A stretch of 64,000 nt of DNA, taken from the NCBI GenBank assembly GCA_963842525.1, contig CAWJGT010000025.1:416001-480000 (forward strand), given 5' to 3'. Positions 1 to 64,000 of this stretch are shown here, piece after piece. Every line of letters begins with the position of its first letter. The stretch's first letter is position 1. Origin of the DNA: an uncultured Holophagales bacterium. Lineage in GTDB: Bacteria; Acidobacteriota; Thermoanaerobaculia; Multivoradales; UBA5704. Under the pieces are notes generated by a model. The model was not told the origin of the DNA. It ran no database searches and saw nothing but the letters and a program-made list of their open reading frames with translations. A program made the translations under genes and the position numbers.

Positions 1-1
1 C

Positions 2-109
2 CTGGGCGTCGCGGAAGGGACTCTTCGCGTGCGCGTCCTGCGCTGCCGCGAGAAGGCCGTCGCCCTGCGCACCGAGCTTCCTGGCCGGCCCGGCGGCACC
101 CCGCCGTAA
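2..109 (+). CDS. ECF-type RNA polymerase sigma factor, C-terminal end (partial, region 4)
   Basis: Frame 2 reads LGVAEGTLRVRVLRCREKAVAL, a sigma region 4.2-like HTH, directly upstream of a zf-HC2 anti-sigma gene. If GAGCTTC at 74-80 is an insertion error, the stop would move to 134. Confidence 0.7.
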   Translation: MGVAEGTLRVRVLRCREKAVALRTELPGRPGGTPP

Positions 110-176
110 CGCGGCGAGCCGTAATCGCGCCTAAACTGGGCGAGTGGTTTGCTTGTCTTCTGGAGGTGGGTGTCCA

Positions 177-1202
177 ATGAATTGCGCACGATCCATCGAG
201 CTCTTACCCTGGCTCCTCAATGGGACCCTGGATCCCGACGAGCGCCAAGAGGTCCTGGAGCACCTGGGGGGATGTGAAAATTGCCGCCAGGCACTGGCCG
301 ACACCCGGCTGGCCTGGCAGGTCTTCGACCAGCATCTCCCCTCCGAAGCCCTTGTCGCCCTTGCCTGGGATGAGATGTCGGCCAGTGTGGCCGGCGTCGA
401 TCCCGCCCTGGCCGAGCTCCACCTGGCCACCTGTCCCGAATGTGCCGCCGAGCTCGAGCTGGCGCGCACCAGCCGGCGTCTCGAAGAGGACGACCGGATC
501 GCCGTGCTGACCCCGAGGACACGCCCGTCCCCGCCGGCCGGCCGGACCTCCTTCACCGGCTGGCGCGCGGCAGCGCTGGCCGCCGGCCTAGCGGGGGTGG
601 TGGCCTCCGCGGGCTGGCTCCAGACCGCACAGCGCGCCCGTTCCCTCGAAGACGAGCTGGCCCGCCGGCCGGCCGCGACCGCTGCGCCCGTGGAGCCCCG
701 ACCGTCCGACCCAGCTCCGTCCAGCCCCACGACGGGTGGTGCCGCGGACCAGGTGGCCGCGCTGGAGAAGAGGCTCGGGGAGATGCGGCAGACGACGGCC
801 GCGCTCCAGCAGCGGGAGAGCGAGCTGCGCAGTCAGTTGGCTCAGGGGGATCGCGGCGGTCCCCAGCTCAACACCTACGTGACGGACCTCTTTCCGCTCG
901 CCGCCATCGTGCGCGGCGCAGAGGCCGAGGCGCCCAAGCTCCCGGCGCATCTTGATGCGACGCTGCTCCTGTCGCCGGATCCACAGAAAAAGCCCTATCC
1001 CGCCTACGATCTCGAGATCCTGGACGCGAGCGGGAAGGCCATGTGGTCCGTCCCGGGGCTCCGCCGCGACGAGAGGTCCGGAGGCTACAACGTCTCCCTC
1101 CCCAAGGGCTCCCTGCGGCCAGGCACCTACACGATCCAGGTCTACGGCCGGAGCGGAGCCGCACGCGAGCCGGCGGAGAGGTATCAGATCCGGGTGGAGT
1201 AG
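177..1202 (+). CDS. zf-HC2 anti-sigma factor with two HxxxCxxC motifs, TM helix, coiled coil and C-terminal beta domain
   Basis: MNCARSIELLPWLLNGTL..HLGGCENC and HLATCPEC; TM segment AAALAAGLAGVVASAGWL; GGAGG RBS before ATG 177. Confidence 0.85.
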   Translation: MNCARSIELLPWLLNGTLDPDERQEVLEHLGGCENCRQALADTRLAWQVFDQHLPSEALVALAWDEMSASVAGVDPALAELHLATCPECAAELELARTSRRLEEDDRIAVLTPRTRPSPPAGRTSFTGWRAAALAAGLAGVVASAGWLQTAQRARSLEDELARRPAATAAPVEPRPSDPAPSSPTTGGAADQVAALEKRLGEMRQTTAALQQRESELRSQLAQGDRGGPQLNTYVTDLFPLAAIVRGAEAEAPKLPAHLDATLLLSPDPQKKPYPAYDLEILDASGKAMWSVPGLRRDERSGGYNVSLPKGSLRPGTYTIQVYGRSGAAREPAERYQIRVE

Positions 1203-1990
1203 GCGCCGTGGATGCGCCGCGTCTCCGGGTCCTGGAGGAACGCGGCCACTCCCAGGTCGCTCACCTTCCACCGCTTGTCGAGCCCGAGGACGATCTCGCC
1301 GGAGCGCCGAGCTCCGGCCGTCCCGGGCAGGGTGAAGACCTTCTCCAGGCGCCGCACCACGTAGTCGTTGTGCAGCGTGCGGGAGGCGTTCTCCCCGGAG
1401 CCGACCGGCGTCACGAGCCCGGTCTGGAAGACGGCCACCCAGACGTCCAGGTCGCGCGGCGCGGCGGCCCGGGCGAGAGCGGCTCCGACCTTGACCCGCA
1501 GGTGCCCCTCGGGGCTCGGAGGCTCTACGGCCAGCGTCACCCGGCCGGCCGGCGGCGCGGCGAGCGCGTCGCCGATCCGCTTCAGGACCTCCCGCTCCTG
1601 CGAGCCCACGCAGTGGGTGGCGCCGCCGACCACGAGCTGCGGCGTATAGATGCGGTTGCTGCGGAAGGCCCTGGCATAGTCCTTCTGCCGCTGCGACCAG
1701 CGCGGCGAGGCGAACGGGTCCTGCCAGCCGATGTAGTCCCAGTAGTCGACGTGGAACGCCAGGGGGATCACCTTGCCGGCGAGCTTGGGATCGCGCGCCA
1801 GCCGCGACAGCAGCCGGTCGGCCGGCGGGCAGCTCGAGCACCCCTGGGACGTGAACAGCTCGACCATCATCGGGCTCTGTGAGCCGTCCGCGGCAGGCGT
1901 GGGGCCGTCTGAGGAGAAGCTCGGGAGGAAGAGCACCAGGGCCAGGACTGGGAGCAGGGCGGCGGGGAGGAGCATGGGGTGGAGCCTCAT
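1184..1990 (-). CDS. DUF1223 family secreted thioredoxin-like protein
   Basis: Signal peptide; VELFTSQGCSSCPPAD, HVDYWDYIGWQDPFA and YTPQ motifs. Confidence 0.9.
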   Translation of the reverse strand: MRLHPMLLPAALLPVLALVLFLPSFSSDGPTPAADGSQSPMMVELFTSQGCSSCPPADRLLSRLARDPKLAGKVIPLAFHVDYWDYIGWQDPFASPRWSQRQKDYARAFRSNRIYTPQLVVGGATHCVGSQEREVLKRIGDALAAPPAGRVTLAVEPPSPEGHLRVKVGAALARAAAPRDLDVWVAVFQTGLVTPVGSGENASRTLHNDYVVRRLEKVFTLPGTAGARRSGEIVLGLDKRWKVSDLGVAAFLQDPETRRIHGAYSTRI

Positions 1991-2003
1991 GCCCCATGGT
2001 ACG

Positions 2004-3932
2004 TCACTCGAAGGGCGGATAGTTTTCGAACCACTGCTTCGGGCGGAGGATCTTCCAGTCCCGCTTGTCTCCCGCGACCTCCAGGCCCACGTCGAGGTTG
2101 CCGTAGCTCGCGTAGAGGACGCCGCGCGTGTGCGCGTCCTCGATCCGCAGGCGGCCGAGCACCTGCGCCTTGCCCCCGGCGGCGATCGCCAGGTCGTCCA
2201 CCGCCACGAGCTGGTCGCCGACGACCACCCGCGCCGTGCCGCCGGCGCCTTTGAGGTTCAGCAGGTCGTCGACCCAGCCCAGCAGGCGGCTCTTCCCCTC
2301 GGGGGCGACCAGGGCGAAGAGCGGGCGCGGATTGCTCAACGTGGTCTCCACCTGCGCGCGCAGGAAGACCGGCTCGCCCGGCGTGATCACCGCGCGGTCG
2401 AGGTGCGCGCGCGCCCACCAGGGCGGCGGGAGCGGACCGGGGAGCGGGCTCGAGAGGAGCCGCACGTCCGTCAGCTCGAAGTCGGTCCCCGAGATGTCGA
2501 AGTCCTTGGCGTCCAGATCGGCCCGCAGGAGCCGGGTGTGGAGCCCCAGGTTCCCCCGCAGGCGCCGGCCGTTGAAGAGCGCGCCCACGCCGCGGGCGGT
2601 GAGGCGCATCTCCCCCGATCCCCGCCAGTCCGGAGCCGCGGCGGCGAAACGGGCGCTCATCCGGCCCGAGCCCGAGGTCAGCGCCATGCCGGACTTCTGC
2701 GGCAGATACGCGTTGTAGAACCGCAGATCGGCCACCTCCGCCTGCGGCATGTCGATGGCGAACCGCTTGGGCGTGAACCAGCTTCCCAGGCGCGGCGCCT
2801 CGCTGGCCGCCGTGATGCGCAGGCCCTTGCCGCGTACATGCGCCGTGCCGAAGCCGCGGCGCTCCAGGCGGAAGTCGTCGAAGGCGAGAGCCAGCCTTCC
2901 TTCGACGTCTTCGCCCGCGCTGCCCGCCCCGCCCGCAGACACCACCTCCCAGAGGGCCGCACCGATCCCCTGCACCCGGTAGTCGAGGAAGCCCACGGCG
3001 ATCCCGTTCGGACGCGCCTCCAGCCGGCTCCCCGCGAGGATCTGCCCGCGCTGGATCCGCAGGTTGGCGGCGAGCCGGCCCGGCCCGACCTCCAGATCCA
3101 CCCACCGGGTCTTCTGGAAGAGCAGGTCGAGAAAATCGAGGCTCTTCACCCGGCCGTCCACGTCCGCCCGCCCGCTGGCGAACCGGAAGACGTCCCAGCC
3201 CTTGAAGCGGACCGGTGAGAAGGTCGTGATCCGGCCGTCGATCCGGCCGCGCGCATCGAGGAGGACCGGGATCGCCTGCGGCCCGGCGCCGAGCGACAGC
3301 CCGCCGGCGGCCACCTCCAGCCGGGTCGGATCGACCTCCAGCCGCTCACGCACCGAGAGGTCGAACCCGCCGGCGACCCGGGCCCTGCCGGCGAAGCGGT
3401 ACTCCTCGATCCAGACCTCGCGGACCTCGTCGAGCTCCACCCCGCGGAAGCGGATGTGCCAGGGCCGGCGCCTGGGTCCCCGCGGATAGATCGCCTCGGG
3501 CTTGGGGTCGGGCGGGTTCGTGAGCCCGGGGATCGGCGGATAGAGGTCCGGCCGGCCCGGCCGGCTGCGCGGCGGCACGTCGAGCCGGCGGCGGAGGCGG
3601 AACGAGGTCCCGCTGCCGTGGAGCCCGGCGACCCGGAGCTCGCGGTCGCGCAGGCCCAGGAAATCCATCTCGATGGTGCCGCGGTCGACCGCCAGCCACC
3701 ATTGGAACGCCCGGCTCTGGCTCCGTACCTGGAACCCCCGGACGTGCACCACCCCGGGCCAGGCCGTCCAGGCGGACTCCCAGACCATCCTCATCCGCTC
3801 GGGCCGGCGGTTCATCAGCCGGTCGAGCCCGCCATGGCGGAGATACCAGTTCCCGCCGATCACGTAGATCGGATAGAGAGCCGCCACGCCCACAGAAAGG
3901 GCGAGCAGGAGCCTGAGGAGAAATCGCTTCAT
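2004..3932 (-). CDS. Membrane-anchored beta-strand-rich hypothetical protein (possibly AsmA/TamB-like)
   Basis: Start MKRFLLRLLLALSVGVAALY (N-terminal anchor); long run of amphipathic beta segments; family assignment is inference. Confidence 0.6.
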   Translation of the reverse strand: MKRFLLRLLLALSVGVAALYPIYVIGGNWYLRHGGLDRLMNRRPERMRMVWESAWTAWPGVVHVRGFQVRSQSRAFQWWLAVDRGTIEMDFLGLRDRELRVAGLHGSGTSFRLRRRLDVPPRSRPGRPDLYPPIPGLTNPPDPKPEAIYPRGPRRRPWHIRFRGVELDEVREVWIEEYRFAGRARVAGGFDLSVRERLEVDPTRLEVAAGGLSLGAGPQAIPVLLDARGRIDGRITTFSPVRFKGWDVFRFASGRADVDGRVKSLDFLDLLFQKTRWVDLEVGPGRLAANLRIQRGQILAGSRLEARPNGIAVGFLDYRVQGIGAALWEVVSAGGAGSAGEDVEGRLALAFDDFRLERRGFGTAHVRGKGLRITAASEAPRLGSWFTPKRFAIDMPQAEVADLRFYNAYLPQKSGMALTSGSGRMSARFAAAAPDWRGSGEMRLTARGVGALFNGRRLRGNLGLHTRLLRADLDAKDFDISGTDFELTDVRLLSSPLPGPLPPPWWARAHLDRAVITPGEPVFLRAQVETTLSNPRPLFALVAPEGKSRLLGWVDDLLNLKGAGGTARVVVGDQLVAVDDLAIAAGGKAQVLGRLRIEDAHTRGVLYASYGNLDVGLEVAGDKRDWKILRPKQWFENYPPFE

Positions 3933-4005
3933 AATAGATACCGAGCTGTTGGAGCTCGCGGACCTGCCCTTCAGCCTGCGAGACTCGTGCCGGGCATTCC
4001 CCGCC

Positions 4006-4021
4006 TGGTACCTCCCTTGCA
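4006..4021 (+). promoter_or_regulatory. Putative sigma54 -24/-12 promoter of the EF-hand gene
   Basis: TGGTACCTCCCTTGCA = GG-N10-GC, 50 bp upstream of ATG 4072. Confidence 0.6.
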
Positions 4022-4071
4022 CCCCTGGTCTTTGAAGCCCGCAGGTCCGCGGGCATGGGTAGGAGGCTCCG

Positions 4072-4672
4072 ATGCGACACCGAGACCGAATCCTCTTCAT
4101 CTTCCTGCTACCGCTGGCGCTTGCCGCGCAGGACGAGCCCCGGCCCAATCCGCAGGCATCCGGTGGTGAGGACAAGAACCCTTATGCCGAGCGCTTCGAG
4201 CAGTTGGACCGCGACCGGGACGGCTACGTCTCGCGCGGCGAATGGCCGCTCGATGCTGCCAGCTTCGACCGTGTCGACCGGAACCGGGACGGGCGCCTGG
4301 GCCGGAACGAGCTCCCTGACGCCGAACGACCTCCCTGTCGACCCCGTGGCCGACGAGTTCCAGGGGCTGGACACCAACCGGGACGGCTGCCTGAGCTGGA
4401 GTGAGTGGCAGCGCGGCCTTAACGGCCCCGAGCGGCAGGGCCGCAACGTCGGCGGGCCCAGCACGCGCCGCGAGACTGGCATCGGAGTGCGGAACCGCGA
4501 GAACACCTGGAATCCCGGCGCCTCTCTCCAGGACCAACGCCGCTTCCAGCACCTCGACCGCAACCGCGACAACCGCCTGAGCCGCGTCGAATGGACCGGC
4601 TCGCGAGCCGCCTTCGACCGTCTCGATCGCAACCAGGACGGCGCCCTCAGCCCGAACGAGTGGCAGCGGTAA
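4072..4672 (+). CDS. Secreted multi-EF-hand calcium-binding protein, frameshifted near 4315 (probable sequencing indel)
   Basis: Signal peptide and repeated DxNxDG loops (DRDRDGY, DRNRDGR, DTNRDGC, DRNRDNR, DRNQDGA) split over ORFs 4072..4404 and 4055..4672; removing one C at GAGCTCCC joins them as NELLTPND. Confidence 0.8.
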
Positions 4673-4693
4673 GGGAGGCGTTCCGGCGTCCGG

Positions 4694-4908
4694 CGGTTCA
4701 CCGACCGGGTCGAGGAGAGCGGCATCACCTTCATTCACCAGATCGTGGACGACGCCGGGAAGACCTACAAGGCGGCCCACTACGACCATGGCAACGGCGT
4801 CGCCGCGACAACCATTATTGGGAGAACCAGGGCGGCCTGCGCCGCGAGCGGTGCCTGGCTCTCTACCAGAGCGGACAGCCCTGCCGGGCACCGGGAGGGC
4901 GGGGATGA
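4694..4908 (+). pseudogene. Remnant of a CRTAC1/ASPIC-UnbV (FG-GAP) family gene
   Basis: Startless frame RFTDRVEESGITFIHQIVDDAGKTYKAAHYDHGNGVAA, then DNHYWENQGG in another frame; resembles N-terminal and internal motifs of CRTAC1-like proteins. Confidence 0.5.
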
Positions 4909-4955
4909 GGCTGTTCGATGAAAGACTAGGCCCGCGCCGGCGATCCGGCGATCCC

Positions 4956-5050
4956 GCCCGGCGATGAATCGCCGGGCTAGGAACAGCGCCCCATGAATGG
5001 GGCTTGAAGCCGGGTTCACCCGGCGCTAGCCCGGGCATTCATGCCCGGGC
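4956..5050. repeat. Cluster of four REP-like palindromes (TGAA/TTCA-loop family)
   Basis: GCCCGGCGATGAATCGCCGGGC, GCCCCATGAATGGGGC, GCCGGGTTCACCCGGC and GCCCGGGCATTCATGCCCGGGC in an intergenic position. Confidence 0.8.
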
Positions 5051-5089
5051 GGGGCAGGGCGCCATATTCGTATCAAGGTCCAGACATTG

Positions 5090-8000
5090 ATGAGACTCCA
5101 TCGCTTCCTCCTCCCCCTGATCGCCGTTGCGGCACTGGCCCTTGCAGTGAGCGCCCAGCCGCCGGCCACCCCGCCGGCTCCATCTCCCGGACCTCCACCC
5201 GAGGCAGCCGTCGCGCTGCGCAACCTCGGTCTCGCGCAGCTCGAAAACGACCAGCCGGCCGAAGCCGAGGCCACCTTCCGCCAGCTCGCCGGGCTCGTGC
5301 CGGCCGATCCGCTCCCCTTCGCCGGTCTGGCCGTGGCGGCTCTCCGGCAGCAGAAGGCGGAGGAGGCGCTCGCGTCGATCGGCCAAGCGCAGGAGAAGGC
5401 GCCCGGCCGGGGCGATCTTTGGCGGATCCGCGGCGACGTGCTCCAGGGCCTCGACAGGGCCGAAGAGGCGCTCGCCGCCTACCGCAAGGCGGTCGAGGCC
5501 GATCCCAAGGACGTCGAGGCCTGGTACTCGCTCTACCGCACGGCGCAGATCGTCGGAGAGGCGGGAGACCAGGCCGCGGCCGATGCCCTCCGCGAGCTGG
5601 CCCGCCTGCGTCCCGAGAACCTGCTCGTCCTCCTCCAGGCGGGGCAGCGGGCCATCCGGGCCGGCGACCGGGCCGGGGCGACCCAGGCATTCCTGCGCGT
5701 CCGGGAGGTCATCGGAGAGCCTCCGGCGGCGGCAGCCACCGGCCTCCAGCAGGTGCTCGCGGCGCTGGAGGGCGAAGATCCGTCCGCGGCCCGCGGCCCG
5801 GCGGCGCGTCTGGAGAACGTCCTCAAGCCGACGCCTCTCTATCAACAGGGCCTGCGCGAGCTGTCGCCGATAGCGCAGGGCACCCCTGTCGAACGCTTCG
5901 TTCAGGAGCCTCCGGTGGATCGCTTTGGCGACCCACTGCCGGTGCGGTTCCGCGGCGCTTCCCTCGCTCCGGGGCCGACCGCAGGCCGGGCGCTTGCCTT
6001 GGGAGACTTCGACGGCGACGAGCGGACCGATCTCGCCCGGGTGCTGGCCGGCGAGGCCTCGCGGCTGGAAATCCGGCGCGCGGCGGCCGGTTGGAAGGAA
6101 GACGAGGGCCGGGCGCCGCTCCCCGCCGCCGGGATCGACGGCCTGCTGGCCGCCGACCTCGACAACGACGGCAAGCTCGACCTGATCGGCTACGGTCCCG
6201 AGCGCGTGGCCTTCTGGCGCGGCCGGGGCGACGGGAGCTTCGAGGATGCCACGGCCGCTGCCGGGCTGGGCACGGCCGGAGGCGTGGCCGGCGTCCTCGA
6301 CTTCGACATCGAGGGGGACCTCGACCTGGTGATCGTCGGAGGAAAGACCGGACCGGTCGAGATCTTCCGCAACTCCCTCATCGGACCGCTCACCCCGATC
6401 GGCAGCACGGCGTTCCCGCCCGGCTTCAAACCCGCCGGGGTGCGCGCGGTGACGGCGAGCGACCTGGACCGCGACGGCGACCTCGACCTGGTCCTCGCCG
6501 GGGAGGGCGGCCTCGCCTGGCTCGACAACCTGCGCCAGGGTCGCTTCGCCGACCGCACCGCCGCCGGTGGCCTCGCCGGGAGCGGGGCCATCACCGAGGT
6601 CGTCAGCGCTGACCTCGACGACGACGGCATCCCCGACCTGGTCGCCGCCGGGGACGGTCTCGTAGCCTGGCACAACCGGGACGGGCGTTTCGAGCCCTGG
6701 CCCCTTGCCGGCTTCGACGAAAAGAAGAAAATTCTGGATCTCCTTGCCTTTGACGCCGACAACGACGGCCGGCTCGATCTGGCCGCAGCCGGTGCGGACG
6801 GCGTCGTGGTCCTCGGCCGCCGGGGCGAGCGCGACCGGCTCACCTTCGAGCGGCTAGCCGTCGAGGCCGGGCCTCCGGGCGTTGCGGCGCTCGCCGCGGG
6901 CGATCTGGACGACGACGGCGACCTCGACCTGGTGACGGCCGGTACGGCGGGCCTCCATCGCCTCGAGAACCTGGACGGCAACCGCAACCACTGGCTGGAC
7001 GTGCGCCTCCGGGCCCTGACTCAGGGGAGCGGCAAGAACAACCTCCAGGGAATCGGCTCGGTCCTGGAGGTGCGCGCGGGCGCCGCCTACCAGTTCCGCG
7101 AGGCCGCCGGCGGCGTCACCCACTTCGGCCTCGGCCGTGTCCGCCAGCCCGACGCGCTGCGGGTGGTCTGGCCCAACGGCGTGCCGCAGGACCGCCTCCG
7201 CCCCCAGGGGAACCAGCGGATCGTGGAGGAGCAGGTCCTCAAGGGGAGCTGCCCCTTCCTCTATGCCTGGGACGGCCGACGCTTCGCCTTCGTCACCGAC
7301 CTCCTGTGGAACGCGCCCCTCGGCCTGCCCGTGGCCGAAGGGGTCTATGCCGGCTCGCAGCCCGACGAGCTCGTGCGGGTGGACGGCGCCCGGCCCTCGA
7401 ACGGCGTTTACGACCTGCGCGTCACCGAGGAGCTATGGGAGGCCGCCTGGTTCGACGGCGTCCGGCTCTGGGTGGTGGACCACCAGGACGGCGTCGAGGT
7501 GGCGAGCAGCCTGCGGGTGCTGCCGGGCGAGAAGCACCCTCCATCGACCGACCGCCTGCTCGCCAGCCGCGGCGTTCGAGCCGTGACTGCGGCCTGGGAC
7601 GGCGCGGGTGCCGATGCCACCGCCCGTGTCCGCGAGCGCGACGAGGTCTATGCATCGGGCTATCCGCCGGGCCCGTTCCAGGGCGTCGCGGCCCGGCCCT
7701 GGACCTTCACTTTCGACCTCGGCGCGGCACCGGCCGGCCCGGTCCGGCTCCACCTCGACGGCTGGATCTTCCCGGCCGATGCCAGCCTCAACCTGGCGGC
7801 GGCCCAGCGCCGCGACCTGGCCTATGCCGCCCCGCGCCTGGAAGTGGAGACCGCAAACGGCTGGCGAGTGCTCGTCGCGGCCATGGGCCACCCGGCCGGC
7901 AAGACGAAGACCATGGTCGTGGACACGCCGCCGCTGCCACCCGGAGCGCGGCGTCTGCGCATCGTCTCGACCCTCTGGCTCGCCTGGGACCGCATCGCCT

Positions 8001-8497
8001 GGACCGACACGCCGGCGGACAACGAGCCGGTCGTCCGTGCCCGCTTGGCGCCCTCCACCGCCGGGCTGCGCTATCGAGGCTTCTCCACGCTGGTCCGCCG
8101 GGCCCCCAACGCCCCGCACTCCTACGACTACGAGAGGGCGACTCGCGAGTCCCCCTGGCTGCCCTTCCCCGGCCGCTACACCCGCTACGGCGACGTCCGC
8201 GAGCTGCTCGAGGAGCCCGACGACCGTTCGGTCATCCTCGCTCCGGGCGACGAGATCGCCCTCGCCTTCGACGCCTCGGACCTGCCGCCGGTCCCGTCCG
8301 GCTGGCGCCGCACCGTCTTCCTGGAAAGCCACGGCTGGGACAAGGACGCCGACCGCAACACCTGGGAGGCGCGGCAGGTGGAGCCCCTCCCCTTCCGCGC
8401 CATGACCGGCTACCCGTACGGTCCAGGCGAAAGCTATCCGGACACCCCGTTCCACCGCGACTACGTGGCGCGGTGGCTCACGCGGACTGTGAGGTAG
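5090..8497 (+). CDS. Secreted TPR + FG-GAP/VCBS repeat + ASPIC/UnbV domain protein
   Basis: Signal peptide; TPR helices; many DxDxDGxxD loops (GDFDGDERTD, ADLDNDGKLD, DLDRDGDLD); HFGLG..VVWPNG; GSCPFLYAWDG C-terminal domain. Confidence 0.9.
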   Translation: MRLHRFLLPLIAVAALALAVSAQPPATPPAPSPGPPPEAAVALRNLGLAQLENDQPAEAEATFRQLAGLVPADPLPFAGLAVAALRQQKAEEALASIGQAQEKAPGRGDLWRIRGDVLQGLDRAEEALAAYRKAVEADPKDVEAWYSLYRTAQIVGEAGDQAAADALRELARLRPENLLVLLQAGQRAIRAGDRAGATQAFLRVREVIGEPPAAAATGLQQVLAALEGEDPSAARGPAARLENVLKPTPLYQQGLRELSPIAQGTPVERFVQEPPVDRFGDPLPVRFRGASLAPGPTAGRALALGDFDGDERTDLARVLAGEASRLEIRRAAAGWKEDEGRAPLPAAGIDGLLAADLDNDGKLDLIGYGPERVAFWRGRGDGSFEDATAAAGLGTAGGVAGVLDFDIEGDLDLVIVGGKTGPVEIFRNSLIGPLTPIGSTAFPPGFKPAGVRAVTASDLDRDGDLDLVLAGEGGLAWLDNLRQGRFADRTAAGGLAGSGAITEVVSADLDDDGIPDLVAAGDGLVAWHNRDGRFEPWPLAGFDEKKKILDLLAFDADNDGRLDLAAAGADGVVVLGRRGERDRLTFERLAVEAGPPGVAALAAGDLDDDGDLDLVTAGTAGLHRLENLDGNRNHWLDVRLRALTQGSGKNNLQGIGSVLEVRAGAAYQFREAAGGVTHFGLGRVRQPDALRVVWPNGVPQDRLRPQGNQRIVEEQVLKGSCPFLYAWDGRRFAFVTDLLWNAPLGLPVAEGVYAGSQPDELVRVDGARPSNGVYDLRVTEELWEAAWFDGVRLWVVDHQDGVEVASSLRVLPGEKHPPSTDRLLASRGVRAVTAAWDGAGADATARVRERDEVYASGYPPGPFQGVAARPWTFTFDLGAAPAGPVRLHLDGWIFPADASLNLAAAQRRDLAYAAPRLEVETANGWRVLVAAMGHPAGKTKTMVVDTPPLPPGARRLRIVSTLWLAWDRIAWTDTPADNEPVVRARLAPSTAGLRYRGFSTLVRRAPNAPHSYDYERATRESPWLPFPGRYTRYGDVRELLEEPDDRSVILAPGDEIALAFDASDLPPVPSGWRRTVFLESHGWDKDADRNTWEARQVEPLPFRAMTGYPYGPGESYPDTPFHRDYVARWLTRTVR

Positions 8498-9581
8498 GCC
8501 GCCGCACCAGTTGCCCGCAGGCCCCCTGCACGTCCCGGCCGCGGCTGCGGCGCACGGTGACGAAGCAGCCGTGCTGGTGGAGGCGTGTAGCGAAGGCCTG
8601 GATGCGCTCTTCCGCCGGCTCGTGGAAGGGCGCGTGGGCGTGCTCGTTCATCGGGATCAGGTTGACGTTGTGGCGGCGCCGCAGGTCCCCGAGCCAGTCG
8701 ACCAGGCGGTCGGCGTCCTCCTCCGTGTCGTTGACCCCGGCCAGGAGCACGTACTCGAAGATGAAGCGCTCGTGGCGCTTGGGCTGCCAGGTGTCGAGGG
8801 CCTGGCGTAGCCGGGCAAGGTTCCAGGCCCGGTTGACCGGCATGGTGGCGGAGCGCGCCGCGTCGGTCGTTGCGTTCAGTGAGACCGCGAGCTGCGGCCG
8901 CGGGTCCATCCGTGCCAGCCGCTCGATGCCCGAGACCAGTCCGGCGGTGCTCACCGTGATCCGCCCCGGCGAGAGCAGCGACCCCTCGGGATGGCAGAGG
9001 ACGGTGATGGCGCGGTGGACATGGTCGAGGTTGTGGAGCGGCTCGCCCATGCCCATGAAGACCAGGTAGAGGAACTCGCCGCGCTGCGGCCCCATCTCGC
9101 GCATCAGGGTGAGGACCTGGCCGACGATCTCGCCCGCCGTGAGGTTGCGCACGATGCCCATCGCGCCGGTGGCGCAGAAGGTGCAGCCCAGGGCACACCC
9201 GACCTGGCTCGACACGCAATAGGTGATCCGCGAGTCTCCTTCCCCGCGGGGCATGTGAACGGCCTCGATGCGATGCCCATCCGTGAGCCCCAGCACCAGC
9301 TTCGTGGAGCCGTCTTCCGAAGGGTGGCGCTCCAGGATCGTGGGCAGCGAGAGGTTGGCGTTGGCGTCGAGCCAGGCGCGGATCTCGCGCGACAGGAACA
9401 GGCTTTCCGGACGCCAGGTACGGACCCGCTGAAGCCGTGCGAACACATGCTCCGGGCGGCCGGGGCATCCCTGGGCTGCGAGGTCCTCGGGCAGCAGGGT
9501 CCAGGCCGAAGGCGGGCCTTCCCGTTCGGGCGCCCGGCGGTCCCAGGGCATGGCGGGGGCGGTGGAGACGGCGGCCGGCAT
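8478..9581 (-). CDS. rlmN: 23S rRNA (adenine(2503)-C2)-methyltransferase, radical SAM
   Basis: CVSSQVGCALGCTFCATG, FMGMGEPLHN, EYVLLAGVND, GACGQL. Confidence 0.92.
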   Translation of the reverse strand: MPAAVSTAPAMPWDRRAPEREGPPSAWTLLPEDLAAQGCPGRPEHVFARLQRVRTWRPESLFLSREIRAWLDANANLSLPTILERHPSEDGSTKLVLGLTDGHRIEAVHMPRGEGDSRITYCVSSQVGCALGCTFCATGAMGIVRNLTAGEIVGQVLTLMREMGPQRGEFLYLVFMGMGEPLHNLDHVHRAITVLCHPEGSLLSPGRITVSTAGLVSGIERLARMDPRPQLAVSLNATTDAARSATMPVNRAWNLARLRQALDTWQPKRHERFIFEYVLLAGVNDTEEDADRLVDWLGDLRRRHNVNLIPMNEHAHAPFHEPAEERIQAFATRLHQHGCFVTVRRSRGRDVQGACGQLVRRPTSQSA

Positions 9582-9618
9582 CCCGCGGAGTGTAACTCTA
9601 AGCGAGGGCGCGCCCAAT

Positions 9619-9642
9619 CGCCCAGGGTGTGAACCCTGGGCG
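9619..9642. repeat. REP-like palindrome
   Basis: CGCCCAGGGTGTGAACCCTGGGCG, intergenic. Confidence 0.6.
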
Positions 9643-9654
9643 CCTGGGCGAGGG

Positions 9655-12148
9655 CTATCGCCACGACACCCGCACCCCCACCCTGAGCGTCCGTGGCGCG
9701 AGCGTCTCGCCGGCGAATCCGCCGCGGCCGACCCCGAGGTCGAGATCCCGCGCGAGGACCGTGTCCTCGTTCAGGAAGTTGAGCGCTTCGAGGCTGACGG
9801 TGAGGCCCAGGTCGCCGAAGTACATCTCCTTTTCGAGCCCGGCGTCGACCGTGACGAGGTCGTCCGTGCGCAGGGCGTCAGGGCGGCCGGTGAGCTGCAC
9901 ACGGGCGAGGCCGGCGCGCTCCCGCGCGACCTGGCGGTAGTAGGGGAGCGGGTCGCCCTGGCGGCCATTGACGGCGGCCGAGAGGTTGAAGTTGCGCGGC
10001 AGCCTGACCAGGCCGACGGCCAGGAACGACCAGCGGGCCGCCTGGAAGCGCGGCGTCTCGTGAGGATGCCACGACGCGGTTCCGGCCAGGGGGGCCATGG
10101 GAAGGCCTTCGTCGTCGTCCCCGCCGAGCGCGTTGGTGGGATCGTCGAAGCGCCGGAAGGCGGAGCCGAGCCGCCGGTCTCCGTCCTGCCAGGTGACGTA
10201 CCCCTGGCTCATCCAGCGGTCGGCCAGCCGCTTCTTCCAAGTCAGGGAGAGCCCGCGGTCCTCCTGTTGCCGGTCGCCGCTGTCGCCATTGACGAGGAGG
10301 GTGCCGCCGGTCCACAGCAGGCCGGGCCGGAGGTCCCAGACGGGCACGTCGTAGGGCGTGCCGTCCGGCAGGGCTCCGGTCAGCCGGCTCGTGGGGATCC
10401 AGTCGCCGGAGGTGGCCACGAAGACCTCGCCCGTGGCCAGGTCGCGGACGAGCAGCCTCTCCTCGTGGAGATGGCGGGTCCGCCGCCAGGTCGCCCGCAG
10501 GCCGATCCAGAAGTCGTCCGTCAGCTCGCGTTCGACGCTGAAGACGGCCTCGTCGGTGATTTCCGGCCGGAGGTGGGAGTCGACCGCGTCGGGATCGAGC
10601 CCGGGCCGCAGGGGATCGATCCCCTCGCCCGGCAAGGGCTGGACCGGCTCGCCCGGGTCGAGGTTGAGGTCGCCGTCGCGGTCTTCGAACAGCGAGCGGA
10701 GCACGGCCGGCGCGTCCGGGTCGAGATGCCAGGCGGCGCGGGAGCCCAGCCGCGAGGCGAAACGCCCCAGGGAGGCCCACAGCAGGGTCTTGTGCTCGCG
10801 GTCCCTGGAATGCACGATCCGGCTGAGCCCGAGCCGGGGCGCCAGGGTCCAGGGCCGCGAGCCGCCGTCGATGCCGAGGTCCTGGCGGTCCGCGCGCAAC
10901 CCGGCGATGGCCGTCCACTTGTCGATCGCCACTCTGTCCTGGGCCCAGAGCCCCAGGGCCTCGGTGCGCGCGTCGGCCTTCCCGGCCCGCCAAGCCTCGG
11001 CCATTGCAAGATCTCCCTCGCGGCCGACGACCCTGCCGGCGACCACCAGGGGACCCGGAAGGCTCAGCTCCCGGTCCTCGTCCTGCTCGCGCAGTGCGGC
11101 TCCAAGGTGGATCTCGTGGCTGACCGGCCCCGTGGTCGGGTAGAGGCTGGTGTCGAGCCGGGCCTGGCGTGTCCGCTGCTCCTCCCGCAGGTCGAACCAG
11201 CTCCCGCGGGCCACACCGTCCAGGCCGATCCTCGCTCCGCCGCCGGCCGACCGGGGCAGGTCGCCGAGGCGCCTGTCTTCAAGGCTCAGGCCCGCGGTCA
11301 GGTAGAAATTCGAGGTGAAGATGGGGGTCGCTTCAGCCCCCCAGACATCCTCCCGGCCGTCCTCCTCCCAGGTGATCTCTGGCGCGCGGCCCGGTCCCGC
11401 CCCGATGCCGGAGCCGTCGGAGCCGGTGCGGCTTCCCAGGAGGACGGTGGAGACGGAGCTTCCCGATCTGCGCGTTCAGCTTGAAACGGCTGCTCTCGCT
11501 GGCCCGTTCCTCCTGCTGCCCGCCGAGGACGGTACGGTCAACCTGGCGGAGGCCCGCCTCGCCCCAGATCCAGAGCCGGTCCTGGGACAGCGGCCCGCCC
11601 ACCCAGGCGCTGCCGGTGCGGAGGGTCTCGAGGCGGTTGCCGTCCACGGCGCCGTCCGGCCCGTCGGCGCTCCGGTTTGCGGAGAGCCCACCGTCGCTGC
11701 CCTCGAAGAACCCCGAGGCCCGCCACTGGTTCGTGCCACGTAGATAGTACGGCCTGATCCGCACCCCCGGCATCTCCAGGGTGAGGTCAGAGCCTCCCAG
11801 GCTCACGTGGACCTCCTGCGAGGCGCCGAGGTTGGTGGGCGAAGCGCCCGCCGCATCCCTGGCGGCGGAGAACATTTCCGTGACATCAGGGAAGCCCTGC
11901 GCCACCTCGTTCCGGAGCAACACGAGCAGGGGTGGCGCGCCGCCGCAGCCGCCTTCGCTGCCGCCCACGTTGATGCGGTCCACCAGCACGCCCGGCGTGG
12001 TCTGGAGGATTTCCCAGGGATCGCGCGCCGCCGGAATGGGCTCCGGATCGGAAGATTCTGCCGGCGTCTCCTGGGCGTATACCGAGCCGTCTAAGAGAAA
12101 TGAGAGGGACAGTACGAGCCCGACCGCGAAGAAACGGTTTTTTCGCAT
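9655..12148 (-). CDS. Oar-like TonB-dependent receptor-type outer-membrane beta-barrel with degenerate plug, frameshifted at about 11461
   Basis: Signal MRKNRFFAVGLVLSL; plug motif ARDPWEILQTTPGVLVDRINVGG; VGGPLSQDRLWIW; C-terminal PRTLRVGVRVSWR. One-base removal at GAGCTTC (11456-11462) gives a continuous frame colinear with the barrel of 28884..33209. Confidence 0.82.
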
Positions 12149-12179
12149 CGCCTGCCTCCTTCTGAACAATTGAGGAGAG

Positions 12180-12195
12180 AGCAAGCGATGTGCCA
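12180..12195 (-). promoter_or_regulatory. Sigma54 -24/-12 promoter of the barrel gene
   Basis: Minus strand TGGCACATCGCTTGCT, near-consensus GG-N10-GC. Confidence 0.75.
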
Positions 12196-12238
12196 GCGAC
12201 CGGACCACGGAAAACCTTTCGGAAAATCCCGCCTCCAA

Positions 12239-12313
12239 AATCCTCACCCCCTGTCCCCCTCTCCCGGCGGGGGGTGGAAGGGAGATGGGAGAGGGGGACA
12301 GGGGGTGAGGATT
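12239..12313. repeat. CCCTCACCCC..CCCTCTCCC/GGGAGAGGG-family palindromic REP
   Basis: 27-bp inverted arms AATCCTCACCCCCTGTCCCCCTCTCCC..GGGAGAGGGGGACAGGGGGTGAGGATT; near-identical to 61714-61770 in reverse complement. Confidence 0.85.
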
Positions 12314-12316
12314 CAA

Positions 12317-12352
12317 TTCAACCGCGTGAATCGCGGCGATCCAACGGATTGA
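12317..12352. promoter_or_regulatory. Putative enhancer (UAS) copy 1
   Basis: TTCAACCGCGTGAATCGCGGCGATCCAACGGATTGA, 30/36 identical to 33345-33380; both lie upstream of a sigma54 promoter. Confidence 0.6.
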
Positions 12353-12369
12353 TCCGCCGGTCGGGGGGT

Positions 12370-13566
12370 CTAGCGGAGCAGCTCCAGCGCCGCCGGCTGG
12401 ATGGGTTGGAGGAGGTTTGCGCCGGTGACCCAGTCGGCGGTGTTGATCACGGCGATGACGGCCGTAGCGTTCGCCGGGTTCACCCACAGGAATGCGCGGT
12501 ACCCTGCCTGGCTTCCCGTGTGGCCGATGAAGGTGTGCTGCCCGCTCCGCAGGATGAAGAAGCCGAGCCCCATCTCCTCCGGCTGCTCCTCGGTACCGCC
12601 CCTGGAGAGGACGGGGCGCCACATTTCCTGGAGCGTCGATCGCGAGAGGACCGCGTCGTAGAGCCGCGCACGCCCGGAATCTTCACCGGTCGAGCCGGTT
12701 AGGAATGCTGCATACACCGCCAGGTCGGAGAGAGGCGCATTCCAGCCGCTGTTGGGGATCGTGATCCCCGGGTCGAAGTCCGCTCCGTTATCGTGAAGCT
12801 TGTTGCCCTGCTCGCCCTCCTCGGGAGGCAAGAAGCCGTAGTTGTGCGAGCGGTGCTCGGCCAGGTAGTAGGGCGTGGAGCCGAAATAGCTGCGGGTGAG
12901 CCCCAGCGGCGAGAGGATGTTCTTCTGGACATAGGCCTGCCAGGGATCGCCGCTGAGCTTCTCGACGATCCGGGCGAGATAGATGTAGGCCGGGTTCGAA
13001 TACCCATACTGCGAGCCGGGGGCGAAGAGGAGCTCCTGGTACGGCATCATCGCCACGAGCTGCTCCCAGGAGGTGGGCTCGAAGGGCTCCCACGGCTTCC
13101 CCTGGCTGTACGGCCACGTCGGCGCCTGAAAGCCGGCGGAGTGGCTGAGCAGCATGCGCACGGTGATCTTGTCGATAGCATTGAACGGATCGTGCACCTG
13201 GCGCAGCTCCGGCAGCCAGCGGATGACCGTATCGTCGAGGGAGAGCTTGCCGTGGTCGCGGAGCTGGAGGATCGCGATGGCGGTCAGCGTCTTGGTGATC
13301 GAGCCGTAGTGGAAGAGCGTGTTCTCGTCCACGCGCTTGCCTCGTTGCTGGTCCGCGAAGCCGTAGTCGTGGCGGCCGACGATGCGGCCGTCCCGGACGA
13401 GGACCGCGCTCCCGCCCACGACCCGGGAGCCGGATGCCTGGGCATCGAAGGCCTTGGTGAAACCGGCCCATCCTCCGCCCGGTGCGGCGTCCTGCGCTGC
13501 CAGCGGTATGGCGAAGAGAGCGAGCGTGGCGGATGCGATCCAGAGCAGGGCAGAGGAGGTCGGCAT
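12370..13566 (-). CDS. Serine hydrolase, beta-lactamase/AmpC-like family, secreted
   Basis: SxxK (GSITKT), LLSHSAG, YGYSNPAY, GHTGSQAG; signal peptide. Confidence 0.9.
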   Translation of the reverse strand: MPTSSALLWIASATLALFAIPLAAQDAAPGGGWAGFTKAFDAQASGSRVVGGSAVLVRDGRIVGRHDYGFADQQRGKRVDENTLFHYGSITKTLTAIAILQLRDHGKLSLDDTVIRWLPELRQVHDPFNAIDKITVRMLLSHSAGFQAPTWPYSQGKPWEPFEPTSWEQLVAMMPYQELLFAPGSQYGYSNPAYIYLARIVEKLSGDPWQAYVQKNILSPLGLTRSYFGSTPYYLAEHRSHNYGFLPPEEGEQGNKLHDNGADFDPGITIPNSGWNAPLSDLAVYAAFLTGSTGEDSGRARLYDAVLSRSTLQEMWRPVLSRGGTEEQPEEMGLGFFILRSGQHTFIGHTGSQAGYRAFLWVNPANATAVIAVINTADWVTGANLLQPIQPAALELLR

Positions 13567-13605
13567 TTCAGGGCTCCCAGGTTGGGGCCATGATACCAGG
13601 GCCCG

Positions 13606-16512
<2,907 letters not shown>

Positions 16513-16524
16513 CGGGCGCCGAGT

Positions 16525-17967
16525 CTATCTCACCTGCGGCCAGACGAAGCTCGCCGCGAGGCCCGCGGCGACCGTCAACAGCGATCCCGCGAGCGCGTAC
16601 CAGGGCCAGGCCAGCGAAGTACCGAAAAAGATCCAGGTCATGCCCGCGAAGCCGGCGGTGAGGCCTGCGAGGGCCGCCCGCTGGCCCACACGGCGCGTGA
16701 GCATGCCGAGGAAGAAGACCCCGAGCACGATGCCGGTGGTGAAGGCGGCGACACCCAGAACACTGCTCACGATCGAGGACCGCAGCCACTGGCCGGCGAT
16801 CCCCACCGCGATCTGCACCGCGCCGAAGACCGCCGTGAGGATGCGGGTCATCCGCAACTGCCGCTCGGGCGCGATTTCTCGGCCCGTCCGTCGTTTCGTC
16901 AAGGGGAGGTAGAGGTCGTTGACCGCCACGGTGGCGCACGAGTTGAGCGAGCTCGTCATGGCGGCGGCGAAGATGGCGCCCAGCAGCAGCCCGACCATGC
17001 CGACCGGCAGCTCGTCGAGGATGAAGCGAGCGAAGACGCGGTCCGGGCGGTCGAACGGCACGGCGGGCGGGTGGAGCTGGTAGAAGCTCCAGAGCCCGAC
17101 GCCGATCAGCAGGAAAAGCGCGAACTGAGCCGCCACGACCAGCCCGCTCACCCACAGGGCGCGCCGCGCGCCCGGCAGCCCGCGCGTCGATAAATAGCGC
17201 TGCACCATGAGCTGGTCCACGCCATGGGAGCCGAGGGTGATGAACGCGCCGCCGATCAGGCCGGCCCAGAGACCATAGGGCTCGCTCCAGTCGAGCCGGG
17301 CGTCGAGCACGCGGAATTTGCCCGCGGCCTGCCCCATGGCGACGAGCTGGTCCCAGCCGCCCGGCAGGCGGGACAGGATCGCGAGGAGCGCGACCAGCGC
17401 TCCGGCGAGGTAGAGGCCGAGCTGGACGAAGTCGCTCCACAGCACCGCCCGCATGCCGCCGAGGTAGGTGTAGACGACGGTCGTGATCCCCAGCGCCGCC
17501 ACCGCCCATTCGATCGAGATGCCGGTCATCTCCTGGAGCACCAGGGCGGAGAGGAAGAGCCGCAGCCCGTCGGCCAGGCTGCGGGTGACGAGGAACAACG
17601 CCGCCGCCGTCTGCTGGGTGGCCCCGCCGAACCGGCGGTGCAGGACCTCGTAGGCCGTGAAGAGAGTGCCCCGGAAGTACTCGGGAAGCAGGAAGAAAGC
17701 GACCGCAAAGCGGCCGAGGACGAAGCCCAGCGCGATCTGCAGCCAGGTGAAGTCCCGCTCGTAGGCGACGCCCGGGATGCTCAGGAACGTGACGCTGCTC
17801 GTTTCTGTGGCAATGATCGAGCAGAGGATCAGCCACCACGGCAGGTCGCGCCCCCCGACCGCGTACTCGTTTACATCGCGCGCACCCCGGCCCAGCCACA
17901 TGCCGAGGAGGACCATCCCGGCCATGTAGGCCACGAGGATCGCGAGGTCGAGGGTGCCGATGCTCAT
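16525..17967 (-). CDS. Sodium:solute symporter (SSS family)
   Basis: Multiple TM helices; SIIATETSSVTFLSIPG, YTYLGGMRAVLWSD, GVDQLMVQRYL. Confidence 0.92.
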   Translation of the reverse strand: MSIGTLDLAILVAYMAGMVLLGMWLGRGARDVNEYAVGGRDLPWWLILCSIIATETSSVTFLSIPGVAYERDFTWLQIALGFVLGRFAVAFFLLPEYFRGTLFTAYEVLHRRFGGATQQTAAALFLVTRSLADGLRLFLSALVLQEMTGISIEWAVAALGITTVVYTYLGGMRAVLWSDFVQLGLYLAGALVALLAILSRLPGGWDQLVAMGQAAGKFRVLDARLDWSEPYGLWAGLIGGAFITLGSHGVDQLMVQRYLSTRGLPGARRALWVSGLVVAAQFALFLLIGVGLWSFYQLHPPAVPFDRPDRVFARFILDELPVGMVGLLLGAIFAAAMTSSLNSCATVAVNDLYLPLTKRRTGREIAPERQLRMTRILTAVFGAVQIAVGIAGQWLRSSIVSSVLGVAAFTTGIVLGVFFLGMLTRRVGQRAALAGLTAGFAGMTWIFFGTSLAWPWYALAGSLLTVAAGLAASFVWPQVR

Positions 17968-18058
17968 CCGGACGCGGAGAGCCTACACCCAGGGGCAGCT
18001 CATTCCGAAGCCCTTCTACAATTCGCGCCTGCTCGACGAAAGCAGGGGCGAGATGTCG

Positions 18059-19072
18059 TCATTCTTCTTCCTTGCCGAGACTGAGCTGCGCCTCGATCGT
18101 CACCTCATATCCGCCGTCGGGCAGCTCTCTTTCGCGCACGACGCGGGCGCCTTTCACGAGTTGGTCGACGGTGGCCACGATCTCGTCTTTCTCCACGACG
18201 CCGTCGACCACTCGCGTCTGTGCCTGGATGCGTGTCTCGATGGCCTCGGCAAGCCTGCGGCGCGCATCGACCTCTGCAGCCCGTCTTGCCAGCGCCTTCC
18301 TCCGCTCTGTGGGGAGCTGCGCCGAAGCGAACCCCGTTCCGGAGACCTCGACGCGTGTCGAGAGCGGCGTCTCCTGGGTGGGAGGGGGTGGTGGCGGGGT
18401 GGGGGAGGGCTCCTGCCGCGGGTGATCCTTCCTGGGGGTCTCCTCAGGAGTCTCCTCGACAAGGGGCGCCGGTGTGGCCGCCGGTGGAACGCTCTCTTCA
18501 GGAGCAGCCGTGGAAGGGGCCGCGGGATGCCCTCCCTGCGGGTTCTCCGCACCTGACGGCAAGAGGCGGAAGACGAGGAAGCCGGCAGTAACCAGAAGCG
18601 CCGCGGCCAAGGAGATCTTCCAAACGCCGCGTCGTGACTGCCCGGCAGCCGCTGCGGTGGCGGCCTGTCCGCCAAGGTGACGCAGGAGTGCGCCGTAGCC
18701 GGCTTCCGTGTCCACCTGGAAAAATCGATAACTCCGCAGAGGACGGGGGATGAAGCGTGCGTCGGCGTCCGCGAAGACGACCGGCACGTACTTCTCGTTC
18801 CTCATGCTCGCCTCGAAGAGCTCCTGGATCATCAACTGGCTCTCGAAGGCGGTTCCCTGCCGCCGCCCATAGGCTTCCGTGATGATCACGAGCACGGCGT
18901 CCGCTGCCGCCATCTCCCGCTCCATCCAGCGGGTCAGAGGCTCGTCGATCCGGTCCTCGTCCTGGTCGAGCCGCACTTCCAGCCCATCGCCGCGCAGGCG
19001 CTCTGCAAACTGCCGCACGCGCCGCTCCTGCTGCGGCGTTTCACGGCTGTAGCTGATGAAGACACGCTTCAT
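18059..19072 (-). CDS. SEFIR/TIR domain - TM - Pro-rich linker - LPP20/FlgP-like domain protein
   Basis: MKRVFISYS..FAERLRGDGLEVRLDQ..WMEREMAAADAVLVI..GTAFE..KYVPVVF; TM ISLAAALLVTAGFLVF; C-terminal ALARRAAEVDARRRLAE..LVKGARVV. Confidence 0.8.
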   Translation of the reverse strand: MKRVFISYSRETPQQERRVRQFAERLRGDGLEVRLDQDEDRIDEPLTRWMEREMAAADAVLVIITEAYGRRQGTAFESQLMIQELFEASMRNEKYVPVVFADADARFIPRPLRSYRFFQVDTEAGYGALLRHLGGQAATAAAAGQSRRGVWKISLAAALLVTAGFLVFRLLPSGAENPQGGHPAAPSTAAPEESVPPAATPAPLVEETPEETPRKDHPRQEPSPTPPPPPPTQETPLSTRVEVSGTGFASAQLPTERRKALARRAAEVDARRRLAEAIETRIQAQTRVVDGVVEKDEIVATVDQLVKGARVVRERELPDGGYEVTIEAQLSLGKEEE

Positions 19073-21537
19073 GGTGACAGCACCGGAGCCGCCAGGATCT
19101 CGGACTGTGAGCCGTCCGCCAGGGTGAACCGCGCAAAGACCGTGTCACAGTGCCCCGGCAGGGCGAAGGTCAGCTCTTCCCATTTGCCCTGTGGCCCGAG
19201 GGCACGCTCGTCTTCAAACCGGTCCTCGATCCTGAGCTGATCGCGCGCGCAGCCAAAGGCGACCGAGCGCAGCACGGGGAGGGTGTTCGCGACCGACATG
19301 TATTCGCTGCCGCTGATTTTGAATCCGCAGACCACCGCCTGGCCGGTGATTCCTTGCGGCCGGCGGTCCTCGTCGTATTCCTCCTCGTCTTCGTCGCCGT
19401 CCTCGGGATCGTAGGAGGCACACGTCAGCTTGCTGGCGGAGAAGAGCGCATCGCGCAGGGTTGCGAAGCGGTTGGCTGTGTAATCGACCGTGCCCCGATA
19501 TTCCATCTCCTCGCCGCCGGCCGCGACGAAACGCAATACGAGAAGGCCGCCCTCGGGCTCGGGAAAGCTGACACTGCCGCGGTTCCGGTAGTCCTGTTCG
19601 ACCGTGCTGAAGTTCTTGCCATCGGTCGAAACCCGCACGAACGCAGGTTTGAGGCCGTCGCCAAAGTAGGCGGTCCAGCCCATCGAGTCCTGATGCTTGA
19701 GATAGACCTCGATCTCCTCGGGCATCGAGGCGGACTTTGCCGTGCGCTTGAGCCGGTAATACTGAAGGCCGGCCTTGCGGCCCGGCAAGTGGCCCTCGAA
19801 GGGACAGGCGAAGACCTCCTCCTCACCGCTTGCGAAACGCAAACGGGCCACGTAATCCGTCGGGCCGACCGGCGGCGGCACGCGCTCGAACTCTTTCTCG
19901 AACAGAGACTCGAGGCGTGAGCCGTAGCGGCGGGTGCGCCACAGGGCGCCTTCACCGCGGCCGACGGAGACCTCGTCGAGGATCGCAAGGAATGGATGGT
20001 GGGAGTCGCCGTAGAAGCTCCCTCTGCCGGCCACCAGGCCGCTGCAGGCAAAACGTTGCTTTTCCTCCTTGTCCCAGGCTTGCCAGGCCGACGCGAGCGC
20101 AACGCGGGCTGCCGTCGGAAAATCGAGCGCGAGGCGGAACGGTCCGGCAGGCTCGCCGCCGAGCCCCGGCTGGATCTTGACCCAGACATGGTCCAGGCTG
20201 GCGAGATCCTGCGCGGTTTCGGGCTCGGGGGCGTACCACGGCTCGAACTCCTGGCCGTCGTGGGAATAGAGGACCCGGACATAGCCGGACTGCTTGTCGA
20301 GCGGCCCCTTGAGACCTGGCGGCTGGTCGCCGGTATAGTAGGTTGTGAAGGCCCATTGATCGTTTTCGAAGGCGAGGCGGACCTCGAGGTTTTTCTCGTT
20401 GAGGCTGCTCAGGGTCGGCAGACCCGCCCGTGTCAGGAAGTCGTCGACCCCACCGATCCCGCGGCGGGGGTGGAGCTGGGTGTGGTTGCGGAGGAGCTCT
20501 TCCGGATCGCGCGTGTCGTTGTAGGTGAGATCCACCTGCGCCGTCCCCTCGTTGACGAGGGCGCCCTGGTGGAGCAGGCGCACGGAGACGGACACCGGAG
20601 CCTTGTGCATGAGGCTGATGGAGTATTCCATGCCCTCGACCCGGGTCCACTCGTCTTCCGGCTTGAGCTCCAGGCGGCCCTGACATTCATCCTTCGTGGT
20701 GGCCTTGAAGGCCAGCGGCGCGCCCCCCAGGCTCCAGGAACAGGTGAAACCCGGCGGCAGCTCCGGTCTTCCGCGCGGCACGATCCTGACCGTCGCAGCC
20801 GCGCCTGGTTTGAGCGACGAGCCGCTGACGACCGGCTCGATGGGGATGCCGTTGTGGACCGCACCGCGGACCGAGAGCTCGTCCAGCACTTCATCGTCGC
20901 GGCTGATCCGCACCGAGATGCGCGCGGGAAGCGTGCTGCCGCGGTCCGGCAGCGGCGCGGCCGGCATCGCCACTTCCAGGCGGCAGGCGCCGTCCGGTGC
21001 TGGCGTCCGCAGCACGTCCGCCGGCTCGACGGTCCAGGCACAGCGAGCGCCCTCCAGGGCCTGCAGCGGGGTCGCGACGACCGCCATGACGGCGCGCGAC
21101 CCGAGGCCGAGGAGGTCGAGATCCGCGTCGAGCACGTACTTCGGTGGCGTCTTGTTGAGGAGCGTGTCCGCCAGTGTGCGCAACGCACGGTCGATCTCGG
21201 CGCGATCCTTCTCCAGGGTGTAGGCCCGGATCTTCACGCACAGCTCGCCCGGGCTCTGTCCGTTGTAGAGCTCGGGCTCGCCTTCGATCAACACGTATCC
21301 CGAGGAGGCCGCCTGGATCTTGTCCTTTTGCAGCTTCAGATCCTCGACCTGTGTCAGGCTGGTCACGAGACTTCCGAAAAGTTTCTCCACGGCATCGCGG
21401 CGGGCAGCCAGGAGCAACTCCTGTTTGGCCTCCTCGAGGCTCTTGTTTTCGAGGCTCGTACAGGCGGTCTGCGTAACGACGGTCCGGTCCGGTGCGGCCA
21501 GAGCGAGGGCTGCTGCGAGAAGCAGTTTCATCACCAT
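19069..21537 (-). CDS. Secreted hypothetical protein, paralog B (FlgT-N/LPP20-like N-terminus, Ig-like domains, duplicated C-terminal module)
   Basis: RBS GGAAGAGG; MVMKLLLAAALALAA signal; EEAKQELLLAARRDAVEKLFG; colinear with 21554..23603; stop overlaps the start of the SEFIR gene. Confidence 0.8.
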   Translation of the reverse strand: MVMKLLLAAALALAAPDRTVVTQTACTSLENKSLEEAKQELLLAARRDAVEKLFGSLVTSLTQVEDLKLQKDKIQAASSGYVLIEGEPELYNGQSPGELCVKIRAYTLEKDRAEIDRALRTLADTLLNKTPPKYVLDADLDLLGLGSRAVMAVVATPLQALEGARCAWTVEPADVLRTPAPDGACRLEVAMPAAPLPDRGSTLPARISVRISRDDEVLDELSVRGAVHNGIPIEPVVSGSSLKPGAAATVRIVPRGRPELPPGFTCSWSLGGAPLAFKATTKDECQGRLELKPEDEWTRVEGMEYSISLMHKAPVSVSVRLLHQGALVNEGTAQVDLTYNDTRDPEELLRNHTQLHPRRGIGGVDDFLTRAGLPTLSSLNEKNLEVRLAFENDQWAFTTYYTGDQPPGLKGPLDKQSGYVRVLYSHDGQEFEPWYAPEPETAQDLASLDHVWVKIQPGLGGEPAGPFRLALDFPTAARVALASAWQAWDKEEKQRFACSGLVAGRGSFYGDSHHPFLAILDEVSVGRGEGALWRTRRYGSRLESLFEKEFERVPPPVGPTDYVARLRFASGEEEVFACPFEGHLPGRKAGLQYYRLKRTAKSASMPEEIEVYLKHQDSMGWTAYFGDGLKPAFVRVSTDGKNFSTVEQDYRNRGSVSFPEPEGGLLVLRFVAAGGEEMEYRGTVDYTANRFATLRDALFSASKLTCASYDPEDGDEDEEEYDEDRRPQGITGQAVVCGFKISGSEYMSVANTLPVLRSVAFGCARDQLRIEDRFEDERALGPQGKWEELTFALPGHCDTVFARFTLADGSQSEILAAPVLSP

Positions 21538-21553
21538 GTCGTCCTCTTCCAGA

Positions 21554-23603
21554 TCAAGGCGACGGCACCTGCGGGACCTGGTCGAAATCGACCGCACCCC
21601 GATACTCCACCTCTTCGCCGTCGGCCGCGACGAAACGCAGGATGAGAAGGTCACCCTCGGGCCTGGGGAAGCGGATGCTGCCGCGGTTGTAGCGGTTGTG
21701 TTCGATCGTGCGGAATCGGCCGCCGTGGATCGCGACCCGTACGAATGCGGGCTCGAGCGCCTTTCCAAGATCGCCGAAATAGACCGTCCAATCGAGGGTA
21801 CGCTCGCGATAGAGGTAGACCTCGATCTCTTCGGGGACCGCCGGGATTTCATTCGTTGTGCGCGCCAGGCGGTAGTAGCGGCCACCCTTGCGAATGGACG
21901 AGTCCGTCGATCCCGTGCAGGCGAAGACCTCCTGTTGGCCGTCTGCGAACGTCACGCGGGACAAGTAGTCGGTGGGGCCGACGGGCGTTGCCACGCGTTC
22001 GAAGCCGTCGTTGAACAGGTGCTCGAGGCGGGCATCGTAGCGCTGGCTGCGCCAGACGCTTCCTTCCTCGCGGCCGACGGAGACCTCGGCGATGGTCGCC
22101 AGGTATTGTGCCTCCGCCACGAAACCGCCGCAGGCAATACGCTGCCTCGCCTTCTCGTTCAAGGCGCGCCAGGCGGCCTGGAGCCCGGCGCGTGCCGCCG
22201 CCGGGAAGTCGAAGGCGAGGCGAAAAGGCCCGGCCGGCTCACCACCCCTGTCCGGCTCCAGCTTGACCCAGACGTGGTCGACCCCGGCGAGGTCCTGCAA
22301 GGTCCTGGTGCTGCGATCAGGTTTCCAGCGCTCGAAGACCTCGCCGTCCCGGGAGTAAAGGACCTTGAGAAGGTCGGAGTAGCGGTCGAGGGATTCCGCC
22401 GGTTCGAGCGGCGGGTCGCCAACATAGTGGGTCGTGAGGCCCCAGGAGTGATGCTCGAAGGTGAGGCGCAGCTCGAGCGTCTTCTCGTCGAGGCTGCTCA
22501 GCGGCGGCAGGCCTGCCTGCGCCAGTTGATCGCTGACGACCACCTGGTGAAGGCGTGCGATCAGCTCGTCGGGGTCGCGCGTGTCGCGATACGTGAGCTC
22601 CGTCTCCGCCGACCCGCCGCGGACCAGGTCGCCCTTGTGAAACAGCCGCACGGCGGCGGTGACAGGAAGCGTCGACTTGAGAGCCGCCGCATAGACCCTC
22701 CCCTCGTTCTCGCTCCACTCCGCCTCGGGCTCGAGCTTCCAGACGGCCTTGGCAACGGTCTTCGGTGAGCGGCGTGAAGAGGAGCGGCCCGGCCGGGAAA
22801 TTCCAGGAACAGGTGAAGCCCGGCGGCAGCGCATCCGGCCTGCCCGCCTGCATGATCCTCATCGTGACAGCCGCCCCGGGCGCGAGGAACGGAGTGCTCG
22901 GCAACAGCTCGATGGAGAGAGCGTTGTGCACCACACCGCGCACCGCGAGCTCGTCGAGCCGTTGTCCTGCGCGGCTGATCTGCACAGAAATCCGTGCCGG
23001 AATGGTGCTGCCCCGGCCGGGCAGCGGCTCAGCCGGCATTCTGACCTCCAGCCGGCAGGCGCCGTCCGGCGCCGGCACCTTCAGCACGTCCGCCGGCTCG
23101 ACGCTCCATACGCACTGAGCGCCCTCCAGCGCCTGCGGCGGAGTCGCGGCGACGGCCACCACGGTGCGGGCACCGAGACCGAGCCGGTCGAGATCCGCTT
23201 CGAGCACGTACTTCGGCGCCTTGTGGAGAAGCGTGTCAGCCAGCGCACGCAACGCGCGGTCGATCTCGATGCGATCCTCCTCCGTCGTATAGGCCTGGAT
23301 CTTTACGCACAGCTCGCCCAGGCCCGGCCCATTGAAGAGCTCGGGATCGCCTTCGAGCCGCACATAGCCCACGGACGCCGCCTCAATCTGGTCCTTCTTG
23401 AGCGCCAGGTCCTCTACCTGGGTGAGACTGGTCACGAGGCTTCCGAAGAGCTGTTCCACGGCTTTGCGGCGGGCGGCCGCGAGAAGCTCCCTCCTGGCGT
23501 CCTCCAGTTTCTTGCCTTCGAGGCTCGTACACGCGGTCTGCACGACGACCGTCCGGTCCGGCGCGGACAGCGCGAGAGCTGCCACCAGAAGCAACTTGAT
23601 CAT
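21554..23603 (-). CDS. Secreted hypothetical protein, paralog A, frameshifted at about 22737
   Basis: MIKLLLVAALALSAPDRTVVVQTACTSLE matches paralog B; GAGCTTCCAG here vs GAGCTCCAG in the paralog (about 20665); removing one base joins ORFs 22317..23603 and 21554..22834. Confidence 0.8.
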
Positions 23604-23918
23604 GCCCCTCCCGTTTCACCGTCATCACGTGGGAAGAATCCATCAGAGTGTACGACACCAGAAGCAGACAGAAGGTTGAAGCCCCGAGAGCCTGGGCACG
23701 GTGGCCGGGTTCACGGCCCTGACGGGCGGACGGCGGCGCCCTTGGGGCCCCGGGGCCCGCCGTCCCTTGCTTCAATTGTCAAAGAACGCCTCCTGCGGCG
23801 CTCACGTCGTGACGATCCTCCGGAGCCGCTGCGGAAGCCCGGCGTATGGAGGATCGTCATCACGCCTCCTTCAATATGCTGCATCCTACCACGGCTGAAA
23901 AAAAAGTCCAGAGACCTC

Positions 23919-23947
23919 TTGACAGTGCCATGCACTTCATGGATTCT
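23919..23947 (+). promoter_or_regulatory. Possible sigma70 promoter upstream of the 21-bp array
   Basis: TTGACA-17 bp-GATTCT, preceded by an A-tract. Confidence 0.4.
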
Positions 23948-24037
23948 ATGCACACCAAGCAGGTGGCGGGGCTCCCCGCGCCAATCCCGGCGCCCGGAGG
24001 CCGAGAGCCGAAAAGGCTCCAGCAAAGGAGGCGGAGC

Positions 24038-24403
24038 ATGTCGCACGGGACGCGTGGGGGTGAGCGCCAGAAACGCATGGCCGAGCAGCCGCGGCATGAG
24101 CTCCAGCCGCAGCCGCTCGGGGTCGTGCCGCAGCCGCGCGACCTCCAGCCGCAGCCACACGAGGTCGCGCCGCTGCTGCACGGCCGCCTGTGGCTGCCGC
24201 ACGAGCCCGCGCCGCTCCCGCTCGACCCCGCTCCGCAGCCGCACGGCCGTGTGTGGCAGCCGCAGGAGCCCGTGCCGCCCGCGCTCGACCCCGCTCCGCA
24301 GCCGCACGACCGTGTGTGGCAGCCGCACGAGCCCGTGTGGCAGCGGCACGACCCCGCGTGGCGGCGGCCGTCCGTCGAGAAAGGAGGTGCGCGATGTAGG
24401 TGA
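24038..24403 (+). CDS. Possible Pro/Gln/His-rich heptad-repeat peptide encoded by the array
   Basis: AAAGGAGG RBS before ATG 24038; (QP-H-x-P/R-x-P/W)n. Several other frames are also open across the array, so coding status is uncertain. Confidence 0.3.
   Translation: MSHGTRGGERQKRMAEQPRHELQPQPLGVVPQPRDLQPQPHEVAPLLHGRLWLPHEPAPLPLDPAPQPHGRVWQPQEPVPPALDPAPQPHDRVWQPHEPVWQRHDPAWRRPSVEKGGARCR
24088..24360. repeat. Degenerate tandem array, 13 x 21 bp
   Basis: Units in exact 21-bp phase, e.g. GCAGCCGCACGACCGTGTGTG, GCAGCCGCACGAGCCCGTGTG, GCAGCGGCACGACCCCGCGTG; 63-bp higher-order repeat (24172-24234 vs 24235-24297). Confidence 0.9.
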
Positions 24404-24500
24404 GAGATGTGGCAGGAGACGGACGAAGTGCCGTAGCAAGCCTGTCCCGGACGGTCCGGGGGAGGACGAACGTCAACCAAGAGATGAAAGGAGAAGCATC

Positions 24501-24884
24501 ATGTCGGAGATTTCGTCGTTTGCCGATTTCATGACGGACTGGAGCCTTCTGATCCAGGCGATCCTCAACAACGAAGAGGATCTGCCCGACCTCGCGGGGC
24601 TCGTGGGGCCGCTCGCGGCCCTCCTGGACGAGGCCGGGCGGCTGGATGCCGCCAAGGCGGCGGCGCGGGCGCAGCTCAGCCAGGGGGCCAAGCGCAGCCG
24701 GACCCTGCTGCCTGAAGGGCGTGCCGCAGCCTCGCGGCTGCGCGCCGCCCTGAAGGTCCACTACGGCGGCCACAACGAGAAGCTGGTCGAGTTCGGCATC
24801 GCGCCCCTGCGGGTGCGGCGTACGCCTCAGCCGGCTGATCCGCCACCCCCGAACCCGCCGATTTCGGTCCGCCAGACCGAGTAA
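24501..24884 (+). CDS. Small alpha-helical hypothetical protein with Pro-rich tail
   Basis: GAAAGGAG RBS; MSEISSFADFMTDWSLLIQAIL..LKVHYGGHNEKLVEFGIAPLR; typical GC3 usage; followed by a terminator. Confidence 0.85.
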   Translation: MSEISSFADFMTDWSLLIQAILNNEEDLPDLAGLVGPLAALLDEAGRLDAAKAAARAQLSQGAKRSRTLLPEGRAAASRLRAALKVHYGGHNEKLVEFGIAPLRVRRTPQPADPPPPNPPISVRQTE

Positions 24885-24902
24885 GTTGGATTTCGCACCA
24901 CG

Positions 24903-24937
24903 GGGGGCGTGCGTTGCGCACGCCCCCTATGTTCTTT
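24903..24937 (+). terminator. Rho-independent terminator
   Basis: GGGGGCGTGCG-TTG-CGCACGCCCCC hairpin followed by TATGTTCTTT. Confidence 0.7.
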
Positions 24938-25051
24938 GACAAACGAAGTGCAACCTTCCAACCCAGGGATGGGCCTTGGCCGGAGGTCTGTCCCTCCTAC
25001 CTATCCAGGAGGCGGACCGTGAGCACCTTTCGCCTGCACGGCAGAGATTCA

Positions 25052-25081
25052 TTGACAGACGTTTCTTTCGTTTGGTAAGTT
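25052..25081 (+). promoter_or_regulatory. Sigma70 promoter of the Cys-rich mini-protein operon
   Basis: TTGACA-18 bp-TAAGTT with extended -10 TGn. Confidence 0.6.
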
Positions 25082-25121
25082 CAACAAGCCTTCCCTAATC
25101 TCTGGAAGGCTGGGAGGAGAG

Positions 25122-25469
25122 GTGGGCAAGCGCGCATTCCTCTTAGCAGTTGTCGCTGTCTGGCTGGCCCGGGCTGCATTCGCCGCGGGAGACACCTGTT
25201 CCAGCGCGGCTGGCTGCGCCGACTGTGAGCACAGGGCCAACGGCCCCGCTTGCATCCTCGTTAGCAGTGATGCGAGCTGTGAGTGCGATCTCTTCGTTTT
25301 TGGCGGCACCATGGCCTGCGGGGTTGATGGCATCTGCGACTACACCGTTGCCGGTGGTGGTGGTGGAGGTGGTGGCGGCGGGGGCGGGGGTGGTGGAGCC
25401 TGTGCAAGGCCGCCCGGCGCATGGTGTCCCTCCGAGTGCTCCTCGTGCGAGACCATCTACTGGTATTAG
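25122..25469 (+). CDS. Secreted Cys-rich mini-protein 1 (8-Cys domain, poly-Gly linker, 4-Cys tail)
   Basis: GGGAGGAGAG RBS + GTG; signal peptide ending AFA; tail CARPPGAWCPSECSSCETIYWY; paralogous to the next ORF. Confidence 0.85.
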   Translation: MGKRAFLLAVVAVWLARAAFAAGDTCSSAAGCADCEHRANGPACILVSSDASCECDLFVFGGTMACGVDGICDYTVAGGGGGGGGGGGGGGGACARPPGAWCPSECSSCETIYWY

Positions 25470-25478
25470 AGGCCCCCG

Positions 25479-25835
25479 ATGAAAACATTCCTGGCATGGA
25501 CCGGCCGTATCCTGCTAGTCCCTGTCCTCGCCTGTGCCCTCGAAGGGACGGGCAACGCCACGGGTTGTACCTCGGCAAGCGGCTGTGCGGATTGCGAGAA
25601 CGCCGCTAACGGCATCGCGTCCTGCATCACTGTGCAGAGAGATGCCCATTGCGAATGCTCGATCAGGGTCACCACACCTACGATGTGTATCCTCGAAGAT
25701 ATCTGCGATTACACAGCCACTGGCGGCGGAGCAGGTGGTGGTGGCGGCGGGGGTGGTGGAGGCACCTGTTCCAGGCCTCCTGGCGCGTGGTGTCCTTCTG
25801 AGTGCTCGTCGTGCGAGACGATTTACTGGTACTGA
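25479..25835 (+). CDS. Secreted Cys-rich mini-protein 2
   Basis: Same Cys scaffold (C-x5-CADCE..C..CEC..C..ICDYT), poly-Gly and tail CSRPPGAWCPSECSSCETIYWY. Confidence 0.85.
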   Translation: MKTFLAWTGRILLVPVLACALEGTGNATGCTSASGCADCENAANGIASCITVQRDAHCECSIRVTTPTMCILEDICDYTATGGGAGGGGGGGGGGTCSRPPGAWCPSECSSCETIYWY

Positions 25836-25854
25836 GCTCGGAGCGGGAAGGAAG

Positions 25855-28182
25855 ATGAAAACCCGGTGCTCGCGATGTGGAAGGGCCGTTCTGATCGGGG
25901 GCATTGTGTTGGCGATGGCTATGGGCGTGCGCTCCGCAGTGGCGGAGGGGCCGGCTGTTGCAGTGCAGGTTCATGTGACGGTACGAGGGGCAGGGGACCC
26001 GGCCGAGGGGCAGAAGGACATCCCGGTGCGGGCCGTGGCTGTCTGGTATGGCAAAGGAAAGGTCGAGCCGCGATCTATCGAGCTTGCCACCACGCGGCCG
26101 GCGACGCTGGCGCTTTCACCGGGGCGCTGGGTTCTGATGGCGGAGGCCGCAGGCTACTGGGGCAGCGAGCACCCCGTTGCGGTCACCCAGACAGCGACCG
26201 AGGTCACTCTGGATCTCTGGCCGGCCGGTCAAGTAGAAGGCGGATACACCGTCCCAGACGGTGAAGCTGCCCCCACCAATCTTTTTGCCTTCTTGAGACC
26301 GGCTCCCGAGGTTGCTGCCTCACAGGCGCCGGCGCCTTCCAAGGTCGTCTGCCCGGTCGAGCGGGAGACATGGCGGTGTACCTTGCCGGCGGGCCTCCTC
26401 GATATCCGGTTCCAGGCGGATGGATTCATCCCGCGCTACCAGTGGGGTATCCGTGTACCGAGAGGTGGCGCGTTACGACTGGGCCGGCTCGACCTGCGGC
26501 GCGGCTCTGCCGTTCTGGGATGGGTGGTGACCGCAGACGGAACCGGGGTAGGTGACAAGGGCCGGGTCGAGCTGCAACCCAAGATGGGCGGTCCCGTCCG
26601 CAGCCAAGAGGACGTGAGCCGTTTGAAGGCCCTTTCGTTCGAGGCGCCCATCCATCCGCGCGGATTTTTTCAGCTCGACGGCGTACCGCCGGGAGCCTAC
26701 GTCCTGGCCGCGAAGCATGATCGCTTCGCCACGGCCGCCACGACGGTAAGAGTCGTCCCGGGTGAGGTCACGGAGATCGCCAATCCGCCGCTCGTGTTGG
26801 ATCTGCCGCAGACCCTCGAGGTCTACTTGAGCCCGCCTCTCGACCCCTGGGGAAAGCCCTGGGCGGTGCGGCTGCTGCGCCTGGACCGAGGCTCCGCGGT
26901 GATGACGAACGTGCTTCTGGAGCCTGCCGAGAGCGGCGGCATCTGGAAAAAAGCAGGGCTTGCACCGGCGTCATATCTCCTGAAGATCGGGCCTCACAAC
27001 GGGGACACCTGGCAAGTGGAAGAGGTGGAGGTCAATGCCAGCCTTGCACCCCTGCACCTTGATATCAACGTTCTCCAGGTCGTCGGCACCCTCCGCCTCG
27101 GGAAGGATCCTCTCGCGGCCAAGCTCACTTTCGGAGGACGCTGGGGAGCGGTCCGCATCCAGGCGCGCTCGGACGACGAGGGAAAATTCCAGGTCTTCCT
27201 GCCGCAGGCAGGGGACTGGAGCGTGCACATTTCCTCCACGGAACCGCCTGTCAACCGCGAGATTCCCAAGCTCGCAATTCAGCCGAAACCGGACACGAAC
27301 GTCGCAGAGCTCGCCATCGATCTGCCGAACACGAAGCTGCGCGGGCGTGTCGTGGATGAAGCCGGGACAGCGGTAGCCGGTGCGCTCGTGAGCGTCCAGA
27401 GCGCGGGCTCCGTCGAAGAGCCAAGGGTGCAGGAGCGCGCGGACGGCGAAGGACAATTCGAAATTCTCGGCCTGCCGTCCGGACCCGTGCAGGTCGGGGC
27501 TGACGCGGCCGGGGATCGTTCGTCCGACCTGATCATCGCGACGATCACGGATGATCAGGAGCTGCCGCCGGTCACCCTGACCCTAAGGCCGCGACTGCGA
27601 ATTTCTGGCACCGTCGCATGGCCGGGCGGAGTGGTCGCAGGAGCGAGAGTGAAAGCAGTACCCGTGGGAATCCCCTACTTCAGCGTACCTTCCACAACGA
27701 GCGATGCCCAGGGCCGTTTCGAAGTGACTGTGCCGCCGGCGACCCGTGAAATGCTCCTGGCAGTCGGCGCGCCGGGTTTCGCGTTCCGAATGCTGCGGAT
27801 TCCCGTCCCTGAGGATCGCCAATTCGTTGTTGGTGTCGAGCAGGCTGGTGGCACTCTCATCGTGAAGACTGAAGGGCCGCACAACCTCCCGGCCCCAGAC
27901 ATTCCTGACATCTTCGTGCTCCAGGGAAGCGCTTTCGAGGGGCTTTTCTATCTGAGGATGTGGGCTGTATCGTCCGGTGCCAACCAGGAGGACCCGACCC
28001 GCTCCGTCATTCCGTTCGTGGAGCCCGGGGAGTACCGGGCCTGTTGGGTATCGCCTGCCGAACAGGCGAGCCTCGCGATCGGGATCATTCCGGAAGGCCG
28101 GTGTGCGAAGGGCTTCCTGCCGCCCAACGGAGAGCTGACTCTCAAGCTGCCCACGCTCCAGACAGCAGGCTCGGCTCGCTAG
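25855..28182 (+). CDS. Secreted carboxypeptidase-regulatory-like (CarboxypepD_reg/prealbumin-like) repeat protein
   Basis: Signal peptide; repeated LRGRVVDEAGTAVAGALV..ADGEGQFEILGLPSG, ISGTV..SDAQGRFEV and FQLDGVPPGAYVL units. Confidence 0.8.
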   Translation: MKTRCSRCGRAVLIGGIVLAMAMGVRSAVAEGPAVAVQVHVTVRGAGDPAEGQKDIPVRAVAVWYGKGKVEPRSIELATTRPATLALSPGRWVLMAEAAGYWGSEHPVAVTQTATEVTLDLWPAGQVEGGYTVPDGEAAPTNLFAFLRPAPEVAASQAPAPSKVVCPVERETWRCTLPAGLLDIRFQADGFIPRYQWGIRVPRGGALRLGRLDLRRGSAVLGWVVTADGTGVGDKGRVELQPKMGGPVRSQEDVSRLKALSFEAPIHPRGFFQLDGVPPGAYVLAAKHDRFATAATTVRVVPGEVTEIANPPLVLDLPQTLEVYLSPPLDPWGKPWAVRLLRLDRGSAVMTNVLLEPAESGGIWKKAGLAPASYLLKIGPHNGDTWQVEEVEVNASLAPLHLDINVLQVVGTLRLGKDPLAAKLTFGGRWGAVRIQARSDDEGKFQVFLPQAGDWSVHISSTEPPVNREIPKLAIQPKPDTNVAELAIDLPNTKLRGRVVDEAGTAVAGALVSVQSAGSVEEPRVQERADGEGQFEILGLPSGPVQVGADAAGDRSSDLIIATITDDQELPPVTLTLRPRLRISGTVAWPGGVVAGARVKAVPVGIPYFSVPSTTSDAQGRFEVTVPPATREMLLAVGAPGFAFRMLRIPVPEDRQFVVGVEQAGGTLIVKTEGPHNLPAPDIPDIFVLQGSAFEGLFYLRMWAVSSGANQEDPTRSVIPFVEPGEYRACWVSPAEQASLAIGIIPEGRCAKGFLPPNGELTLKLPTLQTAGSAR

Positions 28183-28376
28183 AGAGGAGCTCCCTGGCCC
28201 GCGCTGTAGGGCCACGAGTTGCTCGATCAACTCTGGCGCCGTCCCTCCCATCTGTCCATGAGGCTGCGGCCATTGCATCTCACTCTCGCCAGCACGGCAC
28301 ACTGTTTTAGTCCGGAGGCAGGGCGCCATTGGCCGATGGAGGCTGCCGTGCGGCCTTGCCGGAAAGGAACCCCGTC

Positions 28377-28809
28377 ATGGCCCGAAGCACCCTCTGCCGC
28401 TGTGTCGTCCTGGCCGTCCTGGTTACCGTTCTCCTGGCGCCCGCGACGGCTTCGGCCGCCTCCTGGCTCGTCTCGCCTGATCCCATCGCCGAAAGCCAGG
28501 GTCTGCTCGCGGGAAGCCATGGAGGCCTTCCTCGCCGACCACGTGGGGATCGACGCCGCCCTGGTCGCGCTCGACCTCGGGGTCATTCACACGCAGAGAA
28601 ACGAGACCGGCGCGCTCAAGCAGCTTGCCGCGGAGCTGATCCCCGTCTTCGAATGGGGCGAGCTCCACGAGGGCGCCCTCGCCGCGCTTCTCCTCTTTCG
28701 CCAGGCTGCCGAGGCCGAAGCGGTTACTCCAGCACTCCTCCAACAGGTCGCGGCCGGCCTCCGTCCGGCACAGGACAATCTGGACCTCCGTTTCGGGACC
28801 GGGGGCTGA
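28377..28809 (+). pseudogene. Probable deletion chimera: signal-peptide N-terminus of a small gene joined out of frame to the C-terminus of a TPR-like helical protein
   Basis: MARSTLCRCVVLAVLVTVLLAPATASAAS with RBS loses sense at about 28505; another frame reads EAFLADHVGIDAALVALDLG..ALAALLLFRQAAEAE..LRF with no proper N-terminus. Confidence 0.45.
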
Positions 28810-28883
28810 AGGTTCCCTTTGCTTCTCGGGCTTCCCAGCCAGCCTGATGTTGGTCTGAAACTTCATATCGATCACCTCCTCTG

Positions 28884-31800
28884 CTATCGCCACTCCAGGC
28901 GGAGCCCCAGCCGGAAGGTGCGGGGCGCGATGACCTCGTCGGCGAAGCCGCCGCGGCCCACGCCGAGGTCGAGCTCCCGCTGCTGCACGGTGCCTGCGCC
29001 GGAGAGGTTGAACGCTTCGAGGCTCAGCGTGATCCCGGTGTCCCCGGCGTAGAAGAGCTTGTCGAGGCGGGTGTCCAGCGTGACGAGGTCATCCCCGCGG
29101 AAGTCGTCGAACCGGTCGGCGAGCTGCACTGCGGCGATCCCCGCCCGTTCGCGGGCGACCTGGCGGTAGTACGGGAGCGGATCGCCTTCGCGGGCGCTCA
29201 AGGCGGCCGAGAGATGGAGGTCCCAGGGGAGCTGCACCAGGCCGCTCGCATGGAATGCCCAGCGGCTGGCCAGGAACCGGGGCTCCTCGTGCGGCCGGCC
29301 CGATCCTGTCTCGGCTGCCGGCATGCCTTCGTCGTCGCCGCTGCCGAGGGTGTTCGTCGGATCGTCGAACCGGCGGAAGGCGGGGCCGAGCTTCTGCTCC
29401 CCGTCCTGCCAGGTGAGGTGGCCACGAGTCATCCAGCGGTTTGCCAGGCGCCTCTCCCAATGCAGGGTGAGCCTTCGATCCTCCCGCTGCCGGTCGCCGT
29501 TGACGAGCAGGGTGCCGCCGGTCCAGGCGAGGCCGGGGCGGAGGTCGTAGAAGGGCACGTCGTAGGGCGTGCCGTCCGGCAGGACACCGGTCAACCGGCC
29601 CGCGGGGCTCCAGTCGGTGGCCGTCGCGAGGAACGTCTCGCCGGTTGCACCCTCACGGACGAGAAGGCGCTCCTCCAGGAGGTGGCGCGTCCGCCGCCAA
29701 GTCGCCCTCAGCCCGACCATGAAGGTGTTCTGGAACGCCTGCTCGATCCCGAGGATGGCCTCGTCGGTGATCTCCGGCCGCAGGTCCGGATCGACGGTGT
29801 CGGGATCGAAGCCTGGCCGTAGGGGGTCGAGGCCTTCTCCGAACAAGAGCCGCACCGGCTCGCCCGGATCAGGGAGCAGGTCGCCGTCCAGATCCGAAAA
29901 CAGCGAGTGGAGGACCGCCGGGGCGCCGGGATGGAGGTGCCAGGCGGCCCGGGACCCGATCCGGGAGGCGAACCGCCCCAGGGAGGCCCGCAGCAAGGTC
30001 TGGCGCTCGGAGCCCAGGGCGCGGGTCAATCCGAGGCGTGGGGCAAGCGTCCAGGGACGGGACCCGCCGGAGATCCCGAGGTCCTGGCGATCGAGGCGGG
30101 CTCCCAGGATCGCCGTCCACCGGTCGATGTTGAGGGTGTCCTGGGTCCAGAGGCTGGAGGTCTCGGTGTGGATGGTTGCCACGCCGCCGCGCCAGAGCTC
30201 GACCAGCGCGAGGTCTCCCGCCAGGCCGAGTGCTGCACCCGCGATTCCCAGCCGGTCCGGAGCGGCCAGGGCGCGGGTCTCGTCCTGCCCGCGCCAACTC
30301 GCGCCGAGCATGACCTCGTGAGAGGCGGAACCGGTGTTGAAGAAGGAGGAGGAATTGAGCCGAGCCTCGTCCGTCCGCTGCTCGTCGGTGATCCCGAACC
30401 AGCTTCCGCGAGCCACTCCCGCGGAATCGATCCAGGCGTCCCCTTCCTGCCGTGGGATGTCGCTCAGGCGGATCTCGCTGCCTCCCCAGGCTCCGGTCAG
30501 ATAGAAATTCGCTGTAGGGACGTAGGTGGCCTCGGCCCGCCAGAGAGTCTCGCGGCCCTCCTCTTCCCAGGTGGTCTCCGGCGCGCGGTCCGGTCCGGCA
30601 CCGGCACCGGAGCTCTCGGACTTGCCGCGGCTCCCCGTCAGGTCGGCGGAGAGGGCGGGCAGGAGTTGGGCGTTGAGCTTGAGGTTGCCGCTCTGGCGGA
30701 CGCGGTCCTCCTCCTGTCCTCCGAGAGCGATATGGCCGATCTCGCCATGGCTCGCTTCGCCCCAGATCCAGAACCGGTCCCGGAGGAGGGGTCCGCCGAC
30801 TTCCGCCTCCCCGGACTGGAGGCTCTCGAGATGGTTTCCGGGCACGCCGGCCTCGGCGCTCCGCTCTCCGGCGAGCGCTCCGCCGCTCCACTGGGCGAGA
30901 CCCGAGGCCCGCCAGAAGTTCGTTCCGCGTGGCAGGAGGGCCCGGATCTGCGCTCCCGGTGTCTCCAGGGTGACGTCGGTTCCACCGGTGGTGACTTCCA
31001 TCTCCTCGAAGGCGTCGAAATCAAAATAGCTGGGGCTGGAGCCGGTCGCCGCCATGTTGGTAAAGATCAAGCCGTCGACGGAGAAAGTGTTCTGCCCCGC
31101 GGTCGTCCCGGCCAGGACGGCAGCCGGCTGCTGGCCGCTCTCGTTGCCGCCGACGTTGATGCGGTCGGTCAGAACCCCCGGCGTGGCCTGGAGGACGGCC
31201 CAGGGATCGCGCGCTCCGGGGATCAGGGCCAGCTCGGTCTGCGATACGGTGGCGCCGGTGGAGATCCGCCGCTCGTCGAGGAGAGGGACCGCCGCCGTCA
31301 AAGTGATCATCTCCGACACTTGCGATGGATCGACGTCAGGCGGCAGCCCCCCTCCCGACCCGCGCGGCGCGTTCAGGGGCAGCGGCTGGAGTGGCGCCGC
31401 CACGCCGGCCGGCGCGGTCGGCTCCACGTCCACGGCGACGAGGCTGGTGTACGGTGTGACCAGATGGTGCCGCAGCCCGAGCTCGGTCACGGTGCGCTGC
31501 ACCTCCGCGGCATCGGCCCCCTCTTGCAGGCTGTCCATCAGGGCCTGGATCTTGCGGCCGGCCCACAGTTTGTCGAGCCCGGCGCCTTTGACCTCGGCGG
31601 CGGCCGGCAGCTCGTCCTCCCAGGAGCTGCCGGCGCGCAGGCCCGAGACCGCCACGGGCCCGCTGTCGCGCAGGCGGGCGGCGACCACCAGGGGCTCGCC
31701 CAGGTAGAGGTCGGGCACCCGTTCGGGCACGGCCTCCGCGCCCGGATCGGACCACCGGACGTCGATCTGCCGGAGCATCGGCGCCTCCAGGCGGGCGAAC

Positions 31801-33209
31801 AGGCTTGTCATCCCTTCGGTGACTTTTTCGAGGCTGGCGATGTGGGTGAAGGAGCCGCGGCCGAGGTCCGCCGCCCGCCGCAGGAAAGCGGCATTGGGGG
31901 CCGGACCGATCGCCACCGTGAACAGCCGCCGGTCCGCGAGGTGGCCGGGGAGGTAGCGCAGGATGTCCGATTCGTTGTCGACCTGGCCGTCCGTGATGAA
32001 GACCACCTGCTGGACGAGCCCGCCCGGCCCCGGCCCGCGCAGGGCGACCTCCAGGGCCGGCAGCATCTCGGTGCCGCCGGTCGTTGCGAGCGCCGTCACG
32101 TACTGCCGCGCCTGCTGAACAGTGGCCGGATTCGCCGGGATACTGTCCTGGAACAGCGCCGAGGTGGTGCTGTTGAACTGGACGACGTTGAACCAATCCG
32201 CCGACCCGAGGCGGTCCAGGCCCAGGAGAAGGGCCTGCCGTGCCTGCTCGATCGCCGGCCCGTCCATCGAGCCGGAGGTGTCGATCACGAAGACAGTCTC
32301 TCGGGGGAGACGGTAGGCGGCCACCCCAGCCGCGTCGGGAGGCATCATCATCAGCAGGGCGTAGCGCTCGCCGTCCACCTCCTCCGTGAAGTAGACCGCC
32401 CGGGGCTCGCGGCCGGTCTCGGGCGCCCACTCCAGGACGAAGTCGCCGTCCGCGAACGCCATGCCGCCGGCAAGGTCCACGGCCCAGCGGAGCCGCTTCG
32501 GGTCGCCCTGGACCGCGATCCTGTGCGTTGGGCTTGTGATGCCTGTCAGAGGGAAGCCGGGCGCAAGGTCGACGTGCAGGGCGAAAGGATTGATCGGGCT
32601 CATGCCTGGCGCCAGCACGGGAGGCTCGGGGATCGCAGGTGCGCAGGCGCCGGCGCTCTGTCCCGCCGGAGGGGTGTACCGCGGTGTCGCGAGCATGGGG
32701 AATTGCAACGTGAACCGTCCCGCCTGGTAGCGCACCACCTGCTGGAGCTCGATCACGACCTCCACCGTTTCGCCGGGTCCCACATTGGAGACCGAAGTGG
32801 TGAACAGACCCGGCCGGAGCTGATCGAGAAGCGATGCCTTCCGCCCTTCCTGCGCAGCGGCTTCGAAGGTCTGTTTCGCCTGCGCCTTTTCCTGGACGAC
32901 GCCTTCGAGAACCCGGTCGCCAACGACGAGACGCAGCGTGTCCACGGCCGCGCCGTCCGGCAGTGGAAAGAGATAGATCCCGCTCAGCCAGCTACCGGTC
33001 GGATTGCGGAAGATCTGGGTGACCTTCGTGCGCGCCACGATACCGGTGATGCGCACCTCGACCGTGGTGCCGAGCACGGGAGCGGCGACCACGGAGCCCT
33101 GCGCCGTCTGGAGCACCAAACCGCTCTCATTCTCCGCACACCATGCGGGGTTTCCGATCATCCAGAGAGACAGAAGAATCCCAGCCGTCAGCCAACGGTA
33201 TCTGCACAT
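28884..33209 (-). CDS. VIT + vWA (inter-alpha-trypsin inhibitor heavy chain-like) domain fused to Oar-like TonB-dependent receptor plug and barrel
   Basis: Signal peptide; VIT (ARTKVTQIFRNP..YLFPLPDGAAV); MIDAS VFVIDTSGSM and VFITDG; LVTPYTSLVAV; then EMITLTA..ARDPWAVLQATPGV..NVGGNESGQQ plug; C-terminal PRTFRLGLRLEWR. Confidence 0.88.
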   Translation of the reverse strand: MCRYRWLTAGILLSLWMIGNPAWCAENESGLVLQTAQGSVVAAPVLGTTVEVRITGIVARTKVTQIFRNPTGSWLSGIYLFPLPDGAAVDTLRLVVGDRVLEGVVQEKAQAKQTFEAAAQEGRKASLLDQLRPGLFTTSVSNVGPGETVEVVIELQQVVRYQAGRFTLQFPMLATPRYTPPAGQSAGACAPAIPEPPVLAPGMSPINPFALHVDLAPGFPLTGITSPTHRIAVQGDPKRLRWAVDLAGGMAFADGDFVLEWAPETGREPRAVYFTEEVDGERYALLMMMPPDAAGVAAYRLPRETVFVIDTSGSMDGPAIEQARQALLLGLDRLGSADWFNVVQFNSTTSALFQDSIPANPATVQQARQYVTALATTGGTEMLPALEVALRGPGPGGLVQQVVFITDGQVDNESDILRYLPGHLADRRLFTVAIGPAPNAAFLRRAADLGRGSFTHIASLEKVTEGMTSLFARLEAPMLRQIDVRWSDPGAEAVPERVPDLYLGEPLVVAARLRDSGPVAVSGLRAGSSWEDELPAAAEVKGAGLDKLWAGRKIQALMDSLQEGADAAEVQRTVTELGLRHHLVTPYTSLVAVDVEPTAPAGVAAPLQPLPLNAPRGSGGGLPPDVDPSQVSEMITLTAAVPLLDERRISTGATVSQTELALIPGARDPWAVLQATPGVLTDRINVGGNESGQQPAAVLAGTTAGQNTFSVDGLIFTNMAATGSSPSYFDFDAFEEMEVTTGGTDVTLETPGAQIRALLPRGTNFWRASGLAQWSGGALAGERSAEAGVPGNHLESLQSGEAEVGGPLLRDRFWIWGEASHGEIGHIALGGQEEDRVRQSGNLKLNAQLLPALSADLTGSRGKSESSGAGAGPDRAPETTWEEEGRETLWRAEATYVPTANFYLTGAWGGSEIRLSDIPRQEGDAWIDSAGVARGSWFGITDEQRTDEARLNSSSFFNTGSASHEVMLGASWRGQDETRALAAPDRLGIAGAALGLAGDLALVELWRGGVATIHTETSSLWTQDTLNIDRWTAILGARLDRQDLGISGGSRPWTLAPRLGLTRALGSERQTLLRASLGRFASRIGSRAAWHLHPGAPAVLHSLFSDLDGDLLPDPGEPVRLLFGEGLDPLRPGFDPDTVDPDLRPEITDEAILGIEQAFQNTFMVGLRATWRRTRHLLEERLLVREGATGETFLATATDWSPAGRLTGVLPDGTPYDVPFYDLRPGLAWTGGTLLVNGDRQREDRRLTLHWERRLANRWMTRGHLTWQDGEQKLGPAFRRFDDPTNTLGSGDDEGMPAAETGSGRPHEEPRFLASRWAFHASGLVQLPWDLHLSAALSAREGDPLPYYRQVARERAGIAAVQLADRFDDFRGDDLVTLDTRLDKLFYAGDTGITLSLEAFNLSGAGTVQQRELDLGVGRGGFADEVIAPRTFRLGLRLEWR

Positions 33210-33276
33210 TGTCCCTGCCTCCAAGAGAGCCCGTCCTCATGAGAAGACGGTCCAAATAAATCTGACAGGAGGAAAG

Positions 33277-33292
33277 AGCAAGCGGGATGCCA
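33277..33292 (-). promoter_or_regulatory. Sigma54 -24/-12 promoter of the VIT-barrel gene
   Basis: Minus strand TGGCATCCCGCTTGCT. Confidence 0.75.
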
Positions 33293-33344
33293 CTCCCGAA
33301 AGCGCGGAAATCCGGGGGTTTTTAGAACGGAGGCGCGGCCGCGG

Positions 33345-33380
33345 TTCAATCGAATGAACCGCGGCGATCCAACCGGTTGA
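33345..33380. promoter_or_regulatory. Putative enhancer (UAS) copy 2
   Basis: TTCAATCGAATGAACCGCGGCGATCCAACCGGTTGA, 30/36 identical to 12317-12352. Confidence 0.6.
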
Positions 33381-33443
33381 GCGAAACGGGCGGCAATCCG
33401 GGAAAAATGATCGATACGTCCCCGGGCGGGGACGTCGCCGTCC

Positions 33444-34055
33444 TCAGAGCCTCACGCCGGGATCGTCAGGCGTAGCCGAGCCGATCCGGCACAGCTCGTC
33501 GAGCACCGCGGCGAACAGATCGAAGAGCTTGCGAAGCCGGGCAACATCCTTGATGACGCCGTGCACCTGAAATCTCAGCCCGTCGACGCCTTCGGGAAAG
33601 CGCTTCCAGAAAAGGTGCTCGTCGTCCTTGAGCTCGAAGCGGATCTGCGGCTGCTCGTCGAGGAGCCGCCGGATCTCGGCATTGGCCAGGAGCGCCTTGA
33701 CCTTCGACTCGTCGTTGGCCTTGATGATGAAGTCCTCGTCGAAGTGGAGCGAGTGCCCCACCTCGATGTCCTGCATCCCCAGCGCCTTGCCGAGGCCGCT
33801 GAAGGGACCCTTCCGGTAGATCGTGAAACGGAAGCCGTCGCGGCTGACGAACGGCGCCCGCATCCGCGTGTAGACCGCGTGGGAATGGCCGGTCGAAACC
33901 GTGTAGGTGTCGAGGGTGACGGTCCAGCTCCCATGCTGGGCCTCCACCTTGTCGCCCTTCCAGAATCCGCCCTCCAGGAAGTCGCCGCCGATCTCCTGGC
34001 TGAGCCGCCGCCAGACCTCTTCGCGGCTCGGACCGAACATCTCTCGCAAACTCAT
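33444..34055 (-). CDS. Conserved hypothetical protein (DUF3137-like)
   Basis: MSLREMFGPSREEVWRRLSQEIG..YTRMRAPF..GMQDIEVG..FDEDFIIK; strong RBS. Confidence 0.7.
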   Translation of the reverse strand: MSLREMFGPSREEVWRRLSQEIGGDFLEGGFWKGDKVEAQHGSWTVTLDTYTVSTGHSHAVYTRMRAPFVSRDGFRFTIYRKGPFSGLGKALGMQDIEVGHSLHFDEDFIIKANDESKVKALLANAEIRRLLDEQPQIRFELKDDEHLFWKRFPEGVDGLRFQVHGVIKDVARLRKLFDLFAAVLDELCRIGSATPDDPGVRL

Positions 34056-34117
34056 GGAACATGTCCTCCTTCCGCCTGATACGAAAAGCCGTGCTCCTTT
34101 GTTATGGTGGACATTCT

Positions 34118-35266
34118 ATGAGGATCGAGCCCTTCGAGGTCCATGTCCCCCAGCCGGTCCTGAACGATCTCCGGGACCGCCTGGCGCGGACACGCTGGCC
34201 GGACGAGATCCCGGGCACGGGCTGGGAGTACGGAGCCGATCTTTCGTTCATGCAGGAGCTGGTCAGGCATTGGCGCGACGGTTTCGATTGGCGGGCGCAG
34301 GAGGCGAGGCTCCATCGCTTCCATCACTACCGCGCGGAGATCGACGGCTTCGGCATCCATTTCCTGCATGAGCGGGGATGCGGCCCCAATCCACGGCCGT
34401 TGATCCTCACCCATGGCTGGCCGGGGTCCTTCCTGGAATTCCTGGAAGTCATCCCCCGGCTGACCGATCCCGGGAGGTACGGCGGCGACCCGGCCTGCTC
34501 GTTCGACGTGGTCGTCCCCTCCCTGCCCGGCTATGGCTTTTCGGACCGGCCGGCGGCGCCCGGGATGAACGCCTTCCGCATCGGCGAGCTGTGGGTGCGG
34601 CTAATGCGTGGCCTCGGCTACGAGCGGTTCGGCGCCCAGGGAGGCGACTGGGGGGCCAGCGTGTCGACCGCCATGGCCCTGGCCGCTCCCGAGGCCCTGA
34701 CCGGGCTCCATCTCAACTACATCCCCGGCTCGCTGCGGCCCTGGCTGGGAGAAGGGACGCCTCCTCTGGCGGAGATCGAGCGTCGGTTCCTGGACGACGC
34801 GGACCGCTGGCTGGAGACCGAAGGGGCGTACGGCCACGTGCAGCGCTACGAGCCGCAGACCCTCGCCTACGGTCTGAACGACTCGCCTGCCGGCCTCGCC
34901 GCCTGGATCGTCGAGAAGTTTCGCGACTGGGGGGACTGCGACGGCGACGTGGTCGGCCGCTTCGGCCGCGACGAGCTGCTGGCCAACGTCACCCTCTACT
35001 GGGTCACCGAGACCTTCCATTCCGCGGCCCGCCTCTATTTCGAGATGCGCAAGGCTCCCCTGGCCCTGGGGCCGGGGCAGCGCGTCCGGGTTCCCACGGC
35101 CGTGGCACATTTCCCGAAGGAGAGCCCCTTTCCGCCACGCGCCTGGATCGAGCGCTGCTACGACGTCGTTCGCTGGACCGAAATGCCCCGAGGCGGCCAC
35201 TTCGCCGCCCTGGAAGAGCCGGAGCTGCTGGCGGAGGATGTGCGGGCGTTCTTCTACTCGGAGTAG
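34118..35266 (+). CDS. Epoxide hydrolase (EHN + alpha/beta hydrolase)
   Basis: LTHGWPGS, PSLPGYGFS, QGGDWG nucleophile, GGHFAALE. Confidence 0.93.
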   Translation: MRIEPFEVHVPQPVLNDLRDRLARTRWPDEIPGTGWEYGADLSFMQELVRHWRDGFDWRAQEARLHRFHHYRAEIDGFGIHFLHERGCGPNPRPLILTHGWPGSFLEFLEVIPRLTDPGRYGGDPACSFDVVVPSLPGYGFSDRPAAPGMNAFRIGELWVRLMRGLGYERFGAQGGDWGASVSTAMALAAPEALTGLHLNYIPGSLRPWLGEGTPPLAEIERRFLDDADRWLETEGAYGHVQRYEPQTLAYGLNDSPAGLAAWIVEKFRDWGDCDGDVVGRFGRDELLANVTLYWVTETFHSAARLYFEMRKAPLALGPGQRVRVPTAVAHFPKESPFPPRAWIERCYDVVRWTEMPRGGHFAALEEPELLAEDVRAFFYSE

Positions 35267-35326
35267 CGAGTGGCTTGAGCAGCAAGGGTCTCCCAAGAGT
35301 ATGATTTGGCCGACGGAGGAGAGACC

Positions 35327-35611
35327 GTGACCAAGCTGTATGCCGTCGAAGCCCAGGAACATTTCCCCGACCTCCTCGGCCGGATTCGCGAGGGAGAAAC
35401 AGTCTTGATCACCGAAGCCGGTCGCCCGGTGGCGAAGCTGGTGCCCGCCGCAAAGGAGGACGAGCCTGAGCATCTGGCCAATGTCCAGGGGTGGCTCGAG
35501 GACGACGATCCGTTCTTCACCTCGATCGAAAAGATCATCGAGGTCCGGCTTCGGTTGGAGACGCCCCGAAGGGGCCTGGGCATAAAGCCTGGCGCTTCAG
35601 CGCCAGGTTGA
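35327..35611 (+). CDS. Phd/YefM (prevent-host-death) family antitoxin, orphan
   Basis: GGAGGAG RBS + GTG; EAQEHFPDLLGRIREGETVLITEAGRPVAKLVP; no toxin ORF downstream. Confidence 0.8.
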   Translation: MTKLYAVEAQEHFPDLLGRIREGETVLITEAGRPVAKLVPAAKEDEPEHLANVQGWLEDDDPFFTSIEKIIEVRLRLETPRRGLGIKPGASAPG

Positions 35612-35710
35612 CGCCCCCAAATTTCCCGGAGCCCTGAAGGGGCGCAGGCATTCTCCGTCCACCCGCAGCGGGGCTTGCACCCCTCGCCATGCCGTCGCCC
35701 CTTCGGGGCA
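35562..35710. repeat. Cluster of REP-like palindromes
   Basis: GCCCCGAAGGGGC, CCTGGCGCTTCAGCGCCAGG, GCCCTGAAGGGGC, GCCCCTTCGGGGC. Confidence 0.75.
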
Positions 35711-35746
35711 GCCGCAAGCCGGCCTCAGTCTGAGCGCGATGTTCGT

Positions 35747-36706
35747 CTACCCGGAGTAGAAGGCGACGACCTCCCGCGCCATCCGGATCACCCTCTCGCG
35801 GAGGGACTGCGGCTCCAGGACCTCCACCTGTGCGCCGAGGCCGAGGGCGTACTCGGCCGCCTCCTCCTCGAGCTGAAAGCGGATGGAAACCTTGAGCCGG
35901 CCTTCCTCGTCCGGCCCCTCGGTCCCTTCGATGCGGGCGAACCTCCCGGCGTAGCGCATCCGCGGCAGCAGGGCCTCCGGGACGCGCAGGGTGGCGAAGT
36001 AGCTCGGGAAGTTGGCCCGGAAGTCGGCCGAGTGCTGCGGCCACCAGGCTGCGAGGTCGAATCCCTCCGGGCGGACGCAGGGCTCGTCCAGGATCTCCGC
36101 TTTCTGCACGCGAGAGACCCGGTAGGCGCGAATCTCGCCGTCGATCGCCGCGGCGAGATACCAGATGCTCCCCTTGGCGACCAGGCCGAGAGGGTCCACC
36201 GTGCGCTCTCCTGGGCACTCGTCGTCCCGCCCGTAGAGGAAGCGGATCCGCCGGTCCTGCCAGACCGCTTCCTGGAGGGCCGGCAGCCAGGGGACGGCGT
36301 CGCCTGGCCGGTTCCAGCCCGTGACGTCGATGTGGATGCGCTGGCGTGCGTGCTCGGCGCTACGGCGGGCCGCCGAGGGCAGGGAGGCCAGCATCTTGAG
36401 AAGGGCCCCCTCGGCCGCCCGGTCGAGGCCCAGATCGGCGAGCAGCCGCGCCGGCCCGGCCAGGAAGAGGGCCTGGGCCTCGTCCGGATCAAGCCCGGTC
36501 AGGTCGGTCCGGTACCCTTCGAGGAGCCTCCATCCACCGCCCGCGCCCCGGTCCGCGACCACGGGAACGCCCGCGGAACCTAGGGCCTCCATGTCCCGCA
36601 GGATGGTCCGCTCCGAGACCTCCAGCCGCTCCGCCAACGTGCGCGCCGTCAGGCGCCGGTGGACCTGGAGCAGCAGAAGGATGGACAACAAGCGGTCGGC
36701 ACGCAT
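35747..36706 (-). CDS. YafY-like HTH_11 + WYL domain transcriptional regulator
   Basis: MRADRLLSILLLLQ..LEVSERTILRDMEAL; PLGLVAKGSIWYLAA..YRVSRV. Confidence 0.92.
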   Translation of the reverse strand: MRADRLLSILLLLQVHRRLTARTLAERLEVSERTILRDMEALGSAGVPVVADRGAGGGWRLLEGYRTDLTGLDPDEAQALFLAGPARLLADLGLDRAAEGALLKMLASLPSAARRSAEHARQRIHIDVTGWNRPGDAVPWLPALQEAVWQDRRIRFLYGRDDECPGERTVDPLGLVAKGSIWYLAAAIDGEIRAYRVSRVQKAEILDEPCVRPEGFDLAAWWPQHSADFRANFPSYFATLRVPEALLPRMRYAGRFARIEGTEGPDEEGRLKVSIRFQLEEEAAEYALGLGAQVEVLEPQSLRERVIRMAREVVAFYSG

Positions 36707-36730
36707 CCTCCCAAGATTAGCCGACAAACA

Positions 36731-36745
36731 TGACAGTGGGTGTCA
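36731..36745. promoter_or_regulatory. Palindromic operator, probable WYL-regulator site
   Basis: TGACA-GTGGG-TGTCA between the divergent WYL and SDR genes. Confidence 0.7.
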
Positions 36746-36793
36746 GGAACGGGGCGCGATGCTCTCCTCCGGATCGGAAAAGGAGGGCGAGCA

Positions 36794-37687
36794 ATGAAAA
36801 CCCTTGAAGGAAAAGTCGCGGTGGTGGCGGGAGCGTCGCGCGGAGCCGGGCGGGGCATCGCCTGCGGACTGGGCGAGGCGGGGGCGACCGTCTACTGCAC
36901 GGGACGCAGCGTGCGCGGGAGCACGACGGGGAACCGGCCGGAGACGATCGAGGAGACGGCGGAGATGGTGACCGCCCGCGGCGGCGTGGGCATCCCCGTG
37001 CACATGGACCATCTGGAGGAGGAACAGGTCCGGGCCCTGTTCCAGCAGGTCGAGAAGGAGCAGGGCCGGTTGGACGTCCTGGTCAATGTCGTCTGGGGCG
37101 GGATGGTCTACGTGACCGAATACGGCAAGCGGTTCTGGAACGTGTCGCTCGACAAGGGCTTTCTCCTGCTGCGGCAGGCGGTCCACGCGCACATCCTCGC
37201 CACCCGCTGGGCCCTGCCCCTGATGATCCCGCGCAAGCAAGGCTTGGTGGTGGAGATCACGGACGGCGACGGCCTCTACTACCGGGAGGACGTCTTCGTC
37301 GACCTCTGCAAGGTCTCGGCGATGCGGCTGGCCTGGGCGCTCTCCCTGGAGCTGCGCGAGCACGGCATCACATCCCTGGCCTTGACGCCGGGCTACATGC
37401 GCATCGAGCTGATCCTCGAGCACCTCGGTGTAACCGAGGCCAACTGGCAGGACGGCATCGCCAAGGACCCCACCTTCGCCGAGTCCGAGACCCCCTTCCT
37501 CATCGGCCGCGCCGTAGCCGCTCTCGCCGCGGATCCGAATGTCGCGGCCAAAGCGGGCAAGACCCTCGCGGGCTGGGATCTCACGAAGGAATACGGCCTC
37601 ACTGACGTGGACGGCCGGCAGCCGGACATCGGACCATTGCTGGAGAAGCACTTCGCCAAGGCGGAGCGATGGGAGGTAAGGCTCTGA
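36794..37687 (+). CDS. SDR family oxidoreductase (DHRS1-like)
   Basis: VAVVAGASRGAGRGIA, VYCTGRS, LDVLVN, SETPFLIGRAVAALAAD. Confidence 0.9.
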   Translation: MKTLEGKVAVVAGASRGAGRGIACGLGEAGATVYCTGRSVRGSTTGNRPETIEETAEMVTARGGVGIPVHMDHLEEEQVRALFQQVEKEQGRLDVLVNVVWGGMVYVTEYGKRFWNVSLDKGFLLLRQAVHAHILATRWALPLMIPRKQGLVVEITDGDGLYYREDVFVDLCKVSAMRLAWALSLELREHGITSLALTPGYMRIELILEHLGVTEANWQDGIAKDPTFAESETPFLIGRAVAALAADPNVAAKAGKTLAGWDLTKEYGLTDVDGRQPDIGPLLEKHFAKAERWEVRL

Positions 37688-37690
37688 GGT

Positions 37691-38971
37691 CTACCCCCCA
37701 TACTCCCGGATCATCCCCTCCAGCCGGTCGAGCCCGCGGCGGACCTCTTCGAGGTCGGGGCCGAAGGAGAGGCGGACGTGCTGGTGGAAGCGGGAGAGGT
37801 GCTGGGCGCGGCGGCGGCCGGGGTTGACGTCGAAAAAGACGCCGGGGACGCAGATGGTCTGGTGGTCCAAGGCGGCGCGGAAGAAGGCCATGCCCTCCGA
37901 GATCGGCTCGGGCAGGTCACGCACCGAGGCGAAGACGTAGAAGGTCCCCGTCGGCTCGGGGTAGACCCGCATCCCCATGTCGTGGAGACGGCGCAGCATC
38001 AGCTCCCGCTTGGGCAGGAACGTCTCGCGGATGGCCCGCGTCTCGGCCATCACCAGGTCCGGATCCATCAGCCCCACCGCCGCCCGCTGCTGCGGGCGCG
38101 AGCCGCCGCCGTCGAGGAACGAGCCGGCGCTCTCCACCGCCTCGATGACCGAGCGGGGGCCCAGGGTCCAGGTCACCCGCCAACCCGGATATCGCCAGTT
38201 CTTCGTCAGGCCGTCCACGATCACCACCGGGTCGCGGTCCACGTCCTCGACGTAGCGGGCGGCGCTCACCATCGGGCCGGGCTCGCCTTCACCCGGCGTC
38301 CAGACATAGTGGGAGTAAAACTCGTCGATCAGCAGCGTGCAGTCGAGCTCGCGGCCCACCTCGACCCACTCCATCAGCTCTTGCCCGGAAACCAGCTTCC
38401 CCATCGGGTTGCAGGGGTTCGAGAAGAGGAGCACGGACAGGCCGCGGCCGATCACCTCGCGCCGCAGGTCTTCGGCCTCGAAGCTGTAGCCCTGCTCGCG
38501 CCGCAGCAGGATCGGGATCGCCGTCACCAAACGGAAAATATCCAGCAGCTCCTCGTAGGCGGTGTAGTCCGGCAGGAAGTGCCCGAGGTTGACCTGGTCG
38601 AGCGCGGCCACGGCACGCGTCAGGGCCGCCCGGCCGCCGCCGGAGATGGCCACGTTCTCGGCCGTGTACTGCGACTTCATGCCGCGGCGGTAGAGCCTGT
38701 TGTAGAGAGCGGCCACAGACTCGCGCAGCTCCGGGATTCCCGCCACCGGCGCGTAGTAGTGGTCCGCGGGATCGATGTCCAGGGTCTCCACGCGCGGCGG
38801 CGCTCCGGGGAGAGGGCCCGTCTCCGGCTGCCCCTGGCCGAGGTTGGACCAGTTGGGATCGCCGGTCCGGTAGCCCCGGGCCGTAGCCTCCTTGGTGACG
38901 TAGACGACGCCCGTGCGCGGCACGGTACGGAAGGCCTGCAGGGTGGAGGCGGAGAGCGGGGGCGTGGCCAT
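37691..38971 (-). CDS. PLP-dependent aminotransferase class I/II
   Basis: NLGQGQPE, SNPCNPMG, DEFYSHY, GLTKNWRYPGWR. Confidence 0.9.
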   Translation of the reverse strand: MATPPLSASTLQAFRTVPRTGVVYVTKEATARGYRTGDPNWSNLGQGQPETGPLPGAPPRVETLDIDPADHYYAPVAGIPELRESVAALYNRLYRRGMKSQYTAENVAISGGGRAALTRAVAALDQVNLGHFLPDYTAYEELLDIFRLVTAIPILLRREQGYSFEAEDLRREVIGRGLSVLLFSNPCNPMGKLVSGQELMEWVEVGRELDCTLLIDEFYSHYVWTPGEGEPGPMVSAARYVEDVDRDPVVIVDGLTKNWRYPGWRVTWTLGPRSVIEAVESAGSFLDGGGSRPQQRAAVGLMDPDLVMAETRAIRETFLPKRELMLRRLHDMGMRVYPEPTGTFYVFASVRDLPEPISEGMAFFRAALDHQTICVPGVFFDVNPGRRRAQHLSRFHQHVRLSFGPDLEEVRRGLDRLEGMIREYGG

Positions 38972-38986
38972 GGGGCGGCAATCCTA

Positions 38987-39844
38987 CTAAAAACCTAGGA
39001 TCGACCGGATCTCGCCGGCGACGTGGCGGTTGGAGGAGAGGACCGCCTCGCGGAAACCGGTCCCGAGCGGCGTCTCGTGGCGGGTCAGGAAGGTGCCGCC
39101 CGCCTCTTCGACGAGCACCTTGATGGCGGCGACGTCGTGGTAGGCCACCGTCCCCTCCACCATGGCGTCGCAGCGCCCTTCGGCGACCAGGACGTGACCC
39201 CACCAGTCGCCGAAGCCGCGGGTGCGTTCGGCGCGGGCGACCAGGTCGCCGAAGGCGGGCCAGAGGCCGTTCCTCTGGAACCAGACCAGGCCGCCGTGGA
39301 CGACGAAGGCGCGGCCCAGGTCCGCGGTGTCGCTCACCCGCAGCCGCCGCTGCCGGCAGCCCGCGAGGTCGGTGCCGGTTCCCGCCCAGGCTCCCTGCCC
39401 GCGCACGGCCCACCACGTCTCGCCGAGCCCCGCCTCGGCAATGCCCGCCGCCGAGGCCCCGATCCCGGTGCCCGGGCCGAGGACGGGCGCGTGGACGACG
39501 CCGAGCACCAGCTCGCCGTCCAGCTCCAGGCCGATCAGGGTGGCGAACCAGGGTAGGCCGGCCACGAAGTTGCGGGTGGCGTCCAAAGGGTCGACAACCC
39601 AGCGGTCGCGTTCGTCCCCCTCCTGGCCGTACTCCTCGCCAAGGAGCCCCAGCTCGGGGGTGGCCCGGCGCAGGGTCTCGCGGATCGCCTCCTCCGAGCC
39701 CCGGTCGGCCCGGGTGACCGGAGAGTCGTCGGCCTTGTGCTCGACCGCCAGCCCATCCGAGCGGAAATGCTCGCGGTGGACCGCGCCGGCGCGGCGGCAG
39801 GCGGCCAGGGCCGCTTCAAGATAGTGCTGATGATCGCGCATCAC
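38987..39844 (-). CDS. Inositol monophosphatase family protein, HisN-like histidinol-phosphatase
   Basis: KADDSPVTRAD, GEEYG, WVVDPLDATRNF, RGFGDWW, VEEAGG. Confidence 0.8.
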   Translation of the reverse strand: MMRDHQHYLEAALAACRRAGAVHREHFRSDGLAVEHKADDSPVTRADRGSEEAIRETLRRATPELGLLGEEYGQEGDERDRWVVDPLDATRNFVAGLPWFATLIGLELDGELVLGVVHAPVLGPGTGIGASAAGIAEAGLGETWWAVRGQGAWAGTGTDLAGCRQRRLRVSDTADLGRAFVVHGGLVWFQRNGLWPAFGDLVARAERTRGFGDWWGHVLVAEGRCDAMVEGTVAYHDVAAIKVLVEEAGGTFLTRHETPLGTGFREAVLSSNRHVAGEIRSILGF

Positions 39845-40542
39845 GCTTCCAGGGTGTCGGGATCGGGCTCCTGGGGGACAGGCAGCCCCATGGCCCGGAG
39901 CGGGCCGGCCAGATCTTCGGGCACGGGGGCGAACAGCTTCAGAGGCCGGCCGTCCTCCGGATGGGCCAGGCGAAGCTCCAGGGCGTGCAGGGCGAGCCGG
40001 TGGAGGCCGAAGCGTCCGCGGAAGAGGCGGTTGTGCTCCCCCTTGCCGTAGCGGACGTCGCCGATCACCGGATGGCTGATGTGCTTGAGGTGGCGGCGGA
40101 TCTGGTGGAGCCGGCCGGTGCGTGGGAAGACGTCGAGCAGGGCATAGCGCTCGAAGGTGCCGAGCCGGCGGAACACGGTCACGGCCGGAACCCGGGGGCC
40201 GTCCGGAGAGCGGGGGATCGGATGATCGATCACCCCTTCCTCCGGCGGGATGCCGCGTACCAGGGCGAGGTAGCGCTTGCGGGCGGTCCCAGCTTCGAGC
40301 TGTTCCTGGAGCCGCCGCGCGATGCCGGGCGTCAGGGCGAAGACGAGGACGCCGCTGGTCGCCCGGTCGAGCCGGTGGACGGGGAAGACGCGTTGCCCCA
40401 GCCGGTCGCGCACGACGGTCAGCGCGACGATCCTCTCCCGGGACCAGCCGCGGTGCACGGCCATGCCGGACGGCTTGCCGACCGCGACGAGCGCCTCGTC
40501 GGTGTAAAGCAGGGGGAGCAGGGGGAGATCGGGATCGGGCAT
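39841..40542 (-). CDS. RluA/TruC family pseudouridine synthase
   Basis: KPSGMAVH, HRLDRATSG, TGRLHQIRRHLKHISHPVIGDVRYG. Confidence 0.9.
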   Translation of the reverse strand: MPDPDLPLLPLLYTDEALVAVGKPSGMAVHRGWSRERIVALTVVRDRLGQRVFPVHRLDRATSGVLVFALTPGIARRLQEQLEAGTARKRYLALVRGIPPEEGVIDHPIPRSPDGPRVPAVTVFRRLGTFERYALLDVFPRTGRLHQIRRHLKHISHPVIGDVRYGKGEHNRLFRGRFGLHRLALHALELRLAHPEDGRPLKLFAPVPEDLAGPLRAMGLPVPQEPDPDTLEA

Positions 40543-40577
40543 CGCGGCGTCGGGTTCCTCAGCTACAATCCTCGCAA

Positions 40578-42197
40578 ATGAGCCAGGAGACCGCCGACGG
40601 CTCCACGGTCGGGTGGTCCGGGACGGGTGCCCTGGGATCTGGACGGTCCTACGAGCGCACCATCGACCGGGTCGCCGCGCTGACCGTGCTCTACCATCCG
40701 GACCTGAGCCGGATCGGGCAGCGCGTCCTTCTGCCCGGGCTCCTGGCCGGGCGCGAGACCCTCCTCAGCCGGTACGAGCCGGAGCTGGCCGCGCCGGGCA
40801 AGCTCACCGGTGAGCCCCTGGCGGACATCTATATCAGCCGGCGCCCGATCGCTCTCAAGCCGGATGGCGGCAGCCTGGAGATCCAGGTCGGTGACAGCCG
40901 GACCGCGGTCGTCGCCCAGGGGATCTCGGTCTTCCAGAGCTGCCGTTTCCCGCGCGAGGAGCTGGAGCGTGGGATCGTGCTCGAGCTGTCCGGCCGGGTG
41001 GTGCTGCTCCTGCACACGATGGAGCCTCCGCCGCTCCGGTTGCCGCCGCAGCTCGGGCTGGTCGGCGACAGCGCGGGCCTGGTGCGGGTGCGGGCCGACG
41101 TGCAGCGGATCGCCGACCTGGAGGTGCCGGTCCTCCTGCGCGGCGAGACGGGCACGGGCAAGGAGCTCGCAGCGCGCGCCATCCACGAGTCGAGCCCGCG
41201 CCGCGAGGCCAGCCTCCTGGCCGTCAATCTGGGGGCCATCCCGGCGTCGCTCTCCGCCTCCGAGCTCTTCGGCGCCGTCAAGGGAGCGTTCACCGGCTCG
41301 GTAGGGATCCAGGAGGGCTACTTCCGCCGCGCCCACGGCGGCACGCTGTTCCTCGACGAGATCGCCGAGGCGCCGCCGGAGGTCCAGGTGATGCTCCTGC
41401 GCGTGGTCGAGGCCGGCGAGATGTACCCGGTCGGGTCGCAGACGCCGGTGCGGGTGGACGTGCGGGTGATCGCCGCCACGGACGCCGATCTGGAGGACCG
41501 GGTGCGCACCGGGGCGTTCCGGGGGCCGCTGCTCCACCGTCTCTCCGGGTACGAGGTCTGGATGCCGCCGCTGCGTGAGCGCCGTGACGACATCGGGCGC
41601 CTGCTGCTCCACTTCCTGCGTGAGGAGCTGCAGCGGATCGGGGAGGAGCACCGCCTCGACATCGAGTCCACGGCCTGCGATCCTCACTGGCTGCCGCCCC
41701 GGCTGGTTGCGCAGCTCGCCCGCTATGACTGGCCGGGCAACGTGCGGCAGCTCCGCAACGTGGTGCGCCAGCTCGTCATCGGCAGCCGCGGCCTCCCCCG
41801 GCTGGAGATCGGCCCCCAGGTCGCCCGGCTGCTGCAGGAGAAGTACGACCCTGTCGTCGAGGGCCTGTCGCCGTCTTCGGCCGAGATCCCGGCGCCGGTG
41901 GTCCAACCCCCCGCCCGGCGCCGGCCGGGCGAGGTCGCGGAAGAGGAGCTCGTCACGGCGCTGCGGGCCAACCGCTGGGACGTGAAGGCCACGGCGGAAA
42001 CCCTCCGCGTTTCGCGTACCTCGCTGTATGCCCTGATGGAGAGCTGTCCTCGCATCCGGAGGATTTCGGACCTCTCCCGGGAGGAGATCACGCGCTGCCA
42101 CGAGGACTGTGGCGGCGACGTGGACGCGATGGTCGAGCGCCTGGAGGTCTCGAAGCGTGCCCTCGGCCGCAGGCTGCGGGAGCTCGGGCTGGCCTGA
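40578..42197 (+). CDS. Sigma54-dependent enhancer-binding protein (FHA-like N-terminus, AAA+, double C-terminal HTH)
   Basis: GETGTGKE, ELFGAVKGAFTGS, LFLDEI, RVIAATD, WPGNVRQLRN; no receiver domain. Confidence 0.9.
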   Translation: MSQETADGSTVGWSGTGALGSGRSYERTIDRVAALTVLYHPDLSRIGQRVLLPGLLAGRETLLSRYEPELAAPGKLTGEPLADIYISRRPIALKPDGGSLEIQVGDSRTAVVAQGISVFQSCRFPREELERGIVLELSGRVVLLLHTMEPPPLRLPPQLGLVGDSAGLVRVRADVQRIADLEVPVLLRGETGTGKELAARAIHESSPRREASLLAVNLGAIPASLSASELFGAVKGAFTGSVGIQEGYFRRAHGGTLFLDEIAEAPPEVQVMLLRVVEAGEMYPVGSQTPVRVDVRVIAATDADLEDRVRTGAFRGPLLHRLSGYEVWMPPLRERRDDIGRLLLHFLREELQRIGEEHRLDIESTACDPHWLPPRLVAQLARYDWPGNVRQLRNVVRQLVIGSRGLPRLEIGPQVARLLQEKYDPVVEGLSPSSAEIPAPVVQPPARRRPGEVAEEELVTALRANRWDVKATAETLRVSRTSLYALMESCPRIRRISDLSREEITRCHEDCGGDVDAMVERLEVSKRALGRRLRELGLA

Positions 42198-42215
42198 GGT
42201 AAGCTCTCCGGGAGG

Positions 42216-44870
42216 TTGTCCTTGAGCCCGGAATCATCGGCGCATCCCGACAGGATCGGTCCCTACCGCATCGTACGACGGTTGGGGGCCGGCGGCATGG
42301 GGGAGGTGTTCCTCGCCTTTGACGACCGGCTCGACCGGCGGGTGGCGGTCAAGCGGATCCGCCCGGAAGCCAGAGCCAACCTCGAGCGCCGCGAGCGGCT
42401 CCGGCGGGAGGCCCGGGTCGCGGCCCGGCTCAACCACACCTCGATCGTCCAGGTCTACGACATCCTCCACGAGGAGGACAGCGACTACATCGTCATGGAG
42501 TACGTGGAGGGGAGGAACCTCCGCGAGCTGATCGAGAACGGGGCCGTTCCCCTCCGGGACGCCCTGGAGCTGGCCCGGGAGCTGGCCGACGGCCTCGACG
42601 CGGCCCACCGGCTGGGGATCGTCCACCGGGACTTCAAGACGGAGAACGTCCTCGTCACGGCCGCGGGCCGGGCGAAGATCACCGACTTCGGCATCGCCAA
42701 GCAGCTCCTGGGAGACGAGGAGGAGTCGCTGACCCGGGGCAACGTCGTCCTCGGCACCTACCGGTCCATGTCGCCCGAGCAGGCGCGCGGCGAGCCGGTG
42801 GACCACCGGACCGACCTGTTCTCCTTCGGCGTCCTGCTCTACGAGCTCTTCACCGGCCGCTCTCCCTTCCAGGCCGAGAACTCGCTGGCTACCCTGAACC
42901 AGGTCATCCACGTCCGCCAGAAGCCGGTCTGCGAGCTGGTCCCGGCGGTCCCGGCCGAGGTCTCGGACCTCGTGGACCACCTGCTGGAGAAGGACCCGCT
43001 CCTGCGCCCGCAGAGCGCCGGGCAGGTGCGGCGGGAGCTGGACCGGTTCGTCCAGGCCACCGCGGAGCTCGCGGAGACCGCGATGACGATGATCGAGCCT
43101 GCCGGCTCGAGGCGTGCGACCGGTGTTGGGAGCAGTGGGAGCCGGACGCGCCCCTCGTCGAGCGGCATCCCGCCGCGGCCGGACTCCGCGCTCACCACGC
43201 TCAAGGGCCGCCCGCGGCGCGCCCTCTGGGTCGTCGCGGCCCTGGTGCTCCTCGGGATTGCCGCCGGGGCGGCTTATTTCGCGCTACGGCCGCCTCGGCC
43301 TCCGCTGTACGTGGGGGTCCTCCGTCCGGAGGTTGGGGCCGGCGGCGGTGCCCCCGAGACCGAGCTGCTGTCCTCCGGAGTTCGGGTGGCATTGCTGCGG
43401 GCGCTGGTGTCTCTGGAGGGCATCTCACCGAAAGAGCTGGACGAGATCGACGCGGCGCCAGGGTCTCCACAGCAGGTGGCGCGGGAGGTGGCGGCCGATG
43501 AGATCGTCAGCTCTCGTCTCGACTGCCGGCCCGACGCCTGCCGGGTCGCGGTCAAACGGATCCGGGGGCGGGATGGAAGCGTGCTCTGGGCCGACAGCCT
43601 CGAGGTGCCGACCGACGACTTCTCGGTGGCGGCCAGCGCGGTCACCCGTCAGCTCCGTCTGGCCTATGCCGACCGGAAGACGCGCCGTGGCATCCCCGAT
43701 CTCGCCGTCGGCAGTGGAGATCTCAAGGAGCTCCTGCGGTTGCGGCGCCGGTTCGAGTCCCGCGGAGAAGCCTCCCTCGACCCGATCCTGGACGGACTGG
43801 AGGCCATCCGCGAGAGGTCTCCGGGTTTCCTCGACGCCTATCTGCTGGAGGCCAGGGCCGTGCTCTTCCGCTTCTGGGAGTCCCGGGATCCCGCGGACCT
43901 CCAACGCGGGTTCCGGCTCGCGCAGGATGCGCGGAAGCTCGCACCGGGAGATCCGCAGCCGCTCCTCGTCCTCGTCGAGCTCGCGCTGGCCGCCAACGAC
44001 CTCGAGCTGGCGAAGGACACCCTGGAGGAGCTCGAGCGTCTCGTGCCGGGCGACGTCCGGGTCCTGGAAAGGCGCGCCCGGTATCTGAACGCTCGCGGCA
44101 GGACGGAGGAGGCCCTCGAGCTCCTCCGCGAGACGGCCCGCGTCCACCCGTCGACCAACCGCCTGCGCAACCTGGCTCAGATGGAGTTCCAGCAGGGGCA
44201 GATCGCGCAGGCGCGGGAGCACCTGCAGCTCCTCCTGCAGCGTTCGCCGGCCGACAGCGGCGGCCTCAATCTCCTGGCCACGATCGAGCTCTCGAATGGC
44301 GACCCCCGGCGCGCGGCCGAGCTCTTCGGAGCTCTCGTCCAGCGCTCGCCGACTCCGGCCCGGCTGGCGAACCTGGCTCTCTCCTACTGCTTCCTCGGCC
44401 GCTATGCCGACGCCGTCGCGACCTATCGCCGCATCGTCGAGAAGGAGCCGCGCAACCCTCTCTATGCGCTCAACCTGGCCGACGCGTATTCCCTCCAGGG
44501 CCAGAAGGCCGAAGCGGACGCCCTGTACCGGAGGGTCCTGGAGCTGATCACGGCCGATCCCGCAGCCTCGGGCCCGCAGTTCCTCACCGCCAAGGCTCAG
44601 GCCCTGGCCCATCTCGGCCAAGGCCCGGACGCCGTAGCAGCGGTCCAGGAAGCGCTCCGGCTCGCCCCGAACGATGGTCCGGTGGCCTACGAGGGGGCCG
44701 TGGTCTACGCCCTCCTGGGAGAGAGCTCCTCGGCGCTCGTCAACGCCGAGAAGGCCCTGAAGCTCGGCATGCAGCCGCGATGGTTCTCCTTCCCCTGGTT
44801 CGACTCCTTACGGGGCAACCCCGCCTTCCAGAAGCTGCTTGCCGGATCAGAGCGCCCTGCTTCCTCCTAG
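42216..44870 (+). CDS. Hanks-type Ser/Thr kinase - TM - TPR
   Basis: LGAGGMGEV, VAVK, HRDFKTEN, DFG, MSPEQ; TM ALWVVAALVLLGIAAGAAYF; C-terminal TPRs. Confidence 0.93.
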   Translation: MSLSPESSAHPDRIGPYRIVRRLGAGGMGEVFLAFDDRLDRRVAVKRIRPEARANLERRERLRREARVAARLNHTSIVQVYDILHEEDSDYIVMEYVEGRNLRELIENGAVPLRDALELARELADGLDAAHRLGIVHRDFKTENVLVTAAGRAKITDFGIAKQLLGDEEESLTRGNVVLGTYRSMSPEQARGEPVDHRTDLFSFGVLLYELFTGRSPFQAENSLATLNQVIHVRQKPVCELVPAVPAEVSDLVDHLLEKDPLLRPQSAGQVRRELDRFVQATAELAETAMTMIEPAGSRRATGVGSSGSRTRPSSSGIPPRPDSALTTLKGRPRRALWVVAALVLLGIAAGAAYFALRPPRPPLYVGVLRPEVGAGGGAPETELLSSGVRVALLRALVSLEGISPKELDEIDAAPGSPQQVAREVAADEIVSSRLDCRPDACRVAVKRIRGRDGSVLWADSLEVPTDDFSVAASAVTRQLRLAYADRKTRRGIPDLAVGSGDLKELLRLRRRFESRGEASLDPILDGLEAIRERSPGFLDAYLLEARAVLFRFWESRDPADLQRGFRLAQDARKLAPGDPQPLLVLVELALAANDLELAKDTLEELERLVPGDVRVLERRARYLNARGRTEEALELLRETARVHPSTNRLRNLAQMEFQQGQIAQAREHLQLLLQRSPADSGGLNLLATIELSNGDPRRAAELFGALVQRSPTPARLANLALSYCFLGRYADAVATYRRIVEKEPRNPLYALNLADAYSLQGQKAEADALYRRVLELITADPAASGPQFLTAKAQALAHLGQGPDAVAAVQEALRLAPNDGPVAYEGAVVYALLGESSSALVNAEKALKLGMQPRWFSFPWFDSLRGNPAFQKLLAGSERPASS

Positions 44871-45313
44871 CCGCCCGGCGGCTCGTAGATGATCGTCGGA
44901 TCGTGGGGCTCGTCCATTCCAGTGGGACCGACACAGAGCAGTGTGTAGTTGTTGGCCTGCACCTTGGCGCCCAGCGGCAGCCCGTTCAACGTGGGGATCG
45001 CAGCGGTCGTGAGCGACGTCCGCGACAAGCCGATGTAGGTGCTCATCTCGGGTTCGAAGGCGATCGCCAGGTTCTTGAACGAGGCGCCGGCAGTCACGAT
45101 GGTGAAGTTGACCTGGAAATATCCAGACGGGATCGAGAGTGCGCCGGTTTCCGCATCGAACGTGACTCCGTAGGGAAAAGGCCCTCCCTGGCTGAGCTGG
45201 ACTTTGTCCTCGCCGAGCACTGTGACATCGATTGGAATCGGGAGCGGCGGTGTGTCTACGAGCGAGAGGGTTTGCCGCTCCTCTGCTTCCAAGAGCGCGA
45301 CCTGAGTCGTCAT
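44867..45313 (-). CDS. Small beta-rich hypothetical protein ending DPTIIYEPP (DP-EP-like motif)
   Basis: AAGGAGGAG RBS; sigma54 promoter upstream; family call is inferred from the C-terminal motif only. Confidence 0.7.
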   Translation of the reverse strand: MTTQVALLEAEERQTLSLVDTPPLPIPIDVTVLGEDKVQLSQGGPFPYGVTFDAETGALSIPSGYFQVNFTIVTAGASFKNLAIAFEPEMSTYIGLSRTSLTTAAIPTLNGLPLGAKVQANNYTLLCVGPTGMDEPHDPTIIYEPPGG

Positions 45314-45345
45314 CGTTTTCTCCTCCTTCTGGATACCCTGGATAG

Positions 45346-45361
45346 CGCAAGGGTCATGCCA
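45346..45361 (-). promoter_or_regulatory. Sigma54 -24/-12 promoter
   Basis: Minus strand TGGCATGACCCTTGCG. Confidence 0.75.
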
Positions 45362-45421
45362 CCGGAGCTGGCAGGCCGCACAGGCGGGAAACGCCCTCAG
45401 AGCCGGTGATTCCAGAGGGAG

Positions 45422-45476
45422 CTGACGTGTCGGCGGCGTGTCGGTTGCCGCGCCGACATGTCGGAGGGTGTGTCAG
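45422..45476. promoter_or_regulatory. Putative enhancer: clustered TGTCGG/CCGACA half-sites
   Basis: TGTCGG at 45428, 45439 and 45459; perfect palindrome CCGACATGTCGG at 45453-45464; TGTCAG at 45471. Confidence 0.65.
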
Positions 45477-45528
45477 AAACGGTGGAAATGCGGAGGCGTC
45501 CGCGGCTCGGACGCCTCCGGGGAGTGGC

Positions 45529-47115
<1,587 letters not shown>

Positions 47116-47333
47116 TCGTTACGTCGAGCCTTTCCGAGGATCCCCGGACGCAGGGGGAACACTCTTCAATTGTTCCGGCGGATCGGTGTGGGAACGGGGG
47201 GCTTGCCGGTGAGGCCGCCGCTCAGGCTCGGGACGAGCCTATCGATCTATGACCGCCGGTGAGCCCGGCGGACAGTGAAGGATCTCACATTCCGGCGGAT
47301 TTGGCAAGTCGGATCCCCGGGATCCCCGGGATT

Positions 47334-47377
47334 CCCCCTCTCCCGCACCCGCGGGAGAGGGGGGCAGGGGGTGAGGG
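47334..47377. repeat. CCCTCTCCC/GGGAGAGGG-family REP
   Basis: CCCCCTCTCCCGCACCCGCGGGAGAGGGGGGCAGGGGGTGAGGG. Confidence 0.8.
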
Positions 47378-47379
47378 CC

Positions 47380-49143
47380 CTACTTCGCCGCCTGCTGGGC
47401 CTCCTTGAGCGCCACCTTCTTCGTCACCTTCCCTCCCTTGAGGCTGTCGTACTGGACGGTGACGTCGCCGTCGCCCTCGACGAGGAAGAAGAGGTTGCGG
47501 GTGGAGTAGCCTTCGACGCCGGGCACCAGCAGCCGCTCGGGGCGGTGCTCCTGGAGCTGGATCTGGTCCAGCCAAGGGTTGTTGATCAGGCCGCTCGCCA
47601 CCACCTTGGCGCCGGCCACGGTCGCCAGGTCCTGGCGGTGCAGCCGGTTCTGGACGGCGCGGGCAGTCATGCTCGGAATCGCCCGGTCGTTCAGGACCGG
47701 GACCTCCAGGCGCCACAGCTTCGGACCCACCTTGCGCACCTGGACCTCGCCGATCGAGAGGCGCGGGAGATGATGGGCGTGGAAGAGGACGAAGGCGCTG
47801 TTGCGGTGCATCTCCTCTTCGAGCAGCCAGGTCTCCGGCACGCGGCCGAAGTCCTGGCGGTAGCCACCCACCTCGATACGGCCGTACTGCGGGTGGTCCA
47901 CCGGCTTCCACTCGGAGAACTGCTTCCCCAGGGTCAGGAGGTCGCTGAACTTCAGCAGCTCGGCCTCGGAGATGTCCCCGTCCTTGTCGGTGTCCGCCGG
48001 CACGTCATAGAGCTCGTTGGAGAAGCTCACCGCGCCCACGCTGCCGTAGAAGTGGTCGATGCTGCCGCCGTAGACCGTGTAGAGGTCCTTCCAGAGGATG
48101 AAGTACCGGTAGCCGGGGAGGATCTTCTCCCCCTCCTTGCCGATCAGGTCGTAGGCCGCGAGGTCCGACCCGCTGACGGGCGGCTGGGACTTGGCCCCCG
48201 GAGGCCGCAGGATCATCCGGCCGTTGTTGTGGAAGCTCTGCATGGCCGCGAGGTTCGGGTGCCGTAGCGCCCACAGCGCGATGGAGCGGGTCTCGGGGAT
48301 GTCCAGCGGATATGAGCCCGCACCGTTCTGCACGTAGGCCGGCTCCCAGCCGTAGCCCCAGGTGCGGTTGGGGTCCACATAGCCGACCTCGTCCTCGTTG
48401 ACCCGGCCGTCGTTGTCGTTGTCGATCCCTTCGCCGCCCAGCAGCTCGTAGTCGCCGAGCTCGCCGGGCTCGACTTCGACAACCAGGCGCGGGTCCTTGG
48501 GATCGAGCTTGAAGTCTCCCTGGCCGAGCGGCACCTTCTTGCGCATCTGGGTCAGGACGCCGTCGCCGTCGAGGTCGTCCGGCCCGTCCTCGTTGACCAG
48601 GCCGTCGCGGTCGTCGTCGACCTGCACCATGACGGTGCGCGGGTAGGAGTTGTCCGAGGGGCCCTTGAACCACTGCGCCCGGCCGTCCGGGTTGACGATG
48701 GGCAGGACGTAGAGGACCGCGCGGTCGAGCAGCTCGGTGACCCGTGGCAGCTTGCCGTAGCTCTTGAGGACGAAGTCGACGGTGTAGAGGCAGGCTTCGG
48801 CGCCCTGCACCTCGTTGGCGTGCGTGTTGCCGTCGACGTAGAGGGCCGGCTTCGACAGCTCGTCGCCGGTCGCCGGGTTCTGCAGGGTGAGCACCCACAT
48901 GTCGCGGCCCTGGATGCTCTTGCCGATGCTGTCCAGCCGCGCCCATCCGGGATAGGCGGCGGCGTAGTCCTTGAGGATCTGGGCGATCTCGTCGTAGTCG
49001 TGGAGCCGGTTGAACGTCGGCTGCGGAGCCTTCCCCTTGGGTTGGAGGGGCTGTGCGGCGAACCCGGCCGCTGGAAGGACGGCGGTGGCGAGGGCCAGCG
49101 CCGCGGACGCGAGCGCAGGTGCGAGGATATTGCGCGAAATCAT
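47380..49143 (-). CDS. M14 family zinc carboxypeptidase, secreted
   Basis: IGKSIQGR, HANE (HxxE), NPDG, DPNR, SFHN; DxDxDG insert. Confidence 0.9.
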   Translation of the reverse strand: MISRNILAPALASAALALATAVLPAAGFAAQPLQPKGKAPQPTFNRLHDYDEIAQILKDYAAAYPGWARLDSIGKSIQGRDMWVLTLQNPATGDELSKPALYVDGNTHANEVQGAEACLYTVDFVLKSYGKLPRVTELLDRAVLYVLPIVNPDGRAQWFKGPSDNSYPRTVMVQVDDDRDGLVNEDGPDDLDGDGVLTQMRKKVPLGQGDFKLDPKDPRLVVEVEPGELGDYELLGGEGIDNDNDGRVNEDEVGYVDPNRTWGYGWEPAYVQNGAGSYPLDIPETRSIALWALRHPNLAAMQSFHNNGRMILRPPGAKSQPPVSGSDLAAYDLIGKEGEKILPGYRYFILWKDLYTVYGGSIDHFYGSVGAVSFSNELYDVPADTDKDGDISEAELLKFSDLLTLGKQFSEWKPVDHPQYGRIEVGGYRQDFGRVPETWLLEEEMHRNSAFVLFHAHHLPRLSIGEVQVRKVGPKLWRLEVPVLNDRAIPSMTARAVQNRLHRQDLATVAGAKVVASGLINNPWLDQIQLQEHRPERLLVPGVEGYSTRNLFFLVEGDGDVTVQYDSLKGGKVTKKVALKEAQQAAK

Positions 49144-49147
49144 GGCT

Positions 49148-51232
49148 TCAGGCTCCCTTTCCCAGGGTGATGGTCTTTTCGCCGCGTCCGGCTTGATCGG
49201 AGAGCGCCCGGACGACGATCCGGGTGCCCGGCTCGGCACGCACCAGCCACTCGGCCTCGATCCGGCCGGACGTGCCATCCAGACGCTCGGAAGCGACCGC
49301 CGGCCGGCCGGTGATCAGCTCGACGCCCTTGCCGGTCTCCAGGGACAGCCGCACGGGACGGTGAAAGCGGCCCCGCTCGTCCATCTTGGTGTGGGTGGCG
49401 AGCCAGCCGCCGTTGCCGGCCACGGCCCGCACGCGCCAGACGCCGCCGCCCAGGGGCATGGCCTCCAGCGAGACGACCTCCAGCCGTGCCAGCTTGCCCG
49501 CCAGGTCGAGCACCGTGTCGGTGTGCGCTTCCAGGGCCGGCTTCAGGGCCGCCATCGGTGGCGCGACCTCGATGAAGGGATCGAGCCCGCCGGCCTCGGC
49601 CTTCGTGCCGTCCGGCAGGGTGACCGACTTCCAGGGAGTGAACGCCTCGGGCGCGTTCTTTTCGACCCAGGCGAGGACCTCGCGGTCGCGCTCATTGCCT
49701 GAATCGCCCTTGTCTCCGCCGCCTCCGCCCGCGCTCCCCCCGCCCATCTGGCGGATGCGCTCGACCATGGCCTTCGGGTCGACCTGGCCTCCCTTCATGA
49801 GCTCGACGACCCGCTGGGCGCTGAACTGGGCCGGCACCTTGTTGTCCTTGAGGAAGGTGGCGATCTTCTCCTCGCCGAGGGCGAGGAAGTCGTCCTTGCT
49901 CATAGCCGCCACCTTGTCGAGCGTCAGGGCGTCGCCGCTTCCCGCCTCGGCCTTCTTCTCGGCCTTGGGGACCCCCCAGACGTCGAGCTCCACTGCCATG
50001 GCGCCGTACTGGTAGTAGAGCCAGGGGGTGAAGCCGCCCTTGGCGTACTGGGCTGCCTGACGATCGGCCGACAGGCCGGCCTTCTTCAGACGCTCTTTGT
50101 ACCCCTCGGCCGCCTTCTCGAGATAGGCCTGGTCGGCCGGATCGACCTTGGTGGCGGCCCCGGCGCCGAGGAACTGGCCGACCTGCTCCTTGGTGACGTT
50201 GTTCTGCTTGACGAAGGGGAGGTTCTGGACCACCTCCCAGACCTGGTCCAGGGTGTACTCCTGCTCGGGATCGAGCCCCATGAACCGGGCCTGCTGCTCC
50301 GGCACCTTGAACTTCTGCGTCCCCAGGTCGCCGCCGCCGCCCAGGCTCTGCGGCATGGCCAGCAGGTTGTTGGCCGGGCCGTAGACCACGGCAAGGGCGA
50401 CGTTGCGGCGGCCGAGCAGGAAGTCCATGACAGCCCTGGACTCGGGCGCGTAGCTCGGCCAGGGGCCGGCCTCGGGGTCGGGATAGGGGAAGGCGTGGGC
50501 GAAGTTGCGGTCAGGCCAGACGCCGTCGGGGCCGTCCTCGTTCCAGGCGCCGTCGCGGTCGTCGTCCTTCCCTTCGGTCTCGATCCGGAACGCGCCCGGC
50601 CGCTCCTTCATGCCGTCGGCGCGGATCATCAGGCGGGGCTCGCCGGGATCGGGCAGCCAGCCGCCCGTGGCGTCGGGGATGCGCAGCCGGGAGATGATGC
50701 CGTCACCGTTCAGGTCGTCCGGCCCGTCCTCGCCTTCGAAGCCGTCGCGGTCGTGGTCGAGCTTGCCGCCATTGCCATTGCGACGTGCGCGCGGGGTGGA
50801 AAAAAGGCCGTCGTGGGCATCCGGGTTGAGCGCCGGGGCGATGTAGAACGTGCGCTCCTGGAGGAGCTTTTTGTCCCCGGCGAGCAGCTTGTCGATCAGA
50901 TGGAGCGCGGCTTCGGTCCCCGTGTTGTGCCAGCCTGCGAGATTGGCGCCGACGAAGACCGCCGGCCGCTCCTCGGGCGGGACCTGGCCAGGGGCGGCGA
51001 CCTGGGCCACCCAGATCGTCCGGCCGCCGGCCGATTTGCCGATGTCGACCAGCTTCAGCTCGGGATGGGAGCCGCTCCAGCCGCGGAGCTGCTGCTCGAC
51101 CTCGGCGAAGCGATGGTAGTCCTCATAGCTCACCGCGGCGCGGGCGGGCGCCCCCGCGGCCAGCAGGCCGAGAGCGGCGACCGCAATGACAGCGGCGCGC
51201 GCGGCGCGCAGGCGTGTAAAAGGGCCTTTCAA
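49148..51232 (-). CDS. M14 carboxypeptidase-like protein lacking zinc ligands
   Basis: GGAGGAGG RBS + TTG; IGKSAGGR, NPDA and DRNF present, but LAGW in place of HxxE and VYG in place of FH. Confidence 0.82.
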   Translation of the reverse strand: MKGPFTRLRAARAAVIAVAALGLLAAGAPARAAVSYEDYHRFAEVEQQLRGWSGSHPELKLVDIGKSAGGRTIWVAQVAAPGQVPPEERPAVFVGANLAGWHNTGTEAALHLIDKLLAGDKKLLQERTFYIAPALNPDAHDGLFSTPRARRNGNGGKLDHDRDGFEGEDGPDDLNGDGIISRLRIPDATGGWLPDPGEPRLMIRADGMKERPGAFRIETEGKDDDRDGAWNEDGPDGVWPDRNFAHAFPYPDPEAGPWPSYAPESRAVMDFLLGRRNVALAVVYGPANNLLAMPQSLGGGGDLGTQKFKVPEQQARFMGLDPEQEYTLDQVWEVVQNLPFVKQNNVTKEQVGQFLGAGAATKVDPADQAYLEKAAEGYKERLKKAGLSADRQAAQYAKGGFTPWLYYQYGAMAVELDVWGVPKAEKKAEAGSGDALTLDKVAAMSKDDFLALGEEKIATFLKDNKVPAQFSAQRVVELMKGGQVDPKAMVERIRQMGGGSAGGGGGDKGDSGNERDREVLAWVEKNAPEAFTPWKSVTLPDGTKAEAGGLDPFIEVAPPMAALKPALEAHTDTVLDLAGKLARLEVVSLEAMPLGGGVWRVRAVAGNGGWLATHTKMDERGRFHRPVRLSLETGKGVELITGRPAVASERLDGTSGRIEAEWLVRAEPGTRIVVRALSDQAGRGEKTITLGKGA

Positions 51233-51338
51233 CGTGCACCTCCTCCATTCGGGAAGCCCCTTCGAGTCCGGGGCGATAGATGGGGCTTCCACTATACGTT
51301 GAAGGAGGCGGAAAGTTGCAGGAAAGAGATCAAAACAC

Positions 51339-51364
51339 GACGGGCGGGGAAGATCCCCGCCCGT
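51339..51364 (-). terminator. Hairpin terminator of the lipoprotein gene
   Basis: ACGGGCGGGGA-AGA-TCCCCGCCCGT with T-rich tail on the minus strand. Confidence 0.6.
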
Positions 51365-51389
51365 AGATCGGATCGGAAAGGCCGAGGCC

Positions 51390-51671
51390 TTATTGCGGCG
51401 GCTTCTGCTCGGACGGGGGGTCCTGGTCGCCGTCGCGCGGCGGCTCGACGGTGATCTTGGGCACCTCGATCTCGCGCTTCTCGGTGGTGACGTCCACATC
51501 TGCGGCGTCGACGTCGTACTCGGGTACCTTGCCGCCCTCGACCGAAACGTCGACATCGGGCACTTCGCCTTCCTGGGTCTGGCGGACCCGGCAGGCGCCG
51601 GAGACGCTCGCCACGAAGAGGGCGAGCAGCAGGATCAGGGACTTCCAGGCCGACTTCTTGGACAGGTTCAT
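51390..51671 (-). CDS. Small acidic lipoprotein
   Basis: AAGGAGG RBS; lipobox-like VSGAC; QTQEGEVPDVDVSVEGGKVPEYDV. Confidence 0.85.
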   Translation of the reverse strand: MNLSKKSAWKSLILLLALFVASVSGACRVRQTQEGEVPDVDVSVEGGKVPEYDVDAADVDVTTEKREIEVPKITVEPPRDGDQDPPSEQKPPQ

Positions 51672-51802
51672 GATGTCCTCCTTGGTCTTTTCCTGAGGTG
51701 TTGTTCCCTCGTTTCCTTCTCGCTTTTCGTCCCCTCTGAGCGGCCCCACACACATCCCGGATTTGCTCTTGTCAGGGGGTACTGCTTCGGTCCTGAGTCC
51801 AC

Positions 51803-51818
51803 TGCAAGGGCCGTTCCA
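51803..51818 (-). promoter_or_regulatory. Sigma54 -24/-12 promoter
   Basis: Minus strand TGGAACGGCCCTTGCA. Confidence 0.65.
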
Positions 51819-51842
51819 ACTCCGGGTCTGTGAGGCCAGGCG

Positions 51843-52473
51843 TCAGGACCTGCGGGCGTGCCGCGGGACGTCGAGAGTGGAGTACTCCAGCTCCTCGCCG
51901 GCCTGCACCGCCTTGAGGAGGACCGAGCCGCGGCTCATGTCGCCACGGCCCACGAAACAGCGGGGAAAGACCAGCCGGTCGCCGAAGACCGGCAGAAGGA
52001 GCTCGACGTACTTGCCCGTGGCGATGCTGCCGAGGAGCACCACCCGGGAGGAGGGTGACAGGCGCTCGCGGAGCGCCTGGGCGTGGTCGCGCAACGGCTC
52101 GCGATAGGCGCGGCTCTCGACGTCCACCGGGGTGCTGCGGAGGATCTCCATGCGCTCTTCGGTGATCGGCCAGCTCGGGAGCACCAGGCCGAAACCTGAG
52201 GTGATGACGAAGACGCTGCCCTCCAGTTGCGCGGAGGAGAGATCCGGCGGCGGCGCGGCGAAATGCCGGGCATAGGCGATCTTGCCGCGGAAATAGAGGG
52301 AAGCTCAGGAAGGTGAAGGCCTCCGCGATCGGAACCCCCTCGGGGCTGCGGAGCTGCCGGGCCGCCGCGAAGCCGGCGTCCGGATCCAGGAGCTGCCGCG
52401 CGCGCTCTCCGGACAGGCTGGCGGGCGAGAGGAGGAAGATCTTGTGGTCGCGGTGGTCGCGGGAGGCACCCAT
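51843..52473 (-). CDS. Conserved hypothetical protein, frameshifted at about 52301
   Basis: IFLLSPASLSGERA..FTFLS|SLYFRGKIAYA..VLLGSIATGKYV..FVGRGDMSRG becomes continuous after removing one base at GAAGCTC. Confidence 0.75.
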
Positions 52474-52532
52474 GCCGTTCTGGGAAACGGAGACGGGACG
52501 TTCCGCATTCCCGGAAGTTGGCCTGCTCTGGG

Positions 52533-52612
52533 AAAGGACACCAAGGACACCAGGGACAGCAAGGACACCCCTCCTGTCGTCCTTGGTGTCCTTGCTGTCC
52601 CTGCTGTCCTTT
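52533..52612. repeat. Inverted pair of 9-bp tandem arrays
   Basis: (ARGGACASC)x4 - spacer - (GTCCYTGST)x4. Confidence 0.85.
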
Positions 52613-52613
52613 C

Positions 52614-52841
52614 CTACTCCCCCTCCTCCTCAAGGCTCTGGACGATCTGGGTGACCTCGACCTCGGCCTTGCGGATCTTGCCGCGGCAGAGCTCGAGGAG
52701 CTGCGCGGCGCGGCGGAGCTCTTCGGCGAGCCGGTCGATGTCGATCTCTTCGCCTTCGATCCGCTCGAGGATGCCTTCCAGCTCCTCCATGGCCTCGCGG
52801 AAGCTCAAGGCGGTTTCACTGGATGGGGTCGGTTCGGTCAT
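52614..52841 (-). CDS. xseB: Exodeoxyribonuclease VII small subunit
   Basis: SFREAMEELEGILERIEGEEIDID..LLELCRGKIRKAE; coupled to xseA. Confidence 0.92.
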   Translation of the reverse strand: MTEPTPSSETALSFREAMEELEGILERIEGEEIDIDRLAEELRRAAQLLELCRGKIRKAEVEVTQIVQSLEEEGE

Positions 52842-54230
52842 GGTTCCTCCACGCGGCTCTTGAGGCTCCCGCCGGAGAGCTGGGTGATGATGGTGTCGCC
52901 GGGTTGGGCCTGCTCCGTGCCCCGGAGGAGCGCGCCCGCTGCGGTGCGGGTGATGCTGAAGCCCCGCTCCAGCGTCCGCTGGGGCGCGAGCTGGACGCTC
53001 AGGCGCTCCAGGCCCTGGAGCGTCGCCCGGGTCTCGCGCAGCTTGGCGCGCGCTCCCGCGGCCACCCGCTCGCCCAGCCGGTGCCGCTCGCGAGCTTCGC
53101 TCTCCAGGCGGCGGGGCGCTGCCTCGGCGAGACGGCCGCGCAGCTCGGCCTGCCGGCGTTCGGCCTGGCGCAGGGCGGAGCGTCCGAGCCGGGCGAGCGC
53201 GCGGGCGTGCTCGTCAATGCGGCTGCCGGCCGCGGCGAGGCGCAGGCGCGCGAGGCTCACGCCCCGCTCGGCCCGGCCGAGGGCCTCGCGGCCGGCGCGC
53301 AGGGGCTCCAGGGCCTCGCGCAGCAGCCGGCGGCGGAGCTCGTCGAGCGCCAGCTCCTGGCGGGCCACCTGCTCGATCAGGAACTCGGCGACCTTGGTCG
53401 GGGTCTTCAAAGAGGTGTGCGCCACCAGGTCGGCGATCGCCTGATCGATCTCGTGGCCGAGGCCGGTGAGGACCGGGAACGGGGCGCGGGCGATCGCCTC
53501 GGCGATGGCCCGGCTGTCGAACACCGCGAGGTCGCTGCGCGAGCCGCCGCCGCGGATCAGCACCGCGCAGTCGATCGGCAGGCCGGCGAGCGACGCCAGG
53601 GCCGAGACCACCTCACGCTCCGCATCCCGCCCCTGCACCGAGGCGTGCACGAAGAGCACGCGGAAGCCGTAGCCGCTCTCCCGCAGCCCTGAGAGGAAGT
53701 CGTGGTAGGCGGCGCTGCCGTGGGAGGTGATGAGGGCGATCGACAGCGGCAGGTCGGAGAGCGGCAGGGCCCGGTTCCTCTCCAGCAGGCCGGCCGCGGC
53801 GAGCGCCGCCAGCGTCTCGCGGCGCCGGATCTCCAAAAGCCCCAGGGTGAAGGTCGGATCGACCTCGCGGATGCAGAGCTGGAGCCGGCCGCCGGGGCCG
53901 TAGAAGTCGAGACTGGCGCGACAGCGGATCTGCATGCCGTCGCCGAGCTGCTGGCCGGTCTCCCCGAGCATCCGCCGCACGCGCTGGAAGTCGCCCTTCC
54001 AGATCACCGCGTCGAGCTTACCGACGATCTCGTCGCGCTCCCCCTTCTCGACCAGCTCGAAGTAGAGATGGCCGCGGGCGCTCGGGCGGACGCGCTGCGC
54101 CTCCCCGGCTACCCAGACCGAGGAGAACGCCTCGCCCAGGAAGTCGCGGATCTCCCCGCAGAGCTGGGCGACGCTGTACGTGGGCTCGGCGAACGGGAAG
54201 CTCGAGGTTCAGGGGGGCGGTCCCTCTCAA
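52838..54230 (-). CDS. xseA: Exodeoxyribonuclease VII large subunit; frameshift near the 5' end (about 54198), start approximate
   Basis: YSVAQLC..VWVAGE..GHLYFELVE OB-fold upstream of the called ORF; ITSHGSAAYHDF, IRGGGS, TGLGHEID, TPT, LERGFS. Confidence 0.9.
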
Positions 54231-54235
54231 GGGTC

Positions 54236-54772
54236 TCAATGGTAGGACTTGAGCTCTTTGGTCGAGCCGAGCGGGATCGATTCCGCCCATTCGACCGCCT
54301 TCTTGTCCTGGCCGGTCAGCTTGCCGAGGAAGTCGACGGCCTCCTCGCGCTCGCGGAACAGCCGCCAGATAAAGGTGTGGCCGGCCGGGGCGGTGAAGTA
54401 GGTGAAGCTCTTGGCACCATGGCTGCTCAGGTCGAAGCCCAGGTTGGGCTCGCCGTTGACCCCCACGCAGGCGACCGCGATGGCGCGCCACGCCAGGGCC
54501 AGCGCCTTGATCGCGTCCTCGTAGTCGGCCAGCTCCTCGCGCGACAGCGGCGAGTGGTAAACCGAGATCCGCGAGCCGTCCTCCTCCGCCAGCAGGTTGT
54601 ACGGGATGTCGTGGCGGTCCATGGCGTCCTTCGTCTCGCTGGTGGTCACGAAGACGTCCTCGGAGCCGACGACCTTGTAGGTGATCGCGTAGACTTCCTT
54701 CTCGATCTGCGAAAAGGACTCGGCGAGGATGCTCTCATCCTCGATCGTGAAGTAGTACAGGCGGTTCATCAT
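54236..54772 (-). CDS. Hypothetical protein
   Basis: MMNRLYYFTIEDESILAESF..; typical codon usage, no recognised domain. Confidence 0.75.
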   Translation of the reverse strand: MMNRLYYFTIEDESILAESFSQIEKEVYAITYKVVGSEDVFVTTSETKDAMDRHDIPYNLLAEEDGSRISVYHSPLSREELADYEDAIKALALAWRAIAVACVGVNGEPNLGFDLSSHGAKSFTYFTAPAGHTFIWRLFREREEAVDFLGKLTGQDKKAVEWAESIPLGSTKELKSYH

Positions 54773-54827
54773 GCGTCGTGCCATGCGGCAGGATCTCCAG
54801 GCGCCCAAGGCGCAGAATTTTCAATAT

Positions 54828-54861
54828 TATCAGGTGAGACTATCAGGTCGGACTATCAGGT
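54828..54861. promoter_or_regulatory. Three direct repeats of TATCAGGT with 13-bp period
   Basis: At 54828, 54841 and 54854; overlaps a TGnTAATAT-like -10 on the minus strand. Confidence 0.5.
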
Positions 54862-55439
54862 CAGCCCCGTCTCTCGAGCACGAGACCGAGGAGCAGCCCC
54901 GCGGCGGCCCCGCCGAAGTGGGCGGCGTTGTCGATCCCCGGCGTCGTCAGGCCGAAGACGACGTTGATCCCGGCCCACAGCACGAGCTGCCCCAGGATCG
55001 ACCGTCCAGCCGGGCTCAGCATGTCCCTCCGCCGCAGCAGGAAGGCGATCAGCGCGCCGATCAGGCCGAAGATCGCGCCCGAGGCGCCGGCGCTCAACCC
55101 CCGGCTCCATAGAAGGCTGGCCAACGAGCCGGCCACGCCGCTCACCAGGAAGACGAGGAGCAACTGGAGCGATCCCAGCCACGTCTCGTACAGCGTGCCG
55201 AGCTGGAAGAGCGCCCAGCCGTTGAGCAGCAGGTGGACGATCCCGATGTGCAGGAAGACGCTGGTCAGCAGCCGCCACCACTGCCCCTCGCCCCAGATCA
55301 GGGGCGCGTAGTTGGCGCCCACGGACACCAGCACGCGCTGGTCCGTCGAGCCGCCGGCCAGGGTCTCCACCAGGAACCCCGCGCCGATCGCGAGGAGCAG
55401 AAAGATGGTGACCGGAGGGTACCGGAAGACGCGAGCCAT
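54861..55439 (-). CDS. Rhomboid family intramembrane serine protease
   Basis: WWRLLTSVFLH, HLLLN, GASG, AHFGG. Confidence 0.93.
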   Translation of the reverse strand: MARVFRYPPVTIFLLLAIGAGFLVETLAGGSTDQRVLVSVGANYAPLIWGEGQWWRLLTSVFLHIGIVHLLLNGWALFQLGTLYETWLGSLQLLLVFLVSGVAGSLASLLWSRGLSAGASGAIFGLIGALIAFLLRRRDMLSPAGRSILGQLVLWAGINVVFGLTTPGIDNAAHFGGAAAGLLLGLVLERRG

Positions 55440-55454
55440 CGAGGCGGTCCCGGG

Positions 55455-56120
55455 CTACGCGCCCGCGCTCCTCAGATAGGCGTCGAGGCGCTGCCGATCC
55501 TCCGGCGTGAGCTCGCCGTTCTCCAGCAGGAAGGATTCGCCCGCCGCCGGCAGCGGGACGACCGCCCGCGACAGGGACCGCTCCAGAGAGGGGCAATCCA
55601 GCGAGGTCAGGGGGAGGGCCGAGACGCCGTCGCAGACCTCGACGATCCGCCGGCCGACCCCGCTCTCGATCCTGACCCTGACCCGCTCGGGAAGCTGCTC
55701 GAGAGTGACCAGATAGCCCTCTGCGACCCTGCGGAGCCGCACACGCCCCTGAAGGGTGACGGCTTGCGGCGGCACGGTCACCTCGTCCTGGAGCCGGGTC
55801 GACACCCCGCCGACGTCGACGTCGGCGACCAGCCAGCCGCGGCCGGCGAACTCGATCCGCAGGTCCGCGCTGTGGCTGCCGCCGATGCCAGGCTCCAGCC
55901 GCAGCGCGTGGTTGCGCAGGACCAGGGTGCTGCGCGGCGCCGAGAGCCGGACCGTCACCGGCCCCTCGACGACCGGCTGGAGCTCCGGCGCGACGTCGGG
56001 ATATTGGCGGTTCAGCCGGTCGAACCGGAGCTCGCCGGGCACCTGCGCCGCGGCCCCTGTCAGGACGAGGGAACCCACGAGGAGCAGGGCGGACATGCAG
56101 ATGACGAGGGTACGCTTCAC
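55455..56120 (-). CDS. Secreted hypothetical protein
   Basis: Signal MKRTLVICMSALLLVGSLVLTGAAA; beta-rich; Cys pair. Confidence 0.7.
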   Translation of the reverse strand: MKRTLVICMSALLLVGSLVLTGAAAQVPGELRFDRLNRQYPDVAPELQPVVEGPVTVRLSAPRSTLVLRNHALRLEPGIGGSHSADLRIEFAGRGWLVADVDVGGVSTRLQDEVTVPPQAVTLQGRVRLRRVAEGYLVTLEQLPERVRVRIESGVGRRIVEVCDGVSALPLTSLDCPSLERSLSRAVVPLPAAGESFLLENGELTPEDRQRLDAYLRSAGA

Positions 56121-56241
56121 GGCTGCGGTCTCCAGACGGGTAAACGGAAGGTGGCGTGAAAAGCTTCCCTTGGGTGGAAAACTTGCAACGCCTGGCCGCC
56201 GTGTCCCCAGGAGAAGCCTCGCAGACCCGAGGGGATACTGC

Positions 56242-56257
56242 TGGCACGGCTCTTGCC
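56242..56257 (+). promoter_or_regulatory. Sigma54 -24/-12 promoter
   Basis: TGGCACGGCTCTTGCC, near-perfect consensus. Confidence 0.75.
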
Positions 56258-56365
56258 CTACAGAGTCGGCGGAGGCGGGTCGGCGATGCGATGTTCCGCA
56301 ACGGGAGGTGGGCTCTGGACATCGCCGATCGTCCCTCCTTTTTTTGTTTTCAGAAAGGAGCTCCT

Positions 56366-56779
56366 ATGGCGACGATTGAAACCCTGGAAGCACGGAGCGG
56401 CAACAAGCTCCTCGACAATTTGGGAAGCCTTCGCGAGCGCGGCCTGGACAGCCTGAAGGGCCTGAAGCGTGGAAACATCAACCTCGGCAAAATCGAGCGC
56501 GTGGCCTCGGTGCTGGGTGGAGCGGCCCTCGCGGCCTGGGCGCTGAAGCGCCGCAGCAAGGGGACGCTCGGGCTCGCCCTGGCCGGGCTGCCGTTCGTCT
56601 GGCGTGGCGCCACCGGCCACTGCGCCCTCTACGATCGGCTGGGGATCGACCGCACTCACAGCAATGGCCAGCACACGGCCGGGCACCACGAGGGTGGCCT
56701 CGCACCGACCGGTGGGGAGACCCGCTCGAGCTCGTCCACCGCGCCCGGCGGGCTGCTGGGGCAAGAGCAGAGCTTCTAA
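56366..56779 (+). CDS. DUF2892 (YgaP-like) membrane protein
   Basis: GAAAGGAG RBS; NLGKIERVASVLGG..RGATGHCALYDRLGI. Confidence 0.82.
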   Translation: MATIETLEARSGNKLLDNLGSLRERGLDSLKGLKRGNINLGKIERVASVLGGAALAAWALKRRSKGTLGLALAGLPFVWRGATGHCALYDRLGIDRTHSNGQHTAGHHEGGLAPTGGETRSSSSTAPGGLLGQEQSF

Positions 56780-56783
56780 AAAA

Positions 56784-56825
56784 CCCTCACCCCTGGCCCC
56801 TCTCCCGCCGCACGCGGGAGAGGGG
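56784..56825. repeat. CCCTCACCCC/GGGAGAGGG-family REP
   Basis: CCCTCACCCCTGGCCCCTCTCCCGCCGCACGCGGGAGAGGGG between convergent genes. Confidence 0.8.
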
Positions 56826-56836
56826 AAGGGACACCC

Positions 56837-58144
56837 TCAGCGGGAGCCGGCTTCGAGCTCGACGTCGAGCTCGACCTCTTCACCCGCTTCGACCTCGAAG
56901 TCCCGCTCCTCGGGCCGGTGGCCGGGGCGGACCACGGCGAGGTGGTGCTTGCCGGCGTCGACCGCGAGGCCGCGGCGCAGACCGCCGAGCTCCTCGCCGG
57001 TGCCAACGAAGCGGCCGTCGAGATAGACCGAGGCATCGTCGGGCTCGATGTCCAGGACCAGCCGGCCGCGCGCATCGCTCCGCGTCTCGTCCCGCTGCTC
57101 GCGGCCATCCTCGTCGGCCTCGCCGGCGTCGCGACTGTCGCGGCGGTGCTCGCGGGCGCGATTCCGCCACTCCTCCATCCTGGCCTCGTCGTCCTCGTCG
57201 TCCTCGTCGTCGTAGGCCGGCCGGCCGCGCTCCAGGCGCTCGCGGCGCTCCCCCTCGTAGCGGAGGCGCTCGTCGCGCCGCTCGTGCGACTTCGAGGCGA
57301 GATCCTCGGGCTTCACCGACGTGCCGCGTTCCATCCGGTCATCGATGTCGATCACCATGCCCGGCGAGACCGAGATCTGGCGCGCCAGGGTGCTGAAGCC
57401 GTCGAGATAGAAGACGACGTCATAGGTGCCCCGGGGGAGCCAGAGGTACTGCGGGAAGCCGTCGTAGGCGTCGACCTTGCCGTAGTAGCGGCCGTCGATG
57501 TGGACCTCGGTCCGGCCGGGGTAGACGTCCAGGTCGAGGGCGCCATAGCGGTCCTGGCGGTAGCCGTAGCCGCGGTCGTAGTAGGGGTCGCGGTAGTACG
57601 GTGCGCGGTCGTACCAGTAGTAGTCGTCGTACCACCAGCCGATCGCGAAATTCGCCCAGAAGCCGCCCCAGTACGGTCCGCGATAACCCCAGTACGGATC
57701 GTAGCGCCAGGACCCGCCGTGGTGGCCGCCGCCATGGCCGCCACGGTTGTTGCGGCCGCTGTGCGGGCGCTGGCGATGCGCCTCGTCGACCTCACCGGGG
57801 GAGACCGGTACAGCGGTGCGAGGGCCGCGTCCGCGCGACGAGGTGCTCGACTCGCCGCCGGACGACGGCTCGCTGGATTCACCACCGCCGCCCGAGGACG
57901 AACGGGGCTCGACCCTTTGTGCCGGGCCCGACCAGCCTGAAGAGGACCCCCCTGAAGAGGAGGACGAATCGCCGCCGGACGGGGCCGCGGTCCGGGGAGC
58001 AGGGGAGTCGCTGGAATCGCTCGGCCGGGAGCTGCCGCGGTCCTGGGCGAGGAGAGAGCTGCCCGCCGCGAGCAGCAAGGCGGCCAGCAGCACCGGGGGC
58101 GAGCTCACCTTACGGAGCTGTACGGCTGCTCGTCGCAGAGTCAT
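56837..58144 (-). CDS. Secreted protein with two PEGA domains and a Tyr/Trp-rich low-complexity segment
   Basis: LDVYPGRTEVHIDGRYYG and LDIEPDDASVYLDGRFVG. Confidence 0.85.
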   Translation of the reverse strand: MTLRRAAVQLRKVSSPPVLLAALLLAAGSSLLAQDRGSSRPSDSSDSPAPRTAAPSGGDSSSSSGGSSSGWSGPAQRVEPRSSSGGGGESSEPSSGGESSTSSRGRGPRTAVPVSPGEVDEAHRQRPHSGRNNRGGHGGGHHGGSWRYDPYWGYRGPYWGGFWANFAIGWWYDDYYWYDRAPYYRDPYYDRGYGYRQDRYGALDLDVYPGRTEVHIDGRYYGKVDAYDGFPQYLWLPRGTYDVVFYLDGFSTLARQISVSPGMVIDIDDRMERGTSVKPEDLASKSHERRDERLRYEGERRERLERGRPAYDDEDDEDDEARMEEWRNRAREHRRDSRDAGEADEDGREQRDETRSDARGRLVLDIEPDDASVYLDGRFVGTGEELGGLRRGLAVDAGKHHLAVVRPGHRPEERDFEVEAGEEVELDVELEAGSR

Positions 58145-59081
58145 GGATGTGATCCTCCTTGATCAAGTCCGCGCCGGCATCTGACCAGGCGCGGTGCAGG
58201 CCCCGAATGTAGTGGTACCGGAGCGTTTCCTCCCACAGCTTCGGGACTCTGACAGGCAAGTTTTGCAAAGCGCGCACCAGCCTTTCACGCCACTGCTGAG
58301 GCCCCTCCGGAGGGAGGGGGGGAGGGCCTCCCGGACCGATCCCGAGGAACGGTCCGAGCTCCGGATGGAGCCGGTAGAAGACCACGGCGCAGTAGCCCGC
58401 CTTCTCCTGCCGCGCGGCGAAGCGCTCCAGGTCGGTCGGATGGTCGTGCGCCACGGTCGCCGCCGGCTCGTAGACCAGCCGCATCCCCCGCTTCCTCAGA
58501 CGGTAGGCGACCTCGATATCTTCCCATGCCGCATAGGGAAAACGAAGATCGAACGGCTCGGCGAGCAGCAGGTCGCGGGCGAGCGAGAGATTGGACGTGT
58601 AGAAGAAGTTGAAAGGGACGTCCTCCCGGTCCTTGATCAGGGCGTAGCCGAACTGGAGGCCGTGCTCGTTGATGTGCCGGAGGAAGGGGTTGAGGCGCAT
58701 CCGGCGGTGCCATCCGGTGTAGCCGATGACCGCCACGCGAAGGTCGTCGCCGCGCTGGCGGTGGGCCTCGCGATGAGTCTTGAGCCATCCGGCGGAAGGG
58801 ACGGTGTCGTCCCCCAGAAAGGCCACCCAACTCCCCTGCGCCACGGCCACGCCGGTGTTGCGTGCCGCGGCCGGTCCGCGGTTCTCCTGGGTGAGGATGC
58901 GCAGCGGCACCTGGAAGGTCCGGCTGCGCAGCCAGTCGCTCGTGCCGTCGGTCGATCCGTCGTCCACCACGACCACCTCGAACGGCGGCGGCGCGTGCTG
59001 GAACTCCAGCGCCTGGATCACCTCCGCCAGCGCTTCGAGGCGGTTGTGCGTGGGAATGACGACGGAGACGTCGACCGCCAT
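58110..59081 (-). CDS. Glycosyltransferase family 2
   Basis: VSVVIPTHN, VVDDGSTD, ARNTG, WEDIE. Confidence 0.9.
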   Translation of the reverse strand: MAVDVSVVIPTHNRLEALAEVIQALEFQHAPPPFEVVVVDDGSTDGTSDWLRSRTFQVPLRILTQENRGPAAARNTGVAVAQGSWVAFLGDDTVPSAGWLKTHREAHRQRGDDLRVAVIGYTGWHRRMRLNPFLRHINEHGLQFGYALIKDREDVPFNFFYTSNLSLARDLLLAEPFDLRFPYAAWEDIEVAYRLRKRGMRLVYEPAATVAHDHPTDLERFAARQEKAGYCAVVFYRLHPELGPFLGIGPGGPPPLPPEGPQQWRERLVRALQNLPVRVPKLWEETLRYHYIRGLHRAWSDAGADLIKEDHIHDSATSSRTAP

Positions 59082-59109
59082 GGGGACAGCTTATACCGCG
59101 GACCGTGGG

Positions 59110-60441
59110 TCAGCTTCCCCACTCCATGACTTCCTCGAGCGCACAGCGCACCAGCGGCAGGTCCCCGGGCAGCCAGGCCTGGAAGCCGGGGCTGGCGAAG
59201 AGGGCATGGTCGCCTGGGTAGGTGGGAACCAGATAGAGCGGGAACTTCTCGAAGATCTCGCGGTCGGAGCGGCGGCGGCGTTTCTGGACGGCCTCGCGGC
59301 GGGCGGCGGCGCTGTCGAGGTGGCCGAGAAGCCAGGAGGCGGCACGGAGCTGGGCGACGGTCCTCTCGTCGGTGAGGTGCGGCGCGTCGTTCGCCGGCGC
59401 CGGCGGGGCCTGGCCGGTCAGCTTGCGGAGGCCGCGGCGGAGGAAGTCGCCGGGGCCGTAGCCTTGCCAGCGGACTTTGAAGCCGTCCCAGGTCCAGGCC
59501 GGCGGGAGCTGGGCAACCGGCGCCGGCGGGCTCGCCGGAGTGCCGTTGGGGGCGGTGTTGGCGATGTGGCCGGCGTAGGGGTCGAGGCGAAGGGCGGCGC
59601 CCCCGGGGTTGTGGTCGGCGAGGATGGTCTGGGTCCGGGAGAGAAATGTCAGCAGCAGGGACGGCATGACCTGCTCCCAAAGGCCGGGCTCGTAGTTTTT
59701 GTACGCGGTCAGGAAGGCGTTCCGCTCGAAGAGGAAGCCCCGGTTGAAGAGGCCCAGGAGGTCGCTCGTGGCGCTCGACCGGTGATGGACGACCGCGTCC
59801 GGCACGAAGATCACCCTCTCGCCGCCGGACCAGAGGCGCCAGCCGAGGTCGACGTCCTCCAGGTAGGCGAAGTAATCCTCGTCGAAGCCTCCCGCGGCCA
59901 GGAAGCTGGCCTTGCGGATCAGCATGTTGCCGCCGCAGGCGAAGAGGAGCTCCTCGCCTTCCCCTGGCACCCGGGCCTTTGCCAAGGGACGGCGGAAGTC
60001 GAGCTGGAAGGCGTGGCCGTCGAAGGTCATGACGCCGCGGCCGAAGTCGAGCCGGTCGCCTGTCCAGTCGACGATCTTGCCGGAGACGGCTGCCACGTCC
60101 GGCGGCGTGGCCGCCAGGGCCTGGACGAGAGCGCGCAGCCAGCCCCGTTGCGGCCGGGTGTCGTTGTTCAGGAAGGCCACGGCATCGCCCGTAGACTCGG
60201 CCACCAGGCGGTTGTTGCCGGCGCAGAAGCCGAGGTTGACAGGGCTCTCGATCAGCCGGACCCGGAGATTCCGCGGCTGGACCTCGCTCCGCAGCCAGGC
60301 CGCCGTGCCGTCGGTCGAGCCGTTGTCGAGGACCAGAATTTCCCAGCCGACGCCGGGGTCTTCCTGCTCCGCGAGGGCCGCGAGGCAGGTTTCCAGGTGT
60401 TTTCGTCCGTTCCAGGAGAGGATTGCCACCGAGACCTTCAC
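59110..60441 (-). CDS. Glycosyltransferase family 2 (rhamnosyltransferase-like)
   Basis: VAILSWNG, DNGSTD, NLGFCAGNN, FLNND, GGFDEDYFAYLEDVDLGWR. Confidence 0.9.
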   Translation of the reverse strand: MKVSVAILSWNGRKHLETCLAALAEQEDPGVGWEILVLDNGSTDGTAAWLRSEVQPRNLRVRLIESPVNLGFCAGNNRLVAESTGDAVAFLNNDTRPQRGWLRALVQALAATPPDVAAVSGKIVDWTGDRLDFGRGVMTFDGHAFQLDFRRPLAKARVPGEGEELLFACGGNMLIRKASFLAAGGFDEDYFAYLEDVDLGWRLWSGGERVIFVPDAVVHHRSSATSDLLGLFNRGFLFERNAFLTAYKNYEPGLWEQVMPSLLLTFLSRTQTILADHNPGGAALRLDPYAGHIANTAPNGTPASPPAPVAQLPPAWTWDGFKVRWQGYGPGDFLRRGLRKLTGQAPPAPANDAPHLTDERTVAQLRAASWLLGHLDSAAARREAVQKRRRRSDREIFEKFPLYLVPTYPGDHALFASPGFQAWLPGDLPLVRCALEEVMEWGS

Positions 60442-61700
60442 CGCACGATCCTCCAACTCCGCAGCCGCCGCCGGAGACGCACGGTGAGTGGATCGGGTGG
60501 GGCGGCCGTCGCCGGACGGTAGACGAAAATCTCCTTGGTCTCGTCGGTCCGCGGCTCGCGGCAGAAGCGGACCAGTGGAGCGAGGGCCTGGTCCCAGCGG
60601 AAATCCCGCAGCAGCTCGCGGCCCCCGGCCCGGCAGCGCTCCCGGGCGGCCCCGTCCTCGACTGCCTCGACGAGCGCGCGCGCCAGAGCGTCCGCATCGC
60701 CCGGCGGCACCACCCAGCCTGCGCCGTGCTCGCGGAGCATCCGGCTCATGGCTCCGCCCGCGCTGGTGACCACCGGGCATCCGGCGGCCAGGGCATCCAG
60801 GAAGCGAGTGCGCAGGGAGAGGCGGGTCTCCAGGCTCGGCCGGTGCGGCGCCACCAGGAGGTCGAAATCCCGCAGGAGGTCGTACCGCCGGTCGGCCGGA
60901 GTCCAGTCGAGCACGCGCACGCGGCTCTCCCACCAGCCGAGCTGGCGGCAGCGCTCCTCGACCTCGGACATCAGGCGTTGCGGCGTGGTCTCCGGGTTCG
61001 GGTTGCGGATGAGGTAGAGGCTCCAGCCCGGCCGGCCGGTCTTTTCCAGGGCATCGAGCAGGGTCCAGGGGTCGTACCAGTCGTAGAGGCCGCCGAAGAG
61101 GAGGCGCACCTCGCCGGGCTGCCGTGCGGGCAGGACCGGCTGGTGCGGCGGCAGCTCGTCCGGCACGCCGAATGGGACCGGCGCGATCAGGGTCTCCAGG
61201 TCGGGATCGCGGGCGAGCCGGTCCGGGTTGATCCGGCCGAGAGCGGCGAGGAAACCGAGGTAGAAGGTGCGCTGCTCCTCGGACGAGCAGAGAAAGAAAT
61301 CGCCGCGCGACATCTGGAGCACCCAGGTCGCGTGGTCGTTACGGAACGGGCCGTAGCCCAAAGTCTCGAAGTAGCTCAGGTTCTCGACGAGCCAGGGGTC
61401 GTAGAGGTCGATGGCGACCGGCAGGTGCGGCACCTCGAGCACGAGGTCGTTGGCGAGGTGTCCCTGGGCGACCGCCCCCTGGCAGTCGGCGAGCAGCTCG
61501 GCAAAGCGTCCGCGCTCGGCGCGGCGAATGGCGCCACGATCGATCCCCAGCTCCGCGGTTTCCTCCGGCTCGGCCGGCGAGAGCAGGACCGTCTCGATCC
61601 CAAACTGCGGCAGCCGCCGCGCGAGCTCCAGATAGCGGATGCCGATCCCGGCCATGCGCGGGCGGACCGGCTCGCTGGAGAGGAGGGCGATGCGGGTCAT
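60438..61700 (-). CDS. Glycosyltransferase family 4 (GT-B)
   Basis: MAGIGIRYLELA, DLYDP, GGLYDWYDP, ETRLSLRTRFLDALAAGCPVV. Confidence 0.85.
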   Translation of the reverse strand: MTRIALLSSEPVRPRMAGIGIRYLELARRLPQFGIETVLLSPAEPEETAELGIDRGAIRRAERGRFAELLADCQGAVAQGHLANDLVLEVPHLPVAIDLYDPWLVENLSYFETLGYGPFRNDHATWVLQMSRGDFFLCSSEEQRTFYLGFLAALGRINPDRLARDPDLETLIAPVPFGVPDELPPHQPVLPARQPGEVRLLFGGLYDWYDPWTLLDALEKTGRPGWSLYLIRNPNPETTPQRLMSEVEERCRQLGWWESRVRVLDWTPADRRYDLLRDFDLLVAPHRPSLETRLSLRTRFLDALAAGCPVVTSAGGAMSRMLREHGAGWVVPPGDADALARALVEAVEDGAARERCRAGGRELLRDFRWDQALAPLVRFCREPRTDETKEIFVYRPATAAPPDPLTVRLRRRLRSWRIVR

Positions 61701-61713
61701 GGGGAGGGTGGAA

Positions 61714-61876
61714 CCTCACCCCCTGGCCCCCTCTCCCATCTCCCTTCCACCCCCCGCCGGGAGAGGGGGGACGCATCCAGAGCCGTTTGGCGAGCTCGCC
61801 ACAGAGGCATCAACAACGTCCCCCCTCTCCCGGGGTTGGGCGGGTGGGAGATGGGAGAGGGGGCCAGGGGGTGAGG
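61714..61876. repeat. Composite inverted pair of CCCTCACCCC/GGGAGAGGG REPs (REPIN-like)
   Basis: 61714-61770 and 61820-61876 in inverted orientation, with long complementary outer arms. Confidence 0.85.
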
Positions 61877-61899
61877 ACTCCGCGCCGCCGCCCACCCCC

Positions 61900-63792
61900 T
61901 CACGACCTCCTCCTCTGCCACCACTGGTGGGTACGCCACGCCCGGGTGGACTCCATCTCCCGGATCAGCCGATTGAGGCGTTCGATCTCCGCATAGGTGC
62001 GGCCGAGGTGCGCTGTCTGGTCGTCGACGGCCGTGCGGAGCTTCCGCTCCTCGTCGTAGAGGCGCTGGAGCTCGGTCGACAGGCGGCCGTGCTCTTCCTT
62101 CGAGCCGGCCAGCTCGCCCGACACGTTGTGGAAGCGCTCTTCCCAGAGGAACCGCTCGCGGGCCAGGGCCTCGTGCGCCTGCCGGAGAGCCTCCAGATCG
62201 TTCCCCAGGCGGTCCACCTCCCGGCGGGCGCTGGCCCAGCCCTCCTGCCCGGCTACGGCCTCGGCCCGTAGAGTGTCGACCGCCCGCGCCAGGACGTCCG
62301 GACGGAGGCGTCCGGCGTGCTTGGCGAGCACCCGAGCCTTGATCGCCAGGAAGTCCCCGCGCTCCCGCGGGCGCTCGCCGAAGATGTGATGCGCGCCGCC
62401 GCGGAAGTGCCGGTATTCGCAGGTCACCCGCGCCAGGTGATGGAACGGGGTGAGGGCCGCGAGGCGGATCAGGTAGTCCCAGTCCTCGAAGAAGGGGAGG
62501 CTTGGATCGAACGGTCCGGCTTCGGAGAACAGACCGCGCTCGATGAGCAGGGTGTTGAACGGGATGTAGTTGTCGACCAGCAGGATGTCCGGATCGAAGT
62601 CGCGGCTGTAGGGGAGACGCCGGTCGCGGCAGGACCAGCCGCCGTCCGGGTCCAGCTCGTAGACCGCTACCGCGGCGTCGGTGTAGGCGACACGCACTCC
62701 GGCCGCTCCGACGAGGCCGGCCAGTGTCGCCAGGTGCTCGGGCGCGGCCAGGTCGTCGTCGTCCAGGAAGGCAACGAAGTCGCCGCTTGCCGCCGCGATA
62801 CCGGCTTCGGCCGCGCCGGCCCGGCCGCGGCTTTCCTCCAGGTCGACCCGTACGACCGGCAGCGGGTAGTCCGGTGGCACCTCCGGCGGCGCGCCTCCAT
62901 CGTTGACCAGGACCACCTCGGCGCGGTGGTACTCCCCCTCGGCCAGGCTCGCCAGGGCCTCGGCCAGCAGAGCCGGACGGTCGCGGGTGCGGACGATCAC
63001 CGAGACGAGCGGTCCTTCGCGCACCTCTGCGACCTCCGGCAGGCCGCCCAGGAAGCGGACGAGCTGCGCCGCGCTACGGGTCGTGAAGTCCTGGACGGTG
63101 AGCCGTCGGTAGGCCTCGGCGAGACCGACCTCCGGGCCGAGGCTGAGGGTGCGGAACCGGCGCAGGCCCAGCCCGGCGTTCAAATAGGGATGCCGTTCCT
63201 CCTGGCTGCCATAGCAGGCCATGGCCGCCTCGATCGCCGGCCCTTCGGCCGTGACGTCGACCAGCAGGTCCGGATGGGCCGGGTGGTTGACCTCGTAGAG
63301 CAGGATGCGCAGGCCGCGGAAGGCCTCCTCTTCGAGCCCGCGCACTGGCGCGAGCAGGCGGTGGACGGCCGCGAAGGCGGCGCGGTGGTCGCGTGTCACC
63401 TCCAGGGGCGAGGGGACCAGCAGCAGCTCGGGCCGCTGCGTCAGGACGGCTTTCCGGATCCCCTCCACCGCCGCACCGAGGTGCTGGTCGAGAGAGCCAT
63501 CGGGGAGGTCGAGCCCGGCCCAGCCGGCGAGGCCGAGGATCTGGGCGGCCTGGCCCACCTCCTGGCGGCGGCGCAGCCGGTAGGCCGCCCGGTCGGTGAT
63601 CCCTTCGGTCGCCTCGCTCCCGCCGCCGCCGTCGGTCAGGAAGAGGACGCGCACCGCGGCGCCGGCCGTGGCGAGCTGGGCCAGGAGGCCGCCGCAGCCG
63701 AGGACCTCGTCGTCGTAATGGGGTGCGAGAACCAGGACGCTCGCGGCGCGCACCCGCTCGGTCCAGCCTGGAGGGGGTTGGACCCTGTTCAC
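61900..63792 (-). CDS. PIG-L/LmbE deacetylase - GT2 - coiled-coil fusion
   Basis: APHYDDE..DH; VSVIVRTRDR, FLDDDD, FEDWD; C-terminal coiled coil ending MESTRAWR; GTG overlaps the upstream stop. Confidence 0.88.
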   Translation of the reverse strand: MNRVQPPPGWTERVRAASVLVLAPHYDDEVLGCGGLLAQLATAGAAVRVLFLTDGGGGSEATEGITDRAAYRLRRRQEVGQAAQILGLAGWAGLDLPDGSLDQHLGAAVEGIRKAVLTQRPELLLVPSPLEVTRDHRAAFAAVHRLLAPVRGLEEEAFRGLRILLYEVNHPAHPDLLVDVTAEGPAIEAAMACYGSQEERHPYLNAGLGLRRFRTLSLGPEVGLAEAYRRLTVQDFTTRSAAQLVRFLGGLPEVAEVREGPLVSVIVRTRDRPALLAEALASLAEGEYHRAEVVLVNDGGAPPEVPPDYPLPVVRVDLEESRGRAGAAEAGIAAASGDFVAFLDDDDLAAPEHLATLAGLVGAAGVRVAYTDAAVAVYELDPDGGWSCRDRRLPYSRDFDPDILLVDNYIPFNTLLIERGLFSEAGPFDPSLPFFEDWDYLIRLAALTPFHHLARVTCEYRHFRGGAHHIFGERPRERGDFLAIKARVLAKHAGRLRPDVLARAVDTLRAEAVAGQEGWASARREVDRLGNDLEALRQAHEALARERFLWEERFHNVSGELAGSKEEHGRLSTELQRLYDEERKLRTAVDDQTAHLGRTYAEIERLNRLIREMESTRAWRTHQWWQRRRS

Positions 63793-64000
63793 TGGATGTA
63801 CCCCAGGGCGCGCAGCCGCTCCTCGGTTTCGGTGTTCGGCGCCGCAGAGGCGACCGGCTTGCGGTCCACCGGAGGCAGCCAGATGCGCAGCGACAGCCCG
63901 GAGGGCGGCGGCTGCCATCCCTTTTCCCGCAGCGATCGAGCGTCCACCGCGCCGCCGCCGTACGGAGTCCCGGGGCCGAGAAGCAGGCGGCCCGCCGGCA
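63789..64000 (-). CDS. C-terminal end of a sulfatase/alkaline-phosphatase-superfamily-like protein (partial)
   Basis: Ends ETEERLRALGYIQ*, a C-terminal motif typical of these proteins. Confidence 0.6.
   Translation of the reverse strand, partial: PAGRLLLGPGTPYGGGAVDARSLREKGWQPPPSGLSLRIWLPPVDRKPVASAAPNTETEERLRALGYIQ

What the first reader, a model, noticed from the sequence alone, without database searches (positions are those of the whole stretch)
18059..23603. Three-gene operon: two paralogous secreted proteins coupled to a SEFIR/TIR - TM - LPP20-like receptor
Seen: paralog A, paralog B and the SEFIR gene are co-directional, with a 16-bp gap and a 4-bp overlap. The receptor has an N-terminal cytoplasmic SEFIR/TIR domain that keeps the alphaC Glu (GTAFE), one TM helix and an extracytoplasmic domain with ALARRAAEVDARRRLAE. 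Both secreted proteins start with a related helix motif (ARRELLAAARRKAVEQLFG / AKQELLLAARRDAVEKLFG). Established: bacterial TIR and SEFIR domains act as NAD+-consuming immune effectors activated by oligomerisation; LPP20/FlgT-N/FlgP-like domains occur in envelope ring assemblies. Inference: a Toll/IL-17R-like trans-envelope sensing system, with periplasmic co-receptors clustering the SEFIR receptor through homotypic domains for defence or cell-contact signalling.
Basis: partly seen in the sequence, partly recalled or inferred. Interest (0 to 1): 0.78.

Follow-up and report, generated by a model that had tools for sequence, protein, structure and literature searches.

The report
Split SEFIR receptor with docking partners
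A soil-type bacterium encodes a membrane protein with an immune-type NAD-cleaving domain inside the cell and two exported partner proteins that probably clip onto its outer end, one example of a wider, unnamed anchor-plus-interchangeable-sensor gene pair whose function is untested.

Summary
The operon is real. Gene A carries one extra base near 22739; contigs of three runs lack one base there, so this is an assembly error. R is SEFIR (Glu77 kept) - one TM helix - Pro-rich stalk - LPP20-like domain. A and B begin with an unannotated FlgT_N-like domain, followed by two Ig-like domains and a novel ~225-aa repeat.

That N-domain defines a large family of secreted proteins with interchangeable C-terminal domains, mostly glycan-binding folds where recognisable. 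An R-type anchor gene lies upstream in 6 of 12 informative locus sets. A TIR-TM protein elsewhere carries B's repeats fused directly.

However, none of 12 R-type homologues carries TIR or SEFIR, so the conserved core is anchor plus passenger and SEFIR is a lineage-specific addition.

Best reading: a two-piece, Toll/IL-17R-like receptor built on an LPP20/FlgT_N docking platform (about 0.4). Binding, NADase activity and defence are untested. I found no description in nine literature searches.

The parts
21554..23603 (-). Gene A: secreted partner, ~682 aa when the extra base is discounted. Signal peptide, FlgT_N-like domain, two Ig-like domains, one full and one partial ~225-aa repeat
22738..22740 (-). 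Approximate site of the one-base insertion that splits gene A in this assembly (probable assembly error)
   Evidence: three contigs with a single one-base gap across this interval
23274..23555 (-). Gene A N-terminal FlgT_N-like (SHS2-like) putative docking domain, two invariant Cys
19069..21537 (-). Gene B: secreted partner, 822 aa, no Pfam/NCBIfam/PADLOC match
21202..21483 (-). Gene B N-terminal FlgT_N-like putative docking domain
   Evidence: hhalign 97% to a FlgT_N set (two of the Acidobacteriota set members confirmed by Pfam); Atlas lead FlgT_N at 0.88
20515..21150 (-). Gene B: two Ig-like beta-sandwich domains (stalk)
19072..20457 (-). Gene B: two tandem ~225-aa repeat units of no named family (putative sensor); fused behind TIR-TM in P0154
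   Evidence: unit 1 vs unit 2 hhalign 94%; P0154 scores 129 bits on a profile built without it
18059..19072 (-). Gene R: 337-aa single-pass membrane protein, SEFIR - TM - Pro-rich linker - LPP20-like
18692..19066 (-). Cytoplasmic SEFIR domain; conserved Glu77 at 18842-18844
18569..18625 (-). Transmembrane helix (residues 150-168), preceded by SRR (positive-inside)
   Evidence: Kyte-Doolittle 2.02; sequence
18077..18361 (-). Extracytoplasmic LPP20-like (SHS2-like) domain; an inserted beta-hairpin is inferred from the alignment

Best explanation
A two-piece trans-envelope receptor built on a conserved docking platform. R spans the inner membrane and holds an LPP20-like domain outside on a Pro-rich stalk (shown by sequence). 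Exported A and B dock on it through their FlgT_N-like N-domains, probably by beta-sheet extension into hetero-oligomers as FlgP/FlgT-type domains do (inferred). Their Ig stalks present the C-terminal repeats as ligand sensors (inferred). In this lineage the anchor has gained a SEFIR domain, so ligand-driven clustering of A/B would cluster SEFIR and switch on NAD+ cleavage or a nucleotide signal (inferred; Glu77 is intact). I put docking at about 0.7 and the SEFIR read-out, given docking, at about 0.55.
For: An R-type anchor gene lies upstream of N-domain genes on the same strand in 6 of 12 informative non-redundant locus sets (7 of all 19). The R profile was built without those loci and finds only this locus in the 9.95-Mb own genome. 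The same pair occurs in congener G477 with both variable ends swapped: two-helix N-terminus on the anchor, PA14 + AbfB on the passenger, 3-bp gap. The family has constant N-domains and variable C-domains: 33 of 99 scanned proteins have a C-terminal Pfam hit at E<=1e-5, of which 21 are glycan-binding or ConA-type folds and 4 are FGE/Lcl_C. 132 of 147 have a hydrophobic N-terminus and 1 of 147 an internal TM, so they need a separate anchor. P0154 is TIR_2 - TM - B's repeats in one chain. FlgP, Lpp20 and FlgT share an SHS2-like fold whose ring formation correlates with a beta-hairpin insert (PMC12222027, passages). Bacterial SEFIR depletes NAD+ (10.1101/2024.02.11.579819, passages). These three domains are the only members of the superfamily my profiles found in this genome, and no FliG_C was found.
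Against: None of 12 R-type homologues has TIR or SEFIR. One has a sub-threshold CHAT match, two have zinc ribbons, and the rest have only membrane helices or a signal peptide. P0013, on a contig of the same length as A-type P0010, looks like R with the SEFIR deleted. Six of 12 informative locus sets show no R-type gene. The genome has 84 TIR_2 matches, and 11 of 77 checked have a TM behind the TIR, so a SEFIR fusion can be incidental domain shuffling. The flanking genes are a symporter, a histidine kinase and a beta-lactamase-fold protein, not defence genes. A flexible ~65-residue stalk can pass on clustering but not a conformational change.
Confidence: 0.4

Rival explanations
1. Surface or periplasmic display only: R anchors interchangeable binding proteins (adhesion, glycan capture, cell contact), and the SEFIR is a recent, dispensable fusion with no outside-in role.
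For: SEFIR is present in 1 of 13 R-type proteins read; apparent SEFIR loss in P0013; many passengers are glycan-binding folds; TIR shuffling is rife in this genome.
Against: The SEFIR is full-length with Glu77 and scores well on bSEFIR. The SEFIR-TM-B junction is also covered by an X1 contig about 4% divergent. B's repeats are independently coupled to a TIR-TM in P0154.
Confidence: 0.27
2. IL-17R/ACT1-like adaptor signalling: clustered R recruits another SEFIR protein by SEFIR-SEFIR contacts, such as the cytoplasmic SEFIR-kinase-FGE protein on contig C1, and signals through phosphorylation rather than NAD+ loss.
For: The genome has three SEFIR matches. One is SEFIR - Ser/Thr kinase - FGE-sulfatase, 42% identical to R's SEFIR. 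SEFIR-SEFIR recruitment is the IL-17R mode (10.1101/2022.05.11.491447, passages).
Against: The two genes are unlinked. Shared identity may only reflect a common source of the domain. R keeps the catalytic-position Glu.
Confidence: 0.15
3. Guard mode: docked A/B hold R in an inactive spacing, and envelope attack (predator enzymes, phage or contact-dependent weapons) removes or cleaves them and lets SEFIR self-assemble.
For: Tight translational coupling of B and R (4-bp overlap); relatives of the passenger carry a trypsin domain, and one locus has a caspase-domain gene upstream.
Against: Passenger diversity points to ligand binding rather than one decoy. No data on R toxicity without A/B.
Confidence: 0.12
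4. Flagellar or CsgG-type envelope ring accessory (ordinary LPP20/FlgT_N operon).
For: Same superfamily; FlgT_N-LPP20-CsgG operons occur in other Acidobacteriota and in L012.
Against: No FliG_C match in this 96%-complete genome. No CsgG-like gene among the flanking genes scanned. None of 99 N-domain proteins hits FlgT_N or LPP20 at E<=1e-3. The cassette is patchy (2 of 92 genomes in the family).
Confidence: 0.04

Closest known systems
bSEFIR anti-phage protein (PADLOC PDLC03957; Bacillus sp. NIO-1130 SEFIR, 10.1101/2022.05.11.491447)
   Same: N-terminal SEFIR domain (E 3e-32; PDB 5y8f E 5e-6 with the Glu aligned).
   Different: The match covers only model positions 39-185 of 412. Here SEFIR is on a single-pass membrane protein with an LPP20-like ectodomain and two secreted partners; bSEFIR is described as a single-protein system.
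FlgP / Lpp20 / FlgT-N SHS2-like envelope domains (PF02169, PF16548; IPR024952)
   Same: Homologous domains in R, A and B, with the inserted hairpin inferred from alignment; extracytoplasmic.
   Different: Not lipoproteins; no flagellum detected; the domains are fused to SEFIR-TM or to variable binding domains; the N-domain falls below Pfam detection and has two invariant Cys.
One-piece bacterial TIR-TM-ectodomain proteins (P0154; 11 of 77 TIR ORFs of this genome have a TM)
   Same: Cytoplasmic TIR-like domain, one helix, outside sensor; P0154 shares the same repeats.
   Different: Here the sensor is a separate secreted chain, and there are two of them.
Animal IL-17 receptors / Toll-like receptors
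   Same: Topology: SEFIR inside, one TM, Ig/FnIII-like sandwiches outside, activation by clustering (analogy; IL-17R mechanism from passages).
   Different: No homology outside the SEFIR; the Ig-like part is on a separate protein; the bacterial domain is probably an enzyme.
Cohesin-dockerin display of cellulosomes (recalled, not tested)
   Same: Logic of one anchor plus interchangeable passengers sharing a docking domain.
   Different: Unrelated fold; passengers are mostly binding domains rather than hydrolases; the anchor can carry a cytoplasmic domain.

Membership tests
bSEFIR defence system | N-terminal SEFIR domain scoring as SEFIR | tested here: met
   PADLOC bSEFIR E 3e-32; top PDB hits are SEFIR structures. 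In Pfam, TIR_2 scores slightly above SEFIR (54 vs 47 bits).
bSEFIR defence system | Homology over the whole protein (C-terminal part of the bSEFIR model) | tested here: not met
   Match limited to model 39-185 of 412; the rest of R is TM, linker and LPP20-like.
bSEFIR defence system | NAD+ depletion and phage defence | not testable with these tools
   Glu77 conserved; no activity data.
bSEFIR defence system | Location in a defence island | tested here: inconclusive
   The flanking genes scanned are not defence genes; only the three operon genes were scanned against PADLOC.
Thoeris | TIR sensor gene plus linked signal-reading effector (SIR2/Macro/SLOG type) | tested here: not met
   No ThsA-type PADLOC or Pfam match for A, B or the flanking genes scanned; only a weak ThcB4 match for R (17 bits vs cut-off 220).
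LPP20 / FlgT_N (SHS2-like) superfamily | Profile homology to LPP20 or FlgT_N domains | tested here: met
   R: LPP20 E 7e-4; homologue P0014 above the cut-off. N-domain: 97% to a FlgT_N set.
LPP20 / FlgT_N (SHS2-like) superfamily | Oligomerisation or ring formation through the beta-hairpin insert | not testable with these tools
   Insert inferred from alignments only; no structure of these domains was modelled with confidence.
Flagellar FlgP/FlgT disk system | Flagellar motor genes in the genome | tested here: not met
   FliG_C 0 matches in G000 (96% complete); the control found it in 4 of 14 genomes.

The most novel reading that the evidence does not exclude
A widespread, undescribed 'plug-and-play' receptor platform in bacteria. 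A membrane anchor with an LPP20-like domain assembles FlgT_N-like secreted subunits carrying interchangeable lectin or ligand-binding domains, and different lineages wire it to different cytoplasmic outputs (SEFIR, CHAT-like, zinc ribbon). This locus would be a heteromeric Toll/IL-17R-like receptor with separately encoded co-receptors, turning an outside ligand into NAD+ cleavage.
Probability: 0.3. Interest if true: 0.85.

Novelty: new variant of a known kind. Interest (0 to 1): 0.64.

Why it matters
Bacterial TIR/SEFIR enzymes with proven function sense signals inside the cell. An outside-in version with separable sensor subunits would make receptor clustering directly testable by swapping passengers with known ligands (PA14, F5/8, C-type lectin). 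Independently of SEFIR, the work defines an unannotated secreted family (131 of the 150 listed 50%-identity clusters match only this domain; 310 hits in all) and its membrane anchor. That suggests a non-flagellar use of the FlgP/FlgT ring-forming fold as a docking device.

Tried and rejected
- Complex prediction of the R ectodomain with the B N-domain: verdict 'no answer', scores 0.04 and 0.00, controls not folded; not evidence either way.
- Single-sequence AF2 of B was unusable (pLDDT 35).
- Foldseek on the passenger model gave only generic multi-Ig matches, TM<=0.2. VIA-align mostly tested residues 4-216, so the repeat units' fold is barely tested.
- ESM Atlas: no usable hit for B 345-821.
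- Locus scans with A1 found nothing in metagenome or genome contigs, so the contigs of P0006-P0013 could not be read; their linkage rests on equal contig lengths only.
- The class sample found only the own genome (1 of 401).
- The phylum sample gave 52 of 401, but apart from G000 all were weak. The 11 loci read were ordinary FlgT_N-type genes; the matches at profile 185-327 are presumably PA14 and were not read.
- The G416 match lies in another frame over an unrelated gene and was dropped. L011 was not read.
- No plasmid match for either query.
- No sigma-70-type promoter match.
- No RNA holder listed.
- Pairwise identities of 8 cognate N/R pairs correlate (r 0.59), but shared ancestry explains this, so it was not used.
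- Earlier scan notes had no look-alike by place or sequence.
- Rejected: A as a pseudogene; flagellar role.

Full report
OBSERVATION. The three genes lie on the minus strand: A 23603-21554, B 21537-19069, R 19072-18059, with a 16-bp gap and a 4-bp overlap. As assembled, A breaks near 22739. Its first 288 codons match B 1-288 at 71% and a second frame matches B 289-685 at 52%; the GC3-rich position shifts at that point. Contigs from three runs of three studies each cross the interval with one gap and one base fewer than the window. X2 has no substitutions and may be the same strain, so it is not independent on its own. The row with the exact position was not shown. Four A-type homologues are intact. 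I read A as an intact ~682-aa gene with an assembly error. X1 contigs about 4-5% divergent bridge R-B and B-A, and an X3 contig bridges B-A.

THE MEMBRANE PROTEIN R. Residues 3-127 match TIR_2 and SEFIR, PADLOC bSEFIR (model 39-185 of 412) and the solved B. cereus SEFIR, with Glu77 on its conserved Glu. One TM helix (150-168) and a Pro-rich linker lead to an LPP20-like domain (E 7e-4, below cut-off; homologue P0014 passes). A search with residues 150-337 gave 8 proteins, 5 of them close relatives. Their N-termini differ: a sub-threshold CHAT match (P0017), a two-helix hairpin (P0015, P0016) or almost nothing (P0013, P0014). P0013 starts with a SEFIR-like first strand running straight into the TM, which suggests deletion of the domain (inference). 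P0016 and P0021 are named Thermoanaerobaculia by their source, which suggests the lineage of this genome.

THE N-DOMAIN FAMILY. The profile search gave 310 hits; 131 of the 150 listed match only the ~100-aa N-domain. Of 147 such proteins held, 132 have a hydrophobic N-terminus, 1 an internal TM and 3 a lipobox-like motif; most carry a second, degenerate repeat that A and B lack (rough patterns). Of 99 scanned with Pfam, none hits FlgT_N or LPP20. Thirty-three have a C-terminal hit at E<=1e-5: 21 glycan-binding or ConA-type (PA14, F5/8, LamG, GH43_C2/DUF1349, C-type lectin, CBM48-like, PUD), 4 FGE/Lcl_C and 8 others; 66 have none at that level (my tally). Profile comparison places the domain with FlgT_N (97%), R's ectodomain likewise (96%), and the two with each other weakly (55%, score 27.9 vs at most 16.8 in 40 shuffles). 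FlgP, Lpp20 and FlgT share an SHS2-like fold, and ring formation correlates with a beta-hairpin insert (PMC12222027, passages read). Both domains here have an insert at that place by alignment (inference).

SYNTENY. In congener G477 an R-type gene with a two-helix N-terminus sits 3 bp upstream of an N-domain-PA14-AbfB gene. A metagenome scan gave 26 loci (GC 37-69%), 19 sets after merging near-duplicates. An R profile built from six proteins outside these loci hit 9 of 26 loci, or 7 of 19 sets, and 6 of the 12 sets with at least 790 bp upstream, always on the N gene's strand. In the own genome (faster filters) it hit only this locus. Six informative sets had no hit; in two the N gene is cut or preceded by mobile-element-like sequence, and in one the upstream genes are further paralogues. 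Tandem N-domain paralogues recur (L058, L059, L060). The seven R-type proteins read there are TM - Pro/Thr stalk - LPP20-like, two with a zinc ribbon, one secreted and one a probable lipoprotein. None has TIR or SEFIR. With the five, that is 0 of 12.

GENOMIC SETTING. The cassette is accessory: N-domain in 2 of 92 family genomes, absent beside the symporter gene in three congeners, and GC3 0.78-0.82 against 0.88-0.93 in the three adjacent downstream genes. The genome has 84 TIR_2 matches, 11 of 77 checked with a TM behind, three SEFIRs including a SEFIR-kinase-FGE protein, and no FliG_C, FlgT_N or LPP20 family match (the LPP20 search found nothing in its controls either and missed R itself).

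MECHANISM. Shown: topology, homologies, linkage, modular swapping at both ends, and the fused analogue. Inferred: docking of A/B on R, ligand binding by the repeats, clustering, and NAD+ cleavage (bacterial SEFIR depletes NAD+: 10.1101/2024.02.11.579819, passages; defence and SEFIR-SEFIR contacts: 10.1101/2022.05.11.491447, passages). I give 0.4 to a two-piece SEFIR receptor, 0.27 to display with an incidental SEFIR, 0.15 to adaptor signalling through the SEFIR-kinase, 0.12 to a guard mode and 0.04 to an ordinary ring accessory.

LITERATURE. Nine full-text searches found no description of an LPP20/FlgT_N pair with TIR/SEFIR or of this family. LPP20+TIR gave one unrelated paper and Thermoanaerobaculia+TIR none. 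Word searches in PMC8195603 and PMC11237479 found no LPP20, FlgT, SHS2 or SEFIR. PMC10907252 passages describe TIR, CHAT and trypsin effectors with CLec sensors, some periplasmic. PMC12828022 was seen as a listing only. No supplements were read; domain tables of the conflict-system papers could hold such architectures, and subscription journals were not searched. Earlier scan notes on one-piece TIR-TM proteins are unchecked leads and only show that this topology recurs.

VERDICT. Real and rare as a SEFIR trio. It is one instance of a broader, apparently unnamed anchor-plus-passenger module. It is not a bSEFIR or Thoeris member by the tests run. It works like a receptor with separate co-receptors if docking and activity hold.

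Noticed in passing
window 25122-25835 (+): Two tandem small paralogous secreted Cys-rich proteins (115 and 118 aa) with a poly-Gly linker and near-identical C-terminal Cys motif, followed by a carboxypeptidase-regulatory-like repeat protein (25849-28182); no convincing Pfam match for the small ones.
   Followed up: no
window 28884-33224 (-): 1446-aa fusion of VIT and vWA domains to a TonB-dependent-receptor-like plug (below cut-off) and probable barrel.
   Followed up: partly
window 9655-12190 (-): A shorter paralogue of that barrel region appears spread over different frames, possibly another assembly indel.
   Followed up: no
G000:C1:222561-224813 (L080): Cytoplasmic SEFIR - Ser/Thr kinase - FGE-sulfatase protein, SEFIR 42% identical to R's.
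   Followed up: partly
whole genome G000: 84 TIR_2 matches in 9.95 Mb, an unusually large TIR repertoire; at least 11 with a downstream TM helix.
   Followed up: partly
window 17989 joined to 23463, run X3: A contig of a related organism joins the symporter gene to a diverged N-domain sequence in the opposite orientation, suggesting a different version of the cassette at the same site.
   Followed up: no
L058:4057-14593 and L059:2941-8881: Clusters of several N-domain and R-type genes with zinc-ribbon, FGE-sulfatase and PPC domains; larger versions of the module.
   Followed up: partly
L014-L042 (various Acidobacteriota): Recurrent FlgT_N gene next to a CsgG-like gene, often after an adenylate-cyclase-like membrane protein (CsgG and cyclase labels recalled, not scanned).
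   Followed up: no
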